From an uncultured bacterium (GTDB taxonomy: Bacteria > Babelota > Babeliae > Babelales > Vermiphilaceae), in the NCBI GenBank assembly GCA_963707655.1, contig OY970172.1, positions 320,001-384,000 of the forward strand: a DNA stretch of 64,000 nucleotides, written 5' to 3'. The translations under genes and the position numbers were made by a program. Below are positions 1 to 64,000 of this stretch, one piece after another. Position 1 is the first letter of the stretch; each line of letters opens with the position of its first letter. Under the pieces are notes generated by a model. It had not been told where the DNA came from. It saw only the letters and a program-made list of their open reading frames with translations, and searched no databases.

Positions 1-850
1 CAAAATCTATTGATTGATCCAACTTCATGGCGCTCTGGGTGCCATAATTGCTCGTGCCAAAAAAAACAATGGGAAAGGAAAAGGTAGTTTGATATATACT
101 GTTTTTGTCATTTTCAAATTGCTTCTTATCTTGCTCTTCAAATGCTTTAATTTTATTTTCACTCGCAGCATAACAAGACATACAGATCAATATTTTTGTA
201 CGTAGTTTATACTGCAGAAAATGAGTAAATGTTTTAAATTCTTCGATAGTTGAATCGGCTATGATGTCGCGCGCGCCATGGCCAACCAGATAAACTATCC
301 AGTCTATGACATTTGATGCATCTTCTTGTTTAGAGAAAAAGAAATTTGAAATAGTTTGTTCAAAAGAAGGGTAGATCTTTGATAGGGATGCTACGGCATT
401 TTCGCTCACCTCGTCCCAAGTAACTTTTTTCAAATTGCCTAGTTTTATACCGTGCGCAGCGGCCGTCTCTTCCCAGTTTTTATCATACATGCAATACAAG
501 CCATCGATTTCTCTTATAATGAAATGCTCTTTCATTATGGCGACATGTTTGCTGGCTTGCAGTTTTTTAAATACATGAATTGCTAATGATTTGGAAAACA
601 AAATGGGGGCCGAGGGGCTGCGTAGAATAGTAAAGTATAGTTGTTTAGTAAGAGGAATAGGCTTAAGTTTTTCCGGGATTTCTTTGTTTTGACTCATGGC
701 ATATTCTTTGTTCGTTCGATCGAGCATTATGATAATACCCTGTGTTACTTTGGTGGTTCGTATTTCTTCAATTTCAGCCGCTTTATTGCTGAACTCGAAA
801 ATGAATATGATGAGTGTTAGCGATAGCCATGGTATACAATTGTTATTCAT
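1..850 (-). CDS. Secreted hypothetical protein with clan CD cysteine-protease-like dyad (3' end runs off window)
   Basis: Not in ORF track. Frame read by hand is open from ATG 850 to the window edge: MNNNCIPWLSLTLIIFIF... with WIVYLVGHG and LICMSCYA motifs. Confidence 0.7.
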   Translation of the reverse strand, partial: MNNNCIPWLSLTLIIFIFEFSNKAAEIEEIRTTKVTQGIIIMLDRTNKEYAMSQNKEIPEKLKPIPLTKQLYFTILRSPSAPILFSKSLAIHVFKKLQASKHVAIMKEHFIIREIDGLYCMYDKNWEETAAAHGIKLGNLKKVTWDEVSENAVASLSKIYPSFEQTISNFFFSKQEDASNVIDWIVYLVGHGARDIIADSTIEEFKTFTHFLQYKLRTKILICMSCYAASENKIKAFEEQDKKQFENDKNSIYQTTFSFPIVFFGTSNYGTQSAMKLDQSIDF

Positions 851-1098
851 ATGAACCCCATAAAAAAGTAGATTGCTCCTTCTTTTTAACCTAGCATTGA
901 CGAAGAGACTAAAGATAGAATATCAATCTATTATTTTAATGAAAAACCATATGTTATTGTATGTTCCTTTTAAGTGATGCAAAAATGCATCAAATGAGGT
1001 AAAATCAATTATGAGCATCGCTTATTCTTATTTTCGTGATAAAGAGACGCGAGCCGATCTGTAGAATAAAGAACAATTCATGAAAAGGGCTCAGATAG

Positions 1099-1602
1099 AT
1101 GGATTATGAAATCATAGATTATGTTGATGATAATGATTGCGTAGTTGGTTCAATACTGCGTTCTGAATATAAGACCGTCTGTCCTCCCTATCATATCCGC
1201 GGTGTTCAGGGTTTTATTAGAAATGATGAAGGCAAACTCTGGATTCCTCGCCGCACATTTACCAAAAAACTTTTGCCTGGGGGGTTGGATTCTGCTGTTG
1301 GTGGTTTTGTGCAAGCAGGTGAAACGTATGATCAAGCCTTTGCGCGAGAACTGAAAGAAGAATTAAACCTTATAGCAGAAAAGATTACGGTACAGAAAAT
1401 TGCGACATTGACCCCTTTTCAAGGGCTCCCTGCTTTTTTGCACGTCTATGAAATTCAGATGAATGAAGCCCCCGATTATAACACAGAAGATTTCTGCGAA
1501 TATGCATGGATGACTCCCGATGAAATTCTTGCGCATCTTGCCCAGGGAGCATTGGCCAAGAAAGTGTTATCGCATGTCAAAACACTGTTTCCTGACCGCT
1601 GA
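1099..1602 (+). CDS. NUDIX hydrolase (Idi/YfcD-like)
   Basis: Nudix box GGFVQAGETYDQAFARELKEELNL. Confidence 0.9.
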   Translation: MDYEIIDYVDDNDCVVGSILRSEYKTVCPPYHIRGVQGFIRNDEGKLWIPRRTFTKKLLPGGLDSAVGGFVQAGETYDQAFARELKEELNLIAEKITVQKIATLTPFQGLPAFLHVYEIQMNEAPDYNTEDFCEYAWMTPDEILAHLAQGALAKKVLSHVKTLFPDR

Positions 1603-1611
1603 TCACTATGC

Positions 1612-2205
1612 TTAGTAAGAGTATCCTATGCCCGCTCTGAAATCAAAGCCGCCGACATCATGTTTTTGCCCGCGTATCTTTTCGCGCGGAAACAAGTATC
1701 TGAATGCGCCAGTTATATCAAGGTCACCACACGTCTGATAGTTAAAGCCGAGCTCTAATTCTCCAATACCTTTAGTGCGCTTTACTCGCCCTAAATAGCT
1801 CTTTTCTTTAATGAATATCGCCCCGGCACCTAATGAGGCGTACCCTTGCAGCCCCTCATAGCAAGAATCAAACAATCGGCGTAAATAAAAGGTGAGGGGT
1901 ATTTCTCGTAAGCAGGTGCATTGTTTATAAAAGGTTGTTTTGCCTCGCGCGCGCCAATAACTTAACTTTGCACCGATGCCCCATAGCTCTTTAGGGTAAT
2001 AGCATGCATCCGCGGTTATCACGTTTTGTATCCCATGGCCATACACTTCTTTAAATATATGATCATGTTTAAAAACATAGCCGGTGGTGAAGGCGACTGA
2101 AGAGAATGAGCAGTTTTCCTCCTCTTCTTGGGCAGCTAAACAGAATGATGATGTGCAGAGAGCGGATACAGTAAAGAGGAAAATTGTAAAGATGTTTTTT
2201 TTCAT
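1612..2205 (-). CDS. Small outer-membrane beta-barrel protein
   Basis: Signal peptide, alternating amphipathic strands, C-terminal FRAGIGYSY aromatic end. Confidence 0.7.
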   Translation of the reverse strand: MKKNIFTIFLFTVSALCTSSFCLAAQEEEENCSFSSVAFTTGYVFKHDHIFKEVYGHGIQNVITADACYYPKELWGIGAKLSYWRARGKTTFYKQCTCLREIPLTFYLRRLFDSCYEGLQGYASLGAGAIFIKEKSYLGRVKRTKGIGELELGFNYQTCGDLDITGAFRYLFPREKIRGQKHDVGGFDFRAGIGYSY

Positions 2206-2213
2206 TTTCGTTC

Positions 2214-3962
2214 CTAGTTTTGATTAAGTGATGCTAGCCACATTCTTTCATAGGCGGTGTTAAGAGCACCGTCAGGATATATTGCCATGACTCTATAATC
2301 TTTATAGTAATTGGGGGTCGCAAATGACCAGGTGTTGGTACCTTGTGAATCGGTGAAGGTGCCGCCGAGTAAAACATCACCGCCAAAAATATATACTTTT
2401 GATGGGTTTTGCGCCGTGCCGGATAGAATGGCCCCTTGTGAGGTTCTATTGACATAGTGAAGAGTAGTTGGTGTCAACGCCGGCCCTCCTATGTAGCGGG
2501 CGATTTGCGCAATAGTGTATGCTGAATTTGAGCCGACAGCAACAATTCTGCCATTTTGCTGCAGCGCACCGCTAAAGGCAACTGCTCCGGGTGGCGCTTC
2601 CACAATGCCTGCTGTGCCGAATGAGGTATCAAGGGTGCCATTGCTGTTATAGCGTATTATTTGAAATGTTGGACCCTGGTCACTCGGTAGACCAACAAGA
2701 ATGATTTTTCCGTCAGGCTGTAAGAATGCATCGTTCATAATGCCTGTGGGGCCAGTAATTACGCCGCCACCAAAAGTAGTATCAAGAGAACCATCAGTAT
2801 TAAATCGTGCTAGCATAATGCTCAGGCCCAATGTGTTGCCTGCTACAATTATTTTTCCGTTCGGCTGCAGAAGTAAGCCTGACCATAAACCTGCTGGAGC
2901 TGCCCCCGCAATAAAGCTAGGATCAAGAGTGCCATCAGTGTTATAGCGTACCAAGGTTAAATCAAAAGTGCTGCTATTGCCGGAAACAATGATTTTACCA
3001 TCGCTTTGGATTTGTACGGCTTGGGCAAATTCCTCAGGTCCACTTTCAAATACGATATCAATGCTGCCATTGCTGTTATAGCGCACAACTTCAAATAATT
3101 CGGTATCGTTATTGGTGCCGACAAAGAGAATTTTGCTATCTGTTTGTAGCGTAAGCATGCTGCCAACGCCGACGGGTCCAACTACAGAACCACCGCTAAA
3201 TGTTGTATCAATCGTGCCATTGGCGGTATACCGAATCATTTGAAAATTTTCAGATAAGGAATCTGTTCCACCTATGATAATTTTTTCATCAGGTTGTATG
3301 ATGATGGTGAAGCCAAATATTCCCGTTGTATCGGTAACAATACCGGCGAAACCAAAAGATGAATCAAGCGTTCCGTCGATATTGTATCGTATTGTTACTG
3401 TTGCCCCGTTATCATTCGGTCCAACGGTCACAATTTTTCCATCGGGTTGAATGGCAGATGCAAATGCAGAAAAGGCGCTTGGGGGAGTAGCTACAAATCC
3501 TGCTCCATTGCCAAATGATGGATCAAGGCTTCCGCTCTGTAATTGTGAATATGCTTGATTCGCAGAAGCAGTAAGTAGTATTTGTGTGGCTGAAAAAGCC
3601 CCATTTCTGAGCAAAAATTCTATCATAAATTTAGCATTCACGGGATTGCTGATCGCCGCTCGTAATGGGGTAACGCCAGCAGTATTAGGTGTATTTACAA
3701 TTGTTGCAAAAGCAGGGGCATTGACGTTATATAATTGCGTAGTGAAATAGGATTGGCTGTTTTGCGCAGCGAGCATGAGCATGGTGTTTCCGTCCGTATC
3801 AGTATTGGTGATATTGGCAGAATCACTTGCATACGTGACGAGTGTTGGTGTCAGATCGCTTGTTACGATATCGTTGATAATATTAGGCGGCAGCGGTGCG
3901 CTTTCAGATGTTGCATGGGCGAATACTAAGCAGCACAGAATGTTTTTATACCATTGCTTCAT
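2214..3962 (-). CDS. Secreted protein with ankyrin-like N-terminus and delta-60-type beta-propeller repeats
   Basis: DGNTMLMLAA and AGVTPLRAAI ankyrin-like motifs; repeated IQPDGKI...RYNxDGTLDxSF units. Confidence 0.8.
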   Translation of the reverse strand: MKQWYKNILCCLVFAHATSESAPLPPNIINDIVTSDLTPTLVTYASDSANITNTDTDGNTMLMLAAQNSQSYFTTQLYNVNAPAFATIVNTPNTAGVTPLRAAISNPVNAKFMIEFLLRNGAFSATQILLTASANQAYSQLQSGSLDPSFGNGAGFVATPPSAFSAFASAIQPDGKIVTVGPNDNGATVTIRYNIDGTLDSSFGFAGIVTDTTGIFGFTIIIQPDEKIIIGGTDSLSENFQMIRYTANGTIDTTFSGGSVVGPVGVGSMLTLQTDSKILFVGTNNDTELFEVVRYNSNGSIDIVFESGPEEFAQAVQIQSDGKIIVSGNSSTFDLTLVRYNTDGTLDPSFIAGAAPAGLWSGLLLQPNGKIIVAGNTLGLSIMLARFNTDGSLDTTFGGGVITGPTGIMNDAFLQPDGKIILVGLPSDQGPTFQIIRYNSNGTLDTSFGTAGIVEAPPGAVAFSGALQQNGRIVAVGSNSAYTIAQIARYIGGPALTPTTLHYVNRTSQGAILSGTAQNPSKVYIFGGDVLLGGTFTDSQGTNTWSFATPNYYKDYRVMAIYPDGALNTAYERMWLASLNQN

Positions 3963-4167
3963 TCAAAATTCCTTCTTTCTTTAACGGTCGGGATTTTAAA
4001 ACTTCCGTTAATCTATCGCATCTCTTTATGCATTTGCAACATATTTAATTTCTGAACTTGTTTTATGGCCAAAGAATGAGACAAGAAGAAAATGAGAATT
4101 TTTTTAGCGTGATACCAGAAAAATAGTGTCAAAAAAACGAATTAAGGTACAATAATTAATATTTTTG

Positions 4168-4254
4168 GCGCCCGTAGCTTCCTCCTATGCTTATCCATGC
4201 CCGGTGCTCTTTGAAGGAGCACTGTTTTCGGCTTGGCAAGCTACGGCGGACAGG
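4168..4254 (+). repeat. Structured palindromic element starting with a 12-nt copy of the tRNA 5' end
   Basis: gcgcccgtagct 4168-4179 equals tRNA 4311-4322; ccgtagctt (4172-4180) pairs with aagctacgg (4238-4246); inner gtgctc/gagcac hairpin. Confidence 0.55.
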
Positions 4255-4310
4255 ACGCAACGGGATCCTCGCTTTGAAATAAAATGAACGAGAGATAAAA
4301 TGATTAGTAT

Positions 4311-4387
4311 GCGCCCGTAGCTCAGATGGATAGAGCGATAGATTCCTAATCTGTAGGCCATGGGTTCGAATCCCGTCGGGCGCACCA
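4311..4387 (+). tRNA. tRNA-Arg (anticodon CCT)
   Basis: Cloverleaf: acceptor gcgcccg/cgggcgc, anticodon loop ttcctaa, T-loop ttcgaat, encoded CCA. Confidence 0.97.
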
Positions 4388-4494
4388 CTCTTCGTCTATT
4401 CGGGCCATCAGCCCCTGTATCGGCGAAGCATTCTCCCTTATAATTTTCTGAAGTTATTGAGGTTATTCATGTTTATTGTGTTATTAAAAACATA

Positions 4495-4821
4495 TTGAGT
4501 ATAATTTTTTTCATCTTTGCACTATTAATTATTCTAGGCATATACTTTTTGAAAAAAAGTGATGAAAGAAAACAAATTTTACAGCAGGCGTACAGCGACG
4601 CCACTCAAACATGTAGCGTGAGACTTGTGTCTGTAGGTCCAGAAAAAATTAAAATCATCAAAACTTTTCGAAATTATGTGGATTGGGATTTGACACTTGC
4701 TAAGCAAAAATTGCTAGACACGCCGTTACCTACCGTTGTTGTTTGGAAAATGCCATTATCATTGGGAAAGCAGCTTCAGGAAGATTTGCTAAAGTACGAT
4801 ACTATTATTGAAATATTGTAG
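4495..4821 (+). CDS. Membrane-anchored protein with ribosomal L7/L12 C-terminal-like domain (start possibly frameshifted)
   Basis: N-terminal TM; VRLVSVGPEKIKIIKTFR...DLTLAKQ resembles L7/L12 CTD; the RBS-preceded ATG 4469 is out of frame. Confidence 0.55.
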   Translation: MSIIFFIFALLIILGIYFLKKSDERKQILQQAYSDATQTCSVRLVSVGPEKIKIIKTFRNYVDWDLTLAKQKLLDTPLPTVVVWKMPLSLGKQLQEDLLKYDTIIEIL

Positions 4822-4931
4822 ATCAGTATTCACAGTCTTCATGCAAATTCCGTCTTTTCTCTGTTCATAAATTCTTGATTATAACCCCACTATATCACTA
4901 TCATATACACCGTGTAGAGCTGAAATGACTC

Positions 4932-4983
4932 ATTGTTAAAAGGAGTTGATATGCCTTATAAAGTTGGTAAGAAGACAAAAACA
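4932..4983 (+). repeat. 52-bp direct repeat, copy 1
   Basis: attgttaaaaggagttgatatgccttataaagttggtaagaagacaaaaaca, identical to 5617-5668. Confidence 0.95.
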
Positions 4984-5077
4984 GGTTGTGTTGGTAGTAA
5001 TTGGGTAAAATCTTAATGTTCTTGTTCAACGGTTACAATGTACATTACAACCGTTGATTTTTTATTTATGGAAAATC

Positions 5078-5575
5078 ATGATCAAAAAAATAATATTTTT
5101 CATAGCATTTGTGTTATTGGCCCTCGTTTATTCTTATCACTATGCATTTGGGCAGAGAGCGGATAACGAGACACTTATAAAAAACATTATGATGTATCCC
5201 ATGCCCCACATCCTTGCAAGATGTCAAAAGGATTATAATTATACTGATGAGGATATGATTATTCTCGAAAAAGAACTTAAACGATATCTCATTCTCTCAT
5301 TCGTTAATGATGAAGCGGATTTAGATACAGGGATGTATAGTGAAGATGTTGATAATCTTTGGCACACATTCATTCTATTTACCAATGAATATGCCGCATT
5401 TTGCAATAAACATTTTAATCGATTCATGCATCACATCCCGGAAATTGATACACAATCTACTCCGGAAGAATTAGAAGAAGATCGTAAAGACTTTCAAGCA
5501 TTTATAAAAGGCTATCAAGAAGTTTTTAAGGAGGAAATCCACCCTGTATGGTATCTTGGTATTCGCGAGGGGTAA
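5078..5575 (+). CDS. Exported protein with glycine-rich-domain-protein (GRDP)-like motif
   Basis: Signal peptide; VDNLWHTFILFTNEYAAFC...FMHHIP motif. Confidence 0.65.
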   Translation: MIKKIIFFIAFVLLALVYSYHYAFGQRADNETLIKNIMMYPMPHILARCQKDYNYTDEDMIILEKELKRYLILSFVNDEADLDTGMYSEDVDNLWHTFILFTNEYAAFCNKHFNRFMHHIPEIDTQSTPEELEEDRKDFQAFIKGYQEVFKEEIHPVWYLGIREG

Positions 5576-5616
5576 TGAACGATCGATAAAATTACGAATG
5601 AGTCATGAGACGACTG

Positions 5617-5668
5617 ATTGTTAAAAGGAGTTGATATGCCTTATAAAGTTGGTAAGAAGACAAAAACA
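5617..5668 (+). repeat. 52-bp direct repeat, copy 2
   Basis: Identical to 4932-4983. Confidence 0.95.
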
Positions 5669-5788
5669 AAAGGTTGGCCCATATTAAAATTTGAAAATGG
5701 AAAATGGAGTGTTATTGCACATTCAGATTCTAAATCAAACGCAGAAGCGAGCATTAGGGCTCGCCATGTGGGTGCGCATAAAAAATAA
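5636..5788 (+). CDS. Small basic protein (50 aa)
   Basis: Not in track. RBS aaggag, then MPYKVGKKTKTKGWPILKFENGKWSVIAHSDSKSNAEASIRARHVGAHKK. Confidence 0.7.
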   Translation: MPYKVGKKTKTKGWPILKFENGKWSVIAHSDSKSNAEASIRARHVGAHKK

Positions 5789-5836
5789 TGGTGCAGGACG
5801 CACTCACTTTGAAAAAGGCTGTTGTTTATTACGAAT

Positions 5837-6235
5837 TTATATCCAGAAATTGTAGAGCAGCAAGCCAAAAATTAATAGATTAATAATGTAGAGAGATGTG
5901 CACAAAAGGCAGAGCGATTTTATTTTGAAATATAATAAATACGCCAATCCCGCTGATATGATACATGCTCCTAGTGCAAGGATGAAAAGAAGTTGTGTCA
6001 TATTAAAATATGCCAAAAAAATAACTGCTGTATAATATGTCGTGCTGATGAGAGCGTTAGAGAAAAAGAATATATTCGCATAAGGACTGAGCATTGGTTT
6101 GCTGCACGAAATGCGATCAGATAAATCACACACCGGTTTATATGCAGAATCACGCTTAATTTTCTGTTCAACCCAATACGTATATAACGAGATAAAAAAG
6201 CCAATAGTCGCAAGAATAATAATTATTTGCATCAT
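5837..6235 (-). CDS. Vitamin K epoxide reductase (VKOR) family protein
   Basis: CDLSDRISCS loop cysteines, TM helices, C-terminal CLLC redox motif. Confidence 0.9.
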   Translation of the reverse strand: MMQIIIILATIGFFISLYTYWVEQKIKRDSAYKPVCDLSDRISCSKPMLSPYANIFFFSNALISTTYYTAVIFLAYFNMTQLLFILALGACIISAGLAYLLYFKIKSLCLLCTSLYIINLLIFGLLLYNFWI

Positions 6236-6468
6236 GATATTCCTCATTTTTTAAAATGTGCAATGGTCTTTTGCCAAAGAATATCTCTTTTTTCTTCTGA
6301 AACTCAATATATGGGTCGAATAAGGTGCATGGTGAGATTAAGAAAACGATCAAAAATTAAGATACGAATAAGCCCCCAAGGAAACAGGTATTTTTGACAA
6401 ATAGAGTAATTTTTATTAGCATTAATTGACTAAGGCTAGTTGTTAATAAATCAAATGGAGTCTACATT

Positions 6469-7410
6469 ATGAAATTATTATATTCAGCCCTTTTAGGGCT
6501 ATCTTTACTCGCCGCTCCCTCTATTCGGGGGATGGATGCTGCCACCAAAGCAACGGCTAAAAAGTTGTTTTCTCGGGTAATGACAGGGGCGCATTGGGGC
6601 TTAACGACTCTTCCTTTTTGGGAAAAATCATATAAGTTTGGAAAAGCGTATTGGAATGGCGATGAAATGGTTGCCCAAAGGTGTGATGCTCCTGCAGACA
6701 TTCAAGCATTTGTTCGTAGTGAATTAAAAAAGAGTGGTATTGAGCGCGCTGATTCAATTTCGGTTAAGCAGTTGAATCATGCAGCAACATGGTCCGCCAT
6801 CTTTGATAAAGCTATCGCCATCAGTACCCACGATTCGGTCCAAAAATATCCGGGCTGTAACCTCAAAAACCTACAAAAGGCACTTGCCGGAGATGCCGCT
6901 TATCGTGATGATCTTGATGCAGCTTGTTTTGCTATTCATCACGAGGCCGGGCATTTAAAAAGCAATGACGGTCTTAAAGGTGGGATCGCTTATGCGATTG
7001 CCCCTATAGCAATACATGCGGTCACCACGAGCCTATCGTTCGGTCGATTAAAATTATTGCAAAAACTTGGCAGAGAAATGCCTCAGCAGAGCTATTCCAT
7101 TGTCAAAAGCCTGCTCAAATTGCCTTCTGCGTTAGGAAAAGTTCTTGCAACTCATCTATCTGTACGTCAATATATTCAACATCAAGAATGGGCTGCTGAT
7201 GAGAATGTCCCTGCGCAAAAGCAGTTACTCAATGCGGGTAAAAAGTATTTTTTGACGCTCGATGAGCAATCAGAACATGCTAGACAGATGAAGGCACAAC
7301 CTGCTCTGCAGTTTTTTCAAAGGCATCCATCTAATGCTGCTCGCATCGCGCGTTTGGATGAGCGTATTGCTGAACTTGATGCTCGAGAGGCTCAACAAAA
7401 GCAATTATAA
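6469..7410 (+). CDS. Secreted M48-like zinc metalloprotease
   Basis: Signal peptide; HEAGH, EWAAD and HPSNAARI motifs. Confidence 0.75.
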   Translation: MKLLYSALLGLSLLAAPSIRGMDAATKATAKKLFSRVMTGAHWGLTTLPFWEKSYKFGKAYWNGDEMVAQRCDAPADIQAFVRSELKKSGIERADSISVKQLNHAATWSAIFDKAIAISTHDSVQKYPGCNLKNLQKALAGDAAYRDDLDAACFAIHHEAGHLKSNDGLKGGIAYAIAPIAIHAVTTSLSFGRLKLLQKLGREMPQQSYSIVKSLLKLPSALGKVLATHLSVRQYIQHQEWAADENVPAQKQLLNAGKKYFLTLDEQSEHARQMKAQPALQFFQRHPSNAARIARLDERIAELDAREAQQKQL

Positions 7411-7470
7411 AAGATACACTGGAATGTGTATCAAAATATTTTTTTAATTAATCGGGCTAGTAATTCATTA

Positions 7471-8652
7471 ATGAATAAAAGACATATTATTATCGGTGCT
7501 TCTGCAGCTGCTGTTGGAGCCATTAATGGCATTCGCCGTATTGATCCCCAGGCAGAAATTATATGCATTTCCGCTGAACAAGAGGCGCCTTACAATAAAT
7601 GTTTTTTGGCTGACTATCTTGCCGGTAAAAAACAGGCTGAACAGATTTCTATTTTTGATTCTGCACAACAACAGGCAAAGAATGTGCAGCTGATATTAAA
7701 TACACCCATCACTACCATTGATCCGCACAATAAACAGATTGTTGCCCAAGATGGTACACTATTTTCTTATGATTCCCTTTTGATTGCAACCGGAAGCTCT
7801 CCATGGATTCCACCCATTGCCGGGATACAAGATATACAGGGTATTTTTACTTTTCATACACATGCAGATGCGCAAGCCATTGCGCGCTATTGCGCAGAAC
7901 GGGCCATACAAAAAGCGATCATCGTGGGCGCAGGATTGAGCGGTCTTGAATGTGCCGACTCACTGCTCCAAAGAGGAATCGCGGTCGACATGGTTGTGCG
8001 TTCTCATGTTCTGAGCAGCCAATTTGATATTGAATCGGCCGATTTAGTTGCTTACCACGCACGCAACGCCGGCGTAAATTTTTATTTTAATGAGCGAGTA
8101 TCTACGTTGGTAGAAAAAGAAGGTAGAGTTTCAGGGGTGAATCTAGACAGTGGGCAGGAGTTGAGCGCAGAGCTTGTTGTTTTTGCTACTGGCTTGCGTC
8201 CCAATAGTCAGCTTGCTCGCGATGCCAGTATAGCAATTGAGCAGGGGGGTATAGTAACAAATCAGTATATGCAAACCTCAATGCCCTTTATTTACGCGGC
8301 AGGTGATGTTGCCTTGGTCCATGACCAGATTAGCAAGAAAGCGATGCTCAGTTGCTTGTGGCCCGATGCTATGCTGCAAGGATTAATAGCCGGTCAGGCC
8401 ATGGCGGGTCAATTTAAACCATATCCAGGGGTAGTACCCGTAATCAGTTCTGCCTTTTTTGGGCATAAAATCGCCAGCTATAATGCCTCGACACCTTCAC
8501 CCGCTTGGCACGTTATCCGTTCAACAGGGACTGATTTTTATAAGATTTATACAGAAGAAGATAGAGTTCGCGCCTTTTCTTTAGTCGGTTCAATTACCCT
8601 TTTGGGGCAACTCAAACGTGCTCTTTTAACCAATGAACCTTTCAATATTTAA
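7471..8652 (+). CDS. FAD/NAD(P)-dependent oxidoreductase (NirB/rubredoxin-reductase-like)
   Basis: IIIGASAAA, LIATGS, GAGLSGLE, IYAAGDVA motifs. Confidence 0.88.
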   Translation: MNKRHIIIGASAAAVGAINGIRRIDPQAEIICISAEQEAPYNKCFLADYLAGKKQAEQISIFDSAQQQAKNVQLILNTPITTIDPHNKQIVAQDGTLFSYDSLLIATGSSPWIPPIAGIQDIQGIFTFHTHADAQAIARYCAERAIQKAIIVGAGLSGLECADSLLQRGIAVDMVVRSHVLSSQFDIESADLVAYHARNAGVNFYFNERVSTLVEKEGRVSGVNLDSGQELSAELVVFATGLRPNSQLARDASIAIEQGGIVTNQYMQTSMPFIYAAGDVALVHDQISKKAMLSCLWPDAMLQGLIAGQAMAGQFKPYPGVVPVISSAFFGHKIASYNASTPSPAWHVIRSTGTDFYKIYTEEDRVRAFSLVGSITLLGQLKRALLTNEPFNI

Positions 8653-8702
8653 TTAATTCCTTTGTTAGCGCCCTGATGCCATTTTTCCCGATATAGAGCC
8701 GT

Positions 8703-8730
8703 TTGACAATACCCTGGCTACGCGTATAAT
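8703..8730 (+). promoter_or_regulatory. sigma70-type promoter
   Basis: TTGACA-N16-TATAAT upstream of ORF 8792. Confidence 0.65.
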
Positions 8731-8791
8731 TAATACTATAATTACAAATGGAATTAATAAATGGGTATAAATACCCTAAATGGAGGTTTCT

Positions 8792-9310
8792 ATGAAAACT
8801 ATACGAAATATTACTTTAGCTATCAGCTTGTTGGCTGGTATGTCTGCTTTTAACGTTTCGGCCATGTATCGGGATATGGCGACCATTCAGCGAGAAGCGA
8901 ACGAGTTTTTAGCTCCTGCTAAATTAACTTCTGTAGCGATTCCTGTTACATTAGCTCCTGCTGGAGAGACTTTGATTCAGAAATTAGGTTCAAATATATT
9001 TGCGGGCGCAAAAGTAGCTTGTGCCGCTACTAAAGATGCTGCGATTTCTGCTGCATCTTTTGCAAAGGATATAGGTATTAACTTGGCAGCGAAGACAGGA
9101 AGGCAGATGTTGAAAGAAGCAGTTGTGCTGACTGAAGGGCTTTCGCAAACCCCTCTTTTTACCACATGTGTATTGGGTGGTATAGGTATTGCAACGTATA
9201 AAGTTCTTTCAGCTAGGTGTTTTAGATTATCAAATACAGTAAAAATTGGTATTTCTGCCGCTGTACCCACAGCTCTTGTAGGCTTGGCGTATGTGTTGTC
9301 TCATAAATAA
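8792..9310 (+). CDS. Secreted/membrane hypothetical protein
   Basis: RBS ggagg, signal peptide ending VSA-M, C-terminal hydrophobic helices. Confidence 0.7.
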   Translation: MKTIRNITLAISLLAGMSAFNVSAMYRDMATIQREANEFLAPAKLTSVAIPVTLAPAGETLIQKLGSNIFAGAKVACAATKDAAISAASFAKDIGINLAAKTGRQMLKEAVVLTEGLSQTPLFTTCVLGGIGIATYKVLSARCFRLSNTVKIGISAAVPTALVGLAYVLSHK

Positions 9311-9380
9311 TGAGATTTAGGTAAAATGATTATAGAAGCCGAGAAATCGGCCTTCTATTTTTTCAATAAGAGGTGGATCT

Positions 9381-9845
9381 ATGAAGAATAGTACACGATT
9401 AATGACCTTAGTTTTTGCTTTGTCTTGTCTTTTTGGCTTTACATATGCGGCAGAAATAGAACAATCATCGATGGCAACGGAACAAGTGCAGCAATCATCA
9501 TCATTGCTTGCTCCATTAGCTCAGTGGACGGCTTCTGCTTTTATAAGTAGCTACCTGTCTCAGTTTGTACCCTGTGCCATGGCTAAAGTGGGAGCAGGAT
9601 TATCATTATCTGTTGTGGGTAATGTGTACGAAAATTATAAAAACGGTGATATGACCAGCACTAAAGCAATGGCAAATCTCATTCCTGTCTCGGTAAGATC
9701 CTTTCTCGCCAATGCTTCTTCAAAGCCTGCTTTAACGCTCGCAACAGGGGCATGCTTTGTAGCGGCGGCATATGCGCCGTCTTTTGGTATCTCTCCTTTA
9801 TGTCCGATGTTCGCAAGCTTTATTTTGCAGAATGCTATTGCTTGA
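9381..9845 (+). CDS. Secreted/membrane hypothetical protein
   Basis: RBS gaggtgg, signal peptide. Confidence 0.7.
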   Translation: MKNSTRLMTLVFALSCLFGFTYAAEIEQSSMATEQVQQSSSLLAPLAQWTASAFISSYLSQFVPCAMAKVGAGLSLSVVGNVYENYKNGDMTSTKAMANLIPVSVRSFLANASSKPALTLATGACFVAAAYAPSFGISPLCPMFASFILQNAIA

Positions 9846-9975
9846 TGCAATAATCGCGATTAAAATTGACCCATTTTCACCCACTCATTGATTGACAAAT
9901 AGAATTAAATAAGGTTATGATTATTTTTGAGCATGACGTGTTTCAATCTGTTTAGAAAATCGATAGAGAATCTTT

Positions 9976-10686
9976 ATGATGAAAAATAAATCATTACGAA
10001 ACCCCATTTTTGGCATATTGCTCATATTTACTTGCATGAATGCCATGGAAGAAGCGCCGGCTCGTAAAGAATCATCAACGAGTTATATTCAAACGGTTAC
10101 TCAATATCTCAAGCAGCTTTTTAACAATGGCTCTTACGATAAAGTGTCTGAATTAGTTGATAAAATGGCGATTATTAGTGTTTCCAATGCCGCTTCAAAT
10201 CTCATAAATCAATATTTTGGTAATACGTTTCATGGATACGCGCTTAGTGCGACGGCTAATGTATTTTTATTGACCCTTATTCGCATGTATGAGTGTTATC
10301 AAGAAGGGGATTGGTCCGAGCTGATGAATCTTAGCAAGGTGTTCCCTCGGTCGTATTGGTCTCAAAGTAAACTTTTAACCATTGCGGCCCAGCTGTGTAG
10401 TGCAGGAGCGTATGTAGGCATTTGTCCGACGTATGCATTGAATTTCGGGTTATTCATCAAAGCCCTGCAGTATGATAACGCATTAAAAGAATCAATTATC
10501 GCTAACTTGTATGGGGCTCTTGGGGCCGCTTCTTTTCAGATTTTTAACTCTTATATACACAAGCTGCCTCAGGAAATGCAGGCTGCAGTTGAAAATAAAA
10601 CATACGAGCAGGTTAAAGATTTTACGATTAATTTAAATCATCTTTTTAACATGACACCGATTAACACGGCACCAATACCACAATAA
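9976..10686 (+). CDS. Secreted hypothetical protein
   Basis: Signal peptide ending MNA-MEE; upstream TTGACA...TATGAT. Confidence 0.7.
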   Translation: MMKNKSLRNPIFGILLIFTCMNAMEEAPARKESSTSYIQTVTQYLKQLFNNGSYDKVSELVDKMAIISVSNAASNLINQYFGNTFHGYALSATANVFLLTLIRMYECYQEGDWSELMNLSKVFPRSYWSQSKLLTIAAQLCSAGAYVGICPTYALNFGLFIKALQYDNALKESIIANLYGALGAASFQIFNSYIHKLPQEMQAAVENKTYEQVKDFTINLNHLFNMTPINTAPIPQ

Positions 10687-10715
10687 TAGTCTCAAAAAGC
10701 GCTTGTATAATTTTA

Positions 10716-11903
10716 TTACATCAGTGACAAAAAGGTATACCGAGTCAATTCTTCTTTGCTGTTTCCATTATTATCAATACGTACTATTGGTTTTTTTGTG
10801 CGCCATGCATCAAATAATTCTTCGTATGTTTTAATGTTTTTAAAAACATTTTCCAATGCTATTTCTTGTACTTTTCCATATCCATGATGATACGATCGGG
10901 CTTCAATCAAAAGATTGTTTTTAATATCACTGACTATCATGACATGTCCGGGAATCCATAACAAATCACCGATCTGCAATGCAGTAAGTTGTGTAATTGG
11001 CTTTAAGGATTGCATGAGAGTACTGGTGTTTTTATAAAAATAGGGAATGCCGGCTATCTGTGCTGCGCGAGATACCAGGCCGGCACAATCAAAGCCACTT
11101 TTTGGTGAATCTTGGCAATCAGCAAGTGAAAAATAAGCTTTCGGCGTATTGATTTCTTTTTCTTCTATAACGGGTGAGTGTGAACAGGAAACAAAACTTG
11201 ATCCTCCCCATACATAGGGAATAAAGCAATCGGTAGAAACCCAACTGTGCAAAAGATGTATAAAATACTTTCTCTTCTCACCCGGTTCCATTGGCGGATT
11301 GATTAAGCATATATTTTTATCAATGAGTATCGTTTCCATGCATAAGGTTTGGGGATGTAGCACAAATACTTCTATCTGATTGTTGTGCATTGCCGCACTT
11401 TTTTTATTAATTACAAAGCGCGTTCCGGCAGAAAAAAACAAGTTCGTATGAGAATCGAACCAAGGGTTGGTTAACGTGACAATGTTTTTTTGCTGTGTGT
11501 GAGGAGATTTGAATGAAAGGGGAGCAGGTATTTTTGTTATATCAACCCCTCTTTTTTTTAGTTCTTTACAAGTGACAATGTTATTTTTGCGGGTCCAATA
11601 CACGGTCTGCTTTTTATGATTTGCAAGGTAAAAAAGCTGTGGAATGCTTATGCATACTTCATTTTCTCTCGTCTCCAGCACCGTTACTTTTTCATTGTAG
11701 AGTGATTGATGCAGTCGCGGGCAGCCATTATAGCTATTGTTCAATTGGCGACAGCACAAAGGAAAATCTTGATAAGAGGATAATTCATAAGAAGAAAGTG
11801 GCTGACCGATAAGATCGGCAACCGGCACGATAATAACTGCTTCTTCATGAATTGAGCATATCTTAAAAGAAAATAAAAAGAGCATGATTAAGATGTGACG
11901 CAT
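10716..11903 (-). CDS. NlpC/P60 peptidoglycan endopeptidase
   Basis: PYVWGG, GFDCAGLV, PGHVMI motifs; signal peptide. Confidence 0.88.
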   Translation of the reverse strand: MRHILIMLFLFSFKICSIHEEAVIIVPVADLIGQPLSSYELSSYQDFPLCCRQLNNSYNGCPRLHQSLYNEKVTVLETRENEVCISIPQLFYLANHKKQTVYWTRKNNIVTCKELKKRGVDITKIPAPLSFKSPHTQQKNIVTLTNPWFDSHTNLFFSAGTRFVINKKSAAMHNNQIEVFVLHPQTLCMETILIDKNICLINPPMEPGEKRKYFIHLLHSWVSTDCFIPYVWGGSSFVSCSHSPVIEEKEINTPKAYFSLADCQDSPKSGFDCAGLVSRAAQIAGIPYFYKNTSTLMQSLKPITQLTALQIGDLLWIPGHVMIVSDIKNNLLIEARSYHHGYGKVQEIALENVFKNIKTYEELFDAWRTKKPIVRIDNNGNSKEELTRYTFLSLM

Positions 11904-12119
11904 TTTATTCTCACTGTTATAAAATTATACCTTCTTGCTATCTTCTGACTTATGGTATCATTATTTTGCTGCTGCTGTGAATGAATCACACATTGTTGCG
12001 CAAATACTTTTGTCGCAAGCGGTTTTTTACAAATAGAATAATAATTTATTGAAAATTTATGTTATTCTATCTATTATGAAAGAGAAGAGAGAACATTGTA
12101 TGATGATAGAGAATGAGTT

Positions 12120-13142
12120 ATGAAGCACACATATTTTTTACCATTATTGTTACTTATTGCCCTGTTCAACGGCACAGCTGCCGTGGAATGGACATGGCTG
12201 CATCGCAAAATTTTTTCAGAACAAGAAATGGCCAATAATAAAGTAAAAAAAAATATTGTGTATACAAAAAGCGATCTTCCCAATTTTACTCAATTAATCT
12301 TTTCATGGAATGCGGCACGTTCTGCGCGAGGCTATTTAACTTTTTCCGCGCAAGTGCGCGATGCTCAAACAAAAAAATGGACCCCGTGGTATAAAATGAT
12401 GGAGTGGGGATCGGGCGTACAACGCTCATTTAAAAGCGATGTGTGTAAAGGAATTGGCTATATTCATGTGCGTTTGGAAACGGGAAAACGGCGTGCCGAT
12501 GCCTTTCGCATAAAAGTTGAACCAAGAGAAGGAGCTTCATTATCATCGGTCTATAATTGCTCCGTAGCTCTTTCTGATTTTACCTCTTTTGCCGCTGAAA
12601 ATCCCGCGCTTTATTATTTGCCGTCAGTTGCGGTGGAGGGAGTTCCTACGTTTTCACAGTTTCTCTTAGATCATCCGCGCAATGCAGCGCTGTGTTCGCC
12701 TACCTCTGCCGCTATGGTAGGCAGCTATTTATTACAACGAACGCTAGATCCGCTTGAATTTGCAGAAAGTTCTTACGATTATGGGCTTGAAGTATATGGT
12801 AGTTGGCCCTTTAATACGGCACATATGTTTGAAGTTTCACACGGATTAATAAAAAGCTGTGTCTGCAGGTTGCCATCTTTTAAGCATCTCTATAAACAAT
12901 TAAACAGGGGTTTTCCCGTGATAGTGAGTGTACGTGGGCCACTTCTTGGCTCGGCAACTCCGTATGCCAATGGTCACTTGTTAGTTGTTGTTGGATGGGA
13001 TTTGGACACGCGCGAAGTAATTTGCCATGATCCTGCATTTGATTCTTCATCAGCTGTTGTGAAACGATATCCATTGGCTCAATTTCTGCTTGCGTGGGAG
13101 CGTTCTCATCGTCTTGCTTACGTAGCAGAACTGAGTACATAA
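12120..13142 (+). CDS. Peptidase C39-like family protein, exported
   Basis: SQ...LCSPTSAAM, GHLLVVVGW, HDPA. Confidence 0.8.
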   Translation: MKHTYFLPLLLLIALFNGTAAVEWTWLHRKIFSEQEMANNKVKKNIVYTKSDLPNFTQLIFSWNAARSARGYLTFSAQVRDAQTKKWTPWYKMMEWGSGVQRSFKSDVCKGIGYIHVRLETGKRRADAFRIKVEPREGASLSSVYNCSVALSDFTSFAAENPALYYLPSVAVEGVPTFSQFLLDHPRNAALCSPTSAAMVGSYLLQRTLDPLEFAESSYDYGLEVYGSWPFNTAHMFEVSHGLIKSCVCRLPSFKHLYKQLNRGFPVIVSVRGPLLGSATPYANGHLLVVVGWDLDTREVICHDPAFDSSSAVVKRYPLAQFLLAWERSHRLAYVAELST

Positions 13143-13273
13143 CAGTGCGATTGTTTCTACCTGATACGTATATTTCTGTTTTTCATATCCCTGTGTGTTT
13201 TATTGACAATTTGATATTTTGAGTGATAGGATGAAATGCGTAAGGGTGGGATTAAAAAATGAAAGGGTATACC

Positions 13274-14425
13274 ATGAATCATTTGATCAAATCGCATATA
13301 TCAATATTAATAGCATTTTTATTATCTTCGCATATTGAAGCCGCTGAAAATCAGTTACAAAAAGTTTTTTGTCATAAAGGATCAGAAAAATTTGCGCTTG
13401 ATTTAGGAAAAATTGTTTTTTATTTTGCACATAAGCCCATTATTAAGCAGGTTTTACCTGAAAACAATAAAAATAAAAAGCAAACTCAAGTACTGTTTTC
13501 TATTGATCAGACAAAGATCACTTCTGCAGAATGTGAACAGATGGTAGAGGAATGCAATCGATCCAAAAACCCTTTGTATGCGATTAATATTAAGCAAGTG
13601 GTCAAGCCTGCCCCCAGCATTCAAATGACCATTAGTTACGATCCTGAATTAGTCAGCTTTGCGTATGAATCATTCGAAGCAATTACCAAGCAGCCGGGAC
13701 TTGTCTTTACTTTTTATAATAAAAAAAATATAGATAAGCTCAAAAATAAACCAAGTGCAGTTCTCACCACGGTATCAAATAATGCAGTTCCTACCATTGT
13801 CATTGATGCTGGCCATGGAGGTCACGATATCGGCGCAAGCGGTTTTTTTAATATACAGGAAAAAAATTTAACCAAAACAATGGGAGATTTGCTTGCGCAA
13901 TATTTGCAGACCAAAGGGTGGCACGTGGTATTAACGCGCAAGGCAGATGATTTTGTTGCGCTTGGCGAGCGTACAACATGCGCCAATAAAAGCGGCGCTG
14001 ATATGATGATCTCATTACATGCCAATTATTCAGTGAACGAGCAGGCATCAGGTATAGAAACTTTTTGCCTTGATTCATCACTTTTTACTTTTTTAGGTTC
14101 TTCAAATAAAAATGGTAATTCTTTTAGAAAAGTAACGTCTGATAACTCTATGAAATTAAGTAATCTCTTGGCGAGTTCAATCCATCGAAACGTCATAGAG
14201 TTGGCACATCAAAAAAGAGATTCAGTCGTTGATCGTAAAGTTAAGCATGCGGTATCCCAAATTCTCTTGGGCAGTGCTATTCCTACAGTGCTCATTGAGC
14301 TTGGCTTTATTTCAAACAAGCAAGATGCCTATTGGCTCGTTTCTCCTGCGTATCAACTAGCGTTGATAGAAGGAATATATGCAGGAATAAAAAATTACCT
14401 TGATCAGAAGCAGATGGTTCTTTGA
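13274..14425 (+). CDS. N-acetylmuramoyl-L-alanine amidase (Amidase_3)
   Basis: IDAGHGGHD, EK, ISLHAN, LIELGFISN. Confidence 0.92.
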   Translation: MNHLIKSHISILIAFLLSSHIEAAENQLQKVFCHKGSEKFALDLGKIVFYFAHKPIIKQVLPENNKNKKQTQVLFSIDQTKITSAECEQMVEECNRSKNPLYAINIKQVVKPAPSIQMTISYDPELVSFAYESFEAITKQPGLVFTFYNKKNIDKLKNKPSAVLTTVSNNAVPTIVIDAGHGGHDIGASGFFNIQEKNLTKTMGDLLAQYLQTKGWHVVLTRKADDFVALGERTTCANKSGADMMISLHANYSVNEQASGIETFCLDSSLFTFLGSSNKNGNSFRKVTSDNSMKLSNLLASSIHRNVIELAHQKRDSVVDRKVKHAVSQILLGSAIPTVLIELGFISNKQDAYWLVSPAYQLALIEGIYAGIKNYLDQKQMVL

Positions 14426-14563
14426 GAACTTGTGTTTGATCAAGATAATGTCTGGTAACATTAAAAAGTCAAAAATTACACCAAAACAAAATCTTTTACC
14501 TTACTGCAACAACAAAATTGCGCTCGCGTTATTGCGACGTACATTGTTATGATAGAGTGTTGA

Positions 14564-15319
14564 TTGTTAAACATTATTAACACTGTGGCCGGGCAAGCTC
14601 CCCTAAAAACATTTTTAGCTTTAGCCCAAAGGGATGCCTATGAACAGAATTACCAAAATACTCTTGCTTCTAGCATTGATGAGTGGCTTACACGGCGCCG
14701 AAGACAGCCGAGGAAAAGCATTAGCGTTATGGAGTCCCGACAGCAAAAAATTAGTATTGACTCAATCGAAAAATGTAAAGTTCTAGATTGTGTAAATTAT
14801 AGACCGTTATATGAATTGTCTTGTCCCCATGCGACGCTGGGTACTGATGGAATCTTTCCGGATCCGATCTGGTGCAATAAAGGAGACCATATTTTTGAGC
14901 ACTCATTATCGACTGATTGGGGTGTGCCAGAGCACGGTTTTATTGCTTATGATGCTGAAAGCGGCATTCGTTTAGCTATTTTGCATTCTCATATGCCTAA
15001 TGAAGAGCAAAAGATTGCATGGCAAGAGCAAGAAGCCAGCTCTATTATGCGTGAAGAAATAAGCCAGCTGCGATTGATAACAACTATCCCGCAGGCTTTA
15101 GTGCTGAAATATGTTCAAAGGCACCATGCTTTGCCCTTGTATGAAGATCATGCGCAACGGGATTGTTTAGATGAAATTTGGTCGAGTATTCCGGAAGAAT
15201 TGGCAAAGCCCCTTGCCCTTGCGCCAAGCGGATTTATAAATGCTGCCAAAACTATGCTGGCGTTGCTATGGGGCCCGGTAAGTATACTTTCTGGCAAATA
15301 TAGTCTCCGTAAAGAGTGA
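14564..15319 (+). CDS. Hypothetical protein, possibly 5'-truncated
   Basis: 251-aa ORF with TTG start directly after an in-frame stop; no clear RBS. Confidence 0.45.
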   Translation: MLNIINTVAGQAPLKTFLALAQRDAYEQNYQNTLASSIDEWLTRRRRQPRKSISVMESRQQKISIDSIEKCKVLDCVNYRPLYELSCPHATLGTDGIFPDPIWCNKGDHIFEHSLSTDWGVPEHGFIAYDAESGIRLAILHSHMPNEEQKIAWQEQEASSIMREEISQLRLITTIPQALVLKYVQRHHALPLYEDHAQRDCLDEIWSSIPEELAKPLALAPSGFINAAKTMLALLWGPVSILSGKYSLRKE

Positions 15320-15337
15320 ATTGAGAAATTCTTTTGA

Positions 15338-15346
15338 TGGGGATAA
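15338..15346 (-). promoter_or_regulatory. Possible DnaA box upstream of dnaA
   Basis: tggggataa is 1 mismatch from TGTGGATAA. Confidence 0.35.
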
Positions 15347-15420
15347 ACTTCTTTCAAAAAATCACTCGTTATGTTACCGTAGATTACTTATGTTTATAAT
15401 AATTTTAGCAGACGCGATGC

Positions 15421-16803
15421 ATGAAGATTAATACAATTTGGGAAGAATTTTTAACGATCATCAAAGAAGAAGCGGGAAGCCGTGTTGTTGACACATGGTT
15501 CAAAGCGGTAACTCTTTGTCGCTGGGATGTAACAACGCAGACCGCGTCTTTGGAAGTTCCCAATCAATTTGCACTTGATTGGATTAAAAATAATTATTCT
15601 GTGCTTATTCAAACCCATTTGAGTCGCTTATTGCATGTTGATAAACTCAAGTTGCTCTTTTTTTTGCATGGAAACGAAAAAGAGCAGATACAACCGCAAC
15701 TATCTACTCAGGCAGTGGTTGTTAAAAAAGAAGTTGCTCCTCCGGTAGAAAATCAGATAATTCTTGCCAAGCCACGGGGCACGCTCAATGTGAGTCAGAC
15801 TTTTAGCAGTTTTGTTGTTGGTCCCAGTAATTCTTTGGCGTATGCCGCAGCTCAAGCCGTTGCAGAAAAACCGGGCAATTTATATAACCCACTGTTTTTT
15901 TATGGCGGTTCGGGATTGGGCAAAACTCATTTACTGCATGCGATTGGCAATGAGATTAAGCGGCTATACCCCAAGGCTATTGTTTTGTATCAGACAGCAG
16001 ATCGTTTTGTGAATGAATTTATTCATGCCATTCGTTTTGACAAGATACATAAATTTCAGGAAAAATATAAAGCCGTTGATGTCTTGTTGGTTGATGACAT
16101 TCAGTTCATCTCTAATAAAGAACAGACGCAAGAAGCTTTTTTCCATATTTTCAATACGTTATATGATTTGCGCAAACAGATTATCTTTTCAAGCGACGTG
16201 GTACCTCAAGACATTAAGGGGTTAGCAGAGCGGTTGCGTTCTCGCCTTGCGTGGGGACTTGTTGCCGACATTCGTTCTCCGGCATTGGAAACGAAGATTG
16301 CTATCTTAAAAAAGAAAGCGGAATTGAGTAATGAACATCTTCCCGATGATGTTGCACATTTTATTGGGTCACGCGTTGTTTCTAATATTCGTGAATTAGA
16401 GGGGGCATTAATTCGGGTGATGGCCTTTGCTTCTTTAACGAGCCAAAAAATGAGTTTAGCATTAGCGGAAAAAGTGCTGGAAAAAAATGTTGAAACGCGC
16501 TCGGAACCAATTGGTTTTGATGGCATTGTTAAGTGTCTGAGCAACTATTATCCATATAAATTAGAGCAACTGCGTTCAAAAGATCGCAGTAAAGATCTCG
16601 CGTGTGTACGACAAATTGCCATGTTTCTTATGAAAAAAATGACTGACAAATCATTGCGTGACATCGGTGTTTTTTTAGGCGGTCGCGATCATTCTACGGT
16701 TGTGCATGCACTAACAAAAGTACAAGAGCAATGTGAGAGCGACACGGTGTTTAAAGGACATCTTCAGCAGCTTGAAGATGATATTTTACGCGTTCGGCGC
16801 TAA
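15421..16803 (+). CDS. dnaA: Chromosomal replication initiator DnaA
   Basis: YNPLFFYGGSGLGKTHLLHAIG, DDIQF, NIRELEGAL, GGRDHSTVVHA. Confidence 0.98.
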   Translation: MKINTIWEEFLTIIKEEAGSRVVDTWFKAVTLCRWDVTTQTASLEVPNQFALDWIKNNYSVLIQTHLSRLLHVDKLKLLFFLHGNEKEQIQPQLSTQAVVVKKEVAPPVENQIILAKPRGTLNVSQTFSSFVVGPSNSLAYAAAQAVAEKPGNLYNPLFFYGGSGLGKTHLLHAIGNEIKRLYPKAIVLYQTADRFVNEFIHAIRFDKIHKFQEKYKAVDVLLVDDIQFISNKEQTQEAFFHIFNTLYDLRKQIIFSSDVVPQDIKGLAERLRSRLAWGLVADIRSPALETKIAILKKKAELSNEHLPDDVAHFIGSRVVSNIRELEGALIRVMAFASLTSQKMSLALAEKVLEKNVETRSEPIGFDGIVKCLSNYYPYKLEQLRSKDRSKDLACVRQIAMFLMKKMTDKSLRDIGVFLGGRDHSTVVHALTKVQEQCESDTVFKGHLQQLEDDILRVRR

Positions 16804-17862
16804 TTCATCTTCATACCTTAAATGGTAGGCGTTGTGAGATTTTTGTGCCATACGACGCTGTCTTTTGGTTTGAAACATTGAATCGAATATAAATTTATTT
16901 GCCAGGTAAGAGTAAAAATCTACATAGCTACTAAACTTTTTTCTTTCTTTGATTCCCACCATCGAGGGAAAATGCTCTGTGTCAATAATAGTCAGCGCAC
17001 CGGTTCTTTGTTCTATTCTAAAATTACTTATGTTCGCATCAATGATCATGTTTGAGTCATGACTCAATTGCAGAGCTATTTTTCTATCTTCTTTATTGTA
17101 TAAAGAGAATACTCGTTCAGGTTTAATTTCATCGGCAATTATCGCGTATATACCCGGTATTTCTATATACTGATGTTCTTTATTGCCTATGTTGATGCCC
17201 TCAAGCGCGATCCATTGCGAAGATGAGGGAATAAAAAACCATTTTCGGGGTAATTTTACTTTTCCTCGCCATTGGGGAGAGTCTTTTATTGTTTGTTCTA
17301 TTAATTCACGATTTCGCAATCGCGTAAATCCGGTTAAATGGCGATTGACTCCGCCTCCCATAAAGAAAAAAAAGCAGGGTTCCAATCCTTTGTTCAAAGG
17401 GAGCGTTAAGCTTTTGGGATTTTCGAAAAAAAGTTTAAGTATCAGTGGATAATTTTTAAATTTTAATACGAGCATGCCGCAATGCTCTTTTTCATTAAAA
17501 TCACGATTTTTGACGATATCAAAGTTTGTGTACCATCTTTTATTTTCTATAATTTCAAGAATAAGGTCGTTGATAAGTTTTTTGATATGCGTACCTTCAA
17601 GAGTGCTTTTTTGCTGATTTTTCAAGATAGGAATATGATCAGGCAAAGCATATTTTTCGAAATATTGTTTATTGAAAGTTTTGAAATACGCGTATTCTTC
17701 AAGACAATTGTTGCGCAAAAGATATTTCTTTTGCGGGTCATCTTTCCAATAGAAGGTTATTTGAGGCATGAGTGGATCTATTGGACGATGAATGCTGCGC
17801 GCTTGACAGGATAGTGCGCAGATGATTAAAAATAGGAAAAAAATAATACTGTTGTGCTTCAT
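16786..17862 (-). CDS. Exported hypothetical protein
   Basis: 358-aa ORF with signal peptide; DANISN...IIDTE is weakly kinase-like. Confidence 0.7.
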   Translation of the reverse strand: MKHNSIIFFLFLIICALSCQARSIHRPIDPLMPQITFYWKDDPQKKYLLRNNCLEEYAYFKTFNKQYFEKYALPDHIPILKNQQKSTLEGTHIKKLINDLILEIIENKRWYTNFDIVKNRDFNEKEHCGMLVLKFKNYPLILKLFFENPKSLTLPLNKGLEPCFFFFMGGGVNRHLTGFTRLRNRELIEQTIKDSPQWRGKVKLPRKWFFIPSSSQWIALEGINIGNKEHQYIEIPGIYAIIADEIKPERVFSLYNKEDRKIALQLSHDSNMIIDANISNFRIEQRTGALTIIDTEHFPSMVGIKERKKFSSYVDFYSYLANKFIFDSMFQTKRQRRMAQKSHNAYHLRYEDELAPNA

Positions 17863-18100
17863 ACTTAATCTCGTATTAAAATTTTTTTATTTATTCTACA
17901 AACATGGATTGGCGCGGTCAAATGTTTGTGCTTTCTTTGTAAGAATTCATAGGTAATTGAGCTGAAAATAGATTAAAGCCTGCCTCGATTTCCATTTTTT
18001 TTAAAGCTGTTGATGTTAACTGATAAGTGCGCTATGGTTTTAAATAAGAAGCATTTTTTTAAGTAATGAAAGCAAACACACTAGTATAAGAAAGGATAGT

Positions 18101-18634
18101 ATGAACAGAGAGGAAATGCTCCATAAACAATATGGAATGCTTAAGCAATTAAGCTCGTTGCCGCGCAAGATGGTATCTTTGCACGGGGCTGATAAAATTG
18201 CCGATTTAGTATTGCATGAATTGTGCCAACCCGATTGCTTTAATTTAGTTAAAGCCGCCTATTTTGTAGATAACCCGGATTTCAATTGCTTTAAAGGAGT
18301 AAGTGGTCTTTTGCGCTCAGAGCTCAAAGATGATCATGTAATATCTTGGGATGATCCGGCATTATTTTTATCATATACGTTTGATTTGCCTTTTAATAAA
18401 CAAGTAAGACAGGTAACCAAGCCAAGCTACAAAAAACAGCAGTGTCGTGATCAGGAAATGGCAGAAGAGATTGCCTCTGACCTGGGGTTTAATGATCATG
18501 CCTTTTGTTCATGGAATATGAAACATGACAATCACGGTCTGTTTATTTATGAAAAAGCCAATTTAGCCGACTACCCAATAGAAGAACATTTAGCAGATGC
18601 GCTTTCTTTGCTCAGCTTCTGCCCTATATCTTAA
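18101..18634 (+). CDS. Hypothetical protein (possibly GAF-like)
   Basis: RBS aagga, 177-aa ORF. Confidence 0.7.
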   Translation: MNREEMLHKQYGMLKQLSSLPRKMVSLHGADKIADLVLHELCQPDCFNLVKAAYFVDNPDFNCFKGVSGLLRSELKDDHVISWDDPALFLSYTFDLPFNKQVRQVTKPSYKKQQCRDQEMAEEIASDLGFNDHAFCSWNMKHDNHGLFIYEKANLADYPIEEHLADALSLLSFCPIS

Positions 18635-18638
18635 AATA

Positions 18639-19871
18639 TTACTCTCCTTTTAAAACTGATGAGATGAGTAATTTTTTACTTCTTTGTACAGAAAAAAAAC
18701 TGGCACAAATGCTTATGGTAATAACCACCATGAATACTAATAAGAAGGTTTTGTATTCTATGCAAATAGGCAAATGGGATACATAATAGGTGTCAGGCAG
18801 GCTGATAAAGGGATATCTTTTTAGCAAAAGACAGATAGCATAGGCGATCAATTCTCCGCTGATCGCGGCGCAACCGCTTATCCCAATACCGATTGTCATA
18901 AAGAGAGCATTAATACTTTTTTGAGATGCTCCACACGCTTTTAAAATGGCAATATCTTTTTGTTTTTGGGTAACGTACATAAAAAGTAATGAAATAATAT
19001 TCATGCTCGCAACGATAATAATAAGCATTAACACAAAAAACATCGCATATTTTTCTAACTTAAGGGCGGATACCAACGCGGGATACAGATCTTTCCATGA
19101 ATGAGTATCAAGATGAAAGCGCTGCTTGAGTTTAGTTATCGTGGTACGGTCATCTGCGCCGGGGGTAAGATTGATATTAATTTCGCTTATGCCTTGATTA
19201 AAAATCGTTTTTAAGCAATCAAGCGAGCAGTAGAGTAACCCCGTATCAAATTCATCTATTCCCGTGTCAAAAAGTGCCGAAACGGTAACGGTGACTTTAT
19301 CAAAAGTCATATCTTCCCCATATTCTTCCGTTGCGCTGCTCCAAATTGTCATTGAATCACCAACGGTAAGATGTAACATTTCAGCCAATTTTTTTCCTAT
19401 GATGAATTGATTATTGGCAAGCAATATCGAAAGGTCATCGCCAGATGCGGGAGGAATAATTTTTTGAGCGATAGTCTTTACCCGCATTTCATGAACAGGG
19501 TGAATTCCTTTAAGCACAACAATACTATTGGTGTCATGCGCGTCGGATGTGTGAATGAGGGCGTGTTTAAAGCCGGTGGGTCCACAGGCCTCTATTTCAG
19601 GAAATTCTGAATCTAAAATTTCTTTAATACGATCAAATTTAAGATTGCCCTGTGCGGTGCGCATAATAATTTGTGAATGAATGCCGCGTAGTTTTTCGTG
19701 TGTCGCTTGTTCAAAGCCATTCATAACGCATGATACGAGAGTAAGCGCCCCTGATCCGATTAAAATTGCACAAAAACAGATTATAGCCATAACGGAGAGC
19801 GATTGCTCTTTGTTTCCTTTGATATATCGCCATGCCAGAAGGGTAACAAGGGTACGTGTAGTTGTTATCAT
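18639..19871 (-). CDS. LolC/E-type lipoprotein-release ABC permease
   Basis: VMNGFE, FDTGIDEFD, LEKYAMF, KDIAILKACGAS. Confidence 0.9.
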   Translation of the reverse strand: MITTTRTLVTLLAWRYIKGNKEQSLSVMAIICFCAILIGSGALTLVSCVMNGFEQATHEKLRGIHSQIIMRTAQGNLKFDRIKEILDSEFPEIEACGPTGFKHALIHTSDAHDTNSIVVLKGIHPVHEMRVKTIAQKIIPPASGDDLSILLANNQFIIGKKLAEMLHLTVGDSMTIWSSATEEYGEDMTFDKVTVTVSALFDTGIDEFDTGLLYCSLDCLKTIFNQGISEININLTPGADDRTTITKLKQRFHLDTHSWKDLYPALVSALKLEKYAMFFVLMLIIIVASMNIISLLFMYVTQKQKDIAILKACGASQKSINALFMTIGIGISGCAAISGELIAYAICLLLKRYPFISLPDTYYVSHLPICIEYKTFLLVFMVVITISICASFFSVQRSKKLLISSVLKGE

Positions 19872-20103
19872 GCGTGTAGTTCTTTTTTCCTTGTAAATTA
19901 GAACAGTTTTTTTTAGGCTACTACTAGTATCATCTATTTTAATAAAAAGAGGCGCACTTATGAAGCAAGCTGTAGAGTTTGCGGTGCTCTTTTTATCATG
20001 TTGATAGTGCCCGGTTGTGGTGGTACGGTAACCGTGCATTGCCGAATATTCGTGATGGGTATGTTGATAAAAAAGTATATGTGCCAATTATCTGGGGGTA
20101 ATT

Positions 20104-20550
20104 ATGAAAATCGCCTTAGGAACGGATCACCGCGGTTTTGAACAAAAAGAATTTGTTAAAAGTAGATTGTCTGTATCATCGGTAGAATGCATTGATCTTG
20201 GCTGTTTTTCTGATCAGCCATCAGATTATCCGTTGTTTGCCAAAGAAGTCTGCGCTGCGATTCAGAAAGGATATGCGCAGTATGGCATACTCTGGTGCGG
20301 TACTGGCATTGGTATGTCTATAGCTGCCAATAGATTTGCAGGGATTTATGCGGCGCTTGTCTGGAATGAAGAGATGGCGAAGTTAAGCAAAAGTGATGAT
20401 AATGCCAATGTGCTGGTATTTCCAGCCGATTTTATTTCAACAGAGCGGGTAATGGCTTGCATAGAATCATGGTTGGGAACAACGTTTAAAGGCGATCGTT
20501 ATGAGCGTCGCTTGCACATTATTGATTCATGGAGCGGTGTAAAGGGATGA
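20104..20550 (+). CDS. rpiB: Ribose-5-phosphate isomerase B
   Basis: GTDHRG, SDYP, CGTGIGMSIAANR, DNANVL. Confidence 0.95.
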   Translation: MKIALGTDHRGFEQKEFVKSRLSVSSVECIDLGCFSDQPSDYPLFAKEVCAAIQKGYAQYGILWCGTGIGMSIAANRFAGIYAALVWNEEMAKLSKSDDNANVLVFPADFISTERVMACIESWLGTTFKGDRYERRLHIIDSWSGVKG

Positions 20551-20551
20551 A

Positions 20552-20589
20552 AAAAGAGAGAGGCGCATTTAAATGCGCCTCTCTCTTTT
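20552..20589. terminator. Bidirectional intrinsic terminator
   Basis: Perfect palindrome aaaagagagaggcgcattt/aaatgcgcctctctctttt between convergent genes. Confidence 0.85.
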
Positions 20590-20609
20590 AGCTGTTTAGG
20601 CTATATTTA

Positions 20610-21044
20610 TTACTGTTGCTTTAGTTGCATTTCTAAAAGTGTCGGCAGCACTTTTTCTTGAAAATATTCTGATACGTCATTTCGTGATAATGTTTTTGGT
20701 AAAAATTCTTCGAGGTATTCAAGGAGTTCAAGTATTTGTTCTTCTGTTAGTTTGAGGTCTCGTAGTGTTAGGGAATAGATCTCTAGCAGGATTTGGAGTA
20801 GTTTTTGTTCTTTTTCTTTGCCTTGAGGTTGTTTTTGTAATACTTCTATCAGTTCGCCTGTTATTCTTTTGTGTTCTTGTGGTAAATGTGAGCTTGCTTC
20901 TTCCAGCCATGTTGCTGTCGCGATGATGAGTACCATGTCTTCGTCATAACGCCTTTGCCACTCTTCTTGGCATGAGTCATTGTTAGATTTCACAGACGCT
21001 GTGCCTGAGATGAGCAGTAAAAGAGCTAATATTGTTTTATTCAT
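20610..21044 (-). CDS. Secreted helical hypothetical protein
   Basis: RBS ggagg, signal peptide, E/Q/L-rich. Confidence 0.7.
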   Translation of the reverse strand: MNKTILALLLLISGTASVKSNNDSCQEEWQRRYDEDMVLIIATATWLEEASSHLPQEHKRITGELIEVLQKQPQGKEKEQKLLQILLEIYSLTLRDLKLTEEQILELLEYLEEFLPKTLSRNDVSEYFQEKVLPTLLEMQLKQQ

Positions 21045-21072
21045 AAGAAAACCTCCATTTCTTCAGTTATAC

Positions 21073-23535
21073 TTATTTCTTCTTCACTATTTCCGCTACT
21101 TCTTGGCCGGAAAGGCTTTTGCGCTCTTTGAGCGCAGCAACCAAGGCGGTCAATGCATCTTTATTGCTTTCAAGTAATGCGATAATTTCTTGTTCGCATG
21201 CTGCCAATATTTGCAACGCAGCAGTGCGTAATTCTTGAACGCGCTGCTTTGGCAGCTGTTGAGGGTCAATGCCTTCAAAAGCAATGCTTTGAGCAATATT
21301 TAAAGCCTGTTGTCTATAGCCGCTATGATATGATCCACCCGTTGAGCCCAGGAGCATTTTTTCTGCTGCGGCACCGGCAAGCAATAGTTTGCATTGAGCC
21401 ATTTTTTCTGTATTGCTGATAACATTCAAGGTATCATTTTCACGGTAGGTAAATACTTTACCATAGATAATAGGGCTTTGTTTCGCCTCATTTTTCTGGT
21501 CATGATATTGCATCCATACCGATTCTTCTTTGAGTTTTGCAACAATAGGCTGAATGGTTACTTTGGCAACTTTGTCTTCCGTTTCAAGAAGAACGTGTGT
21601 TAATGCGGCTGCTGCCTGGTGGGTTGCAATTACCGCCATTTCTTTGTCGGTAATCTGCTTTTCATCAACACCAATAATATTGCGCACTTCTTCATCAAAG
21701 CTCATTTCAAGCAGCTCTTGAGAAAGGGTTACGCCCAATATTTTTGATTTTTGGAATGCGGCCTTAATAATGGCATTAATATCTTCATAAGTGCAGCCAG
21801 TTGTTTCTAGCGCCAATTTTTCTACATCAAATTGCGCAATGTCGACTGAAAGATCACCAAGACGTTTGCAGAGAAACTCGATGCGATTTTCCAACGTTGG
21901 CAAATCAAAGAAGATTGACTTACCAAAGCGACCATGTTGGCGCAGGGCAAAATCAATATTTTCCGGCTTATTGGTAGCAGCCAAAAGAATCACTTGTTTT
22001 TTAGGGTCAGTATCCATAAAGCCACTTAATGTTGATAAGAATTGGCTCAACATGTTTTTGTTACCAATGCGCTGCAAGTCAAGGAGATCTATCTCATCGA
22101 TGAATATTACACAAGGTCCTGCTTCTTGGGCAAGATGCATAATATAATCAAATCCGGCTTCAGAAATTTTATCAGCTTTGATTTCATAGAAACCAAATTC
22201 ATCGGCAGGTTTACCCATTGCACGCATTAATTTCTGAATTTCTCCGCAGAGTGCTTTGGCAAAGTGTGATTTTCCGGTTCGTGTTGGACCGTAAAGGAGA
22301 TAGCCTTTTTCAGGAATAAGGTTTTTACGGGCAAAGCGTTCTGGATCTTCTAAATATTTTAAAATTTTGTAAGCAATTTCTTTGGCATGTTCTTTACCAA
22401 CCACATTATCAAAATTAACTTTGCTCTGCATGTCGGTAACGCCATCGGGTCTATTGCGATATTCGCCACCTTTGAGAAAGTTAACTGCTTTGGTAAGTTG
22501 TTTGCCTACCGCATTTTTTGCTTGCACAAATGCTGATTTGTATGCTGTTAAAGCAAGTGGCACCAATACGGTAGCAAATGGCCAATAGCCTTGCCCATAT
22601 CGTCTAATGAAATGTTCCGGCACGCCTAAATACCATTTTAATGGATGGCCCGCGACTAAAGCCGCAATCTCTTTTTTGGATTGTTCACCCTGAAGATACA
22701 GATCGATGCTTAAATCATCCATTTCTGCTGCCTTCATTACTTGCTTTAGGTACTCAACTGCTTTTTGCTCAGTAGCAAGACCATTATGATAGATGTCATT
22801 AAGGTTTCCTGCGTTATCTAATCGCGGTGGCCAGCCTAAAATATTGCGTAAACTCGTGTTTTTGCTATCTGATTGGTACCAACAATAGAGCGCAAGCAGT
22901 CCGGTGATACCCCCAACCATTGCTACTTTATCAAGATGATATTTGTGAGCAGGTTGCAGCACATTATCATCAAGCTTGCGATAGAGTTTGTTGTACCAGG
23001 TAAGACCGGCAGTTTTTGCTTGCTCTTTGACCAATTCAAGTATGACACTATTTTCTTGAGCAGCTTTCATCAGATTTTCAAAAGTAATATCATCTTCTGT
23101 TAAAGCGCTTCGCGGCACCTGGAAAGATGGAATATTGTGCAACCCTTTATCAAGTGCATTTTTAAAATGAGTGATAAGATGTTTCTCAAGCTGGAGCAAG
23201 ATGGCTAAAGTTGGCTCGTTAATATCGGCGAAAGCGTCATTTTTAATAGCGGAGGTGAATGCGCGGAGTTCTTTAATGGCAGCAATAGCTTTAGCTTTAT
23301 CTGTCTGTATGGCCTTGTTATTCACATCAAGGGCAATATCTTCCAAGATGATATCAAGGGTGTTTGCATTGTCGATGACAAGTTTGAGAATAAATTCAAG
23401 CTTGTCTTGGCGTTGCTCTGCCATTTGTGCCATAATAGACTCATCAATGGCAGGTTGTGCCGGTTGATTGGCATAAGAAAAACTGAATGGCATTATGAGC
23501 AAGAGGGTTATTCGTAGACAATTTGAAAATTTCAT
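21073..23535 (-). CDS. FtsH-like AAA+ ATPase with degenerate M41 protease domain
   Basis: GPTRTGKS, FIDEID, AATNKPENIDFALRQHGRF; HQAAA replaces HEAGH. Confidence 0.85.
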   Translation of the reverse strand: MKFSNCLRITLLLIMPFSFSYANQPAQPAIDESIMAQMAEQRQDKLEFILKLVIDNANTLDIILEDIALDVNNKAIQTDKAKAIAAIKELRAFTSAIKNDAFADINEPTLAILLQLEKHLITHFKNALDKGLHNIPSFQVPRSALTEDDITFENLMKAAQENSVILELVKEQAKTAGLTWYNKLYRKLDDNVLQPAHKYHLDKVAMVGGITGLLALYCWYQSDSKNTSLRNILGWPPRLDNAGNLNDIYHNGLATEQKAVEYLKQVMKAAEMDDLSIDLYLQGEQSKKEIAALVAGHPLKWYLGVPEHFIRRYGQGYWPFATVLVPLALTAYKSAFVQAKNAVGKQLTKAVNFLKGGEYRNRPDGVTDMQSKVNFDNVVGKEHAKEIAYKILKYLEDPERFARKNLIPEKGYLLYGPTRTGKSHFAKALCGEIQKLMRAMGKPADEFGFYEIKADKISEAGFDYIMHLAQEAGPCVIFIDEIDLLDLQRIGNKNMLSQFLSTLSGFMDTDPKKQVILLAATNKPENIDFALRQHGRFGKSIFFDLPTLENRIEFLCKRLGDLSVDIAQFDVEKLALETTGCTYEDINAIIKAAFQKSKILGVTLSQELLEMSFDEEVRNIIGVDEKQITDKEMAVIATHQAAAALTHVLLETEDKVAKVTIQPIVAKLKEESVWMQYHDQKNEAKQSPIIYGKVFTYRENDTLNVISNTEKMAQCKLLLAGAAAEKMLLGSTGGSYHSGYRQQALNIAQSIAFEGIDPQQLPKQRVQELRTAALQILAACEQEIIALLESNKDALTALVAALKERKSLSGQEVAEIVKKK

Positions 23536-23649
23536 ATAGAAATACTCCACTTTTGTTAATGGTAAAATAGTACTAGATATGTCTATTGTACGTTTTTTTA
23601 ATTTTTTGTCGATAAGTTTAAGGTAAAATCCCCATAAAAAAGGACAAAT

Positions 23650-25107
23650 GTGAATAAAATAAGAATATTGACCACCGTTTTGATTTCGGCTTGTGTTGCA
23701 TCGTTAGTTGTTTATCGTGTCGGATTACCAAAAAAGGGTATTACGGTAAACATGAATGAATTTCTTGCACGTGATCATGCCGGCAAGATTTATATTCCCA
23801 TCGCCGTTCTTGGATCGGGTCCTGCTGGAGCGAGTGCCGCAATTTATGGTGCGCGTTCAAACATGACAACGGTAGTGTTTCAGGGCAGCCGTCCCGGAGG
23901 GTTATTGACGCAGACTTCCGAGGTAGAAAATTGGCCCGGCATTCCCAAGCGCCAGGGACCGGTGATTATGCAATCTGTGCGTGAACAAGCGGAGCATTTT
24001 GGGGCGATTTTTATTGATGATACTATTGATAAAGTTGATCTTGCGCAATGGCCATTTGCGTTGCACACAGAGGGGGGCGACACCTACTATGCATTTTCTT
24101 TGGTGGTGGCAACGGGGGCAAATCCTACACTCCTGGGAGTGCCCGGTGAGCAAGAGCATTTTGGCATGGGGGTACATACCTGTGCAACGTGTGATGCCGC
24201 TTTTTACAAAGGTAAAGAGGTGTTTATAGTTGGCGGCGGGGATTCTGCCATCGAAGAAGCCACCCAGCTTTCCGGTTACGCTAAAAAGGTAACTATCTTG
24301 GTACGTAAAGATAAAATGCGTGCCGCTGAGAGTATGCAGGGTTTGCTGAAGGGTTATCCAACCATTTCTGTACAATACAATGTTGAAGTGAAAAAGGTTA
24401 TCGGTGATGGCAAAAAGGTTAACGCCGTTGAAATCTTTAACAATAAAGATCAGCAAACCAAAGAGGTTGCCATAGATGGGTTGTTCCTCGCCATAGGTCA
24501 TGAGCCGAATACCACCTTGTTCAAATCAAAACTAACCATGGATGGCAATGGGTTCCTGATTTTACAGGGAAGAACACAACACACCTCCAAAGAAGGGGTA
24601 TTTGCTGCGGGCGACTGCCACGACACCCAGTATCGTCAAGCAGGCACTGCGGCCGGATTTGGTATTGCGGCCGGGAAAGAAGCCGATGCTTTCTTAAAAG
24701 AAGTGATAGGGTTCAACGCAGAGGTGCAAGCCGCTTTGATTGACCGTATTTTTAAGCCAAAAAAGGCTGAGCAGTCTATGGTGACTACCATAGAAACGGC
24801 ACAGGAATTTGAGAAAGAAGTTTTAAAAAATGAGATGCCCGTTCTCATTGATTTTTATGCTAATTATTGTCCAACCTGCATGCAAATGTTGCCTACATAT
24901 GAACTGGTGGCCCAAGAATATGCCGATCGCATGAAATTTATCAAAGTGAATCATGAAACATCGGAATTGGCGAAGCAGTTAAATGTGGCAAAAGTGCCTT
25001 GTTTATTGGTTTATTATCAAGGGAAACAGATGGCGCAGATCTATAAAACGATGGGCAGAAAAGAACTTGTCGAATTTATTCAAAAATATCTTGTTCCTGC
25101 GCATTAA
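23650..25107 (+). CDS. trxB: Thioredoxin reductase fused to a C-terminal thioredoxin domain
   Basis: GSGPAG, CATCD, GGGDSA, FAAGD; C-terminal DFYANYCPTC. Confidence 0.92.
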   Translation: MNKIRILTTVLISACVASLVVYRVGLPKKGITVNMNEFLARDHAGKIYIPIAVLGSGPAGASAAIYGARSNMTTVVFQGSRPGGLLTQTSEVENWPGIPKRQGPVIMQSVREQAEHFGAIFIDDTIDKVDLAQWPFALHTEGGDTYYAFSLVVATGANPTLLGVPGEQEHFGMGVHTCATCDAAFYKGKEVFIVGGGDSAIEEATQLSGYAKKVTILVRKDKMRAAESMQGLLKGYPTISVQYNVEVKKVIGDGKKVNAVEIFNNKDQQTKEVAIDGLFLAIGHEPNTTLFKSKLTMDGNGFLILQGRTQHTSKEGVFAAGDCHDTQYRQAGTAAGFGIAAGKEADAFLKEVIGFNAEVQAALIDRIFKPKKAEQSMVTTIETAQEFEKEVLKNEMPVLIDFYANYCPTCMQMLPTYELVAQEYADRMKFIKVNHETSELAKQLNVAKVPCLLVYYQGKQMAQIYKTMGRKELVEFIQKYLVPAH

Positions 25108-25255
25108 TCTCTAGTTTTTATCCCCGGTTTGACGATTATATCGCCCCGGGGATAATTTTTTTATAAAAATATTGCAGATTGAAATGTTTTAATGATAGTA
25201 TTTTATTAAGACTAACAGAACAAGGGTAGAAAAACTAAAAAAGTAAGGAACTATT

Positions 25256-26365
25256 ATGAAATGCAGATCGTCATCTAAGGGTTTTGTGCTTGTTTGCACG
25301 CTTTTGGTGGTGGTTGGCCTGGTTCGTTCCCGCTTTATTCATTCTAATAACGATCAATTACATAAGCGCATTCAGCGACGAGAGTGCTCCTCTTATTTAA
25401 GCTACAATTCATATGGCGCGGTGGTTGATTCTTCGACCGACTATGCTCCGGGAGCAACTATTGAAAAAATCGTATTATTTCCCCAAAAAGATTCTTGTTG
25501 CCAGGAGCAATGTTTTGAGCGGAACGGCATACTAATTCGTTATCCACAGGCAGAAGCGACCATTCTTATGTGTCACGGTTTTATGTGCGATAAATTTGAT
25601 GTTGGTTTGTTGCGGCTCATGTTTGGACAGGGAAAATATAATATCATGACTTTTGATTTTCGCGCCCACGGAGAAGAAATTGATTGTCAAAAATGCACTT
25701 TGGGACGCGATGAGGCATATGATGTGATTGCGGCAGCTCGCTTTCTTAAAGAGCATGAGGGAATCAAAGATAAACCACTTCTTGTCTATGGATTTTCTAT
25801 GGGGGCGGTTGCGGCTATAGAAGCCCAGGCAAAGGATCCTTTATTTAAAGCAATGATTCTTGATTGTCCTTTTGATTCCAGTGAACGAGTTTTGCGACAT
25901 AATCTTGGCAATATAAAGTTTTCATTAATGGGATACGAGTTTACTATGCCGGGTAATAATTTGTTGCAGCGCTATGTATTGCATCCTCATGTGCAGTCTG
26001 GGATAAAGTTTATTTTAAAAACAGTGGCGCATTTACGCTTCAAAGATATAAAATTGCAAATTCCTCGGTTCCAGCCGGCAGAATCAATAAAAAACATTTC
26101 TGTTCCCTGTTTCTTTATTCATTGTAAAAATGATGAAACGGTGCCGCTGGATGCAATTAAATCGGTGTATGAAGGTGCACAAGGATATAAAAAATTATGG
26201 CTCACTCACGGACGGCGTCATTATGATTCCTGTTTTTACAATCCCGAGCAATACGTTGCCCGCGTGAGAAGCTTTATTTCTCAGATATTATCAGACTCTT
26301 TAGATGCCTCTGCTGCGGGAATTTCTGAAGATACTAATGATTTATTTGCGATGGATACAAACTGA
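25256..26365 (+). CDS. Alpha/beta hydrolase
   Basis: CHGF, DFRAHG, GFSMG nucleophile elbow, D..VP, H. Confidence 0.88.
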   Translation: MKCRSSSKGFVLVCTLLVVVGLVRSRFIHSNNDQLHKRIQRRECSSYLSYNSYGAVVDSSTDYAPGATIEKIVLFPQKDSCCQEQCFERNGILIRYPQAEATILMCHGFMCDKFDVGLLRLMFGQGKYNIMTFDFRAHGEEIDCQKCTLGRDEAYDVIAAARFLKEHEGIKDKPLLVYGFSMGAVAAIEAQAKDPLFKAMILDCPFDSSERVLRHNLGNIKFSLMGYEFTMPGNNLLQRYVLHPHVQSGIKFILKTVAHLRFKDIKLQIPRFQPAESIKNISVPCFFIHCKNDETVPLDAIKSVYEGAQGYKKLWLTHGRRHYDSCFYNPEQYVARVRSFISQILSDSLDASAAGISEDTNDLFAMDTN

Positions 26366-26458
26366 GTAAAATATTCATCGATGAATTAGCGGAAGATGAA
26401 TTTTTTTATCAATCCATTATACTGCTTTAAAACTACAATTTTTACAAAGGGGTATATT

Positions 26459-27970
26459 GTGATTGATATTCAGATTAGTGAAAAACCAATCTTGCAACAT
26501 ACAACGCGCTGCCGCGTGCTTATTGTTGAGCAAGATTTTGATTTTGATACGGTACTCAAGCCGCTCGTCCAAGACTTACCCATATCGGTACATGCTATTA
26601 TTAAAGAGGCTCATTTTACCGGCAAGTTAATGAGCAGCGTCTTTGTTCCGATAGTAAATAATGAGACAGTTTCCTATCTTGTGTGTATCGGAATCGGCAA
26701 ACGTGATGGGAAAAAGCCGCTGTCAATTGAAACATATCGCCGTGTGGTCGGCAAAATAATTCGTATTGCCGAGCAGCATAAATGGCACACCGTTTCATTG
26801 CAACTGCCGCCATCAGCATGGTTCGGGGTTAATGATCTGTACATGGCACAACAAACAGCGGAAATAGCAAAAATCGCTGCATATAATTTTGATCAATATA
26901 TCACCGATCATGAGCGCAAAAGTCACCTTAAAGAGCTTGTTATTGCTTCCCACGGTTATGAAAAACGTTCACTAGAAGACGGCATACTGCAAGGCAGACA
27001 AGTTGCTCATGCGGTGAATCAGGCGCGTCATTGGGTTGATTTGCCTCCTATTGCGTTGCATCCGCAAGAAATGGTTTCTCTTGCGCAGGGTATTGCAAAA
27101 GAGAACAATCTCAAAATTACGATATTTAATGAAAAACAAATTAACGAAATGGGAATGGGTGGTCTGAGCGCTGTCTCCAGTGGCTCTGAACGTGACGCGC
27201 AATTTATTATTCTTGAATATAATTGTGGTGACAAAAATGCACCGACTTTAGGTTTTGTGGGCAAAGGTATTACTTTTGATTCGGGCGGATTGAGTTTGAA
27301 ACCGGCTGAATCAATGGAAACAATGAAAGATGATATGGCCGGCGCAGCTGCGGTGCTGGCATCACTGGATGTTATTGCCAAACAAAAAGCACCGGTGAGT
27401 GTTATTGGTTTTATGCCACTTTCAGAAAACTTGCCCAGTGGTAAGGCAATTAAGCCGGGCGACATAGTAACTTTCTATAATGGAAAAACTGCAGAAATTA
27501 AAAATACCGATGCAGAAGGTCGCTTAATATTGGCCGATGCACTTTCATACGCAGAAAAAAACTACAAGCTTGACGCTATAGTTGATCTCGCAACGCTTAC
27601 CGGCGCTTGCGCGTACGCACTGGGGCCCTATTTCAGCGGACTGATGAGCAAGGATGAAGAAATAGTCAGCAAGTTAATGCACGCATCCCAAATCTCGGGC
27701 GACACGCTCTGGCGTTTGCCTTTGACTGATGATTATCTCCCCGCGATAAAATCACCGGTTGCCGATATTGCAAATATTGGGAGCAAGCGTTATATGGCAG
27801 GTGCTATTACTGCCGGATTGTTTTTAGCACACTTTGTTGAAAAAACACCGTGGGCTCACATAGACATAGCAGGAAGTGCATTTAATGTTCCCGATCTCTC
27901 TTACTATCGAAATGAGGGTGCAACCGGAGTCGGCGTTCGGCTCTTGGTTCAATTGGCAATGAATTGGTAA
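26459..27970 (+). CDS. pepA: Leucyl aminopeptidase (M17)
   Basis: VGKGITFDSGG, MKDDMAGAA, NTDAEGRL. Confidence 0.96.
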   Translation: MIDIQISEKPILQHTTRCRVLIVEQDFDFDTVLKPLVQDLPISVHAIIKEAHFTGKLMSSVFVPIVNNETVSYLVCIGIGKRDGKKPLSIETYRRVVGKIIRIAEQHKWHTVSLQLPPSAWFGVNDLYMAQQTAEIAKIAAYNFDQYITDHERKSHLKELVIASHGYEKRSLEDGILQGRQVAHAVNQARHWVDLPPIALHPQEMVSLAQGIAKENNLKITIFNEKQINEMGMGGLSAVSSGSERDAQFIILEYNCGDKNAPTLGFVGKGITFDSGGLSLKPAESMETMKDDMAGAAAVLASLDVIAKQKAPVSVIGFMPLSENLPSGKAIKPGDIVTFYNGKTAEIKNTDAEGRLILADALSYAEKNYKLDAIVDLATLTGACAYALGPYFSGLMSKDEEIVSKLMHASQISGDTLWRLPLTDDYLPAIKSPVADIANIGSKRYMAGAITAGLFLAHFVEKTPWAHIDIAGSAFNVPDLSYYRNEGATGVGVRLLVQLAMNW

Positions 27971-28001
27971 CAATCTCATTCAAAAATGAAATATTTCGCT
28001 G

Positions 28002-28042
28002 TAGACAATAATATTCTTGAATTTAAAGAATATTATTGTCTA
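28002..28042. terminator. AT-rich inverted repeat (17-bp arms) after pepA
   Basis: tagacaataatattctt / aagaatattattgtcta. Confidence 0.5.
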
Positions 28043-28089
28043 TATCAGAATAAGATACTGTTTTTTAATCCATTGTTAAGAGGAGTTGT

Positions 28090-28317
28090 ATGAAGCATCA
28101 TTTAAAACATATTAATAAGCATGATATTGCTAAAGTATTGGTTGGTTTTTCTGCCAGCGAAATTATTTCTCATCTTGTGCTTGGCGTTAGCGGTTTTTTT
28201 GCAAAATTACAAGCGCTTGGCTTGCCGGTGAGTCCTTCACTCAATATAGTAATGCTCGTTATCTGGGCCGTTGTGGGTGTGGGTTCAGCTCACTATGCAT
28301 GGTTTAAGAAAAAATAA
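28090..28317 (+). CDS. Small 2-TM membrane protein
   Basis: RBS aggag; two hydrophobic segments. Confidence 0.75.
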   Translation: MKHHLKHINKHDIAKVLVGFSASEIISHLVLGVSGFFAKLQALGLPVSPSLNIVMLVIWAVVGVGSAHYAWFKKK

Positions 28318-28329
28318 AGAAGAACTTCT

Positions 28330-28375
28330 AAAAAATGAAAGCGCATGTTATCGATAACATGCGCTTTCATTTTTT
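28330..28375. terminator. Bidirectional terminator
   Basis: Perfect palindrome centred on tcga (28351-28354), A/T tails. Confidence 0.85.
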
Positions 28376-29155
28376 TTATTTTTCCACCGCTTGGGTAAAG
28401 TTGCTGGTGAATGAATCAAATTCTAAATCAAGCTCATTCATATATTTTTCTTTCCATGCGCCCAGAGACACGGGAAAATGAGGGAGCGCCAGTGTGAGCA
28501 TTGCCTGCGCATAGCGTCTGATCTCATATTGTGCTCCTGCATGTAAACGTAGGCGTAAAAAATGCATGAGTGAATGAAGATTGCAGGTAAAAATAAATTG
28601 TGTGTAGGTGCATGTCGGTAAGATGCCGCGTGCAATTTCTCTGCCAATACCGGCATTTAACAACTGTTCATATACCTGAGTTGCCTTTTCAATCGCTTCT
28701 TTGTAAGAGGCGGTTAATTGGGCGTCATCAAATGAGCCGATTGAAGCTTGCTTGTTTTTGGTGTCTTGCGAGCGCCATTTTGGGGGCAAGTAAAATTCGA
28801 GAGGTGCTTTCACATACCGATAACTTATTTCATTATAAGAATTCATGCGATGGCGCATCCATTGGCGCCCCACGAAAAGGGGACATTTTACCCGAAAAGA
28901 AAATTGATTGTGCTCAAATGGACTGGTGTGTGAATGATCCATCAAAAATTTTATTAGCCCAACATCGCGATCAGAAATTTCTTTTACAAATTTGCCGTAT
29001 GAAACGCGTGCTGCATTTACCACGTCAACATCAGAGCCGGAAACACGCACCAATTCAATGGAACTTATGCCATCGCCTAGTGGGTCAATCTGTTGCTCGA
29101 TTGACGGTATTTCTTCATTAATATAAGACGTTTTTAGCCTGCTTTGTTCTAGCAT
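28376..29155 (-). CDS. thyX: FAD-dependent thymidylate synthase
   Basis: AARVSY, HTSPFEH, RHRMNSYNEISYRY, AQYEIR. Confidence 0.96.
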   Translation of the reverse strand: MLEQSRLKTSYINEEIPSIEQQIDPLGDGISSIELVRVSGSDVDVVNAARVSYGKFVKEISDRDVGLIKFLMDHSHTSPFEHNQFSFRVKCPLFVGRQWMRHRMNSYNEISYRYVKAPLEFYLPPKWRSQDTKNKQASIGSFDDAQLTASYKEAIEKATQVYEQLLNAGIGREIARGILPTCTYTQFIFTCNLHSLMHFLRLRLHAGAQYEIRRYAQAMLTLALPHFPVSLGAWKEKYMNELDLEFDSFTSNFTQAVEK

Positions 29156-29319
29156 AAATAATCCTTAAAAACATTTTTTTTACCTATGATTACCGTACTT
29201 TTTTTTGCTTGTTTTGTATAGCAGAAAAAGTGTGAGCCGTTGCAACATAGTAATACGTTTCTCTGGCTTTATAATACGATACATAACAAGGAGTGGCAAC
29301 AGGCGAGTGGGGTCTTTGA

Positions 29320-29838
29320 TTATTGCATGTTATCGCTTGATGCTGCTTGAGGCTTTGCCAGTGAAAACGAATGGCTTTTTGTTTTTTGAGAAGTCTCGCA
29401 AGCGCTGTTATGAGATTGATTGCTGAGTTTTTGCGACACAGTAGACAAGAGAAATGAGTTGACCACGCATCCGGCATTGGCCCATTCGCCAATATCTTCA
29501 TCGGAATCGCTATAAGAAGCATAATCTTGGAGGGCTCCCTGATTTTTTTCATCGTCAGCAGAAGGGTCATCCTCCGCGTGTGATTCTTGAATAGTTTGCG
29601 GGATGCTCAGTTTTTTGAATGGTGTTAGCTCTGTTCTGTGCCGATGCGCCACATGCCCAAAAACCTTTTTGAGTGCTATTATCTGTTCTTGGGCTTCAGG
29701 GCTGTTGCCATTTAGTTGTGCAAGTATATCCGTTGCTGTTGCCGCTTGGCTCGCAGAGCTGGCAAGTGCGGGCGCACGCTGCTCGGCCGCGTGTAGCCAG
29801 AAGCTGATAAAAAGAATGAAAACTATATTTTTTTTCAT
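29320..29838 (-). CDS. Secreted low-complexity hypothetical protein
   Basis: Signal peptide MKKNIVFILFISFWLHA-AE; acidic centre. Confidence 0.65.
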   Translation of the reverse strand: MKKNIVFILFISFWLHAAEQRAPALASSASQAATATDILAQLNGNSPEAQEQIIALKKVFGHVAHRHRTELTPFKKLSIPQTIQESHAEDDPSADDEKNQGALQDYASYSDSDEDIGEWANAGCVVNSFLLSTVSQKLSNQSHNSACETSQKTKSHSFSLAKPQAASSDNMQ

Positions 29839-30169
29839 GGGCAACGGCTCTATCCTGTTGTGTGTTCAAAAAACTTTTACAAAGATTTTTTTATGGTATA
29901 AAAAACAGGGTCAAAAAGCACTACTTGTAAAAAAGATCACGCTGTTTGTAGCTGCTTGAACCCTCGTGGATAATGATATGCTTTGGTGGAATAAATGCAA
30001 GCGTGTCGGTATTTTTTCTTGCATTCATGGACGCCTTTTGTTCATTCTGTTAGGATTATTGCTAATAAAAATTCAATTGTGTTCAATGTCTCAGTACGCC
30101 TGTTTAAAGGCGTTGGGGCATCGGCAGACAATAACTCCCCAAAAAGTATAAAAATATATGGAGAAATTT

Positions 30170-31042
30170 ATGAATATTAAAATAAGTTTTTTGGTAATTT
30201 TATGTGTTGTGTGCAATGAAGCTATGGACGGACGATTGCTACCGCCAGCGCACGCCGGAATAGCACCTATAGTGATGCGACCTCCCGCTGCGCCGTACTA
30301 CTGGCACACTGTGGTAAGACCGATTCCGATGAGGCACTTGAGATCGCAATTTTTGCACGCTGCTACCGGGTTGCCGACATCATTGAGGTCGCGCATGGCT
30401 ATTAATAATCCAGTGCAACTGACGCCAGGTTATTCTGCTTTTGTACGATTGACCCATTCTGCCCCCGCGCTTTCTCGCGCTGCAGCACGCGTTGTTGTGC
30501 CCGCTCGCTCTTTCAGCGCCTTACCGCTGCCGCAAGAAAGCGGCGTTACTTTCACCAATTCCTCTCTTGAGTTGACCAGAGCAGAGCTCGAAGCGCTCAG
30601 TGGCCTTGCGGGAATGAACAAAGTGCGCCATGGCATGAAAAAAGTTAGAGCGAGTTCATTGCCGAAACGGGCTCAAATTTTAATGTCTGACTCTGACTGC
30701 GACGAATTTTGCTCGCCGGAATTAGTACGGCATGAGTTACCGCCATTGGATGAGGATAACTGGAGTGTCACACTGGTTAAGAGACGCTTGCGATACACGT
30801 GCAAGTTTTGCGATGTTGTTTGTATGGACCTTTTCCATGCAGAGTGTCACGCATCGAGTAATAAGCATCGGAAAAACTTTAATCTTCCATTATCAGCATG
30901 GAACGAAAAAACATATCGGTGTACGCCGTGCCGGTATGGATCTATAGAGTCGCAACCAATGAGACAACATCTGAAAACCCCCGAGCACAAGAACGCCAAG
31001 CGTAAAGCAAAGAAAGCGAATGAAAATTTTGTGCAGAATTGA
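30170..31042 (+). CDS. Secreted protein with two C2H2 (CX2CX12HX5H) zinc fingers; distant relative of the array family
   Basis: Signal ending NEA-MD; KVRHGMKKVR; CKFC...HASSNKH and CTPCRYG...HLKTPEH; basic tail. Confidence 0.75.
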   Translation: MNIKISFLVILCVVCNEAMDGRLLPPAHAGIAPIVMRPPAAPYYWHTVVRPIPMRHLRSQFLHAATGLPTSLRSRMAINNPVQLTPGYSAFVRLTHSAPALSRAAARVVVPARSFSALPLPQESGVTFTNSSLELTRAELEALSGLAGMNKVRHGMKKVRASSLPKRAQILMSDSDCDEFCSPELVRHELPPLDEDNWSVTLVKRRLRYTCKFCDVVCMDLFHAECHASSNKHRKNFNLPLSAWNEKTYRCTPCRYGSIESQPMRQHLKTPEHKNAKRKAKKANENFVQN

Positions 31043-31124
31043 GACGCTCGACTAAAAAAAATCGAGTTGCGTGTTCATATCGATAACATCGATACAGATC
31101 AGGATGTTGTGCATTTTGTTGGCA

Positions 31125-32237
31125 CTATAGTGTCTTTTTGTCATTGCGTACCATATTCATGATAAGGCCGATTATTATTAAATTACACATTAAGGCACTA
31201 TTGCCATAACTGATGAATGGCAAGCCAATTCCTTTTGTTGGCGCAAGGCCGGTGGCTACTGCAATGTTAATTCCCGTTTCAAGGCCTATAAGAGTAATAA
31301 AACCGGTAGTTGCAAAGAATGAGAATTGATCATTAAGATGTGCCGCTATGCGCAGCCCAAAATAGAGCAACAAGATAAATAATATAATAATGGTGCACGA
31401 GCCGACAAAACCTGTCTCTTCAGCGATTATGGAAAAAATAAAATCGGTATGTTGCATAGGCAAGTAAAAAAACTTTTGTTTTGATTGTCCAACGCCAACA
31501 CCCCAAAAACCACCCGAGCCAATAGCAATTAATGATTGAATAATCTGAAAACCGCTCCCTTGTGGATCGTTCCATGGATTCAAAAAAGAAAGAATTCTGT
31601 TCAAGCGATAAGGACGCATGATAACAAGTATGATGAGTGCCGGTAATGATGCCGCGATGGTGCCGGCCAGATAGGTAAGGGGGATGTGAGCGATAAAAAG
31701 CATAATCCCTGCTGTTACAAGCAGCGTGACCGTTAGGCCAAAATCAGGTTGTTTAAGCAGAATAAGGCTCACGATTCCCATGATCATTAAGAATGGTAGA
31801 TAGCAGTGAGTAAAAGATTTTTTTTTGAATTCTTTTTTGGTTAAGAATGAAGCCAGGTAGAGAATAAGGCCAATTTTTAATAATTCACTGGGCTGAAATG
31901 AAAATCCGGCTATGCCTAACCAGCGGCTTGAGCCGTGAATGTGATGTGACAGTCCGGGAACAAGTGTCAGCGCGGTGAGTAATAAGCTGCCTATAAAAGC
32001 GAGCGGTGTAAGCTTTTTGACCAGACGCAGCGGAAATAGGCGTGCAACGATTAATGCGGCAATGCCGAGCCCCAAGCCAATCAGCTGTTTTTTAAGAAAA
32101 TAAAATGCGCTGCTATGCTTTTCAAGCGCGAGCATTGAACTTGCTGAATAAATAAAGAGCAAGCCAATGACAATAAGCATAGTAGTGATAATAAGAAATA
32201 TGCGCAGGTCAGATGAGATTTTTTTGTTGGCGATCAT
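31125..32237 (-). CDS. ftsW: SEDS peptidoglycan polymerase FtsW
   Basis: RWL...FQPSE, QPDFG, HTDFIFSIIAEE, GLPFISYG. Confidence 0.93.
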   Translation of the reverse strand: MIANKKISSDLRIFLIITTMLIVIGLLFIYSASSMLALEKHSSAFYFLKKQLIGLGLGIAALIVARLFPLRLVKKLTPLAFIGSLLLTALTLVPGLSHHIHGSSRWLGIAGFSFQPSELLKIGLILYLASFLTKKEFKKKSFTHCYLPFLMIMGIVSLILLKQPDFGLTVTLLVTAGIMLFIAHIPLTYLAGTIAASLPALIILVIMRPYRLNRILSFLNPWNDPQGSGFQIIQSLIAIGSGGFWGVGVGQSKQKFFYLPMQHTDFIFSIIAEETGFVGSCTIIILFILLLYFGLRIAAHLNDQFSFFATTGFITLIGLETGINIAVATGLAPTKGIGLPFISYGNSALMCNLIIIGLIMNMVRNDKKTL

Positions 32238-32503
32238 GTATCACTTTTTAAGTAATAGTTTGTTTTTATTTATCCTAAAAGAGTGTTTCTCCTTTTGTCA
32301 ATCATGTGATGGCCTTTTGATATCCCCATGATCACATGCATAAAAGATGTGTACAAGATGAATGTTTGAATATAAAAAGCTCCCATTTTTTCAATGAGAA
32401 ATGGGAGCTTTTTATGCATAAATAAGGTATAATATATGAAATCTCATTGCGCATGATAATGCCGGATGCGTTATTAAAGCAGGCATCTTTTTGAGGAAGC
32501 AAT

Positions 32504-32908
32504 ATGCAAAAAAATAAAAAAAGTATTCTGAGTATATTATTTATGTCCGGGTTATTGGCACATGTCAATTCTGACGCCATGGACGGTGGGCGGCGCGCGC
32601 GAGAATTCAGTATAGCGCTGTTTAACGATTATGATGACGCGTGCATACACGTTGAGTTGGGCGACTATACTATACAAGATGGGTCTTGCGAAATAATCGG
32701 CTTGTTTCATGATAACACAAAATACTTGAACCTGATCGGGCAAAGCGGAAGTCGGCAGAGAATAGGTTTGCGTGCAGCGGAGCGTCACGCAGGATTGAAG
32801 AATAAAGTGTTTCCGGTTGACGCAACCATGATTTTTGCCCTGAGTGAGCAAGAAATTATCATGGTAGCTACCACCGATATGTCAGCAGTAATTTATCGCA
32901 TCGAATAA
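32504..32908 (+). CDS. Secreted hypothetical protein
   Basis: RBS gagga, signal ending SDA-MD. Confidence 0.65.
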   Translation: MQKNKKSILSILFMSGLLAHVNSDAMDGGRRAREFSIALFNDYDDACIHVELGDYTIQDGSCEIIGLFHDNTKYLNLIGQSGSRQRIGLRAAERHAGLKNKVFPVDATMIFALSEQEIIMVATTDMSAVIYRIE

Positions 32909-32926
32909 CTTAGATAAGAAATTTTT

Positions 32927-33325
32927 ATGAAAAATAAAGTAACTGTTGTAATAACCATGTTATTGAGCGGTGGAATGGCGCATGCAATGGATGTGGCGTC
33001 AAAAAACGCACTTGCCGGCATGGTAACCATAACGATAAAAAACAGCTCTGTGTACAATATGCAGATTGATGACATGATTCGTGAACCACATATTATCAAG
33101 CCAGGCAAACAGGAAAGTGTGGTTTTGATGCAAAAGAAAAAAAGTTTTGCACTATCTCAGTTCACCGACCAAGAGACAACGCGAGGAATATTTAAAGTTA
33201 TATTCCCTAAGAAAGCTCTCGATGAGAGAAACTTTACTGTGGCAGCTGAAATCCTTCTGGATATGCAGCCAAAATCATCTATCTCCAATCTATCAGAGAA
33301 CGTGCGCGTTGTTCGAAAGAAATAG
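32927..33325 (+). CDS. Secreted hypothetical protein
   Basis: Signal ending AHA-MD. Confidence 0.65.
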   Translation: MKNKVTVVITMLLSGGMAHAMDVASKNALAGMVTITIKNSSVYNMQIDDMIREPHIIKPGKQESVVLMQKKKSFALSQFTDQETTRGIFKVIFPKKALDERNFTVAAEILLDMQPKSSISNLSENVRVVRKK

Positions 33326-33360
33326 AAATATACCGATAAAAATACGCTATAGTTGTTGTG

Positions 33361-34719
33361 CTATAAAGTATTTTTGCTCATTCGAGCAATCAATTCTTTA
33401 AACCGCGTCCCTCGCTCTTCGTAATTTTTAAATAAATCATAGCTGGCACCCGCAGGTGAAAATAGCACTACATCTCCTGATTGTGCTGTTTTTACACATT
33501 GCTCAACGGCAGCCTCAAGGGTTTCAAAGGGGCTGCTCTTAATGCCGTTTTCTTGTGCCACGTGATGCAGCATTTCTGCCTCTTTGCCAAAGCAATAGAG
33601 CAACTTTACCTTGCCTGCTAGCTCTTCAATAAAGGGTGAGCGGTCAACTCCTTTGCTTATGCCGCCAACAAAAAGGATAACCGGTTTATCAGTAAAATTA
33701 TTCAGTGCTGCCAGGGTTGCAGCAGGAACGGTAGATTTTGAATCATTATAAAAGCTGACTCCATTGACGGCCGCAAGTGGTTCAAGGCGGTGTTCAGGCA
33801 TGTTTAATGTTTTGTTGCGTGTAATGAGATCTGTGATGGGCAGTTTAAGAGCATGCAGCGCGGCAACGATGATGAGCCAGTTTGCAGTAAATGATACGTT
33901 GGGCAGTACATCACAATGGCATAATATGGTGAGCGTTTCATGTTTTTTAAAAACAATTTCATTGTTTTCAATATAATAGAGGCCATCTTCACTCAATAAA
34001 TCGTCATACTCATGTGGCGGTGTAACGCTGAAAAAGAGTAATGGTCGCTTGGGTACAATAGCGCGGATACGGGGCAGTAACTCAAGAGGCACCAGGGCAA
34101 GATCACTGGCTTTTTGGCGCACTAAAATTTGTGCCTTTGCTTTAAAATATTCTTCACTCGTCCCGTGCCTATCAAGATGGTTGAGGTGAAAATTGGTCCA
34201 TAATGCCAGGCTTGGAGCAAATGCTGCGCACTGTTCAAGCTGAAAGCTAGAAACTTCAAGCAGGGCGCAGTCGGCGTTATTGCGCTCTTGCAGTAAATCA
34301 AGCATGCCAATGCCAATATTGCCGCCGGTTGCTACGCGCATTGGTTCTGATAAAAGTTGTGAAAGAAGGTGGGTGACAGTGGTTTTACCTATCGAGCCGG
34401 TGATGGCGATGATTGGTTTTTGCCAAAAGCTGGCGAAAATATCAAGCTCAGTAATAAATTTTTGCTGATACTTCTCATGCGGTCGCAGATCAATTCCCGG
34501 GCTTGCCAAACAATAGTCATGTTCGGCAAGGAATGCCTCAACATTATCTTGAGCATACTGCAAGGCATCGTGTTGATTGAGAAACTCTATTTCTTGAAGA
34601 GAAAGTTCTCTGTTGTCCATCACATCAACAGCGATCCCCCGGTGATAAAAAAAACGCACTGCCGCTTTTCCTGCCACCCCAAGGCCCCAGACGCCGATTT
34701 TTTTTGAGATAAATTCCAT
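33361..34719 (-). CDS. murD: UDP-MurNAc-L-Ala--D-Glu ligase
   Basis: GLGVAG, SPGI, ITGSIGKTT, EVSSFQL, NDSKST, LFSPAGASYD. Confidence 0.96.
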   Translation of the reverse strand: MEFISKKIGVWGLGVAGKAAVRFFYHRGIAVDVMDNRELSLQEIEFLNQHDALQYAQDNVEAFLAEHDYCLASPGIDLRPHEKYQQKFITELDIFASFWQKPIIAITGSIGKTTVTHLLSQLLSEPMRVATGGNIGIGMLDLLQERNNADCALLEVSSFQLEQCAAFAPSLALWTNFHLNHLDRHGTSEEYFKAKAQILVRQKASDLALVPLELLPRIRAIVPKRPLLFFSVTPPHEYDDLLSEDGLYYIENNEIVFKKHETLTILCHCDVLPNVSFTANWLIIVAALHALKLPITDLITRNKTLNMPEHRLEPLAAVNGVSFYNDSKSTVPAATLAALNNFTDKPVILFVGGISKGVDRSPFIEELAGKVKLLYCFGKEAEMLHHVAQENGIKSSPFETLEAAVEQCVKTAQSGDVVLFSPAGASYDLFKNYEERGTRFKELIARMSKNTL

Positions 34720-34813
34720 AATTTTTATTGCACCTACCTGTTTTTTTGTTGTTTGGAATAGTATACTGAAACTGTTTAAAAAAATAGATAAAAAAAGTAT
34801 AGGATTCTTTTCC

Positions 34814-37762
34814 ATGGCAAATCATGAAGAAAATGTACCCAAAGTAAGCTTTAAAGATACGCTCAATTTACCACACACCGATTTTCCTATTCGAGCTACT
34901 CCCGCTATTGATGATCCGGCAATGCTTAAACGCTGGGAAGAAGAAAAGCTATCTGAAAAAACTTTTACCCATAATGAAGGTAAAGAAAAATTTATTTTGC
35001 ATGACGGACCTCCCTACGCGAATGGTAATATTCATATCGGCCATGCGTATAATAAAATTTTAAAAGATATTGTGTGCAAGGCGGAGCGCATGAGCGGCAA
35101 GCACGTGCCGGTAACACCGGGATGGGATTGCCATGGCTTGCCTATTGAATTTAAAGTATCTGCAGCCAATCCCGATGCGAACCCAACAGAGCTAAAAAAG
35201 AAATGCCGCGAGTACGCGCAAAGCTGGATTGATATACAGCGCGAAGAATTTAAAAAATTGGGCGTTTGCATGGATTGGGATCACCCTTACCTGACGATGA
35301 ATCACGAATATGAGGGATCAATCGTAGAGGCCTTTGGCAGATTTGTTGCGGGTGGCTATATTGAACGCAAAAATAAAACAGTGCCGTGGTGCGCATCATG
35401 CAAAACAGTATTGGCTACCGCAGAGATTGAATATCAAGAGCGCAAGGACCCGTCTCTGTATGTTGCATTTCCTCTTGAGCAGCGGGTGACTGATGCATTG
35501 ATTCCGGCGCTGCGGGGTAAACAAGTGAATGTTGTCGTCTGGACAACCACACCATGGACATTGCCATTGAATCGCGCTGTCCTTATACGACCAACTGCTC
35601 AGTACAGTGTCTTGGCCCTGTCTGCAAACACGTACGGCATCGTAGGATCGAAACTCGCCGATAAGTTCTGTGCGCTTCTGGGCATTGAGAAAAAAGTTAT
35701 AGCTGAACTTACCGCTGATCAATTTATTAAAGAAAAAGCAAAAGTTCATCACCCGTTTATTGATGTCCTTGTTCCCGTTATTCCCTCTGACACTGTTTTA
35801 GAAGATGACGGTACCGCTTTTGTGCATTGTGCCCCCGGATGCGGGCCCGAAGACTATGAGACCGGCATTAAGCATAATCTTGAAATTTTTTCTCCTATCA
35901 CGGTTGATGGTAAATACACCGCAGAAGTGATTCCTGCAGATTTGCAGGGAATGTCTGTGGCAGATGGGCAGATTTGGGTTATCAAAACATTGGCTGCGTC
36001 AGATAAATTACTATTTAAAACAAGCATTAAACACTCTTATCCGCACTGTTGGCGCTGCCACAATGGCCTTATTTTCCGTGCAACCAAACAATGGTTCTGC
36101 GATTTGTCAAAGAACGATTTAAAAAATAAAACATTGCACGCGATCGATACCATTACCAACTATCCGGAAAAATCAAAAAATAGGCTGAAGGCAACGGTGG
36201 AAGGGCGTCTGGAATGGTGTTTGTCGCGCCAGCGTATTTGGGGAGTACCAATTCCGGCGTTACTGTGTGCTTCATGCGATTGTACCTATACCAATCAACA
36301 ATTTATCGCTCATGTTGCGAAGCAGATTAAAAAAGAGGGAGTCGAATATTGGGATCGCGCCACATTAGAAGATCTTTTTGGCAATGATCGTTTGCGCTGT
36401 CCGCGCTGCTCGCAAGAGAATTGGATCAAAGAAAAAGATATTCTTGATGTATGGTTCGATTCGGGCATTAGCCATTTTGCGGTGCTTGAGAAAAATCCGG
36501 CGCTCCGTTTCCCTGCCGATATTTATTTAGAAGGCAAAGATCAGCATCGTGGCTGGTTCCAGAGTTCATTGCTCACCGGTATGGTGCTTGAAGATACAGC
36601 CCCCATGAAAGCAATTCTTACCCATGGCTTCACGGTGGATCAACAGGGAAGAAAAATGTCAAAATCATTGGGCAATGTCGTGTCGCCCGAACAAATGATT
36701 AAAGATTTGGGGACCGATGGGTTGCGTCTGTGGGCCGCGAGTATCGATTATGCAGATGATGCAGTTGTATCGCCCGTGCTCCTTGCTAATGTAAAAGAAG
36801 TGCTTCGTAAAATACGCAACACCTGCCGCTTCTTGCTTTCCAATCTGTATGATTATCATCATGAAAAAGACGCGTTGGCCTATAATGATCTCCTGCCAAT
36901 CGATCGACTCGCGATTGAGGAATTGCACCGCTTTAATGAAAAGATGGTGGCATTATATGAAAAATATGATTTCACCGCTCTATTTCATGGTCTTGCTGAT
37001 TATTGCTCAAGCACATTGAGTTCATTTTATCTTGATATTATTAAAGATCGTTTATACGTAGAGCAAAACAATGGTGTGTTGCGCCGTTCTGCGCAAACAA
37101 GCTGCTGGTATATTCTTGATACTTTGACTCGACTAGTTGCGCCAATTTTATCTTTTAATGCTGAACAAATTTCTGATTTTTATCAAAAAGGTAAAAAACA
37201 GTCTATTCATCTGCAATCATTTGCGTATATCCCCTCATTAATTGAGTTGTTGGCTCACAGCAATATGCTTGCAACCCCCCCTAGCCGACCACGCGGGTCA
37301 GAGATCGAGCGGGCAAAGACGCGCTTGGCAATTGATACTATTGCCCTGCAAGAGCAGTTGGTGATGTTTGATATGCAGTGGGATACGCTCAAAGCAATGC
37401 GCTCAGCAGTATTAAAAGCCATAGAGCAGCTGCGCGAGAAGGGAATTATTAAGCATTCATTAGAGGCGAAAGTAACCCTTTATTTTGATGCGGCTGCGCC
37501 ATGGAACGACGCGCTACGAGAATTCATTAATGCATTAAAGCGCACGGCGCAAACAGAGATGACCTTCTTTAAAGAATTTCTCATTGTTTCGCAGGTAACT
37601 TTTGCACAAGATCATCAAACATTACAGTCAACCGATGTTGCCGGTTTTTTTGTTGGTGTTGAAGTTGCGCAGGGTAATAAATGCCCGCGCTGCTGGAATT
37701 GGGATCAGACAAATGATGTTGATCATCTGTGCAATCGGTGTATGAAATTGATAAGAAAATAG
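34814..37762 (+). CDS. ileS: Isoleucyl-tRNA synthetase
   Basis: DGPPYANGNIHIGH, WTTTPWTLP, KMSKS, C-terminal CPRCW zinc site. Confidence 0.98.
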   Translation: MANHEENVPKVSFKDTLNLPHTDFPIRATPAIDDPAMLKRWEEEKLSEKTFTHNEGKEKFILHDGPPYANGNIHIGHAYNKILKDIVCKAERMSGKHVPVTPGWDCHGLPIEFKVSAANPDANPTELKKKCREYAQSWIDIQREEFKKLGVCMDWDHPYLTMNHEYEGSIVEAFGRFVAGGYIERKNKTVPWCASCKTVLATAEIEYQERKDPSLYVAFPLEQRVTDALIPALRGKQVNVVVWTTTPWTLPLNRAVLIRPTAQYSVLALSANTYGIVGSKLADKFCALLGIEKKVIAELTADQFIKEKAKVHHPFIDVLVPVIPSDTVLEDDGTAFVHCAPGCGPEDYETGIKHNLEIFSPITVDGKYTAEVIPADLQGMSVADGQIWVIKTLAASDKLLFKTSIKHSYPHCWRCHNGLIFRATKQWFCDLSKNDLKNKTLHAIDTITNYPEKSKNRLKATVEGRLEWCLSRQRIWGVPIPALLCASCDCTYTNQQFIAHVAKQIKKEGVEYWDRATLEDLFGNDRLRCPRCSQENWIKEKDILDVWFDSGISHFAVLEKNPALRFPADIYLEGKDQHRGWFQSSLLTGMVLEDTAPMKAILTHGFTVDQQGRKMSKSLGNVVSPEQMIKDLGTDGLRLWAASIDYADDAVVSPVLLANVKEVLRKIRNTCRFLLSNLYDYHHEKDALAYNDLLPIDRLAIEELHRFNEKMVALYEKYDFTALFHGLADYCSSTLSSFYLDIIKDRLYVEQNNGVLRRSAQTSCWYILDTLTRLVAPILSFNAEQISDFYQKGKKQSIHLQSFAYIPSLIELLAHSNMLATPPSRPRGSEIERAKTRLAIDTIALQEQLVMFDMQWDTLKAMRSAVLKAIEQLREKGIIKHSLEAKVTLYFDAAAPWNDALREFINALKRTAQTEMTFFKEFLIVSQVTFAQDHQTLQSTDVAGFFVGVEVAQGNKCPRCWNWDQTNDVDHLCNRCMKLIRK

Positions 37763-37792
37763 TTTTCGTTTATAAAATGGAAAGATCTTCTC

Positions 37793-38383
37793 ATGGATTA
37801 TAAATTTTATGGCATGGCGTTGTTGTTTTTATCATGTGGCGCTACGCAGGCAATGGACAATCATCGTCCTCCGATGCAGCCGACAATTAATCTGCCGCTT
37901 GCTTGTGCGGGGCACATACAACCATGCGTGAAGGGATGGAAGTCCCTTTCTGATAAAGAACCAGAAAATTCTTTAGTTCTCGATAGTTTAGGGCGTGGCT
38001 CGTCTACATGGCATGATCGGGACGATGAAACAGTCTACTCTTCGCGTCAAACCATTAAAAATTGTTCAGATTCATATGTTATAAACTATACAAAAGATGG
38101 ACAGGACAATGAATTGAAAATTGGAGATAAACCAACATATTTAGCCCTGAATGCAAATAAAACAATATTGTTGGTTGAAGGCATTGAACTGGCAGTTGAG
38201 TCTGGGGACTGGTGCGATCTTGTTGCTGTGGTTTTAGCAACAAACAAACTATACAAACTTGATGAATATAACGGATCATGTGCCAGTTTTAAACATGCAA
38301 TTGGATTCGATGGAAACAAAGCAGTGGCACATTATAATTTTACCCGTCAGGAATGGGATCTTACTTCTCTCTTGCCGGAATAA
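37793..38383 (+). CDS. Secreted hypothetical protein
   Basis: Signal ending TQA-MD. Confidence 0.65.
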   Translation: MDYKFYGMALLFLSCGATQAMDNHRPPMQPTINLPLACAGHIQPCVKGWKSLSDKEPENSLVLDSLGRGSSTWHDRDDETVYSSRQTIKNCSDSYVINYTKDGQDNELKIGDKPTYLALNANKTILLVEGIELAVESGDWCDLVAVVLATNKLYKLDEYNGSCASFKHAIGFDGNKAVAHYNFTRQEWDLTSLLPE

Positions 38384-38546
38384 GATTTGATACATCCCAC
38401 CCAAACAAAATCAATCTAAAGAGAGCCCCTGTTGCAAAAAATGGGGGCTCTTTCTTTGTTCATTACGATCTCTATGCATGATCACTTCATAGCATATTTG
38501 AGTTGTTTTATATATTCAATGTGAAATTATGCAAGTCCATGGCTTT

Positions 38547-38575
38547 TTGACTGTTTTCATATATTTTTATAAAAT
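38547..38575 (+). promoter_or_regulatory. sigma70-type promoter of the zinc-finger array
   Basis: TTGACT-N17-TAAAAT ~70 bp upstream of 38647. Confidence 0.55.
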
Positions 38576-38646
38576 ATTATTTGTTAGTAATTTTGCTCAG
38601 ATAAAGAATAACTAGAGCCAGAAAATAGAATTGCAAGGACCTTAAG

Positions 38647-39804
38647 ATGAAAAAGACATTATTCGTCATCCTATCGCTGGCTTGCCACAGTTGCTGGGCG
38701 ATGGTCGCAGTTGAAGACGCCCCATTCGGTCAGTTGGCTCTGTTTGACCATGGATTTCAACCGGGTACACCGCTGCCACCCGTTGGAGAAGGGGATGAAC
38801 TTGCACAATGGGCGATGCGGGAGGCAGTTTCTACGCCTGATGCAGCAAACAGCATCGATGCAGTATTGTCTGCAGAGCAAAAGAAAGAAGTCTCTGCTCT
38901 TCATGCAGCATCTTTGGTTACGGTAAAAAAAGGAATGAAAAAGAGAAAAATAGCGAGAAGCGCGCTGTGGTGCGAGGAATGCAGATGTCGGGCAGTAAAT
39001 CTGAAGAACTTTGATCTGCACAAGCAAAGCAAGGGCCATTTAGAAAAAACAGGGCAGCCGTTACCACATTGGTCAGTATACAATTTCACCTGCGCACCAT
39101 GTGAATACGGGTCGTTTCGTAAGCAGGACTTGAATGCGCACATGCTCAGCAATTCTCACCTAATACAAACAGGACAATCGTTGCCGGATTGGCAAGTACA
39201 TAAATACAGATGTAAAACATGTAAATATGGAACGAGCAAAAGAACAGCCATGGATATCCACCTGCTCAGCAAGAGCCATTCAGAAAAAACGGGACAATCG
39301 TTATTAGATTGGTCAACATATGATTTTGCCTGCGAACCATGTGAATATGGAACTTGGAAAAAAGATCACTTCGATCTGCACATGCTCAGCAAGAGCCATT
39401 TAAAAAAAGTGGGACAATTGTTATCAGATTGGCAGGCATGTAAATACAAATGCGAAATATGTGAATATGGCATCGCTCAAAAAGTAAAATTTAATGAACA
39501 CATGCTAAGCAAAGGCCATTTAGAGAAAATAGGGCAATCGTTGGCGTGGGATGCATATCAATATAAATGTGCACCATGTGAATATGGAACCCCGCTGAAA
39601 AGAAGCTTGAATGCACATATGCTCAGTAAGGACCATTTAGAAAAAACAGGACAATCGTTACCAGCTTGGTCAGAATATGATTTTACCTGTGCACTGTGTA
39701 AATATGGAACTCCGCATAAAAGTAACTTAGATAGGCATATGCGAAATAGTAGGCATAAGAAAGCTTATTTGAAATCAATTGAAGTCCTGATTAGGAAAGA
39801 ATAG
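38647..39804 (+). CDS. Secreted tandem zinc-finger protein, paralog 1 (7 fingers)
   Basis: Signal peptide, KKGMKKRK, 7x CX2CX12HX5H. Confidence 0.92.
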   Translation: MKKTLFVILSLACHSCWAMVAVEDAPFGQLALFDHGFQPGTPLPPVGEGDELAQWAMREAVSTPDAANSIDAVLSAEQKKEVSALHAASLVTVKKGMKKRKIARSALWCEECRCRAVNLKNFDLHKQSKGHLEKTGQPLPHWSVYNFTCAPCEYGSFRKQDLNAHMLSNSHLIQTGQSLPDWQVHKYRCKTCKYGTSKRTAMDIHLLSKSHSEKTGQSLLDWSTYDFACEPCEYGTWKKDHFDLHMLSKSHLKKVGQLLSDWQACKYKCEICEYGIAQKVKFNEHMLSKGHLEKIGQSLAWDAYQYKCAPCEYGTPLKRSLNAHMLSKDHLEKTGQSLPAWSEYDFTCALCKYGTPHKSNLDRHMRNSRHKKAYLKSIEVLIRKE

Positions 39805-39841
39805 TTGAGGCCGCAATAGTAATCGCAAGGAAAATAATAAG

Positions 39842-40852
39842 ATGAAAAAGATATTACTCGTTATTCTATTGCTGGCTTGCCCCAGCTGCTGGGCGATGGT
39901 TGACGTTGAATACGCTCCATTCAGTCAGTTGGCTCTGTTTGACTATGGATTTCAACCAGACGCGGCGTTACTAATGGAAGAAGAGGGGAATGAGGACGAA
40001 CTTGCTCAATGGGCAATGCGGGAGGCAGTTTCTGCCCCCGATGCGACGAACAGCAATGATGCAGTATTGTCTACAGAACAAAAGAAGGCAGTCGCCGCTC
40101 TTCATGCGGCATCTTTGGTTACCGTAAAAAAAGGCATGAAACAGAGAAAAATAGCGAGAAGCAAGCTGTGGTGTAAGGAATGTAAATATCGGGCAGAGAG
40201 GCCGGTTGATTTTGATCGGCACAAGCAAAGCAAGGGCCATTTGGAAAAAATAGGACAGCCGTTGCCACATTGGTCAATATATGAATTTACCTGCGCGCCA
40301 TGTGAATATGGGGTCGTACGTAAAAAGGATTTGAATACACACATGCGAAGCAAAGGGCATTTAGAAAAAACGGGACAATCATTGCCAGATTGGCAGGCAT
40401 ATGAATTTACGTGCGCACCATGTGAATATGGAGCTTTGCAAAAAGCAACCTTGAATCTGCACATGCGGAGCAAGGGTCATTTAGAAAAAACAGGACAATC
40501 GTTGCCAGCTTGGCAAGCATATGAATTTACTTGCGTACCATGTGAATATGGGGGCGTGCGTAAGGAGGATTTGAATGCGCACATGCAAAGCAATTCCCAC
40601 CTAATAAAAACAGGACAATCGCTACCAGATTGGCAAGCATATGATTTCACCTGTGCCACATGTAAATATGGAGCCTTGAAAAAAACAACCTTGAATGACC
40701 ACATGCAAAGCAAAAGCCATTTAGAGAAAATAGGGCAATCGTTGGCGTGGGATGCATATAAATACAGATGTGAAACATGTAAACATGGCTTCTTGCAAAA
40801 AGGGCATTTTGATAGACATATGCGCAGTAAGAATCATAAAAAGCTTATTTGA
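39842..40852 (+). CDS. Secreted tandem zinc-finger protein, paralog 2 (6 fingers, tail frameshifted)
   Basis: Same architecture, 6 fingers. Confidence 0.92.
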   Translation: MKKILLVILLLACPSCWAMVDVEYAPFSQLALFDYGFQPDAALLMEEEGNEDELAQWAMREAVSAPDATNSNDAVLSTEQKKAVAALHAASLVTVKKGMKQRKIARSKLWCKECKYRAERPVDFDRHKQSKGHLEKIGQPLPHWSIYEFTCAPCEYGVVRKKDLNTHMRSKGHLEKTGQSLPDWQAYEFTCAPCEYGALQKATLNLHMRSKGHLEKTGQSLPAWQAYEFTCVPCEYGGVRKEDLNAHMQSNSHLIKTGQSLPDWQAYDFTCATCKYGALKKTTLNDHMQSKSHLEKIGQSLAWDAYKYRCETCKHGFLQKGHFDRHMRSKNHKKLI

Positions 40853-40920
40853 AAGCATTGAAATCCTGACTAGGAAAGAATAGCTAAGGCCGCAATAGTA
40901 ATCGCAAGGAAAATAATAAA

Positions 40921-41967
40921 ATGAAAAAGACATTATTCGTTATCCTATTGCAGGCTTGGCCCAGCTGCTGGGCTATGGTTGACGTTGAAGACGCTCCATT
41001 CAGTCAGTTGGCTCTGTTTGACCATGGATTTCAACCAGACGCGGCGTTACTAATGGAAGAAGAGGGGCATGAGGACGAACTTGCTCAATGGGCAATGCGG
41101 GAGGCAGTTTCTACACCCGATGCGGCGAACAGCAATGATGCATTACTGCCTACAGAACAAAAGGAGGCAGTCGCCGCTCTTCATGCGGCATCTTTGGTTA
41201 CCGTAAAAAAAGGCATGAAAAAGAGAAAAATAGCGAGGAGCGAGCTCTGGTGTAAGGAATGCAAACATCGGGCAGTAAATCTGTATAACTTCGATCTGCA
41301 CAAGCAAAGCAAGGGCCATTTAGAAAAAACAGGACAACCATTACTCCATTGGTCAGCATACAATTTTACCTGCGCGCCATGTGAATATGGGGCGCTTCGT
41401 GATAAGGACTTGAATGTGCACATGCTAAGCCGTTCTCACCTAATAAAAACAGGACAATCGTTACCAGATTGGCAAGCATATAAATACAGATGTGAAACAT
41501 GTAAATATGGAGCTTGCAAAAAAACAACCTTCGATGTGCACGTGCACAGCAGGAGCCATTTAGAAAAAACAGGACAATCGCTGCCAGATTGGCAAGCATA
41601 TGAATTTACGTGTGCACCATGTGAATATGGAAGCCCGCAAAAAAGTAACTTGAATTTGCACATGCAAAGCAAAGGTCATTTAGAGAAAATAGGGCAATCG
41701 TTATCAGATTGGCAAGCATATGAATTTACTTGCGAACCATGTGAATATGGGGCCGTGCGTAAGGACGATTTGAATGCACACATGCACAGCAGGAGCCATT
41801 TAGAAAAAACAGGACAATCGTTACCAGATTGGTCAGCATACAATTTCACCTGTGCACTATGTGAATATGGAACCCCGTATGAAAATGACTTAGATAGACA
41901 TATGCGCAGTAAGAAGCATGAGAAAGCTTATTTGCAATCAATTGAAGTCCTGACTAGGAAAGAATAA
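40921..41967 (+). CDS. Secreted tandem zinc-finger protein, paralog 3 (6 fingers)
   Basis: Same architecture, 6 fingers. Confidence 0.92.
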   Translation: MKKTLFVILLQAWPSCWAMVDVEDAPFSQLALFDHGFQPDAALLMEEEGHEDELAQWAMREAVSTPDAANSNDALLPTEQKEAVAALHAASLVTVKKGMKKRKIARSELWCKECKHRAVNLYNFDLHKQSKGHLEKTGQPLLHWSAYNFTCAPCEYGALRDKDLNVHMLSRSHLIKTGQSLPDWQAYKYRCETCKYGACKKTTFDVHVHSRSHLEKTGQSLPDWQAYEFTCAPCEYGSPQKSNLNLHMQSKGHLEKIGQSLSDWQAYEFTCEPCEYGAVRKDDLNAHMHSRSHLEKTGQSLPDWSAYNFTCALCEYGTPYENDLDRHMRSKKHEKAYLQSIEVLTRKE

Positions 41968-41993
41968 ATAGTAATTACAAGGAAAATGATAAG

Positions 41994-43151
41994 ATGAAAA
42001 AGATATTACTCGCTATCATAATGCTGACGGCCTCCAGCGGCAGGGCGATGCTTGAAGTTGAAGATGCTCCATTCGGTCAGTTGGCTCTGTTTGACTATGG
42101 ATTTCAATCAGGTACGCCGTTGTCACTGGTTGTAGAAGGGGACGAACTTGCACAATGGGCGATGCGGGAGGGAGCTTCTACACCTGATGCGGCAAACAGC
42201 ATCGATGCATTATTGTCTACAGAACAAAAGAAAGCAGTCGCTGCTCTTCATGCGGCATCTTTGGTTACCGTAAAAAAAGGCATGAAACAGAGAAAAATAG
42301 CGAGAAGTAAGCTGTGGTGCAAGGAATGCAAATATCGGGCAGGAAATCTGAATCACTTTGATGAGCACAAGCGAACCAAGGGCCATTTGGAAAAAACAGG
42401 ACAACCATTACCACATTGGTCAACATATGATTTTTCCTGCGAACCATGTGAATATGGGGTCGTGCGTAAGAAGGATTTGAATATACACATGCGAAGCAAA
42501 GGCCATTTAGAAAAAACGGGACAATCGCTACCAGATTGGGCAGCATACGATTTTACCTGCGCACCATGTGAATATGGAGCTTTGAAAAAAGCAACTTTGA
42601 ATTTGCACAAGCGAACCAAGGGCCATTTAGAAAAAACAGGACAATCGCTACCAGATTGGTCAACATATGATTTTTCCTGCGAACCATGTGAATACGGAAC
42701 CATGAAAAAAACAACCTTGAATGACCACATGCAAAGCAAGAGCCATTTAGAAAAAGTAGGACAATCGTTATCAGATTGGCAAGCATACGATTTCACCTGT
42801 GCACTATGTAAATATGGCACCACGCAAAAAGTAAACTTGAATGCACACATGCAAAGCAAGGGCCATTTAGAGAAAGCAGGGCAATCGTTGGCGTGGGATG
42901 CATATCAATATACATGCGCACCATGTGAATATGGAACCCCGCAAAAAAGATGCTTGAATGCACACATGCTCAGCAAGGATCATTTAGAAAAAACAGGACA
43001 ATCATTGCCAGATTGGCAAGCATACAATTTCACCTGTGCACTATGTAAATATGGAACTCCGCATAAAAGGAACTTAGATAGACATATGCGCAGTAAGAAG
43101 CATGAGAAAGCTTATTTGAAATCAATTGAAGTTCCGGCTAGGAAAGAATAG
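41994..43151 (+). CDS. Secreted tandem zinc-finger protein, paralog 4 (7 fingers)
   Basis: Same architecture, 7 fingers. Confidence 0.92.
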   Translation: MKKILLAIIMLTASSGRAMLEVEDAPFGQLALFDYGFQSGTPLSLVVEGDELAQWAMREGASTPDAANSIDALLSTEQKKAVAALHAASLVTVKKGMKQRKIARSKLWCKECKYRAGNLNHFDEHKRTKGHLEKTGQPLPHWSTYDFSCEPCEYGVVRKKDLNIHMRSKGHLEKTGQSLPDWAAYDFTCAPCEYGALKKATLNLHKRTKGHLEKTGQSLPDWSTYDFSCEPCEYGTMKKTTLNDHMQSKSHLEKVGQSLSDWQAYDFTCALCKYGTTQKVNLNAHMQSKGHLEKAGQSLAWDAYQYTCAPCEYGTPQKRCLNAHMLSKDHLEKTGQSLPDWQAYNFTCALCKYGTPHKRNLDRHMRSKKHEKAYLKSIEVPARKE

Positions 43152-43188
43152 CTAAGGCAGAAATAGTAATCGCAAGGAAAATAACAAG

Positions 43189-43986
43189 ATGAAAAAGACA
43201 TTATTCGTCATCCTAGTGCTGGCTTGCCCCAGCTGCTGGGCGATGGTTGAAGTTGAAGATGCTCCATTCGGTCAGTTGGATTTGTTTGACTATGGATTTC
43301 AACCGGGCGCGGCGTTGCTGATGGAAGAAGAGGGGAATGGGGACGAACTTGCGCAATGGGCGATGCGGGAGGCAGTTTCAGCACCCGATGCGGTGAACAG
43401 CAATAATGCATTACTGTCTACAGAACAAAAGAAGGCAATCGCTGCTCTTCATGCGGCATCTTTGGTTACCGTAAAAAAAGGCATGAAAAAGAGAAAAATA
43501 GCGAGAAGTAAGCTGTGGTGCAAGGAATGCAAATGTCGGGTAATAAATCTGAAGAACTTTGATTTGCACAAGCAAAGCAAGGGCCATTTAGAAAAAACAG
43601 GACAGCCGTTACCACATTGGTCAGCATATGAGTTTACTTGCGCACCGTGTGAATACGGGGCTTTTCTTAAGCAATCTTTGAATGCACATATGCGAAGCCG
43701 TTCCCACCTAATAAAAACAGGGCAATTGTTACCAGTTTGGCAAGCATATAAATACAGATGTGAAATATGTAAATATGGAACTCCGCATAAAGGAAACTTG
43801 AATACACACATGCAAAGCAAGGGCCATTTAGAGAAAACAGGGCAATCGTTGGTGTGGGATGCACATAGATACAGATGTGAAATATGTGAACGTGGCTTCT
43901 TGGAAAAAGGGCATTTTGATAGGCACATGCGCACTAAGAAGCATGAGAAATCAGTAACTAAAAAAACAATCGTGAGGAAAAAATAA
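43189..43986 (+). CDS. Secreted tandem zinc-finger protein, paralog 5 (4 fingers)
   Basis: Same architecture, 4 fingers. Confidence 0.92.
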   Translation: MKKTLFVILVLACPSCWAMVEVEDAPFGQLDLFDYGFQPGAALLMEEEGNGDELAQWAMREAVSAPDAVNSNNALLSTEQKKAIAALHAASLVTVKKGMKKRKIARSKLWCKECKCRVINLKNFDLHKQSKGHLEKTGQPLPHWSAYEFTCAPCEYGAFLKQSLNAHMRSRSHLIKTGQLLPVWQAYKYRCEICKYGTPHKGNLNTHMQSKGHLEKTGQSLVWDAHRYRCEICERGFLEKGHFDRHMRTKKHEKSVTKKTIVRKK

Positions 43987-43987
43987 G

Positions 43988-44929
43988 ATGAAAAAGATAT
44001 TACTCGTTATCCTGTTGCTGGCTTGCCCCAGATGCTGGGCGATGGGCGAAGAAGCCTCATACTACGATCAGTTGGCCCTGTTTGACCATAGATCTCAACG
44101 AGATGTTCCCTTTTTATCAATGGAACAATGTGATGTGGACGGAATCGCGCCATGGATTATTGATGAGGAAAATCCGTTTAGCCAGTGGAATCCATCTGAC
44201 TATGAATTGCGACTAGGCACGCCATTATTGACACCGAGGCAAGAAGATGATGGGTGTGAGCTTGAGTCTTTGGCAATGCAGGGCAATGTTGTGGATCCTC
44301 ATGAGGAGCTGGACATCGGTGCATCATTGTCTACAAAACAAAAGAAAGCAGTCGCCGCTCTTCATGAGTCATCTTTGATTACCGTAAAAAAAGGTATGAA
44401 AGAGAGAAGAATAGCTAGGGGTAAGTTGTGGTGCAAGGAATGCGGATATAATGTCTGGCATAAAGGAAACTTGAATGCACACATGAAAGGCAAAGTTCAT
44501 CTAAGAAGAACAGAACAATCGTTACTAGATTGGCAAGAGCATAAACACAGATGTGCACCATGCAAATATGGTGACTGGCATAAAGGACACTTGAATGCAC
44601 ACATGAAAAGCAAAGCGCATCTAAGAAAAATAGAACAATTGTTGTCATCGGTATCGGGGCAATATCAATGTCCACCATGTGGATATGACACCCCTTTGAA
44701 GCGTAGCTGGAATGCGCACGAGCGTAGTAGGGACCATTTAGAAAAAACAGGACAGTTGTTAAAAGATTGGCGCTCATATGAATATAAATGTAAAACATGT
44801 AAACATGGCATGGCTTCCAGGCTTCAATGGGATACACACGTGCGAAGCAAGCAACATGTGCAAACAAGTAAACTGCTTATTGAAAATCAACGGAAAAGCG
44901 CCAGAGTAAAAGAAATAGCTAAAGCTTGA
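43988..44929 (+). CDS. Secreted tandem zinc-finger protein, paralog 6 (4 fingers, divergent)
   Basis: Same signal peptide and KKGMKERR block; longer acidic region; 4 fingers. Confidence 0.9.
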   Translation: MKKILLVILLLACPRCWAMGEEASYYDQLALFDHRSQRDVPFLSMEQCDVDGIAPWIIDEENPFSQWNPSDYELRLGTPLLTPRQEDDGCELESLAMQGNVVDPHEELDIGASLSTKQKKAVAALHESSLITVKKGMKERRIARGKLWCKECGYNVWHKGNLNAHMKGKVHLRRTEQSLLDWQEHKHRCAPCKYGDWHKGHLNAHMKSKAHLRKIEQLLSSVSGQYQCPPCGYDTPLKRSWNAHERSRDHLEKTGQLLKDWRSYEYKCKTCKHGMASRLQWDTHVRSKQHVQTSKLLIENQRKSARVKEIAKA

Positions 44930-44963
44930 AAAATAATTGCAAGAAAAGAGTAGTGCATTCTCA

Positions 44964-44995
44964 AAAAACCCCGCCAATATAAAAGCGGGGTTTTT
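44964..44995. terminator. Bidirectional terminator ending the zinc-finger array
   Basis: aaaaaccccgc...gcggggttttt. Confidence 0.8.
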
Positions 44996-45015
44996 AGTTT
45001 TTAAGAAAGTTATAA

Positions 45016-46767
45016 TTATCTTATTGATTTAAGAACATCAATCAACTCTTTGAGCGATTTTTGCAAGGTATAGACCGATGCCGGCACTGGAACCAGTTGC
45101 ATTAAATTAGCATTGGGGACTGGTTGAGGTTCGCCCAAAAATGCCCATCGTTTATCAGCAGTAATGGTGCTTTCCTGATTTTTTATAGCATCAATCTGTT
45201 GCATTATTGAATTAATTGTTGCGGTTTTTGCGATTATTTCATCAACATCTATCTTATAATATTTTTTTTGTTCCGGGCTGAACTTGCTAAAGCGAACACG
45301 AAGAGCATTTGCTTTCTCCATAGTGCGGTCCGCGGCGTTTATTGCGCTTTGCAACGCATTTGCTGCTTGAGTATTAACGGGTGTAGCAGTACTCAGTACC
45401 AAAGTCTCTATATTTTTAAAGTTATTATCAATAAGAATATCAGTTACTCTATCCAGAGAAGAAGATAAATTGTCAAAGCTTTTTTCAGTTCGTTTATCTT
45501 CTTCACCTTTCTTTTTTTCATCCTCTTTTTTTGGTTTATCTGTTGCTGCCGGTTTAGCTGCTTCTTTTTTGCCTTCAGCCGGTTTTGGCATTGGCGCAGC
45601 GCCGCCTGCTTTTGGTGCGGATGCACCGCCGCCAGCGTTACCTCCTGTTTTACCGGTACCGCCGCCGGTTGATCGTGTTCCGGCTTCGGTTGATGAAGGT
45701 TGGTTGTCTGCAGAACCAAAACGAGGTTGTCCTGTTTGCTGATACAATGCATCATTTGAATAGCCACTGCCATATGAAGGGGTTTGTCTTTGCACCTTGC
45801 TGTATTGTGGTGCGGGTGCCTCATAACCAGCGGTGATTACCGGCGTTGCTGGGCGGGGGGCAGCACTTTTTTGTGCTTCCTGTATGCTTTTTGTTTTTTC
45901 TTCACTTAATTTAGCGGCCTTTGGTCCGTATGTGCCAATGATGCTTTCAAGGCTTGCGGGCAAACCGAGTTTGTAAAATGCCTCACTAATGCAGCTGAGC
46001 GCTTTTTTAAAGGCGGTGCTTGATTTTTCAGTCAAAGTAGTAGAACCAAATTCAGGAATTTCAATATTTGGTTCATTGATGCGTAACACACTTTCTACGC
46101 GTGCGAGGTTGTTGCGTACAACTTCATTTTTAATCAATTCAGGCAAATATTTATATTCTTTTGTTTTTGGATCGCGATCTTTCATCTTTGAGAGTTGTTG
46201 TATCAAAAGCTCTATCTGGCCTTTTAGTGTTTCCCAGCGGTCAAAAGATGGATTGATGCCGCCTTCTTTGAGCCATGCGCTCACTTTTATTGAAAAATCG
46301 GGAATAAGAGCACTTTTGCTTATTATTTTTTCAAGTCTTGTTAAAAGACTATCAATAATGGCAGCAGCTTCATCTATTTTTGAAGAAGCAATCGGTTTAG
46401 CCGCCGGTTTTGTTTCCTGCGTTACCGGCGTAGAAACAACAGGAGTTGTTTCTGTTATTGGTGTTTCAATCGGTTTAATTTTTTCTTCCAGTTGAGTAGC
46501 CTCTTTTTCAACTTCTGCCCAAAACTCTTCAAGAAATTTTTCCTGCTCGGCCGGTGGTAATTTAGCAACTTCCTTTTCAAGCTCTTGCATGATTTCCATA
46601 AAAAATTGCTGTTGCTGTTCCTCATTGAGTCCCTGTACCATCTCCATCATTTCGCGTTCTTGCGGATCTAAGCGAGAAAGGTCGAGCGCGCTCGCGCTTG
46701 TCACTACGATTGCAGATCCCCATATAATGAGCGATAAGAGCACAAGAAGATTTCTGAAAAAATTCAT
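45016..46767 (-). CDS. Large exported hypothetical protein with low-complexity linker
   Basis: Signal peptide, E/Q-rich helices, G/P/K-rich linker. Confidence 0.75.
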   Translation of the reverse strand: MNFFRNLLVLLSLIIWGSAIVVTSASALDLSRLDPQEREMMEMVQGLNEEQQQQFFMEIMQELEKEVAKLPPAEQEKFLEEFWAEVEKEATQLEEKIKPIETPITETTPVVSTPVTQETKPAAKPIASSKIDEAAAIIDSLLTRLEKIISKSALIPDFSIKVSAWLKEGGINPSFDRWETLKGQIELLIQQLSKMKDRDPKTKEYKYLPELIKNEVVRNNLARVESVLRINEPNIEIPEFGSTTLTEKSSTAFKKALSCISEAFYKLGLPASLESIIGTYGPKAAKLSEEKTKSIQEAQKSAAPRPATPVITAGYEAPAPQYSKVQRQTPSYGSGYSNDALYQQTGQPRFGSADNQPSSTEAGTRSTGGGTGKTGGNAGGGASAPKAGGAAPMPKPAEGKKEAAKPAATDKPKKEDEKKKGEEDKRTEKSFDNLSSSLDRVTDILIDNNFKNIETLVLSTATPVNTQAANALQSAINAADRTMEKANALRVRFSKFSPEQKKYYKIDVDEIIAKTATINSIMQQIDAIKNQESTITADKRWAFLGEPQPVPNANLMQLVPVPASVYTLQKSLKELIDVLKSIR

Positions 46768-46851
46768 ATTTTTCCTTTTCGTTACGGTGTGTTAGATAGA
46801 ATTCTAATGTACCCTAGTATAAGGCAATTGCTATCAGTTACAATAGAGTTT

Positions 46852-47229
46852 ATGAAAAAACAGAACAAAAAAGGATTTCTTCTTATTGAATTTATTATTG
46901 CATGCGCATTGCTTGTATCGATAGCTGCACTGATGAGTTTGTATTTTTCTGCCATGGCAAAACAGTATTGCCAAGCAAAGCGCCATTTAGAAACTTTTCG
47001 TCTGTTGCAGCACGCGTTGTATGAAGATGGATCAGCTGCTGCGCATAACGCGGGAACGATAGACGCGCAAGAATTCATGTTGCCACCTCTTAAAGCAGCA
47101 TTGCGAAACAAGGGATATAGCAATGCGTTTCACCAAACATTAATTATTAAAGTAGTGAGCATGCCTGAGGATCAAGATGCTCGATTGATGCGCTTGGAGA
47201 GCATTTGTGTGCGTAGGAATGCAGTATGA
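46852..47229 (+). CDS. Prepilin-type (pseudopilin) protein
   Basis: KKGFLLIEF class III signal. Confidence 0.75.
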   Translation: MKKQNKKGFLLIEFIIACALLVSIAALMSLYFSAMAKQYCQAKRHLETFRLLQHALYEDGSAAAHNAGTIDAQEFMLPPLKAALRNKGYSNAFHQTLIIKVVSMPEDQDARLMRLESICVRRNAV

Positions 47230-47663
47230 AAAAGCGGGGATTCACCTTAATTGAATGTATTATCGCCATAGCGCTGTTTGCGCTCATTGCGTTTTTAACA
47301 ACTCATTTTAGCGTACAATGTTATACAACAATTACTCAATTGCGCACGCAAAGTTCTGCGTTGATGATGTTTAATACTGCCTTTGATTTTCTTGCGCGCG
47401 ATCTTAAAATGGCGCCGACCATGAGTGAGTGGAAATCAAAAAACAAAAATGATTATACGTGGCGGCAGGGGGATGCCCAATTACGATGGCGCATAGATGA
47501 AAACAAGTTATTACGCAGCTGTGGTAATCGTTCAAGCGTTGTTGCATTGCATGTTGAATCGTTAACTATAGAAGAAGCGCGTAATGGATTTAATCTATTT
47601 TTAAAACTTGATAACAACGGACATTGTTATCAAACGAAACAATGGGTAAGGGTAGTGCGATGA
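47226..47663 (+). CDS. Prepilin-type (PulJ/PilW-like) protein
   Basis: KRGFTLIEC; ARDLKMA. Confidence 0.8.
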   Translation: MKKRGFTLIECIIAIALFALIAFLTTHFSVQCYTTITQLRTQSSALMMFNTAFDFLARDLKMAPTMSEWKSKNKNDYTWRQGDAQLRWRIDENKLLRSCGNRSSVVALHVESLTIEEARNGFNLFLKLDNNGHCYQTKQWVRVVR

Positions 47664-48055
47664 ATAAACCGGGGATGGCCCTTATTACCGTTTTTCTTTG
47701 TTTGTCTGCCTCATCCGTAATCATTCTTACCGCTTATCAAGCAATAGCGCTATTGCCCATTTTTTCCCGTGATCATATTAAATATCAAGCAGATGAACTG
47801 ATGCTTGATGGGGCTTGTATATATGCGCGCGAATTTTGCAGAGAAAATTGGAAACGCCTTGTTTTTTATGCTCAGCAGGGGGAAAAACAAGAGATATTTT
47901 TTGCGCCATCATCATCACCCGGTGTTCGAGCGCGCATTGGTATTAACTTGGGTACCAAAGAGCAGCAGATAGAAATATCGTTATTAAAAAAAGGCCAGCA
48001 GAGCTGTATGCGAAAAATATCTATAAATCACAACTGTGCCATTGCCTTACAGTAA
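47660..48055 (+). CDS. PulK/PilX-like minor pilin
   Basis: KPGMALITV (lacks E5, as in PilX/GspK); overlapping ATGA junction. Confidence 0.6.
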   Translation: MNKPGMALITVFLCLSASSVIILTAYQAIALLPIFSRDHIKYQADELMLDGACIYAREFCRENWKRLVFYAQQGEKQEIFFAPSSSPGVRARIGINLGTKEQQIEISLLKKGQQSCMRKISINHNCAIALQ

Positions 48056-48076
48056 CTATGCATCTCACCTGTATGG

Positions 48077-48422
48077 TTATGCCCGTCTCGCGCGTCTGGT
48101 AGCAGTTCTATGCGCAGTGGTGTTGTTGTGTTGAGTAAGATGTGTAACAATATCAGTGCCATACTGGCACGTTTTATACGTATATTCATGAAGGTACCAC
48201 GCTAAGAGCGGTAGTCCGGTAGCACGCTTCTTGGTCACCGCCAATCGAGCTATTTTTAAGTTTTTGGGCGCTCTTATATCCAGAGGCTCTGTATTGGCAT
48301 TGAGTCTACTGGCGTTTGTGAGCAGCCAATTCAATCTCATCTGTTATTGCCAGATCAATTTCTTGGGCAATGGCAAGGGAAAATGTGCTGATTATGAATA
48401 GTATAATTATTTTTGGCATCAT
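48077..48422 (-). pseudogene. Degraded copy of the 49000-49614 zinc-finger gene
   Basis: MMPKIIIL...STFSLAIAQE then a frameshift near 48325 into KNLKIARLAVTKKR; single finger with C->Y (YKTC). Confidence 0.8.
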
Positions 48423-48696
48423 TATTCGTATGATTTCATGTATTGCGTGACTGCCTTAGCTTGCCCTTAAAACGATTCTTTATCAAGAGTAGATAAAAAG
48501 AAATTCTATGCGCCATTCAAAGACGCATAATTCTTACCCTTATGTTAATTCTTCTCCTCCTGCTTATTCAAACAACAAAGAACTCAGCCAACAGTGATAC
48601 AAGAAAGTATAAAAAGGACTGACCCTTGCTCAACTATTACTGATACATGTCATCATTGAAACCAAGAAGCTCCCCGTAATAATACCCGAGCAGTCA

Positions 48697-48921
48697 TTGG
48701 TTCAAGGACCGTTGGAAAAAACATCTAACATGGTAAGTATTAAAAACCCTCAGCAAGACTCACCCGAAGTGCCAAAGGAATTAACGCAAGTTGTCTACAC
48801 GCAACAACTCTTTAATGGCCTTCCAGAATCAATAAGAAAGTATCTGTCTACTGTGGCGAGTCCACAACCTGTTCCTCAATCAATACAAAAGAGTATTGAC
48901 AGAATTGTGCGAGCGCACTAG
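48697..48921 (+). pseudogene. Possible gene remnant
   Basis: Frame open from ~48613 (KGLTLAQLLLIHV..) but no ATG. Confidence 0.3.
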
Positions 48922-48999
48922 ATAGAGCCATACATTCGGGAGGGCAGGGGTTCTCTGCGGGCCCCTGAATGGGATCAACCACTTCTGGTTGTCTAGGCG

Positions 49000-49614
49000 T
49001 TATTGTTGTGCTCGTAAGGTTTGCAAGTCAATCGGTGCCACGCGTTCGGCGGCAGTTCTATGTTTGGCGCTATTGTTGTGTGAGGTAAAACGTTCGCGCC
49101 GATCAGTGCCATACTCGCACGTTTTACACATATATTCACGAAGGTACCACGCTACTTGCGGTAGTCCAGTAGCAGCTCTATGCGCAGTACTGTGGTTATG
49201 TTGAATAAGATGTGAAAAAACATCAGTGCCATACTTGCACGTTGCACACGTATATGCACGAAGGTACCACGCTACTTGCGGTAGTCCGGTAGTAGTTCTA
49301 TGTTTGGCGGTGTTATTATGTTTAACAAGGTCTGCAGGCTGATCAGTGCCATACTTGCAAATCTCACATATATATTTACGCTTACGCCACGTTGAAGCAA
49401 CACGCTTTTTGGTAGCTAATCGAGCCGCTTTTAAGTTTTTGGATACTTTTACGCTCGTGGGCATGGGCTTTGCATCAGCATTTACTTTCCCTATGTTTGC
49501 CAGTATAGTAACAGCCAATTGAATATCACCGATTCTTACTGGATTGACTTCTTGAGCCATTACCAGAGAAAATGTGCTGAGTATAATTATTTTTATCATC
49601 ATCATCATCATCAT
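49000..49614 (-). CDS. Secreted 3-finger C2H2 zinc-finger protein (second subfamily)
   Basis: Signal peptide, TKKR..WRKRK, 3x CxxCxYGTD...HX5H with TGLPQVAWY linkers. Confidence 0.88.
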   Translation of the reverse strand: MMMMMMIKIIILSTFSLVMAQEVNPVRIGDIQLAVTILANIGKVNADAKPMPTSVKVSKNLKAARLATKKRVASTWRKRKYICEICKYGTDQPADLVKHNNTAKHRTTTGLPQVAWYLRAYTCATCKYGTDVFSHLIQHNHSTAHRAATGLPQVAWYLREYMCKTCEYGTDRRERFTSHNNSAKHRTAAERVAPIDLQTLRAQQ

Positions 49615-50030
49615 AGTTTCATTTTCCGTGCTCGTTTATGTGTGCAACTGCCTTAAACCAATCTTGCGTGGGTGATGAATTCTAGCTTGCCTTTTAAATG
49701 ACTTTTTATCAAGAACGAGCGACCTAAAAATACAATATGTCATATAAGGGCGCATAATTCATTGCCATTATGTCAATAAAGCCCGCCTGCTCATTCAGAC
49801 GAAAAAAGCTAAACTAACAGCGATACAAGATGATATAAAAAGGACTATTACATAATGTATTCTTAATCGGAAAAAATAGTATCGGCCCGATTTTGCGAGG
49901 CAAAATGTAATAAACCATTCCATCTCATGGCTAACATTGAAAAGGCGATTACGTTTTTTATTTCCAAGCAACTTTTTTTGGGCTATACTTTTTGCCATTA
50001 ATAAAGCATTTTTTTATGTATAGGAACATT

Positions 50031-50474
50031 ATGAAAGTATATCTATTAAAAAATATTGAACGAGTTGGTATTGCCGGAGAAATTATTAAAGTGAGCGATG
50101 GCTATGGTGCCAATTACCTTATTCCTCACAAATTGGCAGTAGCCGTCACCAGCGAGAACGAAGGATCATTTAAACAGCGCGCGCAAAGCATTGATCGCCG
50201 CAACGAAGTAATATCAACGCAAACTTCTATGTTGGCCGAAAAAATAAAATCAATTACCGTGACCTTAAAACGCAAAATGCATGATGATGGCAAGTTGTAT
50301 GGCTCGGTATCTCAAGGTGAAATTGCCGATCTTCTCGCAGAAAAAGGGGTCAGTGTTTCTAAGAGCCAAGTGGAAATCCCAAAATCAATCAAAGAAAAAG
50401 GGAACTACGAGGTAACCATTAAATTATCCTCACGCTTGCAGCCAACAATAACGCTTAAAGTAATCGCAGAATAG
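50031..50474 (+). CDS. rplI: 50S ribosomal protein L9
   Basis: MKVYLL...VSDGYGANYLIP, GKLYGSV. Confidence 0.96.
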   Translation: MKVYLLKNIERVGIAGEIIKVSDGYGANYLIPHKLAVAVTSENEGSFKQRAQSIDRRNEVISTQTSMLAEKIKSITVTLKRKMHDDGKLYGSVSQGEIADLLAEKGVSVSKSQVEIPKSIKEKGNYEVTIKLSSRLQPTITLKVIAE

Positions 50475-50505
50475 TACGTCATTTTTTTAAAGAGGCCACA
50501 GCAGA

Positions 50506-51873
50506 ATGTACGCTGACCGCAACACCACGGGTAGCCTGCAAAAAAAAATTAGTACTGAACGAGTAATAGGTAAAGCACTGCCATCAAACCTTGATGCAGA
50601 AAAAGCGGTGCTTGGCGCCTTACTTCTTAATGATGAATATATGTCATTAGTAAGTGAAATTATCGTAGCAGAAGATTTTTATAGCGCACCCCATAAACTT
50701 ATTTTCCAGGCAATTTTAGATATTACTGCCCAAAGAAAGCGGATTGATCTGCTCACGTTACAAGATGAGTTAAGTCGCAGAAATCAGCTCGAGGCAATAG
50801 GGGGCGTTGTGTATCTTCTTGCTTTACAGGAAGATATTCCTGCTATTGGCCTTATTGAGCAGCATGCGAATATTGTTAAAGAAAAATCGGTGCTGCGCAA
50901 TTTAATTGGTTCAGCTGCATCAATCATTACCAATTGTTATGATCAAAACAAGGCAAGCATAGATTCAGTGCTCGATGACGCTGAAAAAACTATCTTTCAA
51001 ATTGCCAACAAACGTACAAATCAAAGCTTTGTACAGCTTAACATTTGGCTTAAAAAAACATTCCAGCACCTTTCTGATATTAAAAGCAATAATAAAGGAA
51101 TCACCGGCGTTCCCTCAGGCTATAAAAAATTGGATGACATGACCTCAGGGTTTCAAAAGGGTGATTTGATTGTTCTTGCCGCGCGCCCGTCAATGGGCAA
51201 AACAGCGCTTGCCCTGAGTATTGCCGCACAAGCGGCCCATGATGCAACGGTTGGATTTTTCTCACTAGAAATGTCTGCCGAACAGTTAACGCTGCGTATG
51301 CTTTCTGCCGAATCAGGTATTGCGCATCATAACATTCGTAATGCAACAATAAGTTCGCAAGAATGGATCGAGCTCACGAGTGTTGCCGGACGCATGTCTC
51401 AAATGAAGTTATTTATTGACGATACCGCCATGCTCAGTGTCATGGATTTACGTACAAAAGCCCGCAAGTTAAAAATAGAGCACAAGTTGCAATTTCTGGT
51501 GATTGATTATTTGCAGCTCTTGCATAGTACCAACAAGCATGAAAACAGGCATCAGGAAGTATCTGAAATATCACGCTCACTTAAAGCATTAGCAAAAGAA
51601 TTAGATATTCCCATTGTGGCGCTCTCACAGCTTTCTCGTGCTGTTGATTCACGGATGGATAAACGTCCCATGCTTTCTGATTTGCGTGAATCGGGTGCGA
51701 TTGAACAAGATGCTGACTTGATTATGTTCTTGTATCGTGATGTAGTATACAACCAAGAAACAGAAAATCCGGCCTTGGCAGAACTTATTATCGGTAAACA
51801 AAGAAATGGTCCTACCGGGACAGTGTTTCTAAACTTTATGCGTGAATTAACAAAATTTGAAGATGAAGAGTAA
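50506..51873 (+). CDS. dnaB: Replicative helicase DnaB
   Basis: AARPSMGKT, FSLEM, IDYLQL, LSDLRESGAIEQDAD. Confidence 0.98.
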   Translation: MYADRNTTGSLQKKISTERVIGKALPSNLDAEKAVLGALLLNDEYMSLVSEIIVAEDFYSAPHKLIFQAILDITAQRKRIDLLTLQDELSRRNQLEAIGGVVYLLALQEDIPAIGLIEQHANIVKEKSVLRNLIGSAASIITNCYDQNKASIDSVLDDAEKTIFQIANKRTNQSFVQLNIWLKKTFQHLSDIKSNNKGITGVPSGYKKLDDMTSGFQKGDLIVLAARPSMGKTALALSIAAQAAHDATVGFFSLEMSAEQLTLRMLSAESGIAHHNIRNATISSQEWIELTSVAGRMSQMKLFIDDTAMLSVMDLRTKARKLKIEHKLQFLVIDYLQLLHSTNKHENRHQEVSEISRSLKALAKELDIPIVALSQLSRAVDSRMDKRPMLSDLRESGAIEQDADLIMFLYRDVVYNQETENPALAELIIGKQRNGPTGTVFLNFMRELTKFEDEE

Positions 51874-51924
51874 AGAAGCAGCGTGTAGTTTTACCATCTT
51901 TTACCCATAAGCAGGTTTATTCAT

Positions 51925-52668
51925 ATGTCAACTAAGTCTATTTCTCTTTTCTATACAAAAATGAATCGTTTTCTGACAAAATGTATCATTGCTCTTCTTG
52001 TTTCATCGTTCGTGCTGTATCAAGGCGCACGCATCTTGTGGGGCGAGCATTATATGACTTTTTTCAAAGGAATTGTCCGTAACCCCTTGCAAGTTGGTGC
52101 ATTTTCTCCCTGCTCAGTATTTGTTGCGCAGGAAATAACAAAATATGTGGCTTCTGATACAAAACAAGGATCATTGCGGGTTTTAGAGGTTGGCGCCGGG
52201 TCGGGAGTATTGACCACGGACCTTGAAAAGGCTCTACAGAAAAGGGGCGGGGAATATATTCTTGATGTTATTGAAATTGATCCCGAATATGCTGCGTTGT
52301 TAAAAAAACGATTTGAAAACAATAAGAATGTTGCTATTCATTGCATCGATATAAACGATTTTAATGTAGAACAGCGTTATGACTATCTCATTTCAACTCT
52401 ACCTTTTAATGTGATGGATAATTCTGTTATTAAACAGATTTTTCAGCAATATGAAAAAATGGTTGCACCCAATGGCGTACTTTCCTATGTTGAGCATATG
52501 TGGCTGCCTGATATAAAAGAAAAGACACTCAGTGGCACTGAAAAACAAGCATTTATTGAAAAGCGTACCATAGTAAACAGCTTCAAAGATAAATACCTTG
52601 TTGAAACAGTGAACGTATATAGAAATATTACTCCTTTATATGTGCACCATTTAAAAATAGTAGATTAA
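51925..52668 (+). CDS. Class I SAM methyltransferase (phospholipid N-methyltransferase PmtA-like)
   Basis: NPLQVGAFSPCS, VLEVGAGSG, ISTLPF. Confidence 0.8.
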   Translation: MSTKSISLFYTKMNRFLTKCIIALLVSSFVLYQGARILWGEHYMTFFKGIVRNPLQVGAFSPCSVFVAQEITKYVASDTKQGSLRVLEVGAGSGVLTTDLEKALQKRGGEYILDVIEIDPEYAALLKKRFENNKNVAIHCIDINDFNVEQRYDYLISTLPFNVMDNSVIKQIFQQYEKMVAPNGVLSYVEHMWLPDIKEKTLSGTEKQAFIEKRTIVNSFKDKYLVETVNVYRNITPLYVHHLKIVD

Positions 52669-52712
52669 AGATTATAAAGTATAATGTATCTGCAAAAGGA
52701 GAGTAGAGTAGT

Positions 52713-53210
52713 ATGATAATTCTGGGCATCGATCCGGGATTTCAGGTCACCGGTTATGGTATTGTTAAAAAAGAGGGAAGCAAGTCTTACTTAATCGACT
52801 GCGGTTACCTTAAAATGAGTTCAACAAAAACATTATCATATCGCATAGGCATATTTTATAATTTTTTCACGAATAAAATTAAAGAGGCAAGTGTCACTAA
52901 TATTGCTCTTGAAACCCCGTTCTTGGGAAAAAACGCCCAAAACTTTCTCAAATTAGGGTATCTGCGTGGCATATTATATCTTCTTGCCGAGCAACATCAG
53001 CTGCCATTGCATGAGTTTTCACCGACAGAAGTAAAATCATCATTAACCGGTTTCGGTGGCGCAAGCAAAGAACAAGTTGCACGCGTTATTTTACGGTTAT
53101 TTCCTCAATTACAAGCTCCCGATAAGGCTGACGTTACCGATGCAATTGCCGTAACCTTGTGCGGCTTATGGAAAAGCAACAGCAACATATTGCTCAATAA
53201 GATGAAATAA
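52713..53210 (+). CDS. ruvC: Holliday junction resolvase RuvC
   Basis: ILGIDPG, E, TGFGGASKEQV, DVTDAIAV. Confidence 0.95.
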   Translation: MIILGIDPGFQVTGYGIVKKEGSKSYLIDCGYLKMSSTKTLSYRIGIFYNFFTNKIKEASVTNIALETPFLGKNAQNFLKLGYLRGILYLLAEQHQLPLHEFSPTEVKSSLTGFGGASKEQVARVILRLFPQLQAPDKADVTDAIAVTLCGLWKSNSNILLNKMK

Positions 53211-53380
53211 TGAGTGATAAACAAACACTTTTTTAAAAATGAAAGTAATGTCTTGCTTTTGCTCCGGTGCTTTATTTACCTTGTAGGCATGAAGGGTCAC
53301 GGGGAAGGGACGTCTTAATGCCAGGTCTCATCATTATGGTGATGGGGCCAACCGCGCTATTAAAGGAAGGGAATGTGCTC

Positions 53381-53851
53381 ATGACAAAATTGGGCTTCAC
53401 CTATCCATCGTTTACTAGAAGCAATTTTATCTATATTCATGATCAAAGAATCAGTTCTCATGAAGAAATCATTGCGCTGCATGATATATTGCTTACTCCC
53501 GGTTTTCATTGTTTAAAAGCTAAGAATATGGCATCGGGCAGAGTTGTTGTTGATGTTTTTCTTATGTCATTAAATTGTTTTCACACTATCGGTTGCTTAA
53601 CTATGGAAAAACATCAGTTACCCTGCAATATACAAAATATATATCAACAGTTAGAGCAGGGGGACTATCTATCTCAAGGGGCGGATGGGATAGAGAATTT
53701 TCTTGTTGATGCTTTTTACTGCGATTTTCTTTTCATTGAAATGCAGCCCATGCTCATGAGTAGCCGTTGGTTCCCCGTACTACAACAAAAAATGATTGAT
53801 TTAAAACTCGATCAGGCAATTCCTATTATTTATCTGATATATGAATATTAA
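53381..53851 (+). CDS. Hypothetical protein
   Basis: ORF with purine-rich RBS before ATG 53381. Confidence 0.65.
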   Translation: MTKLGFTYPSFTRSNFIYIHDQRISSHEEIIALHDILLTPGFHCLKAKNMASGRVVVDVFLMSLNCFHTIGCLTMEKHQLPCNIQNIYQQLEQGDYLSQGADGIENFLVDAFYCDFLFIEMQPMLMSSRWFPVLQQKMIDLKLDQAIPIIYLIYEY

Positions 53852-54633
53852 TCTTTCCATTCGTCAGGCGTTTCTTCTGCCTCTTCTTCTAATGATCCGC
53901 CTTTATCTTTAATAATTTGCTTGATCAGATTTTCTTTATCTGTTAATTGGTCAATTTTTTCTTGATCAACAGAACCAAACATTACTTTTGTTCCCTCAGT
54001 GACCAAAGCAGCACTATTCTTTTTATATTCTGCTTTCAGTTGATCAACCGTCATAGTTCTTAATGAGATCAAAAGCTCAATATGCTCTTTTTGTGTGACC
54101 AGAGAGCGTTTTTTCAACTGTGTTTTACTGTTTTCGATTTGTTGCTTAACGTTTGTCAATTCTGCCTTTAACTGTTCTATGTTCATAGAATCAAAACGTC
54201 GTAAAACTTCTCGGGCAACTTCAGGTTTTTTCAAAGGAGCACCTTTTCTTATTCCCTCTAAGAATTCATCACGATCACCGGTAGGTTCTTTCGTCTGCGG
54301 AGAGGTTTTTGGCTCTTCTGCCGGCAGTTGTTCTTCTTTCGGCTTTTCTACGGGAGGAGCTTTTTGCGCCGGTGGAGGAGGTGGCGGAGTAGGGACGTTT
54401 GGTTCAACGACGGGCAATTTTTCTTTCTTCTGTGCTTCTTTTAATGATTTAACCGCATCATATTGTTTTGACAGTACTGCTATATTTTTCTCTATATCGG
54501 CAATCTGTTTTTCAGTTTTTTCTTCAAACAATCGTATGTCTTGATCCAAGTTTTTGATTTCTTCAGACACGGTGGCAACAAGAACAGAGGAATGAAAGAA
54601 GAAACTGAACAGGAGAATAGAAATGCGCTTCAT
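53848..54633 (-). CDS. Secreted WASP/RickA-like protein (coiled coil, poly-Pro, WH2, acidic-Trp tail)
   Basis: MKRISILLFSFFF signal; PTPPPPPPA; GDRDEFLEGIRKGAPLKK; C-terminal EEEAEETPDEWKD. Confidence 0.75.
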   Translation of the reverse strand: MKRISILLFSFFFHSSVLVATVSEEIKNLDQDIRLFEEKTEKQIADIEKNIAVLSKQYDAVKSLKEAQKKEKLPVVEPNVPTPPPPPPAQKAPPVEKPKEEQLPAEEPKTSPQTKEPTGDRDEFLEGIRKGAPLKKPEVAREVLRRFDSMNIEQLKAELTNVKQQIENSKTQLKKRSLVTQKEHIELLISLRTMTVDQLKAEYKKNSAALVTEGTKVMFGSVDQEKIDQLTDKENLIKQIIKDKGGSLEEEAEETPDEWKD

Positions 54634-54651
54634 ACATTGCCTTTCTAAATC

Positions 54652-54679
54652 AGAGCCGATAAGAGCTATTATGTTAAAA
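54652..54679 (+). other. dif-like XerC/D site
   Basis: agagccgataa-gagcta-ttatgttaaaa (11-6-11); right arm 1 nt from E. coli TTATGTTAAAT. Confidence 0.7.
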
Positions 54680-55762
54680 GAGACTGCTGCTGCACAATAA
54701 CAAATCTCCAATAAACAAGGGAGAAAAACTATGTTTCTTACCGACATACTCTTTTTTTATTTCATATGTCTTTACATTATAACTCAAGATAACAAAAAGG
54801 TTTTCATCATAGTCAACAAAATAAATTTTCCCCTCATGATAGCGTGGCAATAATGGGGCCAAAGACTCAGTCAGCCGCTCTGTTGTATCTCCCGCCACAA
54901 AACAATACGGAATTTTAAAAGAAAATGCTTTTTCATAGCGCCACACCTCTGCTCTCTTTTCAATATAATAAGCATCAAACATGCACGCTGTAGCGTCATA
55001 ATTTATCACAAATCCAGAATTCTCCGATGTCATTGATAATGATACCGGAGAATGAATTTCATCAAAACCCAATAAGAGAGATTGTTGCTGCAATGTGCCC
55101 TGTGCTCTTGATTCATTTTTTTTACCTAACAAGCGTGCTACTCTCTCATCAAAAGTGTCTAGCGCATTAAAATTATTCTCTTCAGAAAGCGGTATAGATG
55201 GATATGTGCTGTGCATTAACACACAACCACTTTCATTATTATTGTGTTTAATATAATAAAGAGAATCAGTAATTTTTTGTGGATATATTAAATCATAATG
55301 CTCATCCTGCACCACAGCCTCAAGCTCGCCGGTAATAGTAAGATGAAAAATCGCATAATGCCCATATTGTTTAGCGCATACATACAGTGAGTTTCTATCT
55401 ATCCATGAAAATGAAAGAATATCATAAATAGGAGAATCTATATCTATACTCATTACCGAGCGCTTATCAAAGAACTTTACCCGTATTCTGCCCTGATCCA
55501 AAAAACTAATTCCTTCTTGATTTGGTACCAATGTCAAAAGCGTGGGATTAAGATGACTGGGCAGCCCTTTAAAAAAATTATTATTGTGTACATCCCATAC
55601 CCATACTTCAAGACGTTTATCAATCTTTTGATGCACCAAATAGACCATGGGCGCATCGGGCTTGCCTATCCATAGACAAGGATACAGATAAGGACCATCA
55701 AAACTGAAACAGGAAGAAGACGACGACAATAAAAGCATGCAAAACAGAAAAAAGAGCTTCAT
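54674..55762 (-). CDS. Exported hypothetical protein (beta-rich, possibly propeller)
   Basis: 362-aa ORF with signal peptide. Confidence 0.7.
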   Translation of the reverse strand: MKLFFLFCMLLLSSSSSCFSFDGPYLYPCLWIGKPDAPMVYLVHQKIDKRLEVWVWDVHNNNFFKGLPSHLNPTLLTLVPNQEGISFLDQGRIRVKFFDKRSVMSIDIDSPIYDILSFSWIDRNSLYVCAKQYGHYAIFHLTITGELEAVVQDEHYDLIYPQKITDSLYYIKHNNNESGCVLMHSTYPSIPLSEENNFNALDTFDERVARLLGKKNESRAQGTLQQQSLLLGFDEIHSPVSLSMTSENSGFVINYDATACMFDAYYIEKRAEVWRYEKAFSFKIPYCFVAGDTTERLTESLAPLLPRYHEGKIYFVDYDENLFVILSYNVKTYEIKKEYVGKKHSFSPLFIGDLLLCSSSLF

Positions 55763-55855
55763 TGGTAATCCTTTTCTTAATCCTCATCGTAGATAGCCTT
55801 GTTATACAGTAACAAAAAGCGAGGCAAAAAAGTAAAATTTATTTGAAAAACCCGC

Positions 55856-55965
55856 AAAAAAAATCCACCGCACTGACCGAAATCAATGCGATGGAAAAAA
55901 GGAGAGTAGTAATGAAGCCTAATTGACAGAATAAATACTTGTGGGTTACCCCCAAGACTTATACT
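55856..55965 (-). ncRNA. Candidate small RNA (~110 nt)
   Basis: Own promoter, GUAA-tetraloop hairpin, anti-SD single strand, terminator with G-U pairs and U8 tail. Confidence 0.65.
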
Positions 55966-55971
55966 GGAATA

Positions 55972-56000
55972 ATAGTATTAATAAATAGTTCAAATGTCAA
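55972..56000 (-). promoter_or_regulatory. sigma70 promoter for the candidate sRNA
   Basis: TTGACA (56000-55995)-N17-TACTAT (55977-55972). Confidence 0.7.
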
Positions 56001-56127
56001 ATTTAAAAATTATTAAATTGATAGAAATATCAAATAAAATAGCTAATCATTCTCTTATAGAATAGCTTATTTTTTATGTCTGTCAATAGATAACGCTTTA
56101 AGAATTGGCTTACATAAAGGCATCATT

Positions 56128-57207
56128 TCAATGTGAAATGATGAGTCGCTGAAAATTAAGCGATTCAAGCTTCTGGAGCAAGAAGCTGTTACTTGTGGGG
56201 CAGGTAAATATAAGTTGACAATCAAGATTTTTCAAGACATCTATGATTTGATCAGATCGCTCTTGATCCAAGTCAGTTATGAAATCATCGAGTAACAATA
56301 TGGGCCGCACTGCTTTTTTAGCTATGAGATTTTTAATTTGAGCTATTTTCAGCAGCAAAATGATAAGTTTTTGCTGGCCACGCGAAGCAAAGGCGCGAGA
56401 GCGCTGGTCCCTAAATTGAATCATAAAATCATCAAGATGTGCCCCAAATAGCGATCGACCGAGCTGTAGCTCATTTTGATATAAAAGTGGCTGATCGGCC
56501 CAAAACTGCTCAAAATTGGTTGCAGCGCTTTCTTTTTTTTCCTGGTACGCAAAGGAGATTGAAATATCTTGGGGAAAATGGGCAGCCAACAACTCTTTAA
56601 CCCCCGTATCCAGTTCCGCCAGACCTTCTTTACGCTTTGTGCGAATAGCGTATGAAATATCCCATAATTCCTTGCTCCAAAATTCATAATATTCTTGCGA
56701 ATTATTATGGCGAAACAATGCGTTTCTGCTATCAACGGTATAACGGAGCTTTTTTACCAGAAGAGCAAAATCAGGATCATACAACATCATAACCTGGTCG
56801 AGGAATACCCTACGCTGATCCGGCCCCTCTTTAATCAATGCCAGATCATCTTCGGTTAACGTAACAATGCGATAATAATCCATCAGCTCTTTATAGGAGA
56901 CAATGCTTTTCTGATCAACTTTAACCACTCTTTTTTTACCGGAGAAACCTATTTTAATCTCATGTTCCTGGTAATCCTGGCTCTTGAGAGCAATTTTAAC
57001 GAAGAATGAATTTTGATCAAAATAGGAAAGTTCTTGCGGGCTATGGGTTCTAAAAGATCGCAAATAACAAGCATAATGCAAAGCCTCGAGCACTGATGTT
57101 TTGCCCGTACCGTTGATACCCTCAAGCAAGATAATGTGCTTATCAAAGGTAAGGTTAAGCTCTTTGAAGCATCTAAAATTCTTTAGATGAATACCGGTAA
57201 TATGCAT
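56128..57207 (-). CDS. recF: DNA replication/repair protein RecF
   Basis: NFRC, GINGTGKTSVLEA, ASRGQQK, LLLDD. Confidence 0.95.
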   Translation of the reverse strand: MHITGIHLKNFRCFKELNLTFDKHIILLEGINGTGKTSVLEALHYACYLRSFRTHSPQELSYFDQNSFFVKIALKSQDYQEHEIKIGFSGKKRVVKVDQKSIVSYKELMDYYRIVTLTEDDLALIKEGPDQRRVFLDQVMMLYDPDFALLVKKLRYTVDSRNALFRHNNSQEYYEFWSKELWDISYAIRTKRKEGLAELDTGVKELLAAHFPQDISISFAYQEKKESAATNFEQFWADQPLLYQNELQLGRSLFGAHLDDFMIQFRDQRSRAFASRGQQKLIILLLKIAQIKNLIAKKAVRPILLLDDFITDLDQERSDQIIDVLKNLDCQLIFTCPTSNSFLLQKLESLNFQRLIISH

Positions 57208-58331
57208 TAGTTACTCAAGCTTGGGGAAACCGGCATTACCAAATAGAGCAATTCATGATCAGCGGCGTGAGATTCAAAGATAATCGGTTTTGCTGATGTC
57301 TGAAGATAAAATTTTACTTTATCTTCAGAAAAAGATTGCAGACCGCTTAATAAATAAGGAGCATAAAAACGAATATCTAAATCGGTTCCATCAAAATCAG
57401 GCAACGGCACTTCTTCTTTTAATTTTCCTACTTCCTGATTTTGCATAGAAACTTTTAATAAACGGGAGGTAAAACCAAAATTGGTAGCAATAAATTGCCC
57501 CGATAATAAGCAGGCTGAGCGGCGCAAGGTCTTGACCAGTTGCTGACGATCCACTGTTGCGGCTTTGAAACCATCTTTTTTCAAAATTGCCGAATATTGT
57601 GGAAATTGGTCCACTAATATTTTAGTAAAGAAATTAAATGACTCACCGGAAAACACTAATTGGTTGCCACAAATACCAACAAAAATTTCTTTATCGCCAG
57701 AACCTTCGACAATCTTTTTTACTTCAAAAATAGCGCGGCGCGGGATGAGCCAGGTGCGCGGTTGTGTTAACGTGTACTGCGCTGTTGAAACTTGCGCCAA
57801 ACAATGACCGTCGGTAGTTGTCATGGTAAGTCCGGTTTGGCCAATTTCTAAAAAAAGCCCGTTCAAAGCCGGATTAGCGTTATTTTGTGGAATAAGGAAC
57901 GCTACTTTATTGAGAAGATTCAATACAAAAGAAGATGCCATATGCATGAGGTTTTCAATGCGTTCGGGAAAAGGAGGAAATTCACTGGGGTCTTTGATAT
58001 TAAGCGCAATAGCTACCGATCCTGATTTAAGAAGCAGTTGCGCTTCTTCTACAACAAATTCAATTTCCCCTTCAAATTCTTTTACAATATCAAAGATGCG
58101 CTTTCCCGATACTAAAAATGAGCACTCTTGCATAATGTCTGCATGCTGCAATAAATAACTTGATTGCAAGCTTACTTCAAGATCGGTACTTTTTAAAACC
58201 AATTCTTTGTGGCCGAGTTGAAAAAGAATAGAATTGGTCGCATTAATAGTTGTTCGCTTTGTGCAAATTGGTTGCATGGCGGAAAGAATGGCCATTAGCG
58301 GTTTTTGATCAACAGTAAAATTATGTTTCAT
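57207..58331 (-). CDS. dnaN: DNA polymerase III beta clamp
   Basis: STDLE, TTDGHCLA, FPQY, YLVMPV. Confidence 0.94.
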   Translation of the reverse strand: MKHNFTVDQKPLMAILSAMQPICTKRTTINATNSILFQLGHKELVLKSTDLEVSLQSSYLLQHADIMQECSFLVSGKRIFDIVKEFEGEIEFVVEEAQLLLKSGSVAIALNIKDPSEFPPFPERIENLMHMASSFVLNLLNKVAFLIPQNNANPALNGLFLEIGQTGLTMTTTDGHCLAQVSTAQYTLTQPRTWLIPRRAIFEVKKIVEGSGDKEIFVGICGNQLVFSGESFNFFTKILVDQFPQYSAILKKDGFKAATVDRQQLVKTLRRSACLLSGQFIATNFGFTSRLLKVSMQNQEVGKLKEEVPLPDFDGTDLDIRFYAPYLLSGLQSFSEDKVKFYLQTSAKPIIFESHAADHELLYLVMPVSPSLSN

Positions 58332-58555
58332 AAAATCCTTATTTTTCAATATTTTATTGCATAATTAAGATATGAATAAGTATACCGCGCTCCGGTAAAA
58401 AGAAAAAGATAGCCTTTTCTTTTATATAAAGACACTATTTGCATTAGTATCAAACCTTTTTTTAAAGACTATTTCTCTTAAATGTGTTGAAAATTTAATG
58501 ATTAACTTGATACTATTAAATTAATATTTGAAATGCTTTAAATTAAGGAAGAAAT

Positions 58556-59176
58556 ATGAAAATCATTCTGAGACATGCATTTACTTTGCTTGTTGTGGTC
58601 TTTCATTGTGCGCAATCAGCTGAGCAAAAAGAAAAACAAACTATGTTCAGTGCTGTTGCAACGGGAGATCTTCCTGCCGTAAAAGTATTGATAGAACGGG
58701 GAATTGATCTCAATCAACCAATCCTTGAAGGGGCAACTGCATTAATGTTTGCCGTGATGAATAATCATCTTGAAACAGCACAGCTACTCATAGCGAATGG
58801 TGCAAATGTCAATGTGCAAAACGATGCTGGATCTACCGCATTGATGATGGCCACCGCGAGAGCCAATTTTGACATAACGCAGTTGCTTGTAAAGAATGGC
58901 GCAAATCTCGATTTACAAGATGAGCGAGGATGGACCGCATTAATGATAGCCGTATACAATGAAGAATTTAAACTAGCGCAGCTACTCGTAAAGAACGGCG
59001 CAAATAGACGCCTCAAAAATAAGGATGGCGATACAGCACTTATTATAGCGATAAAGAATCGTAATGACCCAGCGTACATTGCTATGTTGGGATCTAAAGA
59101 TGAAATATCAGAGTATGAACAAGCGAGAAACAATGGCACTATTCCCGCATTGATCAATACTCTCAGAAATAGATAA
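58556..59176 (+). CDS. Secreted ankyrin-repeat protein
   Basis: Signal peptide; four G(A/S/W/D)TAL repeats. Confidence 0.92.
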   Translation: MKIILRHAFTLLVVVFHCAQSAEQKEKQTMFSAVATGDLPAVKVLIERGIDLNQPILEGATALMFAVMNNHLETAQLLIANGANVNVQNDAGSTALMMATARANFDITQLLVKNGANLDLQDERGWTALMIAVYNEEFKLAQLLVKNGANRRLKNKDGDTALIIAIKNRNDPAYIAMLGSKDEISEYEQARNNGTIPALINTLRNR

Positions 59177-59205
59177 AATAGTATTTTGGTTGAAATGATT
59201 AATAT

Positions 59206-60120
59206 CTATGATCGTGGATGTTTTTTATCATACATTGATCGTAAATAACTTGTTTCAACATGAGTATATATTTGAACGGTCGCTATTGTTTCATGCCCGA
59301 GAAGCATTTGCAATGAACGCAAATCGGCACCGCGTTTAAGCATGTGGGTGGCAAAAGAATGACGCAAAACATGGGGAGAAATAGAGCGCACACAGCCGGT
59401 CTTTTTCCAAAGTTCTTTTAAACTCATCCAGAATGATTGGCGCGTAATAGCTTTAACCTTCCCCGCATAAAAAATAGGAAAAAGCCAATCTGTTGCGCGT
59501 GAACCATGATCAACATTAACAAATGAGCGGTGCACTGTTTTAAGATACTGCTGCAGCAACTCAAGCATCGGTTGTGGTAGCGGAATTAATCGCCCCTTGC
59601 CCCCTTTGCCTATTACTTCAACAAAACCGGTATCAAAATGAATATGGGGCAATTTTAAATGAGTAAGCTCACTAATACGCATTCCCGAAACATACAGCAA
59701 ATACAACATAACCTTTGTACGTATTCCCACGTCTGAAACGTCTTGATTTGCAACAGCAAAAAGCTGTTGAATTTCTTCTTCTGAAACAGCGCATGGCAGA
59801 GATTTATCAAGTTTGGGAAAAATAAGATCTTGCGCGCTATTTGCAATACCAAAACGCTCATACGCATAATTAAAAAATAATTTTAACGAAGAAATCTTGC
59901 GCGCCATCGTGCGGGCAGTTAATTTCAAGTCATATAAATAATGTAAAAAACTTTTTAATAATTCCGGATCAATGTCGGTAAGTTCTTCTTTTTTGTTCTT
60001 TACGAGATACGCAGTAAACTGATCAAGATCGTTTTTGTAAGCACTAAATGTGTTAAATGATACACATTTTTCAGTCAACAAGTAGGCTTGGAACTTAGTT
60101 AAAATTTCTTGAATGGTCAC
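59206..60120 (-). CDS. xerD: Xer-family tyrosine recombinase (XerD-like)
   Basis: SGMRISEL, GKGGKGR, SPHVLRHSFATH, LGH, TVQIYTHV, C-terminal HPRS. Confidence 0.85.
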   Translation of the reverse strand: MTIQEILTKFQAYLLTEKCVSFNTFSAYKNDLDQFTAYLVKNKKEELTDIDPELLKSFLHYLYDLKLTARTMARKISSLKLFFNYAYERFGIANSAQDLIFPKLDKSLPCAVSEEEIQQLFAVANQDVSDVGIRTKVMLYLLYVSGMRISELTHLKLPHIHFDTGFVEVIGKGGKGRLIPLPQPMLELLQQYLKTVHRSFVNVDHGSRATDWLFPIFYAGKVKAITRQSFWMSLKELWKKTGCVRSISPHVLRHSFATHMLKRGADLRSLQMLLGHETIATVQIYTHVETSYLRSMYDKKHPRS

Positions 60121-60278
60121 GTGCTTTACTTTCCGTCCAATTGCTTATTTGTATACATATTTCCTACCCAAAGAATAGTAATGTTTTCACGCCAAAGCAA
60201 TAATTATTCTTTTATTTATTTCTCATTTATCCTATCTTGATTGAAGAGTAAAAATTTTCTTAAAAGTTTGGGATTGGC

Positions 60279-61040
60279 ATGGAGCATAATAATAACATTG
60301 ACACATTAATTTTTGATCTCTTTGGCGTTCTGTTCAAGTTTGATACAATTCCCTCTATCCGCTATTTGGGCATTTGTGATATTATCTGGTACTACTTCAG
60401 ATTTCAACAAAACCCTTTTAAACGCGCATTGAATGTTTTAGATAAAATGCGTCGGGAAGTCCCTGGTGAATATCAAGATCTCATGACCTATAAAGGGGAG
60501 CATCTTTTGCCTGAAAGCTTTGTAAATTGGCAAAAAGGATACACCTCTCGCGCCGAAATGGTCAGCAAAATACATCGTTACATACATCTTTTACAGAGCG
60601 AGAATTATTTTGTTAATGATTATGATAGAAAATCAATAGAAAGCCTTCTCATGCTTTTTGCCCATCCATCGCAATTAATTGATTCCTTCTACCCTCCCTC
60701 ATATATCATTGATTTAATAGAAAAAATATATGCGCAAAAAAGATATAAACTCTATATTATATCTAATATCGACACAGAAACTTTTAATCTTATCTCAAAA
60801 AGATATGAATCATTTTTTGCACTTTTTGATGGCTTTGTTGCCTCATGCAACGTACATAAAATAAAGCCTGATCCCGCGATTTATGAGTATGCGATCCACA
60901 AATACAATCTGGTTCCGGAGCGGTGTTATTTTATTGATGATCAAAAAGAAAATATTCTTGCCGCACAAAAACTGGGCATCAATACGCTCTTGTGCCCCAA
61001 GCCAAGTAAACTTGCCGGAATACTGGAGCCCTTGTTATAA
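60279..61040 (+). CDS. HAD-like hydrolase
   Basis: IFDLFGVL, ISN, KPDPAIY, FIDD. Confidence 0.88.
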   Translation: MEHNNNIDTLIFDLFGVLFKFDTIPSIRYLGICDIIWYYFRFQQNPFKRALNVLDKMRREVPGEYQDLMTYKGEHLLPESFVNWQKGYTSRAEMVSKIHRYIHLLQSENYFVNDYDRKSIESLLMLFAHPSQLIDSFYPPSYIIDLIEKIYAQKRYKLYIISNIDTETFNLISKRYESFFALFDGFVASCNVHKIKPDPAIYEYAIHKYNLVPERCYFIDDQKENILAAQKLGINTLLCPKPSKLAGILEPLL

Positions 61041-61151
61041 AAAAGAGCTTGTAGCATAGTGAAAATGAGCTGCCATTTTTTTGCCATTCATTTACCCAAC
61101 ATACTATAGAAAATGTGCTGGGTAAGGTGAATAACAAAAAAAGCTTGGCTT

Positions 61152-62573
61152 CTAGTAGGATTTTGCCACTATAACGTCCCCCATGCTGGGACGATCACAA
61201 TTAAAGCAATCTAAAAAAGTTTTTTCCGGTAATAGACAGCGTGTTGTTGCCTGAAATTGTTTTAATTGTTTTTCGCACTCAGGCCGTTGGCACCAGCCCG
61301 TTTGATAAACCCCATTGTGCTCCATCAGTACAGGCCCGAAATCTTTTAATTTTTCAGCCTTGTGCCACTGACTCTCTTGGCGCTCTTTGGCTCGTTCAAA
61401 CATGGTCTTTTGAATTACTTCAAGACGATTTTTTACATAATCAGATACTTGGTCCAAAGAAACCGCTTCTTTCATCAATCCTAGACGGTCGGCAATAAGC
61501 GCATTGTTGCGCGCAATATCGCGCGGTCCAATTTCAAGGCGTAACGGCACGCCCTTTAATTCCCAATGCCAGAATTTGGCTCCGGGGGTTTTATTATCAT
61601 CAAGATCAATTTTGACGCGAACCCCATGAGCTGCAAGATTCTTTTCAATGCTGTGCGCAACATCTAAGACAGCATCTTTACTTTCCCCAGCCTTGAAAAT
61701 AGGGATAATAACCAATTGAATTGGCGCAATTTTTGGCGGTAATACCAATCCTTTTTGATCACCATGCACCATAACAACCGCACCGATTAAACGAGTCGTT
61801 GCTCCCCAACTTGTCAGATATGGGTGCGCAAGGGTACCGGTGCGATCTTGAAATTTGATATCAAAAGATACAGCGAAACTCTGAGACAGAAGATGCGAGG
61901 TGCCCATTTGCAAAGCCTTGCCATCTTGCATGACCCCTTCAAACGTTAAGGTTTTTTCTGCACCGGGGAACTTCTCTTGCTCAGATTTGGTTCCGGCAAT
62001 AACCGGTATTGCCAAATAGTTATGGGCAAGATCCACATACTCATCGAGCATGCGCTTGGTAAACGCCCATGCTTCATCTCGCGTTTCATGTGCCGTGTGG
62101 CCTTCCTGCCAGAAAAATTCGGTTGTTCTTAAGAATGCCCGGGGACGCATCTCCCAACGCACCACATTAGCCCATTGGTTAATTTTAAGCGGTAAATCGC
62201 GCCACGATGATATCCAGCGGGCAAACATATAGTGAATAATTGTTTCGGAAGTGGGCCTAATCACCAACGGTTCTTCAAGCTCTTTGCCTCCTGCGTGGGT
62301 TACCACCGCCAATTCAGGAGCAAATCCTTCAACATGCTCCGCTTCTCGCTTTAAAAATGATTCGGGAATAAGCAGAGGAAATGAGGCGTTTTGTGTGCCG
62401 GTTGCCTTAATTTTACTATCTAAAACATCTCTGATATGTTCCCATACGGCATAACCATAGGGGCGAATAACTATAGAGCCACGCACCGGTGATTGATCAG
62501 CAAACTCAGCAAGGTAAATTATTTCTTGATACCACTCATTAAACTGTTTTTTGATGTCTGGTAACTTATTCAT
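61152..62573 (-). CDS. proS: Prolyl-tRNA synthetase (archaeal/eukaryote-like type)
   Basis: EHVEGFAPE, RPTSET, FLRTTEFFWQEGHT, C-terminal AKSY. Confidence 0.97.
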   Translation of the reverse strand: MNKLPDIKKQFNEWYQEIIYLAEFADQSPVRGSIVIRPYGYAVWEHIRDVLDSKIKATGTQNASFPLLIPESFLKREAEHVEGFAPELAVVTHAGGKELEEPLVIRPTSETIIHYMFARWISSWRDLPLKINQWANVVRWEMRPRAFLRTTEFFWQEGHTAHETRDEAWAFTKRMLDEYVDLAHNYLAIPVIAGTKSEQEKFPGAEKTLTFEGVMQDGKALQMGTSHLLSQSFAVSFDIKFQDRTGTLAHPYLTSWGATTRLIGAVVMVHGDQKGLVLPPKIAPIQLVIIPIFKAGESKDAVLDVAHSIEKNLAAHGVRVKIDLDDNKTPGAKFWHWELKGVPLRLEIGPRDIARNNALIADRLGLMKEAVSLDQVSDYVKNRLEVIQKTMFERAKERQESQWHKAEKLKDFGPVLMEHNGVYQTGWCQRPECEKQLKQFQATTRCLLPEKTFLDCFNCDRPSMGDVIVAKSY

Positions 62574-62888
62574 ATTAGATACACTTTTTTCAATTAAGAT
62601 AAGATAACTCTATATTCTGATACGACAATAATATTAGTACAGAATATCCTATCGATCAAAATAAGTCATCTCGCGTTCATTTTTCTGCGTTAATTTTAAA
62701 TAAATACTATTTTTTTTATTATGTAGTCACTTCTTCATAAAACCGTCAAGCAGGTGTTTTTGATAAAACTCAATTTAGAAACTAATTATTTTTTTCAATT
62801 AATTGTTGATTTTCAAACAAGCAATTCTATAAGATGAAAGTAAGTAGAAGTTTCGATTGTTAATTTCTAAAAAAGGAAGGATTCACCC

Positions 62889-63032
62889 ATGGCAATCAAA
62901 CGCAAAGTCGCTAAGAAGGCAGTTAAGAGAGCTGCCCCTAAAAGAAAAGTGGCTAAAAAAGCAGTTAAAAAAACTGCTAAAAGAAAAGTAGCTAAAAAAG
63001 CGGTAAGAAGAACCGTTAAAAAAGCAGCGTAA
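62889..63032 (+). CDS. Histone H1-like lysine/alanine-rich protein (47 aa)
   Basis: Not in track. RBS aaggaagga; MAIKRKVAKKAVKRAAPKRKVAKKAVKKTAKRKVAKKAVRRTVKKAA. Confidence 0.85.
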   Translation: MAIKRKVAKKAVKRAAPKRKVAKKAVKKTAKRKVAKKAVRRTVKKAA

Positions 63033-63050
63033 GCTGTAAGCTACTCTTTA

Positions 63051-63092
63051 AAAATAAAATAGGCCTTTCTCGTAAAGGCCTATTTTATTTTT
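63051..63092. terminator. Bidirectional terminator
   Basis: aaaataaaataggccttt / aaaggcctattttatttt. Confidence 0.8.
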
Positions 63093-64000
63093 AAAACCCT
63101 TGTTTCTAACTCTTCCTGATAAAAGCAATACAGACCACACATGACCAAAATTAAAGTGGCCACAAAATAGCCTGATAATTGTTCATCAAAGAACAACCAA
63201 CCCAAGATAGCCGCAAATAACGGACACATAAAGCCGGCAAATGATAAAAAAGTAGCTGAATAGCGCTTTAAAAGATAGGCGTATAAGTTATAGCAAATCA
63301 CATTGGCAATTGTGATGAGCGCCAGCAAATAAACACCACTTAAAAGGAAAACCGTCCCTTTATTACCAATAAACGAAGCTAGCATATTTTCCCAGGGGCC
63401 AAGCTGCTGCCCCCCAATAATATGGGGCGCGCCTTCAATATATAATGAACTTATCAATGCTAAAAACCCACCGCCCAACATGGCGATGCCGTTAATGGTA
63501 AGCGGCGTATACTGGTATTCCTTCATCAAACGAAATACTAAAAGCCACCCATAACAGGCACTTGCCACGGCGAGTAACAATGCAAGCTCGGGAAAAGAGA
63601 CAAATGAGAAGTGGCCGACCAGGTCTTCAGTAACCGTTGACGAGAACAGCCAAGGAACAAGCGCAACAAGACCAAAAGCAAGGCCTAGCCATTTCTTGGC
63701 AGTTAATCGTTCATAACCGAGAAAAAATGCCATGAATGCGGTAATAAAAGGAGAAAAATTATAAATGAGTGCTGTTTTTGCGGAAGCGGTATATTGTAAT
63801 GCCCAAAATTCAGCTACATATGCTATGTAGATGTGAAAAAGAATAACTTGAAGCAACAACGGCCACGATCTTTTATTAATTTTGATCCCCGCCGTGTATG
63901 ATTCATAGCCAAGCAATAAAAACCCGGCAAGCAGCATGCGAATGCCGATGCACAAAAATGGCGGCAAAAATAAGAGTGTCGCTTTTGCTAAAGTAAAAGT
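63080..64000 (-). CDS. DMT/EamA family transporter (5' end probably outside window)
   Basis: Multiple TM helices, GIRMLLAG, two EamA-like halves. Confidence 0.88.
   Translation of the reverse strand, partial: TFTLAKATLLFLPPFLCIGIRMLLAGFLLLGYESYTAGIKINKRSWPLLLQVILFHIYIAYVAEFWALQYTASAKTALIYNFSPFITAFMAFFLGYERLTAKKWLGLAFGLVALVPWLFSSTVTEDLVGHFSFVSFPELALLLAVASACYGWLLVFRLMKEYQYTPLTINGIAMLGGGFLALISSLYIEGAPHIIGGQQLGPWENMLASFIGNKGTVFLLSGVYLLALITIANVICYNLYAYLLKRYSATFLSFAGFMCPLFAAILGWLFFDEQLSGYFVATLILVMCGLYCFYQEELETRVLKIK

Follow-up and report, generated by a model that had tools for sequence, protein, structure and literature searches.

A predicted small RNA family of Dependentiae with an invariant segment complementary to translation-initiation regions

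Yfr1 of cyanobacteria is a short, phylum-wide small RNA (sRNA) with an ultraconserved unpaired sequence of about 11 nt between helices, and it reportedly acts on the initiation regions of outer-membrane protein mRNAs, Hfq dependence not being central. RsaE/RoxS of Firmicutes and AbcR of alpha-proteobacteria use C-rich seeds that pair with the Shine–Dalgarno sequences of many mRNAs; these seeds are conserved over wide taxa, since regulation of multiple targets freezes the seed. Chlamydia, which lives only inside cells, has a reduced genome and lacks Hfq, uses the sRNA IhtA to block translation through base pairs at and near the start codon of a target mRNA. The 3' external transcribed spacer of an E. 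coli tRNA operon works as a sponge for Hfq-dependent sRNAs. Dependentiae are widespread, almost uncultured obligate intracellular parasites of protists, a few of which grow in amoebae or flagellates. Our literature search found no paper describing regulatory RNAs of Dependentiae or the element analysed here, and neither 'sRNA' nor 'noncoding RNA' occurred in the text of the Dependentiae papers found.

We analysed a window of 64,000 nucleotides (the whole stretch of DNA introduced above) from a genome of the Dependentiae (TM6/Babeliales). The reading towards which we lean is that a locus on its minus strand encodes an independently transcribed, trans-acting sRNA of about 110 nt, which would pair with translation-initiation regions and repress translation. 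Within the literature searched, this would be the first candidate post-transcriptional regulator for Dependentiae, and its invariant seed of 20–27 nt would rank among the most strictly conserved bacterial sRNA seeds. The element resembles Yfr1 in its phylum-wide conservation and in having an ultraconserved unpaired stretch flanked by helices, but it differs in sequence and phylum, its conserved stretch is 20–27 nt long against about 11 nt in Yfr1, its seed reaches over the start codon and the second codon, and the Yfr1 family of Rfam was not even weakly scored. A widely conserved, pyrimidine-rich anti-Shine–Dalgarno seed is shared with RsaE/RoxS and AbcR; whereas their seeds are short, C-rich and frequently duplicated, and mostly sit in hairpin loops, the seed here is one long linear CU-rich stretch 5' of the terminator, in an sRNA for which Rfam gave no match. 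Like IhtA, the sRNA belongs to an intracellular bacterium and is predicted to pair at start codons, but it is unrelated to IhtA in sequence and phylum, and no single or conserved target comparable to hctA, the main target of IhtA, was found for it. The predicted pairing of a stable-RNA spacer with a trans-acting sRNA recalls the E. coli sponge, although the spacer here lies between 16S and 23S rRNA, beside boxA, and is not a tRNA spacer.

Anatomy and distribution of the sRNA gene

Gene anatomy, strand, conservation, covariation, accessibility of the seed and enrichment of complementarity were obtained from sequence. The minus-strand promoter, hairpin, unpaired CU-rich segment and terminator with U8 described by the sequence-only reading were all present at 56000–55856, between recF and a gene for a secreted protein (Table 1), and the predicted RNA measures about 110 nt. 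The earlier claim that the locus holds no ORF was borne out for ORFs of at least 40 aa on both strands of 55763–56066. So was the assignment of the terminator to the minus strand by its G–U pairs, since frequent U–G pairs become C–A mismatches on the opposite strand.

Table 1. Coordinates of the sRNA locus, its neighbours and the ruvC start region in the window
Feature	Position	Strand	Remarks
-35 box TTGACA	56000-55995	minus	sequence read directly
-10 box TACTAT	55977-55972	minus	17-nt spacer from -35 box; sigma-70-type promoter 55972..56000
sRNA transcription start	near 55965	minus	predicted from the promoter
Variable 5' domain	55927..55966	minus	from the fold; hairpin in the source genome
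5' hairpin core CUUGGGG-GUAA-CCCACAAG	55956-55938	minus	sequence read and fold
Invariant single-stranded seed UUAGGCUUCAUUACUACUCUCCUUUUUUCC	55893..55922	minus	complement of GGAAAAAAGGAGAGUAGUAAUGAAGCCUAA
27-mer GGCUUCAUUACUACUCUCCUUUUUUCC	55919-55893	minus	within the unpaired CU-rich segment
Intrinsic terminator	55856..55895	minus	14-bp stem 55895-55864, 6 G-C, then U8
Terminator loop		minus	4 nt, UUCG-type
U8 (T8) run	55863-55856	minus	directly after the terminator stem
recF	56128..57207	minus	Pfam SMC_N/AAA_23; conserved upstream same-strand neighbour of the sRNA
dnaN	57207-58349		upstream of recF
ruvC translation-initiation region	52694..52715	plus	ATG 52713; CDS 52713-53210; Pfam RuvC
Downstream gene, 362-aa secreted protein	54674..55762	minus	N-terminal signal, YLYP motif; possible cis or trans target

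The 121-nt RNA folded with an energy of -38.4 kcal/mol against -22.0 ± 3.0 kcal/mol in shuffled sequences (z = -5.5; none of 200 shuffles equalled it). The seed was open in the predicted fold of the source-genome sRNA, and its core had a median unpaired probability of 0.85 in 102 modelled homologues. Neither promoter-like sites (24 against 22.6 in shuffles) nor terminator-like sites (7 against 5.5) were more frequent in the region than in shuffles, and consensus matches by themselves are therefore no proof of an sRNA gene; the gene is taken as real because of conservation and covariation across relatives.

With up to 3 mismatches, the 27-mer was found in 192 of the phylum's 261 genomes (155 of the 189 high-quality ones), while the reversed 27-mer gave no match in the same scan of 261 genomes. 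Complete genomes of cultured isolates also carry the 27-mer. The 3' module was recovered by blastn in 36 of 41 related genomes, the seed being identical in all 20 blastn loci fetched from relatives, and a covariance model found diverged copies in four of five representatives of families lacking the 27-mer. In one group of genomes (f8) the seed was reduced to GCUCCUUUCUCCUUUUUUCC. An alignment of 126 distinct homologues was built from loci of the exact-match scan, so that seed invariance within it holds by construction. It strongly supported the terminator helix, as the covariation check across relatives proposed earlier had called for: 99.3% of cells were paired, double-sided changes occurred in 11 of 13 pairs, and none of 500 shuffles reached the observed level of covariation. 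The 5' domain, by contrast with the invariant seed, differed in sequence and length in every genus, although another hairpin usually stood there.

A RecF-like gene was located upstream of the sRNA in 15 of the 17 loci of relatives tested, and copies lay nearly always just downstream of recF, on the same strand. This constant neighbourhood would also suit a reading in which there is no separate gene, the hairpin and U-run being the recF terminator and the conserved stretch the recF 3' UTR. We regard it as very improbable. Of 125 distinct loci, 121 had a near-consensus -35 box (TTGACA or TTGACT) between recF and the seed, 35–150 nt upstream of the latter; on the opposite strand of these stretches, 4 of the 125 had one. 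One genome contained a tandem array of three units, and promoter, seed and terminator were present in all of them. In G001 there were two copies, on different contigs, and another hairpin (56143–56121) overlaps the stop codon of recF.

Searching the whole window against Rfam 15 returned only a tRNA (4311–4384) above the gathering threshold. In a permissive scan of 55500–56400 Ref84 scored best on the element, but its 23.3 bits (E = 2.1) fell short of the threshold of 52 and came from the terminator and the U-rich tail. The view of the locus as an unannotated, independent sRNA gene thus came through the Rfam check with no family matched. Several other identities were rejected: coding on the sense strand (no ORF is present, the 5' part is of variable length, and the helix shows RNA-type covariation); an antisense small protein or type I toxin, given that the ORFs beginning at the conserved antisense ATG vary in length at random (127 distinct loci, 4 aa in 37); SRP RNA, the real copy of which scored 56.3 bits elsewhere in the genome; and, in view of the CUCCUUU core, a 16S 3'-end fragment or missing anti-Shine–Dalgarno sequence, the 16S rRNA having the canonical end GGAUCACCUCCUUUCG. 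An own promoter, an intrinsic terminator and the lack of coding capacity, the general marks of a trans-encoded sRNA, were found on sequence and comparative evidence, and the element is a predicted sRNA family, previously undescribed, common to most Dependentiae (order Babeliales).

Complementarity of the seed to start sites

The complement of the seed reads as an A-rich tract, GGAG as the Shine–Dalgarno sequence, a 7-nt spacer, AUG and AAG. The proposal that the seed is the complement of a ribosome-binding site plus start agrees with the start-site profile of the genome itself (506 starts), which the seed complement follows. When near-perfect complements were sought in relatives (21-mer, up to 3 mismatches), all nine that were fetched were real starts of unrelated genes, which fits the suggestion of many targets, and in three genomes a few starts each showed extended seed matches, mostly those of signal-peptide proteins.

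We infer transcription, action in trans, repression and the identity of the targets, and the sRNA probably switches off the translation of certain genes. Its own sigma-70-type promoter would drive transcription up to the intrinsic terminator, giving an RNA in which a 5' hairpin domain that evolves fast is followed by 20–30 nt of invariant, unpaired CU-rich sequence and by the terminator hairpin. The invariant segment would base-pair in trans with purine-rich starts (A-tract, GGAG, spacer, AUG, AAG), and the 30S binding site would be occluded and translation repressed. The target set would be partly lineage-specific, with the ruvC mRNA leader as the most recurrent predicted mRNA partner and the GAGUAGUA box of the rRNA spacer as a second predicted partner.

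The sequence-only reading had singled out ruvC, and the match it reported is real: AAAAGGAGAGTAG (52694–52706), 6 nt before the ATG, is a 13-nt perfect complement to CUACUCUCCUUUU of the seed. The resulting duplex of -20.9 kcal/mol ranked 19th of 709 start regions in the source genome, among which only ruvC had a 13-nt perfect match. Duplexes of -20 kcal/mol or stronger were predicted for ruvC in 10 of 30 genomes, compared with 3.7% of the 709 own starts and 7.7% of 65 neighbouring starts. Across metagenomic loci, the 73 ruvC starts had a mean duplex energy of -16.3 kcal/mol against -12.7 for 420 starts from the same loci; 22% against 4% contained a perfect match of at least 10 nt, and 15% against 1.4% had GTAGT or TAGTA in the spacer. 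Of 400 shuffled 19-nt cores, only 3 equalled the real core in their match to the ruvC starts. However, about two thirds of ruvC starts are ordinary, without any notable match, and duplex energy is confounded by Shine–Dalgarno strength, being inflated at any strong, G-rich Shine–Dalgarno sequence; the gene after ruvC scored equal to ruvC because of such a sequence. The ruvC start of one genome (G031), AAAAAAAGGAGAA, has a 12-nt match to the f8 variant of the seed, but it is a generic strong start, and few lineages are involved. As the complementarity is enriched but far from universal, ruvC is a plausible recurrent target, neither proven nor sole.

Searches beyond ruvC gave the following. The source genome contained three 13-mer matches and one 15-mer, a 13-mer not being rare by itself. 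Nothing comparable to the antisense of the sRNA itself was found there by blastn-short or by a genome-wide duplex scan in 50-nt windows, and a register-locked scan of 25,937 candidate starts gave no long complement beyond it. The best two non-self sites (759960 and 154169) were rejected as targets, as they opened ORFs of only 28 and 44 aa. We also ranked orthogroups from the source genome and parts of three others (1.2 Mb of G010, 0.7 Mb of G029 and 0.1 Mb of G025), with gene and start calls made by crude rules; 517 reciprocal-best groups were obtained, of which 303 had at least three members, and among these 303, ranked across three genomes, no family showed consistently strong pairing. The ranking did not include ruvC, the G029 copy lying outside the stretch covered. 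At generic starts the real seed beat shuffled seeds weakly (30 of 400 shuffles equalled it), and the related genomes are non-independent, so that p-values are overstated. No single universal target accounts for the invariance of the seed, the predicted targets all being less strictly conserved than the seed itself.

The rRNA spacer and proteins as possible partners

The second predicted partner, a conserved GAGUAGUA box, adjoins boxA in the 16S–23S spacer. In the rRNA operon of the source genome the best wobble-free duplex with the seed fell in this spacer, at -19.1 kcal/mol, beyond the 0.1% tail (-17.0 kcal/mol) of 3000 random 40-nt windows. When 23 spacers were aligned, 15, from several families, had a box of the AGTAGT/GAGUAGU type at the same position 5' of boxA. 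The mean longest perfect match between the 19-nt core and the spacers was 7.48, compared with 5.41 ± 0.43 for shuffled cores, none of 400 reaching the real value; the 23S trailer of the source genome had no complementary TACTAC, which leaves the box with no obvious pairing partner in cis; and both lineages without the UACUAC seed (G096 and G040) were also without the box. These observations speak for a reading in which the rRNA precursor is the primary partner. The seed would then pair with GAGUAGUA(AU) just 5' of boxA and affect antitermination or processing of the 23S precursor; alternatively, the abundant spacer would titrate the sRNA, the activity of which would track rRNA synthesis. We nevertheless hold this reading to be unlikely. 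The box spans only 7–11 of the roughly 27 invariant seed nucleotides and was missing in 8 of the 23 spacers, at least 6 of them from genomes with a canonical sRNA. It may serve a function of its own near boxA, and the match may be a coincidence with a low-complexity GUA repeat. Moreover, the spacers are homologous, so that the 15 boxes count in effect as a single conserved motif rather than as independent events; several classes of partner were searched, of which the rRNA operon was one.

A combined reading, in which the seed is a hub pairing with both the spacer box and mRNA starts such as that of ruvC, would also seem to us improbable. If true, one sRNA would couple ribosome synthesis to the translation of selected genes across the phylum, either by acting in trans on rRNA antitermination or processing, or with the rRNA spacer serving as its sponge. 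To our knowledge, a role for a trans-acting RNA in rRNA antitermination or processing is known for eukaryotic and archaeal guide RNAs, not for bacterial RNAs.

Hfq-dependent sRNAs carry a U-rich stretch before the terminator hairpin and a poly-U tail of 7 or more. The corresponding 3' feature was present here, with CCUUUUUUCC directly 5' of the terminator stem and U8 after it. Hfq (PF17209), ProQ and CsrA were not found in the source genome, which is 88.6% complete. The RNA might instead bind another protein, the pyrimidine-rich invariant segment being the recognition site and its complementarity to start sites secondary; the single RRM-domain protein, ribosomal protein S1 or a cold-shock protein would be candidates, and the RNA would titrate or deliver the protein. 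The invariance over about 27 nt, which exceeds what any predicted pairing partner explains, is in line with this, as are the result for Hfq, ProQ and CsrA and the presence of one RRM_1 protein in the genome, with an RRM gene directly downstream of the sRNA in one relative (L009). This support is circumstantial, however: the RRM gene was adjacent in only 1 of 19 loci, and we know of no binding motif for the RRM, S1 or cold-shock candidates. Nor would a protein site lead one to expect the precise order of anti-Shine–Dalgarno, spacer and anti-AUG seen in the segment, or the finding that near-perfect complements of the segment are real gene starts. We see only a slim chance that protein binding is its main role.

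The gene downstream of the sRNA

The 362-aa protein encoded downstream had no Pfam match. The alternative offered by the sequence-only reading was an attenuator leader of this gene. In a cis-acting leader of this kind, the read-through RNA would bear the anti-Shine–Dalgarno segment about 90–140 nt upstream of the gene start, and the segment would fold back on the start as a translational lock, or termination would be the regulated step. Part of the alternative stood, as among 41 loci with enough flank 29 were followed within about 500 nt by the start of an ORF on the same strand, which in 22 of the 29 encoded a homologue of the 362-aa protein. The starts of the homologues had a mean seed duplex of -15.6 kcal/mol compared with a background of -12.7 kcal/mol, one of them, GGAAAAAAGGAG, with a 12-nt perfect match, and the stretch from the terminator to the downstream gene had none of the promoter-like sites listed for the minus strand. 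The alternative was, however, weakened by the unrelated and opposite-strand neighbours, the seed being invariant even though the downstream gene may encode an S8 peptidase, a NUDIX protein or an RRM protein, or be a DOT1-like gene on the opposite strand, and by the genome with three complete units in series and no gene in between. In addition, the 5' domain, where a sensor site would be expected, was not conserved, no alternative antiterminator pairing was apparent, the seed was predicted to be open and not paired with the terminator, and the terminator is long and then followed by U8. We consider it doubtful that the RNA is a leader of the downstream gene. Assignment as a riboswitch, T-box or attenuator leader was rejected on the unconserved 5' domain, the varying downstream gene and the tandem units.

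For the trans-acting sRNA that we favour, the seed and its predicted partners (ruvC leader, rRNA spacer box and secreted-protein starts) would suit heterologous reporter tests. The position of the sRNA is fixed beside recF, a few kilobases from ruvC. Together, the 27-mer and the covariance model make a compact marker of Dependentiae contigs in metagenomes. Several records bearing the 27-mer were labelled 'Pseudomonadota', 'Proteobacteria', 'Epsilonproteobacteria' or 'uncultured bacterium'.

The minus-strand RNA gene

The element lies on the minus strand as a promoter, TTGACA-N17-TACTAT (56000-55972), a GNRA-type hairpin, an open segment, a terminator stem and U8. All these parts were present as the sequence-only reading had described them, except that its terminator stem of 12 bp proved to have 14 pairs. 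That reading had also found the element to be without an ORF, and none of at least 40 aa was detected on either strand from 55763 to 56066.

Features of the sRNA gene (window positions)
Feature	Position	Strand	Basis
-35 box, TTGACA	56000-55995	-	read in sequence
-10 box, TACTAT, 17 nt after -35	55977-55972	-	read in sequence
transcription start	near 55965	-	inferred
hairpin, core CUUGGGG-GUAA-CCCACAAG	55956-55938	-	read in sequence
open stretch with UUAGGCUUCAUUACUACUCUCCUUUUUUCC	55922-55893	-	unpaired in fold
terminator stem, 14 pairs	55895-55864	-	terminator-like site scan
U8 after stem	55863-55856	-	read in sequence

Consensus scans found 24 promoter-like and 7 terminator-like sites, and since such sites were equally common in shuffled sequence (22.6 and 5.5, respectively) these scans alone were no evidence. 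The predicted fold of the sRNA, with the CU-rich stretch unpaired, had an energy of -38.4 kcal/mol, compared with -22.0 ± 3.0 kcal/mol for shuffled sequences, none of which (0/200) was as stable. Covariation across relatives, a check the sequence-only reading had suggested, was measured on the 13-pair terminator helix of 126 distinct homologues: 99.3% of cells were paired, both partners had changed in 11 of the 13 pairs (157 cells), and none of 500 column shuffles reached any of five measures. When the partner was shifted by 1-3 columns, pairing fell to 23-53%. Many pairs of the helix were U-G with the U in the 5' arm, equivalent to C-A mismatches on the opposite strand, which bears out the claim that the terminator is valid only on the minus strand. 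The invariance of the seed in this alignment exists by construction, because the loci were taken from an exact-match scan; its unbiased basis is the blastn relatives, the fetched loci and the phylum-wide scan described below.

Of 125 distinct loci, 121 had a TTGACA or TTGACT box at a distance of 35-150 nt upstream from the seed, compared with 4 when that stretch was read on the opposite strand; the nearest box lay at a median distance of 75 nt. A stricter rule (TTGACA-like, 16-18 nt, TAnnnT) was satisfied in 102 of 124 loci; it overestimated RNA lengths because it tended to choose distal boxes. The seed core had a median unpaired probability of 0.85 in the RNAs modelled from these 102 loci. 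The 5' domain varied in sequence and length in every locus compared. One relative (G035; L150, G035:C10, 719-1140) carried three tandem units directly behind recF, every unit having a promoter, seed and terminator of its own, and two of these paralogues had the extended seed CUCCUUUCUCCUUUUUU; another genome, G001, had two copies on separate contigs. It is extremely improbable that the element is a mere terminator of recF. On this comparative evidence we consider the element, with high confidence, to be a real, conserved, non-coding RNA gene, confirming the earlier observation.

A coding sequence on either strand was ruled out, as ORFs from the conserved ATG of the opposite strand had random lengths in 127 distinct loci (4 aa in 37, 3 aa in 4). 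SRP RNA, found elsewhere in the genome, was likewise excluded, as was a 16S 3'-end fragment, the 16S 3' end being canonical. No Rfam family matched the sRNA at the gathering threshold, and a permissive scan gave chance-level matches only (e.g. Ref84, 23.3 bits vs 52). The part of the literature covered by our search held no paper on Dependentiae small RNAs. Hfq, CsrA and ProQ domains were not found in the source genome (88.6% complete), which encodes one RRM_1 protein; that the molecule is primarily a protein-binding RNA seems quite improbable. The sRNA founds a new family within a class of regulator already known, unusual in its long, strictly conserved seed and its phylum-wide, syntenic distribution.

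Distribution and genomic neighbourhood

Matches to the locus were obtained by blastn in 36 of 41 genomes, comprising 40 relatives and the source genome (1.09 Mb, single contig, 41.3% G+C). Only the 3' 70 nt, i.e. seed and terminator, were conserved, with 80-97% identity even across families, and TAGGCTTCATTACTACTCTCCTTTTTTCC was identical in all 20 fetched loci. An exact scan of species-representative genomes with the invariant 27-mer of the seed returned at least 119 stretches. The named records among the matches listed were Dependentiae, TM6, Babeliales, Vermiphilus or 'Candidatus Dependentiae bacterium Noda2021', and the others were unclassified MAGs or MAGs deposited as Pseudomonadota, Proteobacteria or Epsilonproteobacteria (e.g. 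the loci L037, L040, L043 and L068). These last labels are probably wrong if the sRNA occurs in Dependentiae only.

In a phylum sample of 261 genomes, all from one order, the 27-mer was present with up to 3 mismatches in 192 genomes, including 155 of the 189 of high quality, while the reversed 27-mer gave no matches. It was absent from f8 (0/3), f17 (0/7) and f19 (0/6), from most of f12 (6/35) and from part of f7 (4/12), and we searched one representative genome per family of these five with a covariance model derived from 126 distinct copies. Clear homologues were detected in f7, f12 and f19, with an insertion-bearing seed (CUCCUUUCUCCUUUUUU) or small changes, and a diverged homologue, GGCGUCUUUAAUAAGCUCCUUUCUCCUUUUUUCC, in f8; the hairpin-only matches in f17 were not counted as a homologue. 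The deep core of the seed is CUCCUUU, and CUUCAUUACUACUCUCC was kept in nearly all copies. The f8 sRNA region (L401, G096:C12, 1440-1570) contains many N's, and therefore the 5' part of its seed is not confidently readable in that assembly.

The gene order is dnaN, recF, sRNA, and of 17 relatives' loci examined, 15 had a RecF-like gene upstream on the same strand, like the window. Divergent from dnaN is a 206-aa protein (58556-59176, plus strand) consisting almost entirely of ankyrin repeats; such proteins are characteristic of symbionts and parasites that live inside eukaryotes. The gene downstream of the sRNA differs among loci. A same-strand ORF followed within ~500 nt in 29 of 41 loci with enough flank, and 22 of these 29 were homologous to the window's 362-aa secreted protein (YLYPVG-type N-terminal motif), whose gene the sRNA might precede as a cis-acting leader, a reading we regard as unlikely. 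This secreted protein (54674-55762, minus strand; ORFs in L003-L270) has ~350-430 aa, no Pfam family, a conserved E-F/Y-L-Y-P-V-G motif right behind the signal peptide and 'YQK' ~20 residues further on. Neighbours seen in single relatives were a protein with a eukaryote-like DOT1 histone-methyltransferase domain (L018, 1870-2535, minus strand) and a 96-aa RRM-domain protein (L009, 1783-2073, plus strand).

The seed and its candidate targets

The complement of the seed, GGAAAAAAGGAGAGUAGUAAUGAAGCCUAA, has the layout of a start-site profile built from 506 predicted starts of the source genome: an A-rich stretch at -17 to -12, GGAG near -11 to -8, 5-8 nt of spacer, ATG, and A at +4 and +5. Neither the GUAGUA spacer nor the G at +6, nor the CC behind it, belongs to the consensus, which gives the seed a specificity beyond that of a generic anti-Shine-Dalgarno sequence. 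The 21-mer AAGGAGAGTAGTAATGAAGCC matched about ten non-sRNA sites in 41 genomes with up to 3 mismatches, compared with none for the reversed control. All nine near-complement sites fetched were starts of real, mutually unrelated ORFs (90-493 aa), most of them with signal peptides. GAGUAG or GUAGUA occurred in the spacer of 9-14 starts per genome (about 1%) in three genomes examined, mostly of lineage-specific secreted proteins, and no orthogroup recurred among them.

Besides the sRNA's own antisense, no long complement of the seed was found by blastn-short, by a genome-wide duplex scan or by testing 25,937 candidate starts in a locked register, and the best non-self sites opened ORFs of only 28 and 44 aa. 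Ranking of 303 orthogroups with at least 3 members (source genome plus 1.2 Mb from G010, 0.7 Mb from G029 and 0.1 Mb from G025, ORFs by a crude rule) revealed none with consistently strong seed pairing.

The perfect 13-nt complement in the ruvC leader, on which the proposal of a repressor had partly rested, was present at 52694-52706, ahead of the ATG at 52713. No other of the 709 start regions of the source genome matched the seed perfectly over 13 nt, and ruvC ranked 19th by duplex energy (-20.9 kcal/mol). We compared ruvC starts, fixed by the conserved N-terminus M-I-I-L-G-I-D-P-G, from 30 genomes with own-genome and neighbouring starts and, as an independent set, 73 distinct start regions from 80 metagenomic ruvC loci with 420 other starts of the same loci.

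Seed pairing at ruvC and other starts (related genomes are included though not independent; duplex energy favours any strong G-rich Shine-Dalgarno sequence)
Starts	n	Mean energy (kcal/mol)	Duplex <= -20	Perfect match	GTAGT/TAGTA in spacer
ruvC, genomes	30	-16.4	10/30	10/30 (>=9 nt)	about 7/30
own-genome starts	709	-11.8	3.7%	6.6% (>=9 nt)	0.8%
neighbouring starts	65	-13.4	7.7%		
ruvC, metagenomic	73	-16.3	21%	22% (>=10 nt)	15%
other starts, same loci	420	-12.7	6.2%	4.0% (>=10 nt)	1.4%

The metagenomic ruvC starts differed from the other starts in a rank test (p = 2.5e-10) and in the spacer motif (Fisher odds ratio 12, p = 2e-6). Shuffled versions of the 19-nt non-homopolymer core equalled the real core in 3 of 400 cases on ruvC starts and in 30 of 400 on the 420 background starts. 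Most ruvC starts in both sets showed no special complementarity. We conclude that ruvC does not account for the seed being invariant; it is a plausible recurrent target, a proposal that we make tentatively from the pairing statistics. ruvC and the sRNA were on one contig in 28 of 35 genomes in which both were located, 0.2-17 kb apart, on opposite strands and convergent; the other 7 are fragmented assemblies.

In many genomes and metagenomic loci ruvC is followed, on its own strand, by a gene (53267-53851, plus strand; L151-L270) for a protein of ~150-170 aa that has no Pfam family; within it a motif of the type P-F/L-S/T-E-x-D/E-I-L-x-L-Q-D/E-x-F-L is conserved. The start of this gene, often ATGAAGC, scores -16.6 because of its strong G-rich Shine-Dalgarno sequence (GGAGG).

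The best-supported mechanism, towards which we lean by a little, is that the sRNA would act in trans as an anti-start-site repressor, with a regulon that may be partly lineage-specific and often include ruvC.

The 16S-23S rRNA spacer

When wobble pairs were disallowed, the best seed site in the source rRNA operon was GAAAAAAGUAUGAGUAGUAGUAAU in the 16S-23S spacer (G000:C1:79690-79740, outside the window), with -19.1 kcal/mol; random 40-nt windows gave a mean of -6.3 ± 2.5 kcal/mol and a 0.1% tail at -17.0 kcal/mol. All 23 spacers aligned from relatives (L372-L394) contained, behind an AUAAAAA tract, a strongly conserved UUGUGWUCUUUGAAAUAUUUGUA, in which we take UGUGWUCUUUGAAA to be boxA-like. 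A (G)AGUAGU(A/G) box was located 10-25 nt upstream of this motif in 15 of the 23, from several families. Averaged over the spacers, the longest perfect match to the 19-nt core was 7.48, compared with 5.41 ± 0.43 for shuffled cores (0/400 reached it), and the number of spacers with a match of at least 7 nt was reached by 4 of 400. No TACTAC for cis pairing with the box was found in the 23S trailer of the source genome. Two lineages without the UACUAC seed, G096 (f8) and G040 (f17), also had no box, which was absent too from at least 6 genomes with a canonical sRNA. Pairing of the seed with this box may be considered a lead, not a finding, and it appears improbable that the sRNA acts primarily on the rRNA precursor. 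A 23S processing stem, UUGUAGAUUAAGUAUC with GAUACUUAAUCUAC, was visible in the source genome.
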